From positions 130,758,001 through 130,822,000 of the forward strand of contig OZ024742.1 in assembly GCA_964016885.1 (NCBI GenBank): a DNA stretch of 64,000 bases, in the 5' to 3' direction. The notes below the pieces were generated by a model. It saw only the letters and a program-made list of their open reading frames with translations. It was not told the DNA's origin and did no database searches. The stretch comes from Eledone cirrhosa (Eukaryota). How positions within the stretch are numbered: position 1 is the first letter of the stretch; every line of letters begins with the position of its first letter. This document shows, in pieces, positions 1 through 64,000 of the stretch. Position numbers and translations under genes: made by a program.

Positions 1-92
1 ACATATATATATATAAATATATATACACATATATATACATATATATATACACATATATATACATATATATATATATAAATATATATACACAC

Positions 93-162
<70 letters not shown>

Positions 163-285
163 GCGCACACACACACACACATATATATATATATGTATAT
201 ATATATATGTATATATATATATATGTATATATATGTATATATATATATATATATATGTATAAATATATATATATATGTATATAAT
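1..285. repeat. (TA)n/(CA)n microsatellite, representative of dozens of such tracts
   Basis: Directly visible; similar tracts across the window explain most IY/CV/HT-rich ORFs. Confidence 0.98.
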
Positions 286-831
286 GTTTTTGAAAAAACT
301 AATTAACCCACGTGAATATTATTTTCTTTTCTCGTGAATCGTGGTTGTCTCCCTTTCCCGCTTCGTGACGCTATGAAACTTCCTCAGTCAAAAGACTGCT
401 GGAATTTCAAATTTGGCGGTCATTCGATGCGTGAAGGAGCAGCTTAGCAGACACGATTTTTAACTGCGGTAAGAATTTTTTCTTATATCAAAGTTTAATG
501 GGCTTCCACTGAAGATTTATAAGTGCCTACCTAAATATATTCTTACATGAATATATGTTAGGCTTCTACATAAACTGGAAACATTCTCCCAATTTGTAGA
601 AAACTTATAATGAAACAATTGTTTGGAAAGAGAGATATATTTTAACTTTAATTATATCTCATAAAATAATACAACTGGCTTTCCACAAAATACATATAGT
701 TAGCACCCAAAACACTTAAATTGGGTTTATACTAACATATAACCTAATGTTTGTTGAGTGAGATGGTTACCAGTCGGAGTTTAGCTTTAAGCTATCTCTG
801 TTATTGTATTAAATATATGTATATATATATA

Positions 832-1200
832 TATCAAAATAAAGATCCGAAGGCATGGTATAAATTTCCAATCATTTTAATCACGACACGTGTCTCAATA
901 AGAGATAGATCGATCGTGTGGTCATGATCGATTATCACTGATCTCATCAGGTGAATAATGAAATGTCTTCAAATCTTTGATATGAGGGAAGAAAAAACTA
1001 ACGATGTTCACTCACAGAGTTTTGTTCTCCATATGAAGATACAGCAGCCAAAACACGCCAACTGCTATCGTCTTCAGTCAGGGTCATAAATTTATCAAGT
1101 CGCTATCTCTCAATAGCTGTAAAAGACGCTGGCCTTCGGATCTTTATTTTGATACAAATACATCATCTAGCTGTTCCCATAAATGGAATTGGAGATATAC
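832..1200. mobile_element. Short PLE-type fold-back insert (inverted arms plus tail) with HHR relic
   Basis: tatcaaaataaagatccgaaggc (832-854) is the reverse complement of gccttcggatctttattttgata (1132-1154); begins at a (TA)n tract; right arm continues ~45 nt. Confidence 0.7.
881..954 (-). ncRNA. Type I hammerhead ribozyme, degenerate (GAGA for GAAA)
   Basis: Minus strand: tcac-CTGATGA-long stem II-GAGAcacgtGTC-gtga; palindromic stem III ACACGTGT; stem I tcac/gtga. Confidence 0.7.
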
Positions 1201-1339
1201 AAAAGCGCGGAGAACTTAATATTGCTAACACAAGTTTATTGGACCGTATGACACAACCAATAATACACCTTACTATATAACAACTTAAAGCTCCTAATTC
1301 TGTTGAGCACTTAATGCTGTTAAGCAAAGAATATGATGG

Positions 1340-3700
1340 AGAAATTCTCGGTGAACTATCCGCTTAAGGACATCCCTATGCCTAGCATATAAGAATTTAC
1401 AAGGTTGGCGATAGGTAAATCGGACTCCTTTGTCCGCAGACTGGGTTGGAAGGCCTTCCACTTGGATAGAGGAACACTAAAAAACCACTCCAGGGAGGGA
1501 ACGCGCGGCATCGAGGGAAAATTCAAATCCAGAAGAAACCCACCGCACAATAAGTACCTGGAGGAATTCGAAAATGAAATGACTAACATAGTGTCCAGCC
1601 TTAAGTTCAGGAAAAACTCACTCAGGGGAAAGAGCTACTTAAAACGACTGAACGGTGATCTAGGAAAACTAAAGAACTCGACCGGCATTCTGGTGCACGC
1701 GGATAAAACGAACAATCTATACGATATGGATAGAGTAACCTATGATGACCTGATAATCAGAGAACTTAGAAAAAACTACAAGAAAACTACACAGGCCAGC
1801 CTGGATCTAATCAGCACGGAGGCCAATAGCGTCATGACTAAACTGGGTATTGAAAATAAAATTGAGCCGTTCCATCCTAGAATTCCGAGTATTTTATTGA
1901 AAGACCACAAATTAAACTTTGAATCGTCAAGACCTGTCAGGCTAATAGCCCCTTCGAAATCTGGCATAGGAATCGTGAGTAAAAACATCCTTGATATAAT
2001 AATCCCCACTCTAGTTAGGAGATCGAAACTTTAATTATGGTCAGGAACTGTGAGAAATCACAGAATAAGAATAGCACTAAGTTTATACAGTTTGATATCT
2101 CTAACTACTACTCTTCGATCTCTCCAACTCTTCTAGGTAAGGCCCTAAACTTTGCTAGCTTACACACCGACCTTACATCGGAAGAAATTAACGTTATTCT
2201 CCTAGCTAGGAAAACCTTGAGTTCAAAGGAGACTTGTGGACTAGGAGAGACTGGCCGGACAATTTCGACATCACCATGGGATCCACGGACGGATCTGGTG
2301 GACCTCTACATCCTCGACTGTCTTGGAGTGGAAATGCCCCACTTGGGAGGTGGGGCTTACCGTGACGACGTTTTGTTTACTGTGTCGTATCATAATAATA
2401 GTATGGTAGAGAGGGTGAGAAAAAAACTAAGCAAATTCTTCAACAACATACACTTAAGTATGGTGTTTGAAGAAAACCTGAAGACAGTTAATTTTCTAGA
2501 TGTTACACTTAACCTCAATTCAGGACTCTTCCAACCCTACCACAAACCCAACGAGAATTTAAATTATGTCAACGCAAAATCGAACCACCCTAGAATAGTC
2601 TCTAACGGTATTACAAAAAGCGTCTCTAGTAGATTTTCAGGACTATCTTCCAATGAAGATACATTCGATAGGATCTCAAATTACTATAATAGCGCCTTGG
2701 AACGCGCGGGGCATAGCGAGGGAATCTCATTCAAACATCCATTAGGTAGTAGTAGCAACATTGTCTGCGATAGTTTAGGCCAAAATAGTGACACTTTAGT
2801 TAAAAACAGGCGGGAAGCGAGGGAGGATCAATATAGACTTCATGTTGTATTGCCTCCTAGTCCCAATGACGACGGTAGCAATGAGAATAACCACCCAGGT
2901 ACAACACGGTGTCCGAGCACCGTACAGCCAGCGGAAACTTTAATTGTAACCTTAACTGTAGAGCTGATAAAACAACCGTTGAACGTAAAATAGAACGAAG
3001 GTCGGGTAGAGGGAATAGGGATAAATGTAGTAGGCGCATAGTGGATATAACCCCGGCTGTCGAGGGTAATTCCAATAATTGCATTTAAGGACTGCCCAGG
3101 GCGGGATGAGGCAGGGCAGAACTAATGTCAATTCTATGCATGAACGGACTCATACGCGTGAGGTGAGTCAGGCCACCCCAACCCCTGGGAACTTACCCAT
3201 AGAGCAGACAAGAACTGAGACCCGATACCAGGAGTACCGTGGTTCCTCAGGAACCATCCCGGTCGGTAGCAGAAAATGCAATTGCAGGAACACCGCTACT
3301 TGCTCCTTGGCTGGGAAATGCCTCACCAAGAACATAGTCTACGACTGTAAGGTCTCCAGTTTAGATAGAACGTTCAGGTATGCTGGGGCAACTGCCACTG
3401 AATTTAAGGATAGATTAGATAAAAAAAGTAGCACGGCGCTTTCTGAATTAGTCTGGAAGCTTAAAGAACAGAATATAGAGCACTCCTTACCCTGGTCCAT
3501 AGTTTGCTCAGCCCAGCCATATAACAGCAGCACGGGCGTTTGTAATTTGTGTATAGCTGAAACCTTTAATATAATTAGAGGCGGTCCCCTACTAATCAAT
3601 AGGCATAGACACCTGCCAGCATAGAACCTCGAAAACCTTCCTCAGGGTTTTTGGAAAGTAACCTACCACTAACTCCACCCTTTTTACCTTTTTGCCATAA
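1340..3700 (+). mobile_element. Penelope-like element, disrupted RT + GIY-YIG ORF
   Basis: ORFs 1405-2034, 2037-2993, 3079-3624: HADKTNNLY, LKDHK, PVRLIAP, FIQFDISNYYSSI, YRDD, FLDVTL, SNHP; linker CNCRNTATC; GIY-YIG IVYDC..YAG; terminal CNLC. Confidence 0.93.
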
Positions 3701-4060
3701 ATGTGTAAGCTAATTCACCTCTAGGGGTTGTATTGATGAACATTAAACTCTGGTATTTATTGCTATCATACCATGAGTTTATTCTATTAGCCTTATTCCT
3801 ATTTGGTTCTGGCTCCTCTATATACTCTGATTTTATTTCTCTGATTGTAACCAGAGAACTGCATACGGTGGATGAAGTGTTGTATGTGTCTCTCTAGTTC
3901 TTTGGGGTTGCACATGCGGGACACGTTTCTCATCACCCGTACCAAATCCGCAATCAGTATGTTGATTTTGGTGTGGTCCGAAACAGCTGAGTTTCGGTGG
4001 ATCAGATATTTGGAAGTCATGGGTTTGGCATAATGGGAATGGAGGATTTGTTTTTTGTTT
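3700..4060 (-). mobile_element. PLE fragment related to the element at 17.2-20.7 kb
   Basis: QILHSHYAKPMTSKYLI...ILIADLVRVMRNVSRMC...QHFIHRMQFSGY closely matches the peptide encoded at ~19240-19450. Confidence 0.9.
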
Positions 4061-4080
4061 AATGGCGCACACATACACAC

Positions 4081-4168
<88 letters not shown>

Positions 4169-4504
4169 TTGTATGTGTGCGCGCGTGTGTGTGTCTCTGT
4201 GTGTGTGCGTATCTCTCCCTCGCTTTCTTTTTCTCTCCCTGATTCTCTCTATATATATACAGCGATACATTGTTAGTTAATACAGTGAGAGAAAATAAAA
4301 GAGAGAGAGCGAGAGAGAAAGAGAGATAGATAGATAGATAGAGAGAGAGATAGAGAGAGAGTGACAGAGAGAGGGAGAGGGAGAGAGAGAGAGTGAGAGA
4401 GAGATGAAAAGAACAGGACGTGAAGACAGAAATAGAGAAGCTGAAAGACTTAAATACTCAAATGAATAATTACATTAACAAGATCTAATTAAGTAAAATA
4501 TGTT

Positions 4505-4544
<40 letters not shown>

Positions 4545-4594
4545 CTTACACAACCGTGTCTCTGTCTCTCTCTCGGCTGTACACATATGTCCAG

Positions 4595-4637
<43 letters not shown>

Positions 4638-4696
4638 CTTACACAAACGTGTCTCTGTCTCTCTCGGCTGTACACATATGTCCACATATATATATA

Positions 4697-4890
4697 ACAA
4701 AGGAATTGTGGTAAGGAACCAGATGGACCATAACGCACCAGAGTACTCAATACTTACGGTGGTAGAGTGGGAAATAGGAAAAAGTATGACCGCCAACGGC
4801 AGAGCTCAAGCTGTTTCGACGGCTATTTCTGGACAGAAATAGCCGTCGAAACGGCTTGAGCTCTGCCGTCGGGGTCATACTTTTTCCTAT
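4697..4890. mobile_element. Fold-back PLE-type element, family A (3' half of HHR plus ~75 nt tail)
   Basis: Palindrome ~4774-4890 centred at tttctg-ga-cagaaa; contains GAAACGGC-loop-GCCGTC-GGGG; homologous to 9112-9285, 50985-51180, 58803-58905; flanked by (TA)n. Confidence 0.85.
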
Positions 4891-5158
4891 ATATATATAT
4901 ATATATATATATATACTTACACAAACGTGTCTCTGTCCGACTCTCTTGGGAGTATACATTCATACATAATCTCAGAGGAACATACACATATCTACATGTG
5001 TGTGTATATATATGTATGTATATATGTGTATGCGCGTGCGTGCGCATGCGTGGGGATATATGTGTGTGCGTGCGCTTGCGTGAGTCTGTATGTGTTTGTA
5101 TATATATATATATATATACAAACACATACATATAAATTTATATATATGCAAACACACA

Positions 5159-5240
<82 letters not shown>

Positions 5241-5246
5241 AATAGA

Positions 5247-5299
<53 letters not shown>

Positions 5300-5375
5300 C
5301 ACGAGTCCTTTACCCCGTTGCTTTACTTGATATATATATATATATGTATGTATACATGTGTATATGTATATACCC

Positions 5376-5441
<66 letters not shown>

Positions 5442-6003
5442 GTATCTATGTATATATATATATACACACGTACGTACCTACATAGATGAACACGAACGTA
5501 AAACCATTTGCGCATTCTCCCTCACCAAAAATAGCCAACGAAATGAAATGTTACACTTTGTTTTTCTATTGAGTTTCTTTTAATGGCCATCGTCTTAACT
5601 ATTTTAGATCCGGTTGTTTACCAGGAAAGATGTCGGACCGAAGAGGAAGCACCAAAATGGAGTATAAGTGGCTAAATGCAGACGGCTGACTATTTTAGTG
5701 ATGGAATTAAGCCTGGAAATTAAAGCATTCGTTCCTCTAACGCGACAGGACCATCTCAGTCGGAATTCCGGCCATTTTCGAATGATATTTCACCCCCTCC
5801 TATTTTTCACCCATATCCCTTCTCCTATTTTCCTTTCTCTCCAATACGCACACACACAAAAACCGTGCACGCACACGCACACACACACACACAAACAAAC
5901 AAACGCACACACACACACAAACAAACGCACACACACACACTCACACACCCACATATATACACATACAAATACACACACACGCAATCACACACACACACAC
6001 ACA

Positions 6004-6092
<89 letters not shown>

Positions 6093-6118
6093 ATATATAT
6101 ATATACATACATACGTAC

Positions 6119-6172
<54 letters not shown>

Positions 6173-6515
6173 AATGTCTAAAAATCTGAATAGAAAAAAC
6201 AACAACGAAACAAAACGAAAAAACAACAACGAAACCAACAACAAAAACAAACAAATAAACAAACAACGAACTATAATAGTAAGAACAATTACAACAACAA
6301 CAATAACAACAACACCAACAACACTACCAACAATTACTTTAACAAAAGCGACAGTAATCTGCTGAGCCCCCCCTCTCCCTCTGACAGACTTTGACAATTC
6401 TTACGTTGACAAAAAAAAATTTACAATTTCCCCCAGTCTTTGTTGCCATAAATCTAAAAAAAAAAAAATATATGTACATGCTAACGGACACACACACGCG
6501 CACACACACACACAC

Positions 6516-6624
<109 letters not shown>

Positions 6625-6713
6625 TAGATAGATAATGTGAATGTGTGCCTATAGATGTGCAGATAAACACTCATATAGACGAACGCACATACACACAAAT
6701 AGACGCGCATGCA

Positions 6714-6816
<103 letters not shown>

Positions 6817-7097
6817 TATATACATTCGTGGCAAGATATAAGGAGCTGCATGAACATATGAGACACATATGCGCATATATATTCTACAATTGCGTACACA
6901 CAGTCTTGCATATATTTCCAAGCACTCACACACGCACACACACACACACGCACACACACGCACATATGCATACATGCACACATACATATTTACATACATA
7001 CAAGCGTACACATCTATCCATTTTTCTCTCTATCTCTCTATCTATCTATCTGTCTGCTTCTCTGTCTGTCTGTCTTTATCTCTCTTTCTCTCTCTGA

Positions 7098-7153
<56 letters not shown>

Positions 7154-7325
7154 ATCTCTCTCTCTCTCTCCCTCTCTCTCTCTCTTTATATATATATATA
7201 TATGATATTTGGGAAAATAATTTTTTTATTGTAATGATTGGCTGATAAAATAAAGTACCAGTAATGTAATGAGATAATTGCTGGCCTTGTGCCAAAAGTA
7301 GAAACAATTATATATATATATATAT

Positions 7326-7620
7326 ACTAGCAGAGGTACCGGCGTTGCTCGGGTATTAAATAGCAGTTATGTATACCATTTATGTCAATACTTCTGTGCT
7401 GCTTCGAAAACTATACTTTTACAAAATCATCGGCTTTTTCCAAAAGGGGGTTTCTACCCCCAGGGTCCCCTACTCAATATGTGCCAATTCTGAGAGTTCA
7501 CATTCATCTGTAGAACAAACGGGGTTATCTGCCGGGAGGCCCTATAATCAATATCTGGAAAAATGAAAGTGCCCATGACCATTCGGAGTACGTAAGTAAC
7601 CTACGTCTTAAGTTTGGTGA
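7326..7620 (-). mobile_element. Helitron-like 3' terminus (non-autonomous)
   Basis: Minus strand reads taccCGAGCAACGCCGGtacctctgCTAGt: GC-rich subterminal hairpin followed by CTAG; far boundary not defined. Confidence 0.6.
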
Positions 7621-7865
7621 AAATGCTGTAGAAATGCATAAGGTTTACACACACACACGCGCACGCGTTTGTGTGTGTGTTTGTGTGTGTGTATGTATTT
7701 GTGTGTGCGTATGTATATGTATATGTATGTCCGTCGGCGCATACGTATGTACTGGCCTAAATCTTCACTGTTTACTTTTACTATTTTAATAACCTCTGTC
7801 AATTTCGTTTACAATTTTATTTACATCATTCTTAAACTCCGGGGCTGGAAATCATTCGGTTATTT

Positions 7866-8148
7866 TAAATAGAATATTAGTCTAACGACTCCATTTATAC
7901 CATAAACTTGGTCTTGTCTTTGCATGAAATTGTTCTTCTCGGTCCACATAACGACGTATTATCCTCGCTTGTTTTTCGTTCATTGCCAGGGAACGTCTTC
8001 ACGAACCAAAATATCGTCTTCCTGTTTTCCTTCGGTTGCAATGTTTCTCGAAATATTGACTTCTGTGTTCACAGATTGAATTTTTTAGTTTCAGAAGATC
8101 CCGTTAATGTTGAAAGCAGCAATTCCTTGCTTAAACTTTAATCTGTAC
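7866..8148 (+). mobile_element. 3'/pLTR fragment of PLE family B with variant HHR
   Basis: Homologous to ~50410-50685; contains agttt-CAGAAGA-tcccgttaa...tGAAAgca...tgcTT-aaact. Confidence 0.85.
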
Positions 8149-8152
8149 TTAT

Positions 8153-8252
<100 letters not shown>

Positions 8253-8771
8253 TAGAAAGAAAGAAAGAGAGAGAGAGAGATGCGTCTTTTTGTGTGTGTG
8301 TGCGGACATAAACATATATAACACACACAGTCACAGTACGTCTTGTGTGAAAGAGAGAAAGAGACGTAACGTTGAGGAAAGGGGAGAGTTGAACAGTGTG
8401 TAAAGGATAAATAAATAAAAGTTAAAGTTCCTCACTCTCTTTCTTTCTTTCCCAACCCCTCTCTCCCTTTTTTCTCATACCCTCTCTCTCTCTTTCTCTC
8501 GTGCTCTCTCTCTCTCTCTCACTCATACCCCCTCTCTCTCTCTTCCTCTACAGAATGGAGAACAATAAAGAACGCGCAGATCCCCCCCCCTCTCTCTCTC
8601 TATCTTTATATATATATATGTGTTTGTGTGTGTGTGTGTGTGTGAACCAGTGTTCATCGCCATTCTCTCTCTCTCTCTCTCTCTATCTGAATATCTTGTA
8701 CCTCTCTCTGTATACGGCCTATCTCACTCTCTCTCTCTCTACATCTCCCTTTCTCTCTTTAGATGTATATG

Positions 8772-8846
<75 letters not shown>

Positions 8847-9070
8847 CAATGACGTGTTCGTCAGAATGTCGTTATGCAGACGGCCAGACAAACAGACAGA
8901 TATTATAAGAGCTCGACGGAGATCGATAACACCCCTTTAACAACAGAAAATTGAAAAATAAAAGCTGCAGTTAGTATTAAGCAATATATAAATGCAAGTT
9001 TGAATTCAATCGGAGTAGAAATGTGGATTTGTAAAGACTTAGCAAAAATGAGGACACACAGACAACATCA

Positions 9071-9111
<41 letters not shown>

Positions 9112-9117
<6 letters not shown>

Positions 9118-9285
9118 ATGTTTAACCTCGACAGCAGAGCTCAAGCCGTTTCGAATAGCCGTCGAAACGGCTTGAGCTCTGCCGTCGGGGTTAAACATTT
9201 TCCTATTACCCACTCTACTACTCTAAATATTGAGTACTCTGGTGCGTTATGGTCCATCTGGTTTCTTACCACACGTCCTTCGTTA
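9112..9285. mobile_element. Fold-back PLE-type element, family A
   Basis: Inverted arms ~9115-9202 around ttcgaatagccgtcgaa; tail to the right; (TA)n on both sides. Confidence 0.85.
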
Positions 9286-9348
9286 TATATATATATAATA
9301 TATATATATATATTTATAAATATGTAGCAAGAGTTGCAGTATTTTTTG

Positions 9349-9404
<56 letters not shown>

Positions 9405-10010
9405 TGTATCGAATGAACCTTCAGTTCTGATGGAGTCGTGGGTGTACCCTATTGACATACGGTGTTTCTTAGACATTTTTGAAAACTAATGGAGCCCAGC
9501 ACATCTCCCATGTACTGTGCCGTTTGTTTTGTTAGTTTTGTTATTTCTGTTTACCTTTTACACACACACACATACCCCCCCCCCCCCACAAACACACACA
9601 GCCCCCCCCCCCCCCCCCCCACAAACACACACAGCCCCCCCCCACAAACACACACTCACACAAACACACACACACGTGTATATATATAAACACGTATATG
9701 CGTGTGTGTATTTATTTTGCACTTAATTGAAATTTTGCATTGGGGTTACATCTTTTCAAGAGGAAGGTCATAAACCACGTGGCATTTCCTGATAACTTAT
9801 AAAATCTTAAGTTTATAAATAATATAGAATATATTTTTTATGATAGAAGGAAATTATTTTTGTAACCAAGAATTAAAAAAAAAAACTGAGTCAACGTGTG
9901 TCTATGTAAGTGGTGGTGGTGGTGGTGAGTAAACAATTACGACCAATCGTATTCTGCCTCGGTATCCACAGCCCATATATATATATATATAGTAAGTAGT
10001 TTTCAATATG

Positions 10011-10046
<36 letters not shown>

Positions 10047-10057
10047 AGCAGTTTTCA

Positions 10058-10094
<37 letters not shown>

Positions 10095-10111
10095 ATTATA
10101 TTATATATATA

Positions 10112-10209
<98 letters not shown>

Positions 10210-10690
10210 TCGTGCGCGTGTGTGTGTTACATAAACACAGGAAATTGATTTTATAAGTATATAAATATAGGAAATTATTTTTTCTATGAAAGAAAATTGA
10301 TTTTGTAAATTAAAAAAAAAACTTGGATATGAATATAGTAAATCTATGTTTGAAGTCCGAATATTCTTCATTTAAACACAATAGATGGAAAAATTAAAAC
10401 AAAGAAACATTTCTTTTATGAATAAAAGAAAAGCAGAATTCATTTTATTTCACGTCCTTCTCTATATCAATCACGCGTACGGTGTCCTTTAAAACAATGT
10501 CTGCTTTTTGTTTTAAAGCATTACTGAGTATTTATACAAATATAAGTCTACCCAATCGTATGCTGTATATAACATCTGTATGTCTTCACTACTGCCCGTG
10601 AATCTATTATTGTTTTACTTAAGATACTTGTGCTTTTATGCTACCATAAATTTTAAAGAATCCATATAAATATTAACAAACTAAGTAAAT

Positions 10691-10746
<56 letters not shown>

Positions 10747-10811
10747 ATAATTGTTTCTACTTTTGGCACAAGGCCACCAATTATCCAAGTGTATTTCTGG
10801 TACTTTATTTT

Positions 10812-11270
10812 AATAATAAATATGAAGACTAAAATCCGAAGAGGGCTCGATATGGATAAATATATATCAAATATATAAGAACCACAGAGCAAATATTTAT
10901 TAAAATAACAGATTAAAGTTTAAGCAAATAATCGCAGGTTTAACTCTTAACGGGATCTTCTGAAACTAAAAAAAAATCAATCTGTGCACGCAGAAGTAAA
11001 TATTTCGAAAAACGTTGCAACCGAAGGAAAACAGGAATTGTTCTCAACGCTCCACATAACGACTTTTTATCTTCGCTTTTTTCCGTTCATTGCCAGGGAA
11101 CGTCTTCACGAACCAATGTATCGTCTTCTTGTTTTCCTTCGGTTGTAACGTTTTTCGAAATATTTACTTCTGCGTTCACAGATTGTTTTTTTTCAGTTTC
11201 AGAAGATCCCGTTAAGGGTGAAAGCAGCAATTCTTTGCTTAAACTTTAATCTGTTATTTTAATAAATATT
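10812..11270. mobile_element. Fold-back insert of PLE family B (two variant HHRs, tail on left arm)
   Basis: ~10890-11037 is the inverse of ~11125-11270; left arm extends ~75 nt further (gaagactaaaatcc...gagggctcgat), as at ~47045-47120. Confidence 0.9.
11178..11254 (+). ncRNA. Extended type I HHR-like fold with CAGAAGA core
   Basis: acagatt..agttt CAGAAGA t-ccc-gttaa-ggg-t GAAA gca..tgc TT aaact-tt-aatctgt; stems I-III can all pair. Confidence 0.7.
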
Positions 11271-11292
11271 TATATATATATATGTATGTATG

Positions 11293-11385
<93 letters not shown>

Positions 11386-11439
11386 AAACATTAATATATG
11401 AGGCGAATGTTTGTTTATATATATATATATAAACAAACA

Positions 11440-11613
11440 TTCGCCTCATTCTGACGTCACTAGCCCTGTTTTCCTCATGTGCGTTTTTCATAATCACGCA
11501 TGATGGTGAACTAGCCAGTTTTAAAATTCCCATTTTAGCATATAAATCTGTGAGAGTCCTGGTTATCGAGTTGAGCTCTGCTGACGATTGAAATCCAACC
11601 GTGACCATCTCCA
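11440..11613 (-). CDS. Candidate host exon E (SEA-like C-terminal part); 3' boundary uncertain
   Basis: Acceptor ctttcag; phase 1 matches exon D; reads (M)[32 protein letters not shown]. Confidence 0.28.
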
Positions 11614-11920
11614 CTGAAAGTTTTCATGAAATAGTCTTTAAGACTATACAGAGCATTTGAAGTTTTTCCAAATTGAAGGATGAGTATTTTAGACTTTATT
11701 TTATCATGAGTTCAGGCTCTATTGATTTTTCCCTGGATTTCACTAAATTCTGTGGATGAATTTATATCCTGATTCTATTTGAGATGAGTTTGAATTATTT
11801 TTCCCACATCTTACGTTAACTATTTTTCCCATTTTGACGCTGTAGTCGCATATATGTTATGGAATACTGTTGGCTTCTCGCTACAACAATTTCTATACCT
11901 TTTATTTATATATATATATA

Positions 11921-14662
11921 GGATAAGAGAGAAAACACAGGTAAGCATTAAAAAAGGATTTTATCCAGATATTTACGACCGTTTCATTGGTAAGTGCAAC
12001 CTTATATTACTATACTGCAAATAGCAGCCACTCAATAATAATTGTTGTACACGTCCAAATTTTCAAAATAGTTACTCTTAATAAGTTCTTAATATATAAA
12101 AAATATTTTTGGGAATTGTATTTGCTAGTAAATAGAGAGAGGAAGAGGAATTAGAAAGTGGAGGGACAAAGGGAGTAGTATAGAGAGAGAGGAAGGGGGA
12201 GAAGAATTAGGAAGTAGGATGACAAACTGAGATGGAGGGGAGGGTAGAGGTGGAAGGAATCTTTGATCAGTTTTGATATATGTAGACATGATGTCGTCGA
12301 TTTAGTGTGTAGTGAGTTAAAGAGAATTAAATTGTTTATAGTGGGAGGGATGGAGAGAGAGCGAGCGAGAGAAAGTGGGGGGGGGGAGATAGATAGATAA
12401 ATATATATATATATGTATATAAAAAAAAAGAATGGGGGGGGGGGAGAAAGAAGAAAAGAAAAGACATAAAAAAGGGGAGAGAAGAAAGGAAGAAAACGAA
12501 AAGAAATAGAAAAGGAATGAAGGAGAAGGGAGGGATATAGGTATTGGTTTTTGTGGGTAATTAAATAGTATACAATAAGAGGGTAGAAAGTCTAAGTATA
12601 TGCAGTTTGTCAGGTGGTAATAAGAGGTTAAGGGTTCGATTTGCAGTTGTAGTGCGAAAACTTTTCTTTGAGTCTATGGTTACAATAAATCGATCTTTCG
12701 ATTTTATTGTTGTGTAACTTATTCTTCGAACTCAAAATGTGGAACAGCTCAAGGTCACATAATCGACAGCTTCTCATACCACTCCGATATGGGGGCGCGT
12801 TCGATAATTTTTTCCACTTCAGGGTGTATTGGTGGTTACTTTCCTTCAGTTGCCAGGTCTTGTTCGCAAGGGTAGTTACATAACGATGCTGGGAATGTTT
12901 CATTGCGTAACGGTGTGTATACCAACTAGCTTTAAATGTATTCCAGTCGCTCCGATGTAATACCATTTCTGGTTGTCTGATTCCACTGTGCATTGGTAAA
13001 CCAGGTTAGACTGCATATATTCGTTATGTAATGGACAGGTTTCAGGTAGGTGGCAATTACAATTCTTGTCATGGGCAGCCTTGGCATTATTAGTGGGCTG
13101 CGATGCCTGTACAAGTGTGTTACGTCTTGTTTGCCTATTAGTCGGTGGTTGTGTATTAGATATTCTGTTGTGTTCAATGGTATTTGTATTGTTATTGTTA
13201 TAAATTTGTGTTCTGGTGTTGTTACGTATCTTTTTAGCGTTAAGCATCTTAATGTGTGCCTCTATGCTTGGTGCTGTGGAGTAAGATAGTCTAATAGATT
13301 TAGTGTTAAGGACTTTGCTGTATCTATGAGAATCTGGAAAGTGCTTATTTATTATTCTAAAGAAGCTAGAGGGTAGCTTAGTACTAATAGAGGTGTTAAA
13401 TATGGGTTATACCAAATATATTTTCTATTGCGTGACCTGCTTGATTTCGATGTATTTCTATTTTCATTATAATTTGTAGTTCTATGCGTAAATATGTGTG
13501 TGTGTGTGGTTCTGGAGTTTGTGTTATGCGTGTTCATGTGTGCTTTGCGGAGGCTTTCATCTATATATTCTACTCTATCTAAGTGGCCTGCCTTGTCTAG
13601 TGCGGTATTGTAGTACTCTGCATATTCCTCGAAGATTTGTTGGTTAGACGAGAGGCGGGAGATCCTAAGGGATATGCTGCGCGGAAAGGATTTAATTATG
13701 GATAGTGGGTGGTTCGAATTACAGTTGATGTATGCTAAGTTTTCATTAATCTTGTGAAAAGGTCTTACAAGTCCTGTATTTAGGTTAAGTGTTGCGTCGC
13801 GTCTAGAAAGTTAACTATTTTAGTGCTATATTCATACGTTATGCTAAGGCCCAGTTTCCCGATAGTCTTTCTAATATTCTTACGCAGTCTTTCTATGCTC
13901 TGGTTAGGTTCTTAACTAGGAGAAGGGCGTCGTCTCTGTAGATTCCACCGCGAAGGTCGCTAAACTCCCTCTGTAAATTATGGGCTATGTAAATACCTAC
14001 TAAATCTGTGACTTGAGCCGAGTCATTAGCCCCCATCGTGATGTCGAAGTTATTTAATCTATCCTTACGTTCCCAATAGGCGTTTTCAAATTTAATTATT
14101 GTTTTTCTAGCAGCTAATATAATTTTTATCTCGTCGTCTGTCAGGTCAGAATTGGCTTTGGCGAATGCTAAGGCTTTATCCAAGGTGTTGGGAAATATAG
14201 AGGAGTAATAGTCGTTAATGTCAAATTGTATAAACTTAGATACTTTTTTGTTAGCTATATTGTTAAACTATTTAATTGTTTCGGTAGTGTTACCCCATAG
14301 TTTAATTACTAGTTTATTCTTCATTTGTGCTATCACTCTGTCTAATATATGTTTACTAATTTTCCCAATGTCCGATTTGGACATGCATATAAGTCTAATT
14401 GTGGGGTTATAATCAAAATTTACCTTATGATCCTTGAGATTAAATGTGGGGGTACATGGCCTAAGTGGCTCCGTTCTGTCCTCTATTCCTAGGCGTTTGA
14501 CTATATATTGTGCCTCGTTGTTGATGTTTATCAGTGCCGTCTCGTTTGTTTTTTTGTATTTCCTATGTAATTCCTTCCGTATTAAGCTATTGTATGTATT
14601 AATATCCATCGTATACACATTTGAGGTTTTGTGCGCTTTGACAATAATTCCATTGGTGGTTC
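11921..14662 (-). mobile_element. Penelope-like element, 5'-truncated and disrupted
   Basis: KAHKTSNVY, LKDHK, PTIRLI, FDITMGANDSAQVTDLVG, IYRDD, WYNP; linker CNCHLPETC; LVYQC..YYIG GIY-YIG; CRLC; HHR 3' half GAAACGGTC near 11976-11985. Confidence 0.93.
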
Positions 14663-15740
14663 GCAGGCCACTTAGATAGAGTAGAATATATAGATGAAAG
14701 CCTCCGCAAAGCACACACGAACACGCATAACACAAACTCCAGAAACACACGCACGCACACACATTTACGCATAGAACTACAAATTATAATGAAAATAGAA
14801 ATACAACGTCGAAATCAAGCAGGTCACGCAATAGAAAATATATTTGGTATAACCCCATATTTAACACCTCTATTAGTACTAAGCTACTCTCTAGCTTCTT
14901 TAGAATAATAAATAAGCACTTTCCAGATTCATATAGATACAGCAAAATCCTTAACACTAAATCTATTAGACTATCTTACTCCACGGCACCAAACATAGAG
15001 GCACACATTAAGATACTTAACGCTAAAAAGATAGTAACAACACCAGAACACAAATTTATAACAATAACAATACAAATACCATTGAACACAACATAATATC
15101 TGTCCATTACATAAAGAATGTATGCAGTCTAACCTGGTTTACCAATGCACAGTGGAATCAGACAACCAGGAAAGGTATTATATCGGAGCAACTGCAATAC
15201 ATTTAAAGCTCGTTGGTATACACACCGTTACGCAATGAAACATTCCCGGCATCGTTATGTAACTACCCTTGCGAACAAGACCTGGCAACTGAGGGAAAGT
15301 AACCACCAATACACCCTGATGTGGAAAAAAATTATCGAACGCGCCCCTATATCGGAGTGGTATGAGAAGCTGTCGATTATGTAACCTTGAGCTGTTCCAC
15401 ATTTTGAGTTCGAAAAATAAGTTACTCAACAATAAAATCGAAAGATCGATTTATTGTAACCATAGACTCAAAGAAAAGTTTTCGCACTACAAGTGCAAAT
15501 CGAACCCTTAACCTCTTATTACTACCTGACAAACTGCATATACTTAGACTTTCTACCCTCTTATTATATACAACCCCTTTAATTACCCACAAAAACCAAT
15601 ACCTATATCCCTCCCTTCTCCTTCATTCCTTTTCTATTTCTTTTCGTTTTCTTCCTTTCTTCTCTCCCCTTTTTGATGTCTTTTCTTTTCTTCTTTCTTC
15701 CCCCGCCCTTCTTTATTTTATTTATTTATTTATTTATTTA
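14663..15740 (+). mobile_element. Inverted partial copy of the same PLE 3' region
   Basis: Starts gcaggccacttagatagag, the inverse of ~13573-13591; follows ~12430-13590 with an internal deletion near 15100. Confidence 0.93.
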
Positions 15741-15808
15741 TTCATTATATATATATATATATATACGATATATTAACAAATGGAAACTATATTTATAAAA
15801 GCATATTT

Positions 15809-15871
15809 ATTTCATTATACATATTTCAAGGACACCAAGTTAAATTATGGTGTGCTTTCATCAGATAAAAT
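15809..15871 (-). ncRNA. Minimal type I HHR (mirror copy)
   Basis: Reverse complement of 16000-16062. Confidence 0.85.
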
Positions 15872-15999
15872 ATAATATAGATCAGTTTTATAAATATATA
15901 TTGACATACCCTTAAAAAGAATGCGACCATTTCTGTTGGAATGGTCGCATTCTTTTTAAGGGTATGTCAATATATATTTATAAAACTGATCTATATTAT

Positions 16000-16062
16000 A
16001 TTTTATCTGATGAAAGCACACCATAATTTAACTTGGTGTCCTTGAAATATGTATAATGAAAT
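16000..16062 (+). ncRNA. Minimal type I hammerhead ribozyme, intact core
   Basis: ttttat CTGATGA aag-cacacc..ggtgtc-ctt GAAA tatgt ATA atgaaa; predicted cleavage after AUA. Confidence 0.85.
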
Positions 16063-16192
16063 AAATATGGTTTTATAAATATAGTTTCCATTTGTTAATA
16101 TATCGTATTTTTGCTCCAATAAATTGTTGAGTGCTTTATATCAGTTATAAAAATATTTGCTTGTTGTATCCCAACAATTTAAATAGAACTTC

Positions 16193-16253
<61 letters not shown>

Positions 16254-16606
16254 TATATATATATAAAATAAATAAATATTTGGGAATTTATTTTGTAGCC
16301 TTTTAGAGAATTTTATGACAATAAAAAAAGTGGCCCACGAAGGCTTTTTTAAAAAAAAATGTAATTTGATTGGTTATAAATGAAATTATGACTGCCACGT
16401 GAACAAGTTCATTAAATTTCGCGCCCGTATTTGGGAATTTATTTTGTAGCCTTTTAGAGAATGTTATGACAAGCAAAAGAATGGTCAAGAGAAATGGGAT
16501 GGGAGAATTGTTCTGGTTCAGTGAATATGGCTAGTTCGCTGAGGTGTCAGAATTCAGATTTTCTATTGAAATAAATAAAGTAGAAATATGTATGTTTATT
16601 TGTGTT

Positions 16607-16718
<112 letters not shown>

Positions 16719-17021
16719 TGTGTATAGGAACGTGATTCTATTAGTAGAAATGGGGGAGGGAGTTGTGTGTATATGGGTGTTATGTGTGTGTGTGTGGGAG
16801 TATGTTAAGATGGAGAGAATATATATATTTTGTGTGTGTGTGTGTGTAAGAAAGTTATTCTATTAGTAGAAATGGGGGAAGGAGTTGTGTGTATGTGTGT
16901 GGGTGGGGGTGGGGGTGTTATGTGTGTGTGTATGGGTGTTATGTGTGTGTAATATAAAATAAGTAACATTCAAAGACCAACCAGATGTGAGAAAAACCAG
17001 AGAGCCTCCATCTCAACTCTA

Positions 17022-17057
17022 CTTTTGAAAAGCAGAAGAACTGCGAAACCGGTAAAG
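17022..17057 (+). ncRNA. Minimal type I HHR with U3-A8 core
   Basis: ctt TTGAAAA gcag-aagaa-ctgc GAAA ccgg TA aag; palindromic stem III ACCGGT; stem I ctt/aag. Confidence 0.7.
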
Positions 17058-17126
17058 GAATCAAATAAATATATATATATTTTTTAAAATAAGGCGACAG
17101 TAGCATTTTCGATTTCATCTTGTTAT

Positions 17127-17210
<84 letters not shown>

Positions 17211-20200
17211 AAGGCGATGAATTAGTTTTGCGAGGTTTTTTATATGAAATCGTGTGTCGAAACAAATATTGTTATACTTGGGGAGGGTCATATTTGTGTA
17301 ATATTGCCAGAATTAATAACAGAACACACTCACTGTTTGGTTGGTTTTCGCTCCTCGCTTCTGTGTCTTTTATATCGGTAATCTAACTTACTCGCCATCT
17401 TATTTGCCATCTACAAAAAGATTAACCCCATGGAGTGCAAAACGAAGCTGGAAAAGTGTTTCACAAAAATACGTTGGAATGCAAAGGTAAACAACAACAA
17501 CAACAACAATAATAACGGTAGTAGTAATATAAACAATAACTCTGAGTATAGAAATAACAGCCATAACAATAACAATAGCAGGAAAGTGAGAAATAGTAAT
17601 AATGGTAATAATACTAACGATAGACAGAACAACAACAACCACAATAATAATAATAATAGAAACATTAACCACAGACACAGCAGCAGCGACCACAGTAGTA
17701 ATAACGGTAACAATACGAACAACAACAACAACAACCACCATGATAACAATAATAGCAATACACACAACTATGACGATAGATATAATGACAACCCCTTAGA
17801 GAAACTATTTTTCAACCCAGCTGACAAAACATATAAGATGGGTAATATCTATCCTACGAGGTTACCCTTTAATAAAAGAGTTTGCATACCACAACAAATA
17901 GATGACGAGACAGAGGCACAGTTCACCATAGCTAGAAATAAGATTAGACAAATAGTAGACAGGTATACTAAGAGACAGAGCAGACCAGAGGCCCAACAAC
18001 TTGGGAGGAAACCTGTAGAAGGCTTGGTTAGCCTCAAGCAGCGCACAAGGGATGGTGAGGTAGTATGTCTACCCACGGATAAGTCTGGTAGGATGTCAAT
18101 AGATAGCATGCCGAACTACATCAAGGCTATGCAACCCCACATCACCAACACGAGCGAAATTACACAACAAACACACGATGGGAGAGAGAAAATCCTCAAC
18201 GCTCACATGATGATGTGGACTGACATCCTAAAGCCAAGCAGATGCACTGCCAACAACTTCCAGGCGTCTAACAATGGCATACCACCCTTGTATGGGCTCC
18301 GCAAAGACCACAAGACAGTCGACGACCCGACAACAGGACCACCAACAAGACCCGTATGCGGAGCTAATATAGCTAGTAACTACAGGATCTCCTACTTCCT
18401 CTCAATGGTTATACGCCCCATAAATAAGATGTCCACAGATGTATGTGACAGTACAGAGGACCTCCTCAGCAGAATCAGTGAGTGCAACAAAAACAGGAAC
18501 CTATCCAACTGCATAATAGGCAGCATGGATGTGGTGTCACTGTACCCATCCATTAACATTGATTTTGCTGTGAAAAGATGTGTGGAGATGATCATTGAGA
18601 GTGAGGTGGAGTTCTGCGACGTCGACACAGACGAACTGGGCCTCCTACTTAGACTTACCTACGACACTGACTACCTAGACAGCCATGACCTTAGACGTTT
18701 CTGCCCTAGTAGACCTATAAGAGGTAGACCCCCCACCATAACCTCAATGGCAAAAAAGACTCCCATGGGAAGGTGGATTGGGTGGACCAAAGCTATACGG
18801 ACCCCCCAAAACAATGATCAGGTAAGAAAAATGGTCGCACATGCAATAGGGGCTAGTATCAAAACTACCCTAAAGGACCACATATTTAAGTTCAACGAGA
18901 AGATCTACACCCAAAATGAGGGAGCAGCCATCGGCGTCAGCATAGCTGGTGATGTTGCCAACCTTTTCATGGTATGGTGGGAAAGGAGACTTAAAGATCT
19001 CCTTAATGACCTCATCATGTACTCTCGTTATGTAGACGATATCAATATAGTTATAAGAACTCCCCCACTAGAGAGCACTAACAATTTAGAACGTAGCACG
19101 ATGGAAAGCATCCAGCAGATAGCTAATTCCATACACCAGACTACAACTGTAACTATCGACTTCCCTTCCAAACACCCTAACAATAGACTACCTGTATTAG
19201 ACACAGAACTCTGGATTAACACTATAGACGAGAGAGACCAAATTCTCCACTCACACTATGCTAAACCCATGGCCTCCAAATACCTGATACTAAAAACTCA
19301 GCAATGTCCAGTAGTGCTAAGTTTAATATTCTGATCGCAGATTTGGTACGAGTGATGAAGAATGTGTCCCGCATGTGCGACCCAACAGAAATGGAAAGAC
19401 ACATCCAACACTTCATCAACCGCATGCAGTTCTCTGGCTACAACCAAAGAGACAGTCAGAGTATACGAAGGAGCCATGGAGAAGTATAAGACCCTCATAG
19501 AACTGGACATGAAAGGAATTTGCCCATTATACAGGAGCAAATCATGGAATAGCTTAGATAGGGCTAGACATAAGATAGGGAAAGCCACCTCATGGTACGA
19601 CAACTAGAGATACCAGAGTGTCATGTTTGTGGACGCTACCCCTGGAGGGAAATTAGCTAACCAGTGTAGAAAGGCCCTGAGAAAGACCCACTTAAAAATT
19701 AAGGTGGTAGAAAAGCCAGGAACCACCATAAAATCCCTGATCAGCAAAACCTACCCTTTTAAGAAAACCCACTGTACCAATAGGAAATGTATCATATGTA
19801 AGGTAAACCCCGGATAAACTGTAAAACTAGAAACGTAGTCTATAGCATAAGATGTACAGAGGGTACTTGCAGAAACATGACAACAACATACATAGGTGAG
19901 ACAGCTCGTAGCATAGGTGAAAGGATAGACCAACACTGGGGGGAACTAAAAGGACGAAAAAACGGGTCAGTACTATACGAACATGCTAGACAACAACATG
20001 ACGGTAACATAGACAACATAGAAATTAGAATAATATCTAAACATAGAAATGACCCAGCAGATAGGCAAATCAGAGAGGCCAGTGAAATAGAAATTAGAAG
20101 ACCAAGACTAAACAGAAAGAATGAATGGAATAACAACAACACCCAAACAAACAACACTGACCTAAGAGAAGTATAAATAAGTAAATAAAATAAAATAAAT

Positions 20201-20675
20201 AAATAAATAAATAAATAAATAAATACATACACAAGCACAATAACAACAAGCACATAAACACACACTAGTCACCCATCACACAGCAAACAAAACACTATAC
20301 ACACACGCAAACGCATGCGCAAAGAAGACAAAATAAAATAAACAAACAAGCAAATAAATAAATAAATATATAGACAGACTGAATAAAAATGGCGTAGACA
20401 TACAATACAACAGGAGGAAAAGATAGCACCACTGACAATGTTGCAGATGTGCAACGAAAGATTTATGATAAACTATATATATGTGTTTGTGTCTATATTG
20501 TATCTGTATTATTTTTGACCGTCGGTCAGTCAATGGCAACATTGAGGACCGAGTAAGTTAGATTACCGATATAAAAGACACAGAAGCGAGAAGCGAAAAC
20601 CAACCAAACAGTGAGTGTGTTCTGTTATTAATTCTGGCAATATTACACAAATATGACCCTCCCCAAGTATAAAAA
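17211..20675 (+). mobile_element. Penelope-like element of a second lineage, with inverted terminal arm and tail
   Basis: ~17272-17394 is the inverse of ~20550-20672; left arm has a ~60-nt extension; (TA)n flanks; HHR relic CTGACAA-tgttgca..tgcaac-GAAAG at ~20428-20470. Confidence 0.93.
17430..20176 (+). pseudogene. PLE RT + GIY-YIG polyprotein, frameshifted after ~630 aa
   Basis: LPTDKSG, PPLYGLRKDHK, PTRPVC, SMDVVSLYPSI, QNEGAAIG, RYVDD, LPVLD; linker CTNRKCIIC; VVY..YIGETARSIGER; RQIREASEI; LNRKNE. Confidence 0.92.
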
Positions 20676-21002
20676 TATATATATATAAAGGAAACAGAAA
20701 ACTCAGAAGAGTTAAGCACATAGGCAGTTTCCGCTCATCAGCTGTTTTCTGGGGATCATTATAGTCTCAGATACTTCCAAAGTCAGGAATATTCCCAACC
20801 AGTGCTACAATAGTCGTTAAAGGAAAATAGCTATTCGGCATGAAAACACAACGGACGTTGGACAAAAAAAAAAAACAAACAAAAATCAGAGAAAAAATAA
20901 CAAGAAGACAAAATATCTACATACCGATATAGGAAGGAAAATTGCTACAATCGAAAGCCACACACCAATGTGGGTAGTTAGCCATAATAGGAATAAAGAA
21001 AT

Positions 21003-21190
21003 TAATTGTTTCTACATTTGGCACAATGCCAGCAATTATTCCAGAGTATTAATGGTGCTTTATTTTATCGACCCCGAAGATGAAAGGCAAAGTTAACATT
21101 GGTGGGATTTGAACTCAGACCGCAAAGGGACGTAACTCTATGTTGCAAAGCATGGCGTCCGATCCTCTACCGGTACTGCCAATTCACGGC
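21003..21190 (-). mobile_element. tRNA-derived SINE, family S1
   Basis: Reverse complement of the 22537-22721 sequence, diverged. Confidence 0.88.
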
Positions 21191-21302
21191 CCGTCGTTAC
21201 AAACACGTGGAACATATAAGGGAAACAGAAAACACGTAAGTGACAAGCACATGGACAGTTCCCGCTTATTGACTGTCTTCTAGGGATCATTATAGTTTCC
21301 GA

Positions 21303-21346
<44 letters not shown>

Positions 21347-22339
21347 CAAAATGATACGAAACGAAAGGAGCTGTGTGGTTACTAAATACAAGGTTTGGGA
21401 TGGTGGTTAGGACGGAACAAGAGGAGAAAGGAAGAAAGAAGTATCCTTCCTCAGCTGTAAATATTCCGATCCGATGTTTCGGCGCTGAATTACAGGACAT
21501 CGGTAGAGATCGGGAGCGCCCGAGGCCTTTTATTAATCAAAAAGCCAGGAGGAAAAGGAGAGAGAAAGGAGAGAAAAAAAGAGAGAAAAAAGAGAAAAAA
21601 AGGAGAGAAAAAAGGAAAGAGAGGAAAAAGAAGAAGAACAGAGGGGTGGGTGGGGGTGGGGGTGATGATGAGGAGAGAAGAAGAAAGAGAGAAGGAAAAA
21701 AGGGCAGAAAGAAGGAGAAAAAATAGGAGAAAAAAATAGGAGTAAAAAAAGGTGAACAGGTCCCATCGTGGAAAGACACAGGAGAAAGAAACATGCAAAT
21801 GAGTAACCGTGGAAAAATAGGGAAAGTAAGTTGTGGCCAGACTGTATGTGTGTGTGTGTGTGTGTGAGTGGATGGTTAAAATCCAGACACGTCGATGAAC
21901 AAGATAAGAGCGTGTGGTCAAATCCGAGGATGCTAGCGAAGAACGTGGAAAGAGGAAGTGAAATAGAAGGGTGGCGCGCGCAACCGGAAGGAGTGGTCAG
22001 TCGAAAGAGTGGAAGGAGAAGGTAGTGACAAGAGGCCAAGTGTGAGAATGTATGACTGTGGCTTCTATATGGGTGTGTGTGTGAGGAAGCGTATGCGTGG
22101 AGGAGTAAGTGACTGCGTATACAAGCAGGTGTGTGTGAGTGGATGAAATTGTCAGTTATATGTATATATGTATGTGTGTATAGAAGTATGTGTTTGACCA
22201 GCCCTTAGCTGGACTTCATAAATTATATGTTCAACTTGACAAAGTGAAAATTTGGTATAGGCCATTTGTGGGAAATTTTAAATGATCTTCGTATCTGTTC
22301 ACTTAAAAAGTAACATCAAAACCTAATGAGTTGTGAGAT

Positions 22340-23473
22340 TTGGAAAGAAAAACATGTATCATTGTTCAATTAAATGAGTATGTTAAAGTAACTGAGCTAA
22401 ATTTGACACCAGACAGAAAAAGAAACTATAATGAAATGGGTTACTTAACCTCTGTAAAGAAACCAGGAATTCTCTTTTTAGATCCATCCAGAAAAACTGG
22501 CAAATTATTTCTTATCAACATTATCTTAGCCAAAATGGCGGTGGATTGGCAGTATCGGTAGAGGGTCGGACGCCATGCTTTCCAGCATAGTTACGTCCCT
22601 TTACGATCTGAGTTCAAATCCCGCCGAGGTTGACTTTGCCTTTCATCCTTACGGGGTCGATAAAATAAAGTACCAGTAATGCACTGGGTAATTGCTGGCC
22701 TTGTGCCTAAAGTAGAAACAATTATCTTAGCCAAAATCAAAATTTAACAAGACATAACTTTACTGCAGCGTCCTCTTGCATAATTGCAGCAGTTTTGACA
22801 GACGAATGAACTGTTCATTCAATATTTAAGCTGCCTTTAAATATAACGTCATCAAACGCACATGTCTGCAACATTAGCAGAGATTCGAAATGACGTTCAA
22901 AATATAAATGAGATGGTGGCAAAATATACCCATATATCCTGCTTTACCTCAATGATTATAAATGAGCTATACTAGCCGCAGTTAATGGAACGGTAAATGA
23001 GATACATTTTAAGTGCTTGTTTTTTTTTCTGGGAGAGCACTTTACATATAAATTTTTCGATTCTGAAAATCCCTTGAATCAGTGAATTGCTACGTAAAGT
23101 TTTAAAATTTACTCTGAATTCTTCGAGAATCTAATTAAATCTATTGTCTTACTTTAGAAACCTGTACACTTTTCAACTTTTCAATGAGACTCGCAGTTTT
23201 GATGGGCAAAGATGTGTTAGTGTGAAAATATTTTCCTGCCGAGAAAGTGTTTAATCAGGACAAATACGAATTTCGAATTTAAACGATACTACTTCCAGTA
23301 AGCCTTTCATTTGCAATGAATATCAATTAGGTACAAGTACAAAATCTAAGAAATGCTGGAAATCAATTTGGAATCGTATTGCTTTTTCCAAAAGATGAAA
23401 ACAACAGAAAATTGTTCTTTTTAGTTCTTGACAGCAAAACTGAGAATATTGTATAACCTCAAGCACTGCAGTA
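22340..23473 (+). pseudogene. PIF1-type helicase relic (Helitron RepHel C-terminus)
   Basis: GILFLDPSRKTGKLFLINIILAK (degenerate Walker A), TVHSIFKLPLN, a FEFKR..PV.LSFAM.IN-like segment, KTENIV.PQALQ*; many stops and deletions; interrupted by a SINE. Confidence 0.8.
22537..22721 (+). mobile_element. tRNA-derived SINE S1, full length with 17-bp TSD
   Basis: A box tggcagtatcgg, B box gagttcaaatcc, central gcctttcatcc..ggggtcgataaa..gtaccagt; TSD attatcttagccaaaat on both sides. Confidence 0.95.
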
Positions 23474-23621
23474 ATATTGGGAAAAGTTAGTGATTAGAAA
23501 AATAATTAATTTAGAGTAATTATGTAAATTAATTCAGTATTAAAAACCCAGGTTTTTTTAGAAAATGTGAGAAGCGTAGAATTTAATTTTAGGTTATATA
23601 TTTATTTTTATGAAACTTAAC

Positions 23622-23703
23622 TAGAACCATCTTCTGAATTTTTTGGTTGCCATAGTTCTGAATGAATCAACATTGCTAGATCAAATGAGGACTGCAAGTA
23701 TAT
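23622..23703 (-). CDS. Candidate host exon D
   Basis: tttctttcaag|IYLQSSFDLAMLIHSELWQPKNSEDGS|gttaag; 82 nt, phase 0 to 1. Confidence 0.33.
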
Positions 23704-23959
23704 CTTGAAAGAAATTGGCCATAGAATAAAGTAAAGTATTAACGCGGTTATATTTGATCACAGAAAACCGGATCAAATACTGAAAAGCATTTAATCCTCT
23801 GTTATACGTATAAAATTTCTTTTATTCCGTTATTTAAAAGATATTTCTTCTATAAATAATAGCTTTCTAAATATATAAGGCCACACACTATCTTTGTGTT
23901 TTCGTGGTAAGTATTCTTTCTCTGTGGGATTTTGGGGGATATATATTAAATGCAGTCAT

Positions 23960-24320
23960 TACTTTGCAGTGTGGAATCATTTGAGCGTCGGACAAATGTT
24001 TTGCGGTATTTGATCCGGCCTTTTAAATTCTGAGTTGAAATGCTACCGAGATCAACTGACTTTCACTCTTTTGGATTCGATAAGTACTGCGTTCCATTTA
24101 ATCAAATTACCCCTGCACTCACAATTTCTGGACTTGTGTCTAAATTAATATACTATTATTAAGTAGGGGACTTTGGCAGAATCGGTAGAATGTCGCGCAA
24201 ATTGATTGTGGAATGCAGCTACGGCTCTTTACGATCTGAGCTCAAATATCACTAAGGTCCATTTTGCCTTTCATCGTAGCTAGGTTAATCAAATAAAGTA
24301 CCAGTAAATTACTGGATATG
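23960..24320 (+). mobile_element. Two tandem diverged S1-like SINEs
   Basis: Degenerate A/B boxes and gcctttcatc/aaataaagtaccagt motifs. Confidence 0.75.
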
Positions 24321-24784
24321 ATCAAATACTCACCTGTGCTTATGTAAGATAATTTTACTGTTTACACTATCTAGTTTGGTTAATACCAGCAGGTATGAAA
24401 CAAATTCGAACTGATTATCAAATCCATCGGCTTGAAAAATCTGGAAAATCTTGCAAATGCAATGATCCAAACCATATCTATTTATATACTTATCTATCTA
24501 TCAATCTATCTTGTGGGAAATAAAGAAATATATCTATCAATCAATATATCTATCTATATTCTTGTCTGTTTGCCTGTTTATCTGTCTGTCCCTCGCTCTC
24601 TACCTACCTACCTACCTACCTACCTACCTACCTACCTATCTATCTATTTAATATATATATATTTATACATATATATATATATGGTTGTAAGTATGTATTT
24701 ACTGTATGGTTGCATGTAATGTGTATGTATATATGCATGCATATATGTATATACACCCACCCACACTCACGTGCACATATATAT

Positions 24785-24851
<67 letters not shown>

Positions 24852-24852
24852 C

Positions 24853-24977
24853 AGTATTAATCTGGTTGTGTAATCTAGAAGCTGAGATTGTGACAAGGTG
24901 GTTTTTGTTTACGTCTCTACTGAAGCCAGTTAGCTGCATATTTAGATTTATTTGGCCTTCCACTGACTTTGAAGAAA
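24853..24977 (-). CDS. Candidate host exon C (SEA-like N-terminal part)
   Basis: tttgttttcag|(V)SSKSVEGQINLNMQLTGFSRDVNKNHLVTISASRLHNQINT|gtaaat; 125 nt, phase 1 to 0. Confidence 0.38.
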
Positions 24978-25121
24978 CTGAAAACAAACGTCGCTCGTAC
25001 CATCCATATATCTTTCTCTATAAATATCAGCTTTCTTTATTCTTTGTCATATATTGCATATTGGTTTTTATTTTCCCTGTCATTCACTTAGCTATGAAAT
25101 CCATTTACTGTTTATTATACG

Positions 25122-25153
<32 letters not shown>

Positions 25154-25499
25154 TGTATGTATGTATGTATGTATGTATGTATGTATGTATGTATGTATGT
25201 ATGTACGTACGTATGTATGTATGTATGTATGTATGTATGTATGTATGTATGTATGTATGTATGTATGTATGTATGTTCTTCTGGTTTTATAATTTCACAA
25301 AGTTTTACCAATAGAGAGAGAGAGTCGGTTTCTAGCATAGACACAAGACTCTCTCATTGGAATTTACACAACATCAACTAGGTAGATATGTATGTATGCA
25401 TGCATGTGTAGATATGGATGTTATTGTATGTGTGGATGTGGATGTTTTGAGTTGTATATATGCATGTATATATGCTTTGCATCTGTACATCTGTATATG

Positions 25500-28400
25500 C
25501 AGTTATTAGATGCAAAAGTTTTGGAATGTTTTACATATTTTTACTGTTCCATTCCTAACTAGTTGTGTTCTTTCTGTTCCTGTGAAGCCTAGCTTCTCAA
25601 GATTTGTATTGAGGCAGTTACTAACATACCCCAGTGCCCCAATAATCACAGGCATACATCTGAAGCTCTAATCAGGGTGGAGTATCTGTGTTTTGGCCAC
25701 TACATCATGCCTGATAGGTAAATTGTACCGCGATGACATCTTTGGACAGCTGCTGATGACATGGGTGATATCCTCGATGTTAGTTCTGCAGAGTCTGCAC
25801 TTGTTATCACATCTAGGTGTTTTGCCTGCATCACTATCTCTTTTGTGAATCAGGTATTTCGTGTTAATCTCCTGTTCTTGGATTGCAAAAGCGTATCCTT
25901 CAAAGTGGGAGCCAATATAGCGGTTGTTGGTCTAAGATTTCTGACTTTCACTCTTTTGGGTTCGATAAGTATTGCGTACCATCTAATCAAATTAATCCTC
26001 CACTCACAATTTCTGGACTTGTGTCTAAATTAATATACTATTATTAAGTAGGGGGCTTTGGCAGAATCGGTAGAATGTCGCACAAATTGATTGTGGAATG
26101 CAGCTACGGCTCTTTACGATCTGAGCTCAAATATCACTAAGGTCCATTTTGCCTTTCATCGTAGCTAGGTAAATCAAATAAAGTATATATATTACTCTCA
26201 CTCTGGAGCTTCGTGGCAACATATCCATGCATGAATCTTTGCTGATAAGCATGCAGTTTTTCATCCATGGATTCACTGCGATACTGCTGAGCGACATCCC
26301 TGGGTGTGAGTTTTTGATTATCACACAGGGAATATCTCTCGAGGAGTTCCTTCCCTACTCTCATGATCTTATCTGTTTCATGCAGATAGACTTGCTCGAG
26401 AAACGGGCTCCTACGCTCCGAGGTTCGTAGATGTTGTCGGAAAGATATGATGCGACATTCAAATGTTGTCTGGACTGATGTTAGGCCCTTGCTTACGTTT
26501 CAAGTAAAGGCGGTCTATGTCACTGTTGATGTGGAAGTTTCCGGTGTTGTTTAGTATTTTTCGAGTTCCAACATCAACTGCTCGGATTTCGTCTATCGTC
26601 CAATTGAGTATTCCAAACGTTGGTGTTAGGACAGGCACAGCAAACACATTGTGAGCCACTGTTTTGTTTTGCGCAGAGAGTTCCGATGACCACATTTTTC
26701 TTAATCGGGTGTAGTATTCCCTGGTTACGCGTTCTTTATTACAGATACCATTATAGGATATGTTCTCATCTATCCCCAGGTATCTGTAGCAGTCCTCATC
26801 AGATATCGGTGAAACAGTTAGGCCATTGATGACAATGTTGCTAGATTGGGCTGTTGTTTTTCCCCGCTTTACAGTCATGTATGAGCATTTATCTTGGCCA
26901 AAATCCATTCCTATATCCTTTGAGAACGTTGTAACCAGGTCAAGATTTTTCTTCATTCCATCCATGTTCTTGGCATAGAGTTTCAGATTGTCCACAAAGA
27001 AATTATGGGTTAGGTTCATATTTCTGTCCTCCTGTGAGCCAATGATGTATCCCTCACATTTCTTGAGCAGAAAGGACAAGGGGTTTGATGACAAGATGAA
27101 TAATATCACAGAGAGACTGTCCCCCTGAAATATACCCCTGCAATATTTTATTTTATCAGTGAAAATAGAGTCCTCCCTCTCTGTCTTTAACCTTAGGATA
27201 GTAGCCCAAGAAGAAGACAGCTTCTCTATGGCTCTGACAATAATGTCTGGGACTTTAGCAAGTTGGACGGCCTCTATCATCCAAGAGTGGGGAATAGAAT
27301 CGAAAGCTTTCCTGTAGTCCAGTCAGACTGTAGCCATATTCCTCCTAAGTTATCGCACCTCCGACATCGCAGTTTTGTTGATTAGGAGTTGTTCAGCACA
27401 TCCCCAAACCCCTTTCTTTCCAGCTGCTTGTTCATCTGTGATGATGTTATTATTTTCACAGTGATCTTGGAGGAATAGGTTCAGGCAGGCTGTATACACC
27501 TTATACATCAGGTTCTGGCATGCAATGGGTCGGTAGTTTTTTGCCAAGTGGGTGTCTTTGTTCTTGGGGACCAGTAATGTTTGTGCTAATGTCAACCATT
27601 CTGGTATAAGTGTATCTCCCTTAAGAACTTGTTGGTAGAGGTCAGTAAGATACCTCCGATAGAATATCAGTTTTTTGTGCCAGTAGCCGACAATCATGTC
27701 TCTTCCTGGTGTTTTCTTATATTGGAGTTTTCCTATCACAGTCTCAAGAGTACTCTCACTTATTTCGTATGTTTTTGTTGTAGTGTAGGAGCAATAGTTC
27801 GTTCGGATTTCTCTTAGCCACACTGCATCTTGGTTGAAATTCTTCTTTTCATCCCATATTTTGCTCTAAAAGGAATCTATGTCTTTCTAGGATGGGGCCT
27901 CAGTGACACTTATTATTTTGCCCTTCATAGACTGATGTTTGGTTTCGTGTGAATCTTTTATTAAGCACTTTTTCTCATCTACCTTCTTCAGGTATCGGCG
28001 TTTTTCGCTAACAGCTCTCAATTCTTGTTTGAGGGTGATCAGCTTATATTGGAGAGTTCTGGTTCTACTGTTACCAAACATCGTCTGTATTTTATTTTTC
28101 ACTCTTTGTTGGTGAGGAGTGAGGTTTTTTTTTGTGTTTGTTTGCATGTAAGGAGCATTGTCACATATCCTATGCTTTTTCGTAGGTCAGCAATCTTTTT
28201 TTCTATTTTAGTTATATATGATGGTATTTTTGGTGGTGTTCTGTTCTTGTTAATATCTCTGCTATCGCCAAGATAAGCTTCACTGTCGTTGCTAGGGCAT
28301 ATATAAATGTTGGGGTTTTTATCCGTCGTAAATATTCATCCCCTATTTCGCCAATAACACGTAATATTTCATTATTTGGTTTTTTATTTTTTTATTTTTT

Positions 28401-29085
28401 TTTTTATTAAACATTGTCGTTTTAATACATTCAGCAAGAGAGATATTTATACATGAATTAATTTCTCCCTGGAAGATTTCGTTGAGGGAAAATTTCAATT
28501 GTTTATACTTTTGATTATTATCAATATCGATAGTATTTTCCACAACAGTCGAGGTAGACTCGGATGGTACACGTGGTGCCAAATTTCTTCGATTATTATT
28601 ATTATTTCTTCGATTATTATTATTATCGATAGTGTTTTCCCCAGCATTCGAGGTAGACTTAGATGGTACAGGTGGTGTCAAGTTTCTTACAGGCATAGTT
28701 GTTTCAAGACGCTGTTCGACCTGGCTGCTAGGAAGTCTAGTAGCATAGCGACCTGTAGTACGTGTTGTTAACATGTTTGTTGTGGAGGACTTACAATTAA
28801 TAATATTTATCTTATTTTTACGTTCAACAATCGTCGCTTGTTGGTGTAATTGTTTCGCTGTGAAATAATTTAGCTCTGAGTGCATTTGGTCCCAGTGTAG
28901 CTTCATTCTGTTCATATAGCCAATGGAGGGATTGCTTTTTGTCATTTTATAACAATTAAATAAATCATTATTAAGTTCGCAACTCCAAGAGAAATGCGAT
29001 TTATAATTTCGGTTTCTTCTGTAGCTACAACTGAATAAAGTTTGTTTACCTTCCTTGTTATTTGTCTTCGGTACTTCCTTAATTT
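25500..29085 (-). mobile_element. R4/Dong-type non-LTR retrotransposon, near full length, disrupted
   Basis: GYMNRMKLHW N-terminus; KTPGRD, LLVPK..NYRPIAC, RGIFQGDSLS, FFVDNLKLY, YRYLGI, DIDRLY; C-terminal PVIIGALG; flanked by (TATG)n-type tracts. Confidence 0.92.
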
Positions 29086-29394
29086 TGTATGTATGTGTTA
29101 TGTATGTATGTATGTATGTATGTATGTATGTATGTATGTATGTATGTATGTATGTATGTATGTATGTATGTATGTATGTATGCCTGTATGTATGTATTTA
29201 TATGTATTTATATGTATGTATGTATGCATGTATGTATATTTTTTATGCATGTATGTTTTTATGTGTATATGTATGATCTTTATGTATGCATATATGTGCA
29301 TATGTGCGATTGTATGCATGTATGTATGCTTTTTATGTATGTACGTATGTATGCATATATGTATATATGTATGATCTTTATGTATGTATGTATG

Positions 29395-30470
29395 TTCTCT
29401 CTCTTAATTTTGAGTTTATCTTTGATCGGCCACCTTCCCGGTGGCAAAGATGTAAAGAATAGGAAATTGACGAGGCTGTTTGTGTAAGCCTTCATCCTTT
29501 GCATCATAAGAACCTTTTACAAATTTCGTAGGTTCCAGACATCGCGTCCATTTTAGCTTATGAATTAAGACATTATATCTCTACAAATCAAATGTGATTT
29601 GGCGGTGATTTGGCAGTATGGGTAGAGCGTCGGATATGCTTTCCAGCATAGTTACGTCCCTTTATGATCTGAGTTCAAATCCGGCCGAGGTTAACTTTGC
29701 CTTTCATCCTTACGGGGTCGATAAAATAAAGTACCAGTAATGTACTGGGTAATTGCTGGCCTTGTGCCTAAAATAGAAACAATTATTTCTCTACAAATCC
29801 AAGCTCAGTCGTACTTTGGTCCAGGCAGGTTGATATATGCTCCGGTAATAATAGGTATGAAGCTGAATGTGTATTTTGGATACTGGATCTGCAAACTCCT
29901 CATCAGTTGTCCGTAGGATCCTTCTTCTCTTCCATTTTTCCTGCCGCATTGACATCGAGTGGGTAGCTGACTTCTACAACAGATCATGATTTTAATGTAT
30001 GGTCCCAAATAACAATATCAGACAGGTTGTGCTTTAATTTGTGGCAGTTTTTATTTTTAACTCCCACCAGTATTCCTTTGAGTCATCATTCTCAACATAT
30101 TCGTTTTTATTTGATTTGATTTTCACCTTCCGTAATACATTCCAGATCGTTCTAGTTATCATACCCTGCCTCATGGGGAAGTAGTAACGAGAAGACATTC
30201 TATCACAGTGGGCAATAATGTGACTAATATCTTCAATATTTGTTTTGCACAGCCTACCTTTATTGTCAACTGATGACCTTCTTTTGTGAAGTAGGTAGTT
30301 GGTGACGATTTCTTATTCCTGGATTGCATGAAAATATCCCTGTATGTGGGATATGAACTTTTAGTATGGTCTATCCACACGATGATTTATGTTTTTCGTC
30401 TCAGTGAATTGGTCCATCGTTAAATCTTATTCGAACATTGAGTAGAGTCTTTCAATGTTCCCGAGAGAGA
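29395..30470 (-). mobile_element. R4/Dong-type LINE 3' fragment
   Basis: YGQLMRSLQIQYPKYTFSFIPII and 3' hairpin gccaccgggaaggtggc match ~54510-54785; ends in (TATG)n. Confidence 0.88.
29600..29785 (+). mobile_element. SINE S1 nested in the R4 fragment
   Basis: Near-identical to 22537-22721; flanked by attatWtctctacaaatc on both sides. Confidence 0.93.
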
Positions 30471-31341
30471 GAGAGAGATTTGTATTAGATTTTAGATCAT
30501 ATCTCTCTTCTAAATCAGTGGGATAACACCCAGTTGTTGGTGTTCATTTTCAGCTGACTAGACTGGAGCAGCGCAAACGTTCTATTTTGCTCACGAAAAC
30601 AACGTGTTATCGTGTCTCAAACTCACAGCATTACGATCATAATCTCAACACCCAAACCACTAGGTCATCTGCCTCAGGCCTATATAAGAAGTCATTATTT
30701 AACACCGTCATTTCACGAAAGGTTGCTTGACTTCACATATGCCTTTTAGTTATCCTGTTTGTTAAATATCAATCAAATATAAATTTAATAGCGCTTGCTC
30801 ATTTAATGAACCGAGTCTCATCTCTCCGACCAAAACTTAAAAAAATGAGACTTTAGGTTGTTTTTTTTACTATTGTCCAGGAGCTTCTAGTTGAAAAGTG
30901 TGACGTCGTGATGAAGTTAGTGTTCTGCAGAAAATTGGCAGACTTGCAGTAATTTCATGTTATGAGTATGTAGCATGTCTGCAACTCCGTCAATCTACCA
31001 TCAGCGAGGTCTTCCACTGATTCTGAAGCTCAAACACTTTAGTGCTTTAGACCAGCAGGTCCGACTGTCGAATTGGCATTCTAATCTGGTGACCAACACA
31101 CACATCTTACACGTTGTTGAGCAATGACACGATATGTCAGGTACAATAACAATCATATGCCTAATGTTTTCGTTTTTGAGATAGTCATTCTGATTTCTCG
31201 TAAGAAGAAGAAAAACATGAAAACTTCCCCCACCACCACCACCATAACACAGAGATGAAAATTTTAATGTTACATTTTGAAGAAGATATTGTCAATAGTT
31301 TCAAACAAATATTGACGATAATGATTGCATACGTTATTAAC

Positions 31342-31469
31342 CTAAACTAATATTTGCGTCACTCGGTCTATCACTCCCATCTAAGCACTTGAATGGAGAC
31401 CAGTTTGTTGTTGCAAGCAATCGGACGAGCTCTCTAGTTTGAGTAAAACTTTCTCCATTCCTCCCAGCT
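31342..31469 (-). CDS. Candidate host exon B
   Basis: tattgtcag|AGRNGESFTQTRELVRLLATTNWSPFKCLDGSDRPSDANISL|gttaat; 128 nt, phase 2 to 1. Confidence 0.33.
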
Positions 31470-31759
31470 CTGACAATATAATTAAAAAAATGTCCAAGTA
31501 CTCCATTGTCTGCTCATAAATATTTAAACTGTTTTGTTTCGTATTCCTATGTAATTCATTTCATTAATTTTAACATTAATCCACCACAAAAGTTTTCTAA
31601 AGATTTCTATCTAATTGTGTATGTATGTATGTATGTATGTATGTATGTATGTATGTATGTATGTATGTATGTATGTATTATATGTATTATATGTAATGTA
31701 TAAAATAATAAACAATATGATATATATATATATATATACTGGATATATATATATATGTA

Positions 31760-31817
<58 letters not shown>

Positions 31818-31956
31818 GTGTGTAAACAAAGTTATCTCGAATATCGAGTTTGAAATGCGAGTGTATTAGAATTCGTCGAATAATGAGAAGAAGTCAACGC
31901 AAGGAAGCTGTTAAAACACCAAAATGCCGCCAATGACAACGTCAGGTAATATTTAC

Positions 31957-31994
31957 CTCAAAGGATGGAAATCAGTGGTTAGAAGTGAGTCGGT
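31957..31994 (-). CDS. Candidate host exon A
   Basis: catctctgcag|TDSLLTTDFHPL(R)|gtaaat; 38 nt, phase 0 to 2. Confidence 0.33.
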
Positions 31995-32224
31995 CTGCAG
32001 AGATGACAGGAAGAACGGAGAAAAGGAAGAAATGACAAAAGGAAGAAATGAACAAGAGTAGAACACACAAACATTTATATACACTCATCAGCTTTTAGAC
32101 CGGCTGTGGTTTCACACGATTTAACTATAAGTACTACGTAAAATAGTTGGCTGGGGCAACAGAAAAGTCAATATTTTTGTTGGTATGACATTTGGGTGAG
32201 AAATGAACAGATTATATAGACAGG

Positions 32225-32305
<81 letters not shown>

Positions 32306-32887
32306 AAATGAGTTCGCTCAGCATAAGGTTGCTTTTAAGACCGCAACAAAGGCACTGGCTGCGGAGGTGGTAGCAAGCGGAAGTGACTAGTAAGAGTGGC
32401 GGGTAGGAGGAAATAAAAGAAGTAGTCTCACGCAAACATCATGCCAACAGAAGAAGAAGAAGAAGAAGAAGAGTGAAGGCAATAAATTGTAAGATTTGCA
32501 GGACGTCGGTTGCAATACGTTGTAGTATTCGTTCCGGTTCTCTTTGCCCTGAGGTCAAACCATGCCAAGGTACACTTGTCCTTTCCTACTTTCCAAATCG
32601 ATAAAGTACCAGTTTTGTATTGCACCTAATTCGTTTTCTATCTTGATTTCTCCTTCTCTCTGTAAGAAATTGTCTGTGTCCATAGACGGAGAGGGATGAG
32701 CTCCGTCAGCTTTAAAAGGCCCAAGTGAAGCCAGTGAACAAGACGGCGCTCTGATAACTCCATTAAGATTAAGAAAGAAGCTAGTAATTATTTAAAAAAA
32801 AATATCTGAAATGTCATCTGAAAACTACCAGCTGGCGTAAAATTGAAAAGTAAATGGTCACAATGCAAAAATAGTTAACTTTAATAG

Positions 32888-32955
<68 letters not shown>

Positions 32956-32976
32956 AATACATACATACATACATAC

Positions 32977-33075
<99 letters not shown>

Positions 33076-33289
33076 AAGTTTGCGAGACCACTTTGCTTGC
33101 AGTAGTAATGTTCAAATACTGAACACGCCCGCGCATACCTACACAGGTGTGTGTGTGTGTATGTTTGTGTGTGTGTGTATATATATATATTGTATATTAT
33201 ATATATATCATATATATATAGATATATATGTACTTGTACAACCACACACGCACACATACATACACACACACACACACACATATATATAC

Positions 33290-33374
<85 letters not shown>

Positions 33375-33611
33375 TGTGAGTGTGCATACATCCGTATGCT
33401 TGTCAAAGACGAATTTAGGTTGAAACATCAGAGCCAAATGAATCCTGGGTAGGTGATTTGCTTGCTTGAAGCTGACTGGAGGTTTTCTAATAGCTTCATT
33501 TCCGGGGACTGTTCAGAAGGTGATTTTCACTTTATATTGTTTGATTTGATATTATTATCTAGATTTCTTTAGATTTCAATGACTAGACTGGACAAGACGA
33601 TACATGGGAGT

Positions 33612-33696
<85 letters not shown>

Positions 33697-34097
33697 TGAG
33701 TGAGGATAGAGATCGCGAGGGGGAGAGAAAGAGAGAAGGCATATATATATATATATCTGCCTTCTCTCTTTCTCTCTCCCTCATATAATAATATATACAT
33801 ATATATATATATTAAATGATGATGATGCTGATGATGATATATTTATATATATATATATATATAGATAGATAGGTATATAGATAGCGAGCTGATAGAGAGA
33901 GATTGATAGGCAAACCAGCTTGCGGCCATGATGTTTATGGGGTGGTCGTGGTGGAAGGTAAGGCATCTTATTTAATCTCATTTTATTTCGTCACCTTCTC
34001 TTATTATACACACACATACACACACAAGCAGACACATTCGTATAAAGGCAGGCGCCCACGCATGTATTATTACACACACATACATAAATATCATGTA

Positions 34098-34129
<32 letters not shown>

Positions 34130-34290
34130 ATATATAATATATATATATATATATACACACATATATACACACACACACACACACACATAATATATATATA
34201 TACATATATATGTATATGTATATATATATATAAATATTTATATTTATGTATATATATATGTATATATATATATATGTATATGTATTTGTG

Positions 34291-34331
<41 letters not shown>

Positions 34332-34418
34332 ATATATATATACATATAAATACATATATATATATACCTATATATGTATATGTATATATAAATATATATA
34401 TTTATGTATATATATATG

Positions 34419-34532
<114 letters not shown>

Positions 34533-34860
34533 TTGCGTGTGTTTGTGTTTACAAACAAGGCAAGTGATTTAAGAAACTTTTGAAATGTGAACGCTCTATC
34601 CGGCGTTCATTTACTCGATTTTCTCAACTATATTGTTGTAGTAATCGACTATTATTATGGTTATTTTTGCGTTAGGAATCACACAGTTCAAATATATATA
34701 TCATCATCATCACCATCGTTTAACCTCCGTTTTCCATGCTAGAATAGGTTAGACGGCTTGTCCCATTCGTGGAAAGTTGGGTCAGGTGACCGTATCTTAC
34801 CCATATAGAACTGTTTCTGGCTGTTTCTACGGCTGGATGCCCTTCCTAGCGCCAACCACA

Positions 34861-35826
34861 TTTACAGTGTATGTTGGGTGTTTTTGTCGTGACACCTACA
34901 CGACCACTTTACAGTGTGTGCTGGGTGCTTTTTGTCGTGACACCTACACGACCACTTTACAGTGTATGTTGGGTGTTTTTGTCGTAACACCTACACGACC
35001 ACTTTACAGTGTATGTTGGGTGTTTTTGTCGTGACACATACACGACCACTTTACAGTGTGTGCTGGGTGCTTTTTGTCGTGACACCTACACGACCACTTT
35101 ACAGTGTGAGCTGGGTACTTTTTGTCGTGACACCTACACGACCACTTTACAGTGTGAGCTGGGTGCTTTTTGTCGTGACACCTACACGACCACTTTACAG
35201 TGTGAGCTGGGTGCTTTTTGTCGTGACACCTACACGACCACTTTACAGTGTGTGCTGGGTGCTTTTTGTCGTGACACCTACACGACCACTTTACAGTGTG
35301 TGCTGGGTGCTTTTTGTCGTGACACCTACACGACCACTTTACAGTGTGTGCTGGGTGCTTTTTGTCGTGACACCTACACGACCACTTTACAGTGTGAGCT
35401 GGGTGCTTTTTGTCGTGACACCTACACGACCACTTTACAGTGTGTGCTGGGTGCTTTTTGTCGTGACACCTACACGACCACTTTACAGTGTGAGCTGGGT
35501 GCTTTTTGTCGTGACACCTACACGACCACTTTACAGTGTGAGCTGGGTGCTTTTTGTCGTGACACCTACACGACCACTTTACAGTGTGTGCTGGGTGCTT
35601 TTTGTCGTGACACCTACACGACCACTTTACAGTGTGTGCTGGGTGCTTTTTGTCGTGACACCTACACGACCACTTTACAGTGTGAGCTGGGTGCTTTTTG
35701 TCGTGACACCTACACGACCACTTTACCGTGTGAGCTGGGTGCTTTTTGTCGTGACACCTACACGACCACTTTACAGTGTGAGCTGGGTGCTTTTTGTCGT
35801 GACACCTACACGACCACTTTACCGTG
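34861..35826. repeat. 47/48-bp minisatellite, ~20 copies
   Basis: Unit tttacagtgtgWgctgggtgctttttgtcgtgacacctacacgaccac in direct tandem with no spacers. Confidence 0.98.
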
Positions 35827-37969
35827 TTGGTTGGATATATTTTGTTCATTGTGTAATATATGCGTATATATACATGCACCACACACACACACACATAATA
35901 TAACTGGATACAAATTAACTATATTTCATTTATTTAATCATTTATGCTTCATTCTTTATCACCCATTCATGGGTATCTCTGGATTTGAAGAAGAGTCAAA
36001 CTGAAAATACACGTTCCGCTGTATAAGTAAAGAATAGAAAAACTGAAAAAGAAAAATATACATTTTCTCTCTATGTATTCTCTTTATCACTTCTGCAACT
36101 TATGAATCAAACATTAAACTACCTTTAAAAATATATTTAATTCGTGTTCTCTGAGGCAACAGAGTTTTACTAGAAATGTCAGCAACTTTTATTCCCAATG
36201 GCATGTGAACTAATAAAAAAAACATTGAAAACTTTACTAAATGATTTTTGTTGACGAAAAACAACTACAAGTTTACTCTGATTTCTTTTACTCTGATTTT
36301 TACTCTACGGTTTTTTATATTTACCTATATATAAATCTCATTTAATCAATTTCTAAGAGCAGTACTAACCAAGTAATCAACATCTTTTCAGTTGTCCTGT
36401 AATAACACCCAAGACAGCCCTATAACGTTTGACTTTACAGTAAATATGACAAGAATGCTTCTGTCCTTCAAACTCAATGACAAACACACATTCCAAGGTT
36501 ACCAAACGGAATAAGAACATTTCTCAACAAACAGCTGCCATTTCATTTCCTGTTTTTCTTCTACCACTCTCTTACTTTCTCCATGTCCTTCAGTTCGTCT
36601 CCCCCTCGTCTTCCTCTTCATTGATAACATTTCACACACGTCACAGAATTCCTACTTATCTCGGGAAGGCGGGTGTTATTGTTATGGTGTGTTTGGTGCA
36701 GCTGTTGACTGACTCGAACAACTGGAGATGGACAAGTCATTAACATGTCACTTTACCAATTGAACGTTCGGTGGTTCATATCCCGTCATAGGCTCTGTTA
36801 TATAGTTAGCTGAAAACACTTTTTTTCTATTTTGTTATACATAGGTATTATGACAAGACACAATTCCCTGCTGTAATTTGTGGATGTGCAGTATAGATAA
36901 GGGCCACTTCATACACAACAGGACTGCAGTATATAGATGGTGGCATGGAGTCAAACAACATATGTATACAGGAACACACCCAGATACAAATACACATACA
37001 TATGCCCACAAAATGCGTACGCACACATACACATATACATTTGTAGGTCAGCAGTCAATGACTACCACGATATCTGCTGAGGTTTCCTAGACACGTAAGC
37101 ACGTGTATATTCTTCGGATATTCATTTAAAGTCACAATTAGCTCCCAACAGATCGTTGATAAGCTGGGCTTCCATTCAATATGAAGGGACTCCTAATAAA
37201 ACTTATAGATGGCTGCGATATGGTGGAATGTTGAAAGGTGCTGGGGTAATAAATCTGTTGATGATGGATTACGTTGGCAGGGGAGATAACTTCTTAGTTC
37301 TTTTTGGAATTATATTCTACGTGACTTGATTTAAGCACGAACGGTTCTTGAACTAGGTCAGAAGGAAATCCTTTCGGATTTCTTGTTGAGTGATACCACG
37401 AACTGCTTTAGGATGTAAATCTCGAACAGAATGAAGCGGCAATTATGCAATCTACTGGAGTATGAGGAGCTCTATCGACAATGCTTCAGGTTATATTAGG
37501 ACAGTCCTGTCCTTGGTCCTTCAGCATCCATATCAAATGGAGTATTGAGTTCCTCTTTCTCACGAGCTCCACCTCAAAGAAGATGTTGTCTATAACGCCC
37601 ATTGAAATAATTTCCGGATGTCATCTGGTGGAGTTAGCTCTATATGCCTTGCTTACCGTGATTTTGGAATGTCAGTGTCTACTCAGTGAACAAGAATCTC
37701 GATTTCAGCAATTGGAGGTGGCTGGTTAGGAGAATAGTTAGTGTTAGCTTTTATTTTCATTTGTGACTTGCAAAAACTTTTTAATGTCAAATGTTAATTT
37801 TCGATGCTGGTCTTTCCATTTTTCATGTTGAAGTTTCCACTCTTTTGTTGAATCAGCTCCTCAAGTAACAGTTCTCTATTCAAAGTTAAATATCTAATCC
37901 CGATATAATAAGGATTCACCTGGTGTTTATAATACAATTTCTCAAATCTTAGACTTGAGTCAAGAGAAA

Positions 37970-38175
37970 TAATGATTTCTACTTTAGGCACAAGGCCAGC
38001 AATTTGGAGGAGGGGAAAGTCGATTAAATCAACACCAGTACATTACTGGTGCTTTATTTTCTCGTTCCCAAAGGATGAAAGGCAAATCTAATATTGGCAG
38101 GATTTGAAATCAGAACGTAAAATGTTGCAAAGCATGGTGTCTGACGCTCTACCAACAGTGCCAATCTATCGTCCC
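37970..38175 (-). mobile_element. SINE S1
   Basis: Reverse complement of S1, diverged. Confidence 0.88.
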
Positions 38176-38439
38176 TAATCAAGAGAAATAATGCGTTTAA
38201 AGAGCCGAACCAAGCGTGGCACCTCGGTTGACTAGTGGTAGCGTAATTATTGTTATGTTTAACCACAAATAATCATATATAAACACTGTGTGTCGGTAGT
38301 GGTTTGTTTGTTTATATTTTCAGATATTGCAAACATTGTGACCACAGATTATGTGTAATATCTATGAAATTAACTGTCATTAAATTGGTGGATATGGATA
38401 TATTTTAACCAAATATTCACCGTATATATTTGGCATATA

Positions 38440-38760
38440 TAAGCGCGTAAGTTAGTGGTTAGAGTATTCGGTTCACGATCATAAAATTGTGACTTTGATT
38501 CCCGGCGGCGTGTTTTGTCTTTGAGCAGGACACTTTATTTCACGTTACACCTGTCCCCTCAGCTGGCAAAAATGAGTTGTACCTGTAATTCGAAGGGGCT
38601 GTCACGTCACATTCTGCGTCACACTAAATCTCACTGAGAACTGTGTTAAGGTTATGCATGTCTGTGGAATGCTCAGCCACTTGCATGTTAATTTCAAGAG
38701 CAGGCTGTTCCGCTAATCGTATCAACTCAAACACTCGTCGTAGTAACCGATATAGTGCCA
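38440..38760 (+). mobile_element. tRNA-derived CORE-like SINE, family S2
   Basis: ttagtggttagag A box, ttgattcc B box, ttgagcaggacactttatttcacgtt central motif; similar copies at ~30530-30680 (-), ~39150-39290 (-), 51977. Confidence 0.75.
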
Positions 38761-40720
38761 TAACATTTATCATATATTTTCTAAATCTATCCATGGTGTA
38801 GCCATATTGTATGAGACTGCCAGTCTATCATCCCTTTACAAACCTGAGACGTGTGAGGAGTTTTGTTTCTGTGGATCAAATATATTTTAAACAACTCCCT
38901 ACTATCTTATTAAAACGGTTCGATGCTTCAGAAAATGTAGACCCAGATAGACAAGATGGAACGGTTATGGCTAAAATGTTATTAATCATTGGACTCCCCA
39001 GGGTTAGACAAGTCTTTCTTTTTTTATGTTTTTTTTAAATGATCGACAAGTTCCCAGACCTCATTCGCTTACAGAGTGGGGGTACAATTCGTGAAATCAG
39101 ACCAAGGAAACAATGTTTCCATTGGCCTTTTCACTGCTGATAATATTTTCCGCTCTCAATTCTTGAGAGAAAGAGTAACGTGGACTAAAGTATCTTGCTC
39201 AAGGACATAACGCATCACCCGATCCGGGAATCCAACTCGCAGCCTACGATTGCGAATCCAATGTTCTAACCACTGAGCCACGCGCCTTCACAAGTCAAGT
39301 CTAGTCTATGCTAAACAAGAATAACATCACTTTACTGTGACAGTAAGACAACTCAGTATATGCACTATTTGAACTCACAACAATGAGGTACCAAATATTA
39401 CGAAAGTGTAAAGCATACAGTATAACTAGTAAATGTCTGCTTAAACAATGGACATGGCTAGAATTTCCCCAATTCTCTGTTTGTCATGTCCTCTGTTTGC
39501 AGTGGCAAGCACACATTCCAAGGTTACCAAACCGAATAAGAACTTTTCTTAACAAACAGCTGCCGTCTCATTTCCTGTTTTTCTTCAACTATTCTCTTTC
39601 TTTCTTTCTTTCCAGCTCCTCTCCATATCTCTTCATGCTGAAATTTTACACACGCCACAATATCCCTTCCAATCTAGGTAAGTGTATATGATAGCGTTGT
39701 TACTCATATTCGTATTGCTGGTGTTTTTGTTATTGTAGTTTAGTGGTGGTGGTGGTGCTGGTTGTGATAATGGCGTCTGCAGTAGATATGAATGACAGGT
39801 GTATAGTGGTGATGTTTACACGCACACAAACATACGAACGAACACACAAACATTCACATATATACAACGATGACAACGTCAAGAACGGCGTTGATGATGA
39901 TGATTTAAGAATACAAAGACACAAACAGACTTACAGACATGAACACATTGGTAGGCAGCCAGCCAGAAGAAACAATGAAATAGAAAGATAGGGAATGGAC
40001 AAAAGTCGACATGGCTGTGTGGTTAAAGAGTTCGCTTCGCAACAACGTAGTTTCGGATTCGTTCGGGCGTCGGATTAAATGCCTCAGTATTTATTCCGAT
40101 TTGCTGCATTCAGGATTGAAGTACCAGTCCTCTTTATCTCCTTTTCACTTTCATTCTCTTGCTCTCTCTTTCTCATTCTCTGGAAGAAATTGGTTGCCAG
40201 GTCCAGAGTGCCGTGTGCCAGAATGGCGCTGCAACTCATTCAGATGATAAGGGCCTTTTCCTTCCTCCATTTTGGGCTACTGCATGGCATATTGGGTATA
40301 GGAGAAAATCGTACGTGTACGTGTTATTGCTACAGTTGTTTTAATCGTTAACCATGTCATTAAATTTGTTTAAAATGATATCTATTATTATCTTTTTGTC
40401 AGAGAATGATTATTTGTTTCGTGTGAAATAACTATATTTTGCCGAGGAATTGAATTTGGTTTCTCATCCCCAGTCATTTTACCGTATGTAAAAATATATT
40501 TTGAATTCACAGGAAAACATTCCTGGTGGCGGTGGTTGAGGCGATTGAGATTTGTTTGGTTACGACTGGAGAAAACATTTTTATGTTCGCAAATTAAAAT
40601 CTTCACCAATGAAAGGCTATCTTAGGAAGTACTTGTGTCACGCTGACTTTGGTCAATCTCTTGTCACACTATGATGGCACGAAGACCACGTCCTTTTTCA
40701 TTAAATTTGAGAGGGAGGGC

Positions 40721-40983
40721 GATTTCACCTCCCCCAAGGTGGCAAATCTCACTTAACCGTAGCACATCTCTTCCTCCGATTAAGTGTGATTTCACCTCCT
40801 CCAAGGTGGCAAATCTCACTTAACCGTAGCACATCTCTTCCTCCGATTAAGTGTGATTTCACCTCCTCCAAGGTGGCAAATCTCACTTAACCGTAGCACA
40901 TCTCTTCCTCCGATTAAGTGTGATTTCACCTCCTCCAAGGTGGCAAATCTCACTTAACCGTAGCACATCTCTTCCTCCGGTTA
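40721..40983. repeat. 67-bp tandem repeat, ~3.9 copies
   Basis: Units start at 40721, 40788, 40855, 40922. Confidence 0.97.
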
Positions 40984-41749
40984 TGTATTTTCTGCTCCCA
41001 CATACACCCAAGGTTCTTTTGAATGCTAAATTTCGAACTTTCGAGTGTATGTAACAGTGAGGAAACGTGTTTCCACAATTACGTTTTGTGGAGTCTGGAG
41101 GGCGATTCTCTAGCCGTTCTTTTTAACTATGGTCCTGGTTATTCTTTACCAGGTCTTCATCGTATGGTATCTTTTCCAAAATGTTGGGCAGCCTCCCACA
41201 AACAACATGCTTATTGGCCGAGTGGCTAGTTGGTTGGATCGTTTGCTAAGTGGTTGGCTACTTAAACAGCTTGCATTTCAACTGGCTGGCTTGTTGTCTA
41301 AACGGTTTGCTAGTAAGCCGGCTAGGTGGCTGGTTAGCTGACTGGCTGGTAGTGAGGGTAAATCGTTCTCCGTAAAATTAGCGCTGTTTGAGGTGTTGCT
41401 GGCGGTGGCGACGGCGGCGGGCGTGTCTGTGGTGGTGGTGATGGTGGTGATGACTTTGGTAATATTCATCTCTGGATCTGGCTATTGTTTGAGTTGTTGT
41501 CGACGGCTTGTGGATGTTCTTTTTTGTGGATGTGGGGGAGGAGGAATGCATCTCTTTCTACTTTAAATTTTAGGGGTGTGATTTGTAATTACATTTACAA
41601 TATTTGGGTTAAAATCCCAAATATTATGGAGTCACCTTATTTGAGGGGAAACTATGGCACCCTATTTACATAGTAACAAAAGTTTAAGCAAGAAACGTTT
41701 TAAAAACAAATTAGAAACAACAAACCTACAAGAACAGACACGTAGAGAG

Positions 41750-42378
41750 GAAAGTCGATTACTGGTACTTTATTTTATCGACCCCGTAAGGATGAAAGGC
41801 AAAGCTAACCTTGGTGGGATTTGAACTCAGTACATAAAGGGCCATAACTCTATGTCGTAAAGCATGTTGTTTGACGCTCTACCGACCCTACCAAACCACG
41901 ACTCTAAGGAACGATAGTAATAATAATAATTGTTTCTACTTTAGGCACAAGGCCAGCAATTTGAAGGGGAGGGTAAAGTCGATGAAATCGACTCCAGTAC
42001 ATTATTTTATCGACTCCGTAAGGATGAAAGTCAAAGCTAACCTCGGCGAGATTTAATTCACAACACAAAGGGCCACAACTCTATGCTGCAGAACATGGTG
42101 TCCAATGCTCTACCGATATTGCCAATCCACCGCCCTTAATTATAATAGTAATGATTTCTAACATAGGCACAAGACCAGTAATTGGGGGGGGGGGGGGAAG
42201 TAGCTTAAATCGACTCAGTACATTACTGGTGCTTTATTTCATCGATCCCGTAAGGATAAAATGCAAAGATAACCTCCGTGGGATTTGAACTCAGAACACA
42301 AAGGGCCATAAGTCTATGCGGCAGAACATGCTGTCCAACTCTCTACCGATACTGCCAATCCACGCCCTTAATAATAAT
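41750..42378 (-). mobile_element. Three head-to-tail S1 SINEs
   Basis: Repeated S1 reverse complement separated by short (AAT)n spacers. Confidence 0.9.
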
Positions 42379-42439
42379 GATAATAGTAATAACAACAAAA
42401 ATAGTAGTAGTAGTAACGATAGAAAGAGTTGATATGATA

Positions 42440-42880
42440 GGAAATAATGGGTTACAATTACCAGATAAGGAAGTCATAAAACAGGTGACACAGGCTTTTA
42501 ATACTTAGGTTTGTGAGAGTTAGATATAATAAAATAAAATAGCACGAAGGACAAATTTAGAAAGGAATATTACAAAGTGTCGAAATTAGTGCTTAAATCT
42601 AAGCTAAATGGGAATAACAAGACTCTGACCATTAACACAAGTGCCATATCTCTTTTCAGATATATAAGCGATTGTAAAGCGGAATTAAAAAGATTAGGTC
42701 AGTCGAGGTATGAAGATTTGAAGTAGTGACGATAAATGGAGATTACTTTGCAAAAGTGACATTAATAGGATAGGATATATGCACCCCACATAAAAGGTTT
42801 GCTAGAATTAATTGGTTGAGAATGAAGAATATATACAGGGTAAGTGAAAAGAGAATAGTATGGTGACTAAGAAATATGGT
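42440..42880 (+). pseudogene. Old R4/Dong-type LINE relic
   Basis: RKEYYKVSKLVLKSKLNGNNKTLTINTSAISLFRY resembles the post-RT region of the other R4 copies here. Confidence 0.65.
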
Positions 42881-43384
42881 GAGTTTGTTGCTGTTGTTTA
42901 ATCCCAGCTCAGCTCTATTCGACCAGAGATAAGATCAAAGGCATTCTAGCAGTGAACGTTGCTCTATTTTATTCTGGTATAATGCATCTAAGACTGTATT
43001 GTTCAATATGTGCTTTCATTTTTAAGACACATAAGGCGGTGGTGTAGGTGGAGTAATGTAAAGAGAAACTGAGCTACCATTTCTAGCTGGTCGAAACAAA
43101 AAAAGAGCAGAGAGTTCCTCATTGGTTTGTGAGCTTCTCATTGCTTTGTGTGTTCCCTCCCCGCTTCCGACGTGCTATTTTGTTGACTAATCTTGATGTT
43201 ATGCATTATTCAAAGTTCTCTAGCATTCTATTTAAGACGATAGAGTGAGACTTCAAGAACATTTAGACGGTAATTCTAGCAGATTCCAATACAATTTAAT
43301 CAGGGACGCGTAAGGATGGTTGAAATGGATAACATTAGAGAATGTATTGCATCAGATTTTATGACAATATACACACACACACAC

Positions 43385-43435
<51 letters not shown>

Positions 43436-43524
43436 GTGATACACATTATCTATCTATCTATCTCTCCCTACATAAACATACCCCCCCCCCCCATACACAC
43501 ACTTGTGTGTGTATATATATATAA

Positions 43525-43722
43525 ATCAGGGTTTTACAATTTCTAAACTAGTAAGACCATTATTCAGCAGAGTACTCGCTACTTGAGATAGTAGAGTGTG
43601 ACTATATTAGAGAGAGTCGGGGCCCGGTGGCTGAGCTCTTGGTGTTTGTACAGTTAATTTCAGTCTGGAATTAGTAGTCAAAATGGGAAGAGCTCAGCTG
43701 CTGGGCCCCGACTCTGTATAAT
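43525..43722. mobile_element. Diverged relative of fold-back family A
   Basis: Arms gagtcggggcccggtggctgagctctt / aagagctcagctgctgggccccgactc; tail shares cagagtactc..gtagagtg with family A. Confidence 0.7.
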
Positions 43723-44159
43723 ATAATATAATATAATATAATATAATATAATATAATATAATATAATATAATATAATTGTTTCTACTTTTGGCACAAGGC
43801 CAGCAATTATCTCAATGTATTACTACTACTTTATTTTATCGACCCCGTAAGGATGCAAGGCAATAAAGGGCCGTAACTCTTTGCTGCAAAGCATGGCGTC
43901 AGATCCTCTACCGATACTGATATAATATGATATAACGTAATAAATATGATATAACATAATATTATATTATATATAGGTTATTACGTGAGTAACTTGTTAC
44001 TAGCAGCGACGCTGGTCGAAGCACTCGATGCTGTTATGGGCTCCATCTCTCGTTGGGTTGTACTCCAGTTTTAAGGCGGCTGTATATATAGAGTAACAAT
44101 AAGAATTGCAGCTGCAATACTTATTGTCAGTATCTATTTATCTATATAACTATCCATCT

Positions 44160-44297
<138 letters not shown>

Positions 44298-44356
44298 AAT
44301 CAAGAAAGAAGGGTGACATGGTTTGCTATACAGTAAGGGCTTTATTCACATTGCTT

Positions 44357-44464
44357 TGCTGACAATTGTTTCTCTGAACTGGTAGGTCTAGAGATCGCTA
44401 CCCGCCTGTTTTTGCGTCAATCGATCACCAATACTTTGTTATAACCAGTCAATTCATCAGAGCA
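44357..44464 (-). ncRNA. Type I HHR with long stem II
   Basis: tgct CTGATGA attgactggt...accagttcaga GAAA caattg TC agca; palindromic stem III ACAATTGT. Confidence 0.82.
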
Positions 44465-45132
44465 TGCGAGAATGAAGGGAATACACAGGCATGGCTTCTA
44501 TATATAGTAGTGGCATTCAATCAGAACAATAATAACAATACTAATAATACTAGCAATACTACAATAAATTAGCTAGACCGTAAATATTTAAAATAATCAC
44601 AACATCAATCTAAGTAAGACATAGAGTATACTGATGACTTTAGCATGTAAAACGAGCTGATATGAAGCAGATGTATGAAATTGACATGTAAAAGCTGTCA
44701 TGGGCTGTATTATATATAGTGTAGAGATAACCTGGGGCTTGAAACAATGGACCATTTACTTTACTGTAGGTTTGCTGACCGTAAGAATTATTTATTATCT
44801 GACAGATAAAGTATTTTCATTGTAGTGAGGATGGTAATTTTTATGTGGTGTAAAGCGGATTCATTATTTAAGTGGTCTATATCAGATGAAGGGATTGTTA
44901 GTTCGAATCATGGGGTTGTTTAGCTTTCACAGCATCAATAACAAATCATGCATGGATAAGACAACAATAATAATAATAACAGCAATATAGTAAGTAAGTT
45001 AATACAGAGGTTAAGATGCAAGGTATATATATAGTGAGAACATAATGACTACAATTACAGATACATTGGGGTGATCATTATAGCAACAGGAGGAAGGTGA
45101 TATTTCAAGGACTGTGGTAGTAGTCAAATAAT

Positions 45133-45317
45133 TGTTTCTACTTTAGGCACAAGGCCAGCAATTACCCAGTGCCTTACTGGTACTTTATTTTATCGACCCC
45201 GTAAGGATGAAAGGCAAAGTCAACCTCGGCGGGACTTGAACTCAGATCGTAAAGGGACGTAACTATGCTGGAAAGCATGGCGTCCGACCCTCTACCGATA
45301 CTGCCAATCCACCGCCC
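45133..45317 (-). mobile_element. SINE S1 with 18-bp TSD
   Basis: TSD tggtagtagtcaaataat at 45115-45132 and 45320-45337. Confidence 0.95.
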
Positions 45318-46453
45318 TTTGGTAGTAGTCAAATAATGTACTTAGAATTAAGTTCATCTGTTGAGAATCAAGAGTGAGGAAGTTGTGTTGACAGCAGCCG
45401 AGAAGAGATATATTTATGGGTTGATAAGATATTTGCAGACATTACTGTGGTATAGAATTAAGGAGGCTAGATGCTGCTTAAAGAATATTATAGTTCTGTG
45501 GTGGTCTGTGTGAGAGTGCGGATTTCATATGTTGAATGCTAAGTTATGTTGGTTCGAACCACGGTGATTAAATCTTGTGAATTTAGTAGCGATCCTGTGT
45601 CTGCAGAAAATCACCACGTTCTCGCAGCATCACTATGGAAACGTCTTGTTGAGTCAAACTTAGCCAAGCGTTAATACTATCCAGTACTCGGAGTACCATA
45701 ACTGGAATACATCTAAGTGGACTACCTATAACAATAATTTGTTATCCCGTGTATATATATATATAAAGAAATAGATAGATAGTTATATATATATATATAT
45801 GTACAACATTTAGTACAGCATAATCGAAGCTCTGGCTGCAGCGAAGCTAACGAATGCAATCGGGGTGTGCAGCTAAGCACTCAATAAGGTATTTTACCTT
45901 AGAGTTATAACATTACGTTTAGACAGCTTTGCAAATTGAAGACAGCGACCGATAAGCGAGCCGCAGTGACCAAAGCGACGAAAAAAACTGAACTCAGGAA
46001 AATATGACAAACCTGGACCGTCGCGTTGATACCATACATAATATATAACACATAATATATAACATATAATATATATCACATATAATATATAATAATACCG
46101 CTAGGTTTCTGTAAATCCGAAATCGACAAAATCCACTTGCAGGGACCTGCAAGTTATTGATTTTGGAAGATAGAACAGTGGAATTTACTTCGTCGACAAG
46201 TTTTCGTTCTAGTCCGCCCGGTTGTGATTAAATAGCAGTAAACACGGCTAGTAGTCACATCGTTTTCCCGAAGGGAGGTAACCCCGGTTTTGGCGGTCAA
46301 ATTCAAAATTTGAACAAAGGAATAAATTCCTTTACACAAACCGAATAAAGCACTCAACTAGATGTTATTAAACAAACATAAATAATTAACCAATCAATAG
46401 AATTGCCTAATTAAATTAATCAATTAATCATTAAGTCTAATAATAATAATAAT

Positions 46454-46486
<33 letters not shown>

Positions 46487-46493
<7 letters not shown>

Positions 46494-46974
46494 GGAGACT
46501 CAAATGAGGATTTGTTTAGAAACAGCAAGCGAATTTGAAGATTAGGTAGTAACATGTGCTTACGCCGTATTTGACTAAATAGAATTAGTCTGTTAGTTGG
46601 GATTTAAAAAAAACCCTTTGAAAGGAAAAAAGAATGAGTATTGACGTACATGGGACACGAACCCACATATTTGGTTTGCTGGAAAATGTGTTACCATTAC
46701 TCCAACACGACACAATGCTTCCTTCCATTCAATTAGAAGCTATAAAACCATAGCAAGTATATATATATATATATGTATATAAATAGGGAGACACAATCAA
46801 GCTTTGTTTAGAAACGGCTATAATGGTAGCCATTGGTCCGGCAAACCAAAGATGTGGGTTCGTATCCCATGTACGCCAATACTCATTCTTTTTCCATTTC
46901 GAGGTTTTTTTAAAAAATCCCAAATAACAGGCTAACTATATTTAGTCAAATACAGCGTAAACACATGTTACTAC

Positions 46975-46980
<6 letters not shown>
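46487..46980. mobile_element. Two adjacent copies of a tRNA-containing element with PLE-type tail architecture
   Basis: ~46541-46700 is the diverged inverse of ~46821-46979; both inserts begin ataaatagggagac after (TA)n. Confidence 0.75.
46642..46711 (-). tRNA. tRNA-like sequence (Ala-like anticodon loop), degenerate; partial second copy at 46821-46878 (+)
   Basis: tggagtaatggta A box, gggttcgtRtccc T arm, ttggt/accaa anticodon stem (intact in second copy) with ccRgcaa loop, gtacgYca 3' end, T-run downstream. Confidence 0.6.
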
Positions 46981-47037
<57 letters not shown>

Positions 47038-48190
47038 ATAATAATAAAATTGAAGACTAAAATCCAAAGAGGGCTCGATAAGGAAAATATATATCAAATA
47101 TATAATAACCGTAGAGCAAATATTTATTAAAATAACAGATTAAAGTTTAAGCAAAGAATCGCTGCTTTCACCCTTAACGGGATCTTCTGAAACTAACAAA
47201 GTCAATCTGTAAACGCAGAACTGGATATTTCAAAAAACGTTGCAACCGGAGGAAGACAGGAAGACGATACTTTGGTTCGTGGAAACGTTCGCTGGCAAAG
47301 AACGGGAAAAAACGAATAATACGTCATTAATAGGAGCGGTGAAAAACAATTACGCGCAAAGACAAAACCACGTATATGGTAGAAAAGAGGTCGTAGACTA
47401 ATGTTCTCTTAGGTGGTGCATAGAGACGTTCTCTGGCAATGAACGAAAAAACGAAGATAATAAGTCATATGTGGAGCGTGGAGAACAAAAGCACGCAAAG
47501 ACAAAACCACGTAAATGGTATAGCAGAAGTCGTAGACTAAGATTCTAACTAGGAGACCAAGTGAATCTCCGCTACAGAGTTAAGAACAAAGTAAATAAAT
47601 ACAATACAGAAGAAATAGAAACAAATAAATACATACACGCAAACAGATATGTACATACACAAGCATACGCAAAACCTTACCATAGGTATACAAAACCACG
47701 CACATATAAATATGTGTGTGTGTGTATGCTTGTGTACAAATAAATAAATAATTATATAAACGTATATAACAAGCGCACACACATACCTACATATAAATAC
47801 ACGAATGTTCAGAGACGTAAGTCAACTAAAACAAGAAGTACACATATACACACACCCACCATACGTACGAACCTGCATACTCACTCGGACGCAAAACTCC
47901 CGTATACACATAGCCAAACCCTAAATACCAGAATATGTAAAAATGATACGCCATAACAGTCAAATATACGTACGAGAAGGTATACATACCTTCACAAAAC
48001 ATATGGGTAATATATACTTACCTATGCAAATAAGTAAAGGAATAAACAAAACATATACTTAGCTCCCACATCAAGACGTAAAATATCCACGTATAGATCG
48101 TGCTATCCGTTAGGGTATAACGTGGGGCTGTAATACAGGAAAGTTTTGTGCAATTTATGTTTACAAGCCGAAATTGCCTCAGATTTTTTG

Positions 48191-49717
48191 AAGTCCGATT
48201 TAGGTAGACTTAGTAAAACGATTCTTGATAGAATTATACCTGATATTAGAAGTTTGGCCCCTCTCGCACTGTGGAACAATTCTTTCGCGGTGATTGATTG
48301 GTTCAACGGCATATGTAACAAGGAACATTGCCGTTTTATCCAATTCGACATCAACAATTACTACTCCTCCATCACTTTACCACTTCTCCTTAGAGCTATC
48401 AATTTCGCTAAAACACTCACAGTGGTTAAGGATTTTGAAGTTGATGTCATCCTTAATGCCCGAAAGTCGGTGATTAATTTCGACGACTCTATTTGGATTA
48501 AAAAATCCTATAGTACCCCATTCGACGTGAGTATGGGCGCCAGTGACTCTGCGGAGGTTACTGATCTTATTGGCCTTTTCCTTCTTTTCTCTATCAAGGA
48601 CGAATTCCCCAACGCGGGCGGTGGTTTGTACCGTGACGATGGTCTTTTGACCATGACTAAGTGCGGACCTCGTGCTTGCGACAGGTTCAGAAAAGAACTC
48701 ACAGCCTTCTTTAAAGGCTTCAACCTCTCTATACAGGTTGAGGCCAATCTCTCGGTCGTTAATTACCTCGACGTTACCCTCAATTTATTGAATGGGTTGC
48801 ATTACCCGTATAGAAAGCCGAATGATACGCTTAATTACATAAGTAAGCATTCCAACCATCCTGCCAGCATAACCAAGAACCTGGTAAGAAACGTTTCGTT
48901 GAGGCTTTCCCGTCTTTCCACCAACGAGCGCATTTTCAACGACCATTCCACTTATTACAATGAAGCTCTTGCTCGAAGTGGATTTGTCGATAAGGTAGCA
49001 TATACAGAGTATGAAAATAGACCTAGAAGAAATAGATCCTGTCGCATTTGTTGGTTTAACCCACCATATAATATGGAGGTGGCCACACCATTAGCTAAGA
49101 TCTTTCTTTCCCTTATTACGAAGCATTTTCCCCCTACACATAAATATAGTAAAATTTTTAATAGAAATACTATTAAAATTTCTTACTCTACGACTCCTAA
49201 CCTTGTACATAACATCACAGCTTCAAATTTAGCTAAACTACCTAGCCGTAGGAACACGTGCAACCCTGTAGTTAGTACAAACTGTAGGAATCGGGCTGAT
49301 TGCCCCCTATCCGGGAAATGCCTCTCTAGTAACATTGTCTACAAATGTAAGGTTGTAACACCCACGTCCCGTAGGGCCTACATAGGGTTAACCGCCAATA
49401 GTTTCAAGCAGCGTCTTTACATGCATACCCATTCTTTTCGTTGCCCTCTGAGAAGGAATATGACGTCACTTTCAGCTTATATCTGGAGTCTAAAAGACAA
49501 CCACACCCAATATAAGTTACACTGGGAGATCCTAGCTAGGGCTAGATCGTATAACGGAAATAAAAGACCATGTGACCTCTGCGCCGCTGAGGCCCTGGAA
49601 ATACTCTACGCCACAGACCACATCTTAAACAAAAAATCTGAGGCAATTTCGGCTTGTAAACATAAATTGCACAAAACTTTCCTGTATTACAGCCCCACGT
49701 TATACCCTAACGGATAG
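48191..49717 (+). CDS. PLE RT + GIY-YIG endonuclease, 5'-truncated but uninterrupted
   Basis: FIQFDINNYYSSI, FDVSMGASDSAEVTDLIG, LYRDD, YLDVTL, SNHP, WFNPPY, CRNRADCPLSGKC, IVYKC..AYIG, CDLC; the first ~15 aa of the listed 523-aa ORF come from the inverted arm. Confidence 0.95.
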   Translation, partial: KSDLGRLSKTILDRIIPDIRSLAPLALWNNSFAVIDWFNGICNKEHCRFIQFDINNYYSSITLPLLLRAINFAKTLTVVKDFEVDVILNARKSVINFDDSIWIKKSYSTPFDVSMGASDSAEVTDLIGLFLLFSIKDEFPNAGGGLYRDDGLLTMTKCGPRACDRFRKELTAFFKGFNLSIQVEANLSVVNYLDVTLNLLNGLHYPYRKPNDTLNYISKHSNHPASITKNLVRNVSLRLSRLSTNERIFNDHSTYYNEALARSGFVDKVAYTEYENRPRRNRSCRICWFNPPYNMEVATPLAKIFLSLITKHFPPTHKYSKIFNRNTIKISYSTTPNLVHNITASNLAKLPSRRNTCNPVVSTNCRNRADCPLSGKCLSSNIVYKCKVVTPTSRRAYIGLTANSFKQRLYMHTHSFRCPLRRNMTSLSAYIWSLKDNHTQYKLHWEILARARSYNGNKRPCDLCAAEALEILYATDHILNKKSEAISACKHKLHKTFLYYSPTLYPNG

Positions 49718-50607
49718 CACGATCTATACGTGGATATTTTACGTCTTGATGTGGGAGCTAAGTATATGTTTTGTTTATTCCTTTACTTATTTGCATAGGT
49801 AAGTATATATTACCCATATGTTTTGTGAAGGTATGTATGCCTTCTCGTACGTATATTTGACTGTTAAGGCGTATCATTTTTACATATTCTAGTATTTAGG
49901 GTTTGGCTATGTGTATACGGGAGTTTTGCGTCCGAGTGAGTATGCAGGTTCGTACGTATGGTGGGTGTGTGTATATGTGTACTTCTTGTTTTAGTTGACT
50001 TACGTCTCCGAACATTCGTGTATTTATATGTAGGTATATGTGTGCGCTTGTTATATACGTTTATATAATTATTTATTTATTTGTACACAAGCATACACAC
50101 ACACATATTTATATGTGCGTGGTTTTGTATACCTATGGTAAGGTTTTGCGTATGCTTGTGTATGTACATATCTGTTTGCGTGTATGTATTTATTTGTTTC
50201 TATTTCTTCTGTATTGTATTTATTTACTTTGTTCTTAACTCTGTAGCGGAGATTCACTTGGTCTCCTAGTTAGAATCTTAGTCTACGACTTCTGCTATAC
50301 CATTTACGTGGTTTTGTCTTTGCGTGCTTTTGTTCTCCACGTTCCACATATGACTTATTATCTTCGTTTTTTCGTTCATTGCCAGAGAACGTCTCTATGC
50401 ACCACCTAAGAGAACATTAGTCTACGACCTCTTTTCTACCATATACGTGGTTTTGTCTTTGCGCGTAATTGTTTTTCACCGCTCCTATTAATGACGTATT
50501 ATTCGTTTTTTCCCGTTCTTTGCCAGCGAACGTTACCACGAACCAAAGTATCGTCTTCCTGTCTTCCTCCGGCTGCAACGTTTTTTGAAATATCCAGTTC
50601 TGCGTTT

Positions 50608-50683
50608 ACAGATTGACTTTGTTAGTTTCAGAAGATCCCGTTAAGGGTGAAAGCAGCGATTCTTTGCTTAAACTTTAATCTGT
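50608..50683 (+). ncRNA. Extended HHR-like fold with CAGAAGA core (mirror at ~47135-47210, minus)
   Basis: acagattga..agttt CAGAAGA t-ccc-gttaa-ggg-t GAAA gca..tgc TT aaact-ttaatctgt. Confidence 0.72.
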
Positions 50684-50690
50684 TATTTTA

Positions 50691-50735
<45 letters not shown>

Positions 50736-50819
50736 AAAGATAAACAGAAATAACAACACAATCGGTACAGTATATGGAAGGGATATATTAGGTTAACGTT
50801 TGATATAGCAGGAAGATGG

Positions 50820-50855
50820 TCTCAACGTTTCGGACGCTAGTCCTTCATCAGAAGA
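50820..50855 (-). ncRNA. Minimal type I HHR within a ~200-bp insert in (TA)n (50733-50940)
   Basis: tctt CTGATGA a-gga-ctagcg-tcc GAAAC GTT gaga. Confidence 0.82.
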
Positions 50856-50938
50856 AATAATGAGAAATAAGATAGATTGAGGGGACGGGCGGGCTGGAAT
50901 TGGAAAGCGTATCTTTCCATTCATGTTGACATCTCTTG

Positions 50939-50984
<46 letters not shown>

Positions 50985-50986
<2 letters not shown>

Positions 50987-51180
50987 GAAAAAGTATGACT
51001 CCGACGGCAGACCTCAAGCCGTTTCGACGGCTATTTCTGGAGTCCAGAAATAGCCGTCGAAACGGCTTCAGCTGTGCCGTCGGGGTCATACTGTTTCCTA
51101 TTTCCCACTCTACCACCCTAAGTATTGAGTACTCTGGTGCGTTATGGTCCATCTGGTTCCTTACCACAATTCCTTTGTTT
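50985..51180. mobile_element. Fold-back PLE-type element, family A
   Basis: Palindrome centred at tttctgga-g-tccagaaa; tail to the right. Confidence 0.87.
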
Positions 51181-51241
51181 TTTATATATATATATATATA
51201 TATAATATAAGATCAAAAGATGGTTAAAGGAGTTCCATATA

Positions 51242-51308
51242 TTTTATTATGCGCATTTCAAAAACAAACATCATCAAGCAATAATATTTGTGTTTTCATC
51301 AGATAAAA
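51242..51308 (-). ncRNA. Minimal type I HHR in a family C-related insert (51210-51447)
   Basis: ttttat CTGATGA aaacacaaat..atgtttgttttt GAAA tgcgc ATA ataaaa; right end gagtgctt...ctac resembles the 16107-16195 tail. Confidence 0.85.
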
Positions 51309-51444
51309 CAGGGGAACATGATATGAAGGCTAAAAAACACTTGTTGATAGTGCAGTTTTAAATCAACATATGTCCCACAAACTGTAGAGTGCTTCTTATC
51401 CGATATCTGCATTGCTTTATTGTACTACAATAAAACTCACCTCC

Positions 51445-51505
<61 letters not shown>

Positions 51506-51976
51506 GATAGTGATCGCGAGTTTGAACTCAGAAGGCAGGGACCAGGAATATGTACCAGAAGGTATTTCATCAGATTTTCCCAAGCTTCTAGCCAATTCCT
51601 CGAGAAGAAAAGAAATGTACACATCTAAAACAAAGAAAAAACAAAAACGCCCACAAAAACTAACAAAAAATTATAAAAAAAACATGAAAATGATAATAAT
51701 AACAACAATAACAAAACAAAAGGCAAAATGAATAAGAATTCCCATTGTTTAATCATAGGTAGAGCTGTTAGAACGTCGGTTGGACTGCTTCACCGTATTT
51801 GGTCTGCACTCTGGGGTCAATACGGGAATAGCTTCTACCAAGATTAAATGCCCTAAACAGGCCGTGTATCACTACGACGCCCCTATCATTCAATCAGAAG
51901 TTAAGGCCCATGCATGCAATGTTAACTCCACCCGTACCACTCCTGTTGACCCGATACACACATACGCACATACATA

Positions 51977-52351
51977 AGGCACATGGCTTAGTGGTTAGAG
52001 CATTGGGCTTGCAATCGAAAGGTTGTGAGTTCAATTCTCGGACCGGGTGGTGTGTTGTTTCCTTGAGCAAGACACTTTATTTCACGTTGCTCCAGTTTAC
52101 TCAGCTGTAGAAATGAGATGATAGGACTGGGGTCCCTATCATTAAATCACCCAAGACACCTCCAACAAGATATACCTTGGCGGTGTCTTGGGTAATTTAA
52201 TGATAGGGACTCCAGTCCTATCATCTCATTTCTACAGCTGAGTAAACTGGAGCAACATGAAATAAAGTGTCTTGCTCAAGGAAACAACACATCATCCGGT
52301 CCGAGTATTGAACTCACAACCTTTCGATTGCAACCCCAATACTCCAACCAG
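51977..52351. mobile_element. S2 SINE duplicated as an inverted pair (~360-bp palindrome)
   Basis: ~51992-52164 is the inverse of ~52177-52350 with scattered mismatches. Confidence 0.92.
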
Positions 52352-52652
52352 TGCATTACAGGTACTTTATTTTATCGACCCCGTAAGGATGAAAGGCAAA
52401 GTTAACCTCGGCGGGATTTGAACTCAGAATGGCAAGGGCCGTAACTCTATGCGTCAAAGCATGGCGTCCGACCCTCTACCGATACTGCCAATTAAAAAAT
52501 AATTGTTTCTACTTTAGGCACAAGGCCAGCAATTACACAGTGCATTACTGCTACTTTATTTTATCGACCCCGTAGGATGAAAGGCAAAATCAACCTTGGC
52601 GGGATTTGAACTCAGATCGTAAAGGGACGTAACTATGCTGGAAAGCATGGCG
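52348..52652 (-). mobile_element. Two tandem S1 SINEs
   Basis: Reverse complement of S1 twice. Confidence 0.9.
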
Positions 52653-52889
52653 TAAGAATAATGATAATAAGGAGTGGTCAAAGGTGAACCCGTCTTTTCC
52701 TTAGAACGACACACGAAGTTAACAAGCATCTTCTTCAAATGAAATGCTAAAATATTGTCTATATTATTAGATTATTGGTAATGAAGTCAAACAGAAAATT
52801 CTCCGACAACTGAATTTTGAGATAGCAGGCTGATGGTGAATTAGAATGGGTGATGGTGGAAACATATTGAGAGGATGATAGATATAGTC

Positions 52890-52932
<43 letters not shown>

Positions 52933-53076
52933 TATGCATATATATATATATATATATATCTATATATCTATATCTATATCTATATATATATATCTCTATA
53001 TATATATATATATGTATGTATATATATATATCTATATATATATATGTATGTATATATTTATATATAAGTATATATA

Positions 53077-53183
<107 letters not shown>

Positions 53184-53339
53184 ATATATATATAAATATA
53201 GTAATAATAATAAATTTGAAGACTAAAATCCAAAGAGGGCTCGATAAGGATAAATATATATCAAATATATATACTTATATATATATACTAAATATATATA
53301 CATATATATATACTTATATATATATCTATATATATATAC

Positions 53340-53528
<189 letters not shown>

Positions 53529-53577
53529 CATACATATATACATACATACATATATACATACATACATATATATATAT

Positions 53578-54822
53578 GCTGTGCCAATTCTAACGCCAAC
53601 ATTTGGCCTGCTGAACTGGTCATTGCAAGAACTAAGTGAGATGGATGTTAGAACTCGAAAACTTCTCAGTGTTACTGGGAACTTTAACATCAATGGTGAT
53701 GTGGATAGGCTATACATCTCACGCAAGGAAGGTGGCCGGGGTCTAAAATCAATATTAACAACATATGAGACCCGGATAGTAACACTGAAGCAACACCTTC
53801 AACAGAGGAAAAAGGTTGGCAACCATCTTGCCCAGGTTTATGAGCATGAAAAAAAAATATCATTAGAATAGCGACTGATCTGGAGGAGAGATATGGAATA
53901 AAGCCTGATCTAAATCTCTCACCCAGAGAAATCGGAAGATCTTATTCAATGTTCAAACAAGATAAAAAAATTGACCAATTTACAGAAAAAGTTGTGCATG
54001 GATACTTGAGGCGTAAAACACAGACCATAGAGGGGATAAACCACTGAAAAAGCCTGGCATGGAGTTCCGACAAGTTTATGACATCACACCTTGAAGGATA
54101 TCTCTATGCAATACAGGAACAAGAACTCCCTACCAAATATCTGCTGCACAAAATAGGAGGGCCAGCAGCTGACAATAAATGTAGGCTATGTAAAACAAAG
54201 ATCGAGGATGTAAGCCTCATTGTTGCCGGCTGCGAAAGAATGTCATCTCGCTACTACCTCCCCATGAGACACGATGGGATAGCTAGAACCATCTGGAACG
54301 CACTTCGGAAAACAAACGAGGAAGAATATATTGAGACAGATGGCACTAAGGAATACTGGTGGAACCTGAAAATAAAAACTGCCACTAAATTAAAGCACAA
54401 CCGGCCTGATATTGTTGTTTGGGACCACACATTGAAAACGTGTTCTGTTGTGGAGATCAGCTGCCCACTTGATGTAAACGTTGTCAGAAAAATACAGGAG
54501 AAGGACGACATCTACGGACCATTGATGAGGAGTTTACAAATCCAGTATCCAAGATACACCTTTAGCTTCATACCCATCATTATTGGAGCTACGGGTTATA
54601 TACCAACCCGCTTGGACCAAAGTATGACTGAACTTGGATTTGCGGACAAAAAGCGCAGCTTCCTAGTTCATAGTCTACAAATGGCTGCGATAGCTGCTAC
54701 CTTCAAAATTTGCAAAACATTCTTGCGATTCAAGGGATGACAATTTCTTTTCTTTTACAACCTTGCCACCAGGAAGGTGGCCGGTCAAAAAAAATATACG
54801 CGAAATTAAGAGAAAGAGATAA
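53578..54822 (+). mobile_element. R4/Dong-type LINE, 5'-truncated (CCHC-like knuckle and restriction-like endonuclease)
   Basis: [63 protein letters not shown]; 3' hairpin; embedded in (TA/TACA)n. Confidence 0.93.
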
Positions 54823-54823
54823 C

Positions 54824-54878
<55 letters not shown>

Positions 54879-54903
54879 CATATATATATACATACATACA
54901 TAT

Positions 54904-54936
<33 letters not shown>

Positions 54937-54952
54937 CATATATCTCTCTCTT

Positions 54953-55232
<280 letters not shown>

Positions 55233-55379
55233 AACCAAGAGAGAGCAGAGTGAGTGAAAGAGGAATCTAATTGAAGCGAGTATGGCCACTGACATTTATA
55301 CCCGGGTATTCATAAGCAGCAGAATTCTGGTAAAGCTACAATGGAAGACGCATTGATGGGTAATTATGATAGATAGGGT

Positions 55380-55471
<92 letters not shown>

Positions 55472-56589
55472 GTGTGTGTGCTTAATTCAAACTAATTCCA
55501 AAGTACATGGCAGCTGACACTTTGGCAAACGTGAACCCATTTTTTCTGTCCTTTTGCCAGTAATATTCTGGAAGATGGAAGAATACGACGCCAATATTCC
55601 CTCCGCCTCTTCACCTGCCTTCACCCATCCCCCTTCACCTCCTCCTCTTTCACCTCCTTCTCATTCACCTCCTCCTCTCTCCTCCCACAAATTATCATCA
55701 TAATTTTTCTTCTTCTTCTTCTTCTTCTTCTTCTTCTTCTTCTTCTTCTTCTTCTTCTTCTTCTTCTTCTTCTTCTTCTTCTTCTTCTTCTTCTTCTTCT
55801 TCTTCTTCTTTTTCTTCGTTTCTTCGTTTCTTTGTTTCTCTGTTTCTTTCTTTCTTTCTACCATTTGTTCTTCAAGCTCTCAGAATCTTGATTTTATTAT
55901 TAGATTATCATCATTATTCATCAGAGACGAAGCGAAGAAATAGTTTCAAGTGATTTGGTGCAGTTGGACTGGCTGCCAGACAGTAGAGAAGCTTGGCTTG
56001 AAACTTTACAATATTTAGCCTTTTCCTTACCGTATTTCCAATAAAACACACTGCCTATGATTGTCAAATAATTTGAAATATAATCAAGAATTAAAAAAGA
56101 TTTAGTAAAATAACCAACATACCCATTTTCAATTGTGATGGCAATGTTTCTTTAGGTGAAGATAACCACTTTAAAATAAACTGTTTTACACCATAGAAAC
56201 ACAGTCGGTTTTAGTTAGTTTAGTATCAAACGATTTAAATTTCGACGTCTGATTGTTCGGAAGTTCAACACTTCAACATAGTCATGGACGACCTTACCGT
56301 TAGGGTTCACTCAACACCGATCGCATTCATATTTACATAATAAATATAGCTGACCAAAGATAAATATGACATTTTAAATGTTTTATTTATAAGTTTTATA
56401 TATACACACAAAAATGATATATACGTTACATAATTACATACATAAAACACAACAAAATATATAGAATAAATTTAACAAATGGTTGAATCTAGCAAAAGGG
56501 AATATTTTACTAATTTATCATTTGCATCATCAAGTTCTGCAACTGGTTTAGCTGTCACCGCTGGTCTCTGTTCTCCGTCATGCATAGAA

Positions 56590-57283
56590 GTGTCACAGTG
56601 TTGTGACCTCTCCAGTCTTTGATGTTGTCAGATTTTCTTTGTCTGTCTCTTCTTCATCTTCTCGCAACTGTTCCCCGAAGGATGGTTTTATCTAAGAGTC
56701 GTACGGAATACGTCACTGTCCCAGGCAAGCTTCCGTCTTTTCACCGTTGCAAGAAGCGGCTCCTGTCAGCGAATTTGTTGAATTGCTGCCTGACAATGCT
56801 ATTAGTTCTGTGCTCTATATACGGGATGTATTGCAGCCTACTGAAGCCCTTGTGCTCAAATACCTTCATTCTTCGTTCTATGTCAGCTGTAAGAATCCAT
56901 CTCTCACACCCATGCAGGAGGATCGAAGCCACTATTGACGTGTTCAGTTTGAATCACACTAGAAAACTAATGAAGTTGCTTTTCCGTGTGATGTTCAGCT
57001 TCGTCGTGCCACAAAGAGGCCAGACCGAATCTTGACATTATCATGTTCTTGGAAAATATTATTAAAAATAAAAAAAGTAACAATGTTTCTAGTAATAAAA
57101 CAAAATAACGTTCTTCTTCTTCTTCTTCTTCTTCTTCTTCTTCTTCTTCTTCTTCTTCTTCTTCTTCTTCTTCTTCTTCTTCTTCTTCTTCTTCTTCTTC
57201 TTCTTCTTCTTCTTCTTCTTCTCCATTCTACTTTCACCTAACCACAAACTACAACAAAAACACCCCACCACCACAACCACCAT

Positions 57284-57336
<53 letters not shown>

Positions 57337-57353
57337 TCACCGCCACCACCACC

Positions 57354-57438
<85 letters not shown>

Positions 57439-58280
57439 AAATGTTAATCGATATGATGTATGATCTATTTAAGAGTTACAATAAACAAAAATAATCTTCT
57501 AGAGTTGTTCCATGATTCATGATGAGCTTGCTTGATGTTGTCAGCTTTGGAGTTTACATCTAGAAGTTTGAGAGCTGGAAACCTGCTACTTACGTTCGCC
57601 CCAAACATTGTCGCAATTCTAGAATACTTTAGTTTGTTACTTCAAACCTAATAAATGGCTCCTTTGTATGGATCTTTTTCTTTAATGTGAATGCTAAACG
57701 GTTAATCCTTTAGCATTCACATTACTCTGTATTTATTGTTGTATTTTCACAGTAAAGGCTTTATCTCACATAATATCAAATCTATGAGAATTTGATATTA
57801 TTTATTTAGAGAAAAATACCTTAATGTTGGTATGAGCAGCTCATTATGACCAGTTAGAACAGAAAGAGGTGACAGAACTTTGGCCGGATATGGGCGGTTT
57901 AAATGCTAAAGGGTTAAGCTTCAGTGTTATCCGAACCAAATCAGAGTCAATGTTGATATTTGCACAAGAGAAGCTCCTGTCCTTGTAGACGTTGGACTTG
58001 AAATTTTGAGGTGCGAGAGTGTGAGCCCTGCCACCGGGTGTGTACTACCGTATTGTTCTCCGTGTGGTCTTGTGTGGAAACAATGTATTGCCTAAAATCA
58101 GGTTATAGGTGGTAGCAAATTGTAGGAGCCGGGGTCAATGAACCTTTTTTTCGCCAATTCTAATTCGTCCCACTGCATCCGGGTCTACTGGGCATTCCAG
58201 TCTCCTAAGACGATGAAAATATATTTTTTCTCTCGGTCCTCGTGGAACTCTTCAACAATCCCATCGACATATTCAAGTGT
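56590..58280 (-). pseudogene. RTE-type LINE relics (APE motif and post-RT region)
   Basis: IVLGDWNA near 58190-58220; SILLHGCERWILTADIERRMKVFE at 56741-56932; split by (TTC)n/(ACT)n tracts; may be separate copies. Confidence 0.7.
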
Positions 58281-58378
58281 TGACTTGTATGATGTTAATG
58301 TTCTGTGGTAATGCAGCAACACGTATGGGCACGAATCTGCCGGATATTAACGTACAGCTGATGACCGAGATGACTATG

Positions 58379-58459
<81 letters not shown>

Positions 58460-58464
<5 letters not shown>

Positions 58465-58704
58465 TAATAAAAACAATGAATAAAAACAAAGAAACAGTTC
58501 CTTATATTAAAAAAGTCATCATTTAATATAAGGAACTGTATCTTTGTTTTTATTCATTGTTTTTATTAATTTATCTTGACTCTGTTTTCCTGTGATTTTC
58601 ATCGAAAAAATTTTTGAATACATCTTCTCTTTTCATGATATTTGGATTGCATTGAGTTCTTCATACGGATTGGACACTACCGTATATTTTGGTAGATTTA
58701 TCTA
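58460..58704. mobile_element. Fold-back insert in (TA)n with right tail (family D)
   Basis: ~58460-58511 is the inverse of ~58522-58573; ~130-nt extension ending tctac. Confidence 0.72.
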
Positions 58705-58708
58705 CATA

Positions 58709-58791
<83 letters not shown>

Positions 58792-58802
58792 AAATATATA
58801 TA

Positions 58803-58902
58803 TAACGAAAGAATTGTGGTAAGGAACCAGATGGACCATAACGCACCAAAGTACTCAATACATAGTGTAGTAGAGTGGGTAATAGGAACAAGTATGACTC
58901 AG

Positions 58903-58905
<3 letters not shown>
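58803..58905 (-). mobile_element. Family A tail fragment
   Basis: gaattgtggtaaggaaccagatggaccataacgcacc matches 4702-4739. Confidence 0.88.
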
Positions 58906-58946
<41 letters not shown>

Positions 58947-59256
58947 GGCGTCACTACGACTTCCTCAAGTGTTACGGGACCATGCGTGTATATATATATA
59001 TATATGGCTGCAAGCTGATGCTATTCGTCACCCCTTTACCAGCAATTGGTGTAGGTTGGTTTTTGTTTGGCTGGGAGGGTCGGTGCATGATCTGTTTGCA
59101 TTCCAATGTTTGTTGAATGTGTTATGTGTCAACTGAGTGTAATTGAATGCAGGGTTGTGACTGGCATTTGCTTAATTTCATGGACAGCCCGGAGTTGGTG
59201 TTCTTTGGTTCGCATTCTAGTTAAGACAATTGACTGTTTTATGTTGTTATGTTATA

Positions 59257-59316
<60 letters not shown>

Positions 59317-59521
59317 CCCCCCCACACACACATATATATGTGTGTGTGTATACTTATATATATATATACATACGTATGTATGTATGTATGTATGTATGTA
59401 TGTATGTATGTATCTATATGTATGTATATATATATGTGTGTGTGTGTATGTATACTTATATATGTACATACAAATGTATACATATATATGTTATAGATTC
59501 AAATACACTGGCTTCTTCATG

Positions 59522-59568
<47 letters not shown>

Positions 59569-59605
59569 ATAGATATATATATGTGTGTGTGTGTGTGTGT
59601 GCATG

Positions 59606-59676
<71 letters not shown>

Positions 59677-60014
59677 ATATACATTCATGCATACATATTC
59701 ATGTATATGTGTAGACGTGTGCCACTAGTCATGTATTCATATGTACAGTATATATACAAGTATATGTACAAGTATATATACAACTATATATACAAGTATA
59801 TATACACGTATATATAATATTAACGAACACGTCTTTTACGCTAATCCACTTTAAGCGGATTTATGTTTTTCCTGAAGACTTTAAAATCGATTACAGAACA
59901 ACTATTTTAGATTTCGCTTCGAATTATGAGATCGTTCCGTCTCGGTTGTCTGTCTGATTGCCTCTCTTTCTCTTTCCCTCTCGTTTTGCAATATATCTTT
60001 CTCTATCTCTCACT

Positions 60015-61292
60015 AACCTACCTACCTACCTACCTACCTACCTACCTACCTACCTACCTACCTACCTACCTAGCTAGCTACCTAGCTAGCTACCTAGCTA
60101 CCTACCTACATATCTACCTACCTACCTACCTACCTACCTACCTACCTACCTACCTACCTACCTACCTACCTACCTACCTACCTACCTACCTACCTACCTA
60201 CCTACCTACCTATCTACCTACCTACCTACCTACCTACCTACCTACCTACCTAGCTAGCTACCTACCTACCTACCTACCTACCTACCTACCTACATAACTA
60301 GCTACCTACCTACCTACCTACCTACCTACCTACCTACCTACCTACCTACCTACCTACCTACCTACCTACCTACCTACCTACCTACCTACCTACCTACCTA
60401 CCTACCTACCTACATAACTAGCTACCTACCTACCTACCTAGCTAGCTACCTACCTACCTACCTACCTACCTACCTACCTAGCTACCTAGCTACCTACCTA
60501 CCTACCTACCTACCTACCTACCTACCTACCTACCTACCTACCTACCTACCTACCTACCTACCTACCTACCTAGCTAGCTACCTACCTACCTACCTACCTA
60601 TCTACCTACCTACCTACCTACCTACCTACCTACCTACCTACCTACCTACCTACATAACTAGCTAGCTACCTACCTACCTACCTACCTACCTACCTACCTA
60701 CCTACCTACCTACCTACCTACCTACCTACCTACCTACCTACCTAGCTAGCTACCTACCTACCTACCTAACTACCTACCTAGCTAGCTACCTACCTACCTA
60801 CCTAGCTACCTACCTACCTACCTAGCTACCTACCTACCTACCTACCTACCTACCTACCTACCTACCTAGCTACCTACCTACCTACCTACCTACCTACCTA
60901 CCTACCTACCTACCTACCTACCTACCTACCTACCTACCTATCTACCTACCTACCTACCTACCTACATATCTACCTACCTACCTACCTACCTACCTACCTA
61001 CCTACCTACCTACCTACCTACCTACCTACCTACCTACCTACATATCTACCTACCTACCTACCTACCTACCTACCTACCTACCTACCTACCTACCTACCTA
61101 CCTAGCTACCTACCTACATATCTACCTACCTACCTACCTACCTACCTACCTACCTACCTACCTACCTACCTACCTACCTACCTACCTACCTACCTACCTA
61201 CCTACCTACCTACCTATCTACCTACCTACCTATCTACCTACCTACCTACCTAGCTACCTACCTACCTACCTAGCTACCTACCTATCTACCTA
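60015..61292. repeat. ~1.3-kb (TACC)n tetranucleotide array with TAGC/TATC variants
   Basis: Directly visible; resumes at ~62896-62995. Confidence 0.98.
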
Positions 61293-62895
61293 TAACGAGG
61301 CGGTCGGCACATTACTGGAGGAGTACGAAAGGTTCACAGGGGCTAAGCTGAACCGGGACAAGTCGATCGGTTTGCAACTCGGCACGTGGAGGGGCAGACC
61401 GATGCCCTCCGATAACGTCGTCGGACGTTGGACGGAGGGCCCGGTGAAGTTGCTCGGGGTCTGGTTCGGACCGGACCTCCAGGTGGAGAAAAACTGGGCG
61501 GAGGTTACGAACAGGGTGTTTGCACTGACCCAGAAGTGGGCCAGTTGCAAACTATCCCTGAAAGGTCGGGCGGAAGTGGCGAACACCTACATAGCGTCCG
61601 TCATCTACTACCGCCTGACCGTAGTGCCCTGCCCAAGGGAAACCCTCACCAAGATGGAGCGCGCGCTCTTCCAATTCCTTTGGAAGAGGCGGGCTCCTAT
61701 GGTGAGGAGATCCATCTGCTGTCAACACCCTTCGAAAGGAGGGCTGGGGATGCCGTGGCTAATGATGCGTAAACACGCATTAAGGCTACGGCACCTCTAC
61801 GTATTCCTCACCGGACAACCGGTGTGGGCCTCGTTTGTGAGACGAACCTTTCCCAGACTCGTCTCACTCACCGAGCTGCAATCCTGGGTCAAGCAAAGAC
61901 CGAGAAAACTGGGCGCCTGGCACACTGAGTGTGCCCAGGCGCTCACCGCCCTCTGGCAGGCGGATCCGGTTATCAGTGGAGACTCCACCGCAACATTCTA
62001 TAGAGGGCTGGTACGCAGCAGGTGCGACGACGCCCTCGGAGAAGCCCTAGACATGGAGGAGGACGAACTGGCCAGCCTGTTCGGTAGGACATTCAGCCCA
62101 GGACCTATGGACAACTTCCAGAAGTCCCTGGCCTGGCAGTGCTACCGAGGGGCTTTACCCGTTCGAGAAAGGCTCTACAGACACGGGCGCCCGGGTAGGG
62201 ACCCCGCCAAAAAGATCTGTCCCAGATGCGTGTGCGACGAGGAAACCGTTGCACACGCATTGGTACACTGCTCGGGCGTAGCCGATCTGTGGGGCTATGT
62301 CGAACAACTGCTGTCAAGGGTGGGACCGATCCGGTTGACCACCGAGTCTATTGTAATGATCAAGCCGCCTCCCCCCTTCAAAGATGAAGCAGAGGCGGTG
62401 TTTCTGTGCGTAATAGCCATGGCGAAAGAGGTTGTATGGTGGACGCGTCTGAAAGGACTGAGGTCGGGCACCTTTCTCTCTGGCCAACAACTGGTCCGTT
62501 TCTTCCGATATCATTTCGGAAGAAGGATCAGGATGGAGAGAGAGGTGCTGCACCCCAGCCGTTTCTATGAAAGATGGGTGAAAGTGGCGAGAATGGCCCG
62601 TGTGAATGGGCCTTCACTCTACATCAGACTATAGGTGAGGAAGATGAAAGACCAAGGGAGCACCCCTTCTCTGTGCTCCTGAGGAGAAGGGTTGCACACT
62701 TTTTTCGGGGGTGTGTGCGACCCCCCAAGGCGCCTCCTCTCTATTGAGGATTTTGTTAAAAATTTTATTTTTTGTTATATCTTATTTTATTTTTATATTT
62801 TGTTATTGCCTCCTCCTTATTGAGGACGCCTTTTGTGTAAACTCCCCCCTTTGTACTTGTCCCACTTTTGATGCCCTAGTGGCAAAAAAAAGAAA
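61293..62895 (+). mobile_element. Tx1/L1-type LINE, 5'-truncated, inserted in (TACC)n
   Basis: GAKLNRDKS, VKLLGVWFG, LSLKGRAEVAN, KGGLGMP, zf-RVT-like CPRC..ETVAHALVHC; 3' UTR ends ggcaaaaaaaagaaa; GC-rich uninterrupted ORF. Confidence 0.92.
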
Positions 62896-63043
62896 TATAC
62901 CTATCTACCTACCTACATAACTAGCTACCTACCTACCTACCTACCTACCTACCTACCTACCTACCTACCTACCTACTTACCTACCTACCACCTATCTATC
63001 TAGCTATCGACCGTTCTAACTATTCATCTATTTATCTATCATT

Positions 63044-63215
63044 ATCGGTAGAGGGTCGGACGCCATGCTTTCCAGCATAGTTACGTCCCTTTACGATCTG
63101 AGTTCAAATCCAGCCGAGGTTGACTTTGCCTTTCATCCTTACGGGGTCGATAAAATAAAGTACCAGTAATGCACTGGGTAATTGCTGGCCTTGTGCCTAA
63201 AGTAGAAACAATTAT
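63044..63215 (+). mobile_element. SINE S1, slightly 5'-truncated
   Basis: Near-identical to 22554-22721. Confidence 0.93.
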
Positions 63216-63234
63216 GTCTACCGACCAAGCTACC

Positions 63235-64000
63235 TGATTGATACGTGAGCCGAAGCAAATGTGCGCGGCCTTTCAGCGGCACTTTGCTCAACTGTTCGGG
63301 CAGGGCGGCGCGCCGGGAGGGGCTATGGATTTCGGTCCATACTTCGACGGCCTACTGCGACTCTCGGACAGCGAGGCAAAGTTCTGCGAAATGCCGATTT
63401 CGGCCGCTGAGATAGGGGACGCGCTGAGCCAATGCGGCAAACGCAAATCTCCAGGTCTCGACGGTCTACGCTACGAATTTTACGTAGCTATGCCGGACTT
63501 GTTCTCCGGTCTCCTGGAAGCGGTCTACTGAGAATTCCCAGTTCTGTGACCAAGGGCGTAATCACGTTAGTCAGGAAGGACGAGAATGAGGGGGATGACA
63601 TAGGCAACTTTCGGACCATAACTCTGCTCAACACAGAGTTACAGATTTTGGCCAAGGTGTTGGCAAAGAGGCTGGCGCTTGTCGTCGAAAACCTGGTGGG
63701 AGAAGCGCAGACATGCGCAATCCCGACCAGGTCCATACACGACAACCTCCACCTCATGCGATACATCATAGAGAGGGTAGGGTGTAAACCCGGCTTCGGT
63801 GGGGCCCTGATCAACTTGGACCAGTCTAAGGCTTTCGATAGGGTTGACCATCGTTATCTGGATGCGGTGCTCGAGGCGGCAGGCTTCGGACCCGTGTTCA
63901 GGGGCTGGATTGCTGCAATGCACAGCAGCAACATCTGCTCAAGGGTGAAGGTGAACGGCTACCTCTCGGAGCCGTTCCATATCACGCGATCTATCCAACA
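63235..64000 (+). mobile_element. Second Tx1/L1-type LINE, RT N-terminal part, runs off the window
   Basis: KSPGLDGLRYEFY, NFRTITLLNTELQILAKVLAKRL, LINLDQSKAFDRVDH; small deletion/frameshift near 63530. Confidence 0.92.

Follow-up and report, generated by a model that had tools for sequence, protein, structure and literature searches.

Positions 46487 to 46980 of the window (the whole stretch of 64,000 nt analysed here, G000:C3:130758001-130822000, from a 3.0-Gb microsatellite-rich animal genome) were described in a first-pass annotation as two inserts in (TA)n that carry a tRNA-like cloverleaf where other PLE-style inserts carry a hammerhead. This raised the question of which enzymes move such an element, and of what the tRNA does in it.

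Structure of the insertion in the window

When the locus was aligned to a multimer of the family unit, a single insertion was found instead of two, composed of two arms joined head-to-head at 46820/46821 and bounded by (TA)n target sequence on the left (46458..46488) and on the right (46980..47034). The long arm (46489..46820, minus strand; 90% identical to a 1A-unit multimer) comprises unit positions 234-286 plus 1-273 and finishes at the long (L) 3′ end, and the short arm (46821..46979, plus strand) covers unit positions 63-221, starting within the D-arm and stopping at the short (S) 3′ end. The minus arm is unbroken, running from unit position 234 across the junction and through a whole unit to position 273. 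It begins with a partial tandem, the 3′ end of the preceding unit (46782..46820, positions 234-273), followed by the element's own AT-rich unit junction, here with extra TA (46761..46781), the leader (46712..46760), a tRNA cloverleaf of the 1A type (46642..46711; T58, C33), the trailer (46612..46641) with a T6 run (46626-46631) and, at the far end, the 52-nt tail between the S and L 3′ ends (46489..46540), all on the minus strand. The last ~21 nt of the leader are predicted to pair with the trailer, lengthening the acceptor stem, and the T6 run sits 10 nt behind the tRNA-like stretch. All 21 stem pairs of the cloverleaf are formed in the family majority sequence. Both tRNA-like stretches of the window are decayed, with 21.7 bits against RF00005 for the minus-strand one (46642-46711) and 27 bits for the partial plus-strand one, and as these scores are under the gathering score of 29, the window gave no match with Rfam at the gathering threshold, nor with ARAGORN at default settings.

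Most of what had been noticed at the locus was recovered, namely the tRNA-like minus-strand stretch, the T-run, the ctacctaat end motif and the tail, the plus arm (46821-46979) stopping at ctacctaat, and (TA)n on both outer sides without poly(A) or a hammerhead. The ccagcaa loop is also there, and represents the family loop CCGGCAA altered by CpG decay. Two points had to be revised: at the supposed inverted tail end, the minus arm simply continues 5′ into the unit before it, and the (TA)n in the middle (46761-46781) is the unit's AT-rich junction, which lies between the tail and the next unit in many copies. Elsewhere in the window, tandem repeats of 48 nt (20 copies, 34855-35827) and of 67 nt (4 copies, 40721-40983) were observed.

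Repeat family, 3′ ends and mobilisation

The window stretch belongs to a repeat family, with at least 68 matches at 78-98% identity apart from the window itself when 40 of 2,584 candidates were scored. Exact matches in the genome numbered 178 for an 18-mer of the D-arm and 592 for a 17-mer near the 3′ end (subfamily 1A) and 0 for reversed control motifs, and an alignment of 24 of 30 loci had a mean column identity of 91%. Sister subfamilies, 1B and 1C, surfaced while host tRNAs sharing this A box were being sought, and the three subfamilies have head-to-tail units of 286 nt (1A, the one in the window), 256 nt (1B) and 270 nt (1C). A 1B/1C motif had 5,642 exact matches, about tenfold more than 1A (592), and a 19-mer common to the family had 3,623; these motif counts suggest a copy number on the order of 10^4 arms. 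Within-family identity was 91% in 1A versus 93% in 1B/1C, and 1A is somewhat older. The family was present in DNA contigs or reads of organism A and organism B, and as one short piece only in DNA of organism C.

The junction between units is AT-rich in 1A and unique sequence in 1B/1C, and from the latter it follows that the unit is a circularly permuted tandem without a fixed 5′ start. A sharp 5′ start considered for 1A turned out to be the AT-rich junction, absent in 1B/1C. The longest arms reach 2.5 units, and arrays of 3-10 units exist in the genome, a three-unit pattern giving 25 matches with 17 true unit arrays at 9 loci. One 10-unit head-to-tail 1C array (G000:C4:61009732-61012196, L399-L406), a patchwork of common variants that ends at S, has the look of satellite-like evolution and is a candidate source locus. 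Neighbouring array units have private changes in common, which points to local duplication after insertion. The units inside one insertion had diverged to much the same extent (103/131/126 private differences; p 0.16 over 44 non-independent comparisons), which is compatible with a circle or with a homogeneous tandem as template. Minisatellites made from pieces of the 1B unit (36-nt and 64-nt units) were also seen, at G000:C9:10274033-10275951 and G000:C17:22968664-22969442.

Arm ends were scored in samples of 1A and 1B/1C taken in position order from the first 100 motif matches listed, with locus-edge arms and duplicates removed (97 to 90 and 80 to 79 arms). The two 3′ ends S and L were fixed, 52 nt apart in 1A and with a tail of about 35-45 nt between them in 1B/1C; 72 position-ordered 1A arms ended 31 times at S, 34 times at L and 7 times elsewhere, and 90 1B/1C arms 47, 41 and 2 times, respectively. 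S was placed in the loop of a second predicted stem, kept in all three subfamilies. Among head-to-head pairs, 18/20 in 1B/1C were L+S, and the 75 pairs in 1A, a sample for which some loci were picked on their L end, comprised 35 L+S, 8 L+L, 2 S+S and 30 with an unclassified end. A TA-type flank was found at 26/31 S ends and 25/34 L ends in 1A, compared to 14% of random window positions, and at 76/90 ends in 1B/1C by a slightly wider test. The 5′ ends were scattered, and partial tandems were present. No poly(A) tail (A8 at the 3′ end) was detected in 169 arms, and no convincing target duplication in 69 single arms, where four 7-nt non-microsatellite direct repeats and three TA/TG-like ones were counted and where (TA)n can hide duplications. 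Terminal inverted repeats were likewise absent, with self-inverse scores of 19-27 only.

A purified PLE cuts both strands of AT-rich DNA and starts reverse transcription at two internal sites, with the tail being the sequence between them, as described in the available sections of PMC11167929; those of PMC8557442 report pLTRs, inverted truncated copies, one-sided tails, (TA)n targets and non-autonomous head-to-tail PLE derivatives. From the match to this geometry we infer mobilisation by PLE enzymes, and our analysis makes a non-autonomous, ORF-less tandem element the most likely reading. Two 3′ ends, a one-sided tail on the inverted arm, partial tandems and (TA)n targets are what a non-autonomous PLE would have. 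The unit has no ORF with RT and GIY-YIG endonuclease as in an autonomous PLE (the longest stop-free stretch in unit multimers is 63-68 aa, with no open frame over 68 codons), and neither the terminal inverted repeats nor the two fixed ends of a MITE or DNA transposon. That the element is PLE-mobilised, and that its tRNA fold is real and under selection, can be held with high confidence.

The two-endpoint geometry proposed from the window was thus borne out by the S and L ends, the L+S pairs, the partial tandems and the (TA)n flanks, as was the lack of poly(A) and of convincing target duplications. Of the two identities suggested with it, the terminal repeat of an autonomous PLE has to be given up, since no copy examined extends 5′ into an ORF and long arms enter the previous unit. 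A tRNA SINE mobilised by PLE enzymes survives in its PLE half but not as a classical SINE with a tRNA head, because most arms that reach the tRNA 5′ end run past position -25. LINE-type tails, terminal inverted repeats and hammerheads in longer copies, named beforehand as adverse outcomes, were not found, and the tRNA proved to be complete and conserved and not an incidental fragment.

A candidate enzyme donor, PLE-A, adjoins the element (47037..50730, plus strand), with a 527-aa RT/GIY-YIG frame at 48134-49717 that is unnamed by Pfam and grouped with RT/GIY-YIG clusters by the Atlas. Its window copy has a long plus short geometry, a ~85-nt tail and 1.1-kb inverted arms 98% identical to each other, with the hammerhead-like core CAGAAGA in both. 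PLE-E, abundant in the same genome (L366-L395; window 4686-4915, 9075-9310, 50958-51189 and 58739-58898), has its frames upstream in L364 and in 10/30 loci, and carries a full-length type I hammerhead with U3/A8 instead of C3/G8 in the core and a hairpin in the stem II loop. Both protein-coding elements have the geometry of 1A/1B/1C. Three more PLE-like copies, of different families, occupy window positions 1393-4065, 12389-15790 and 17266-20678, the last with its own ~60-nt tail.

In L159, a PLE-A L arm is joined head-to-head to a 1A S arm, with no other PLE-A in 9 kb. No other chimera turned up in about 135 pairs and 143 single arms, and L159 could also have arisen by nested insertion in a TA run. 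Two further candidates were discarded, L131 as a PLE chimera, which was only (TA)n, and L243 as a 1B/1C chimera, in which both arms belong to one intermediate subfamily.

No hammerhead was found when the three units were scanned on both strands for a core plus helix I, and no ribozyme by Rfam scans, in agreement with the first-pass annotation; the core-plus-helix-I scan was positive on PLE-E but failed on the two PLE-A copies of the window, which shows that its sensitivity is limited. In about 0.9 Mb of masked loci, a 3′-domain profile matched, post hoc and at E 1.2-1.5, the PLE-E hammerhead region, and about 50 nt of 1B align with that region, including the ribozyme GAAA, with the S ends in register. 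Shuffling gave p values of 0.003 for 1B, 0.03 for 1A and 0.08 for 1C for this post hoc match, and the flanks alone were non-significant. Descent from a PLE end whose hammerhead core was deleted is at most a lead suggested by this alignment.

The tRNA module and the stop at position 58

Against RF00005, 10 of the 12 loci scanned scored 34-57 bits, with 56.7 bits for the best copy. The cloverleaf is complete (71-72 nt), with 21/21 stem pairs in 1A and 20/21 in 1B and in 1C, and 3/4 stem changes between 1A and 1B keep pairing; covariation within 1A alone was nil. Conservation between subfamilies is highest in the tRNA, with identities of 62/71, 63/72 and 70/72, compared to 83/135, 85/144 and 97/125 for the 3′ domain (p for the tRNA excess about 1e-4 to 1e-5). 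In each subfamily, leader and trailer are predicted to form a stem of 17-21 bp that extends the acceptor stem, with matching indels, and this duplex reaches -19 to -25 kcal/mol compared to -10 to -13 for the best other windows; the folding z-scores of the whole unit were modest (-2.3 and -1.8). The A and B boxes are intact in 1B/1C, the B box of 1A has T58/G59, and the T run 10 nt behind the tRNA is T5 in 1B and 1C and T6, with a second T6, in 1A.

The anticodon varies (GGC, GGA, CGA), with C33 or T37 in places, and the anticodon loops (CCGGCAA, CTGGATA, CCGGATA, CGCGATA) lack a fixed anticodon, U33 and purine 37; such variation means that this is not a decoding tRNA. Nor is it the head of a tRNA SINE, as the tRNA lies inside the element and not at its 5′ end, no poly(A) or LINE tail and no convincing target-site duplication accompany it, and 16/21 and 16/20 of the arms that reach the tRNA 5′ end run beyond -25. 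Identity to the host tRNA-like sequences compared was 41-45 of 72-76 positions (host tRNA-Gln, 41-45 of 72-73). The best matches were phage tRNA-Trp genes (51-55 of 73-74), chosen by patterns drawn from the element, and one pattern each gave no match in prokaryote genomes and in metagenomes. A second tRNA-bearing family (L163, L165-L173) has two fixed ends and was treated as unrelated. It is a ~1.7-kb repeat (e.g. G000:C1:167123738-167123810) whose fixed ends both lie in TA runs and which carries a terminal hairpin, an inverted repeat of ~175 bp in its interior and a full cloverleaf with the loop CCGGCAA or CTGGCAA; it accounted for 10/16 RF00005 matches in one scan, and it is probably a non-autonomous DNA element.

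The T loop distinguishes the subfamilies, being of the standard type with A58 in 1B/1C and T58/G59 in 1A; five T58/G59 rows sorted under 1C are probably mis-sorted 1A copies. RT passes ended at tRNA positions 57-66 in 39/65 cases in 1B/1C versus 5/54 in 1A (Fisher p 5e-9), whereas the loss in flanking 10-nt windows of 1B/1C was 0-14%. This count includes 10 palindromic arms that the aligner had misplaced at position 43 and that belong at position 63; before the correction it was 29/65 versus 5/54 (p 1.6e-5). The contrast held with one arm per insertion (median 28/45 versus 4/47, worst p 1e-6 in 200 draws) and in arms not joined to their own inverse (12/22 versus 2/28, p 3e-4). The CATG palindrome at the joint exists in 1A too, and therefore microhomology alone cannot explain the A58 stop. 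Two other heaps of 5′ ends were dismissed, that at position 43 as an alignment artefact of palindromic joins and that of 1A at unit positions 60-66 as largely D-stem microhomology in inverted joins.

The ends reach position 60, and four arms seem to include A58 itself, three of which may borrow letters from the partner arm, whereas L337 cannot. As m1A truncates cDNA (PMC11019740, in the part available) and TRMT6/61A modifies precursor tRNAs (10.64898/2026.05.17.725798, likewise), a block by m1A58 is the explanation that we lean towards, at somewhat better than even confidence. Read-through 1B copies had no excess of mismatches at A58 (4/63, background 5.4%), and this, like the difference in age between 1A and 1B/1C, counts against m1A. 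A barrier formed by the unmodified T loop is unlikely but a serious contender, and cleavage in the T loop is less probable again. Under any of the three, the template must have behaved as a tRNA in vivo.

Proposed mechanism, alternatives and known systems

An internal Pol III promoter is our best guess for the role of the tRNA module, held at a little below even confidence. The intact A and B boxes, the roughly tenfold success of the A58 subfamilies despite the stop and the precedent of schistosome tandem SINE-like elements, for which a promoter in the upstream unit is described in the available sections of PMC6765202, fit this role. Transcription would begin in the upstream unit of a tandem and leak past the T5/T6 run into the units that follow. 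The resulting RNA would fold as a tRNA on its 17-21-bp stem, which would hinder RNase P and RNase Z, and its A58 would be methylated by TRMT6/61A. The PLE protein would then nick (TA)n on both strands, and two cDNAs would begin at the internal sites S and L; most would stall at m1A58 and be joined, through short homology, to one another or to the target, and those that read through would rebuild partial tandems, later lengthened by local duplication. The chain as a whole, a PLE-copied tandem retro-element with its own Pol III promoter, is a tentative proposal that falls just short of an even chance. Against its promoter step, every template had passed through the T5/T6 run behind the tRNA, arms stopping at -25..+5 were 5/21 and 4/20 with no heap at the expected Pol III start, and 1A spread although its B box is broken.

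Arms that continue beyond the tRNA 5′ end and a T5/T6 run within the template would fit a PLE-mobilised RNA made by Pol II read-through from host introns or neighbouring PLE terminal repeats, in which the tRNA fold would act at the RNA level, for stability, export or docking near the ribosomes that make the PLE protein, a role known from the SINE literature. It is the stems that are kept, and not the boxes alone, the leader/trailer stem survives with matching indels, and the copies often adjoin PLE ends in the same TA run. However, the 143 single arms have no common upstream host sequence of the kind left by 5′ transduction, and the abundant subfamilies keep perfect A and B boxes, so that we regard this origin of the RNA, and these roles of its fold, as possible but rather unlikely. 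It is improbable that the tRNA took over from the hammerhead the release of units from long transcripts, by RNase P/Z or by a tRNA splicing route yielding circles. The full cloverleaf, the lack of a detected hammerhead, an RNA apparently recognised by the tRNA machinery and the equal divergence of units within an insertion, as a circle would give, speak for it, and a cut at the downstream unit would form an RNA 3′ end unrecorded by internal RT starts. Nevertheless, ends at the RNase P site were 3/22 and 2/21 and those at the RNase Z site (72-78) 0/67 and 2/56, so the efficient RNase P/Z signal suggested at first finds no excess of ends in its favour; only efficient cutting is excluded by this, and partial or 3′-end-only cutting is possible. 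The leader is also predicted to pair with the trailer, and leader pairing inhibits nuclear RNase P and RNase Z. For bacterial RNase P such inhibition is described in the available part of PMC9433436. Arrays of 3-10 units with local duplication, moreover, make circles unnecessary.

Chance capture of a tRNA gene and its flanks by a short PLE derivative, with the tRNA as a passenger, is very improbable: a T run 10 nt behind the tRNA does resemble the flank of a real tRNA gene, and the A58 stop is a cost, but a costly passenger should decay, and this tRNA is the most conserved part of the unit and fully paired despite its low identity (41-45 of 72-76) to host tRNA-like sequences. We give as little weight to an ordinary tRNA SINE moved by a LINE, to a MITE or to a Helitron-type element, with a geometry produced by microsatellite rearrangement. 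The tRNA boxes would suit the first, and head-to-tail arrays also occur with Helitrons; this reading is largely refuted by the lack of A8 in the 169 arms, the few direct repeats, the absence of terminal inverted repeats, the two 3′ ends with one per arm, and the internal position of the tRNA in a permuted unit. Canonical tRNA-derived SINEs have A and B boxes of tRNA origin, a LINE tail or poly(A) and a target duplication. In contrast to them, the present element has its tRNA inside, with leader and T run within the copied unit and neither poly(A) nor a clear duplication.

The schistosome element Sm-alpha is tRNA-related. In the accessible description of Sm-alpha and Sj-alpha (PMC6765202), they likewise have a short tandem unit, an apparent Pol III promoter and an upstream unit that transcribes the downstream one, but they carry an active hammerhead, unlike 1A/1B/1C, and neither the PLE two-end geometry nor a conserved full cloverleaf is described there. 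Metazoan non-LTR retrozymes, as presented in the part of PMC7761336 at hand, are similar in their tandem units of 150-300 nt, their proposed PLE mobilisation and cDNAs longer than one unit; they are defined by a hammerhead and circular RNA, whereas here no hammerhead was found and a tRNA module is present instead. PLEs encode RT/GIY-YIG, usually with a hammerhead, and have tails of typically 30-40 nt according to the sections available of PMC11167929, compared to a unit without either and tails of 52 nt in 1A and about 35-45 nt in 1B/1C; Poseidon PAc, from the same source, likewise has two internal RT starts, an optional tail, AT-rich two-strand cuts and inverted 5′-truncated arms. The Chlamys-dependent MRC1 of Chlamydomonas (Craig et al. 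2021, PMC8557442) is also ORF-less, with partial tandems, head-to-tail insertions and microsatellite targets, and most Chlamys and Naiad elements are, as here, without a canonical hammerhead. Elements of the MRC1 type resemble their autonomous partner at the 3′ end, a likeness weakly suggested here, and no tRNA module of MRC1 or its kin is mentioned in the accessible passages of that source, whose single 'tRNA' concerns selenocysteine and whose supplements could list such families. The closest systems thus seem, by these partial descriptions, either to lack a tRNA or to have a hammerhead. In the open-access literature, no paper was found on a hammerhead-less, tRNA-bearing PLE passenger or on an A58 truncation signature, and neither feature appears in the accessible parts of a recent octopus repeat annotation (PMC13282606) or of a butterfly preprint (10.1101/596502).

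More speculatively, and with doubts that outweigh our confidence, these elements may represent a distinct class of tRNA-mimic PLE parasites across invertebrate phyla, derived from a PLE terminal repeat by loss of the hammerhead core and gain of a nuclease-shielded tRNA, methylated at A58 in the germ line, with thousands of truncated copies that record the modification and with 1A as a position-58 escape mutant. If PLE mobilisation is true, PLE enzymes would be added to the machineries that mobilise tRNA-derived elements, here with a design of the unit unlike that of classical SINEs (permuted tandem, internal RT starts, tRNA inside), and PLE-type mobility would again need no hammerhead. If the A58-linked stop reflects methylation, it would be a DNA-level record of germ-line RNA modification on transposon RNA, for which the T58 subfamily 1A offers a natural control in the same genome. 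A cargo of 260-290 nt with defined start sites would also be a compact substrate for the study of PLE trans-recognition.

The family also bears on tRNA annotation. With default settings, ARAGORN called many copies tRNA-Ala(GGC) or tRNA-Ser(GGA/CGA), with 29, 38 and 12+7 calls in L001-L160, L178-L211 and L271-L352, among which loci overlap. Anticodons of the GGA/GGC type are normally avoided by eukaryotes, and copies called tRNA-Ser(GGA) or tRNA-Ala(GGC) by default tRNA finders can inflate tRNA annotations. Among the other loci retrieved, L162 and L164 (G000:C1:243.65-243.68 Mb) form a tandem cluster of host tRNA-Thr genes, and L177 is a host tRNA-Gln gene with a decayed family copy nearby.
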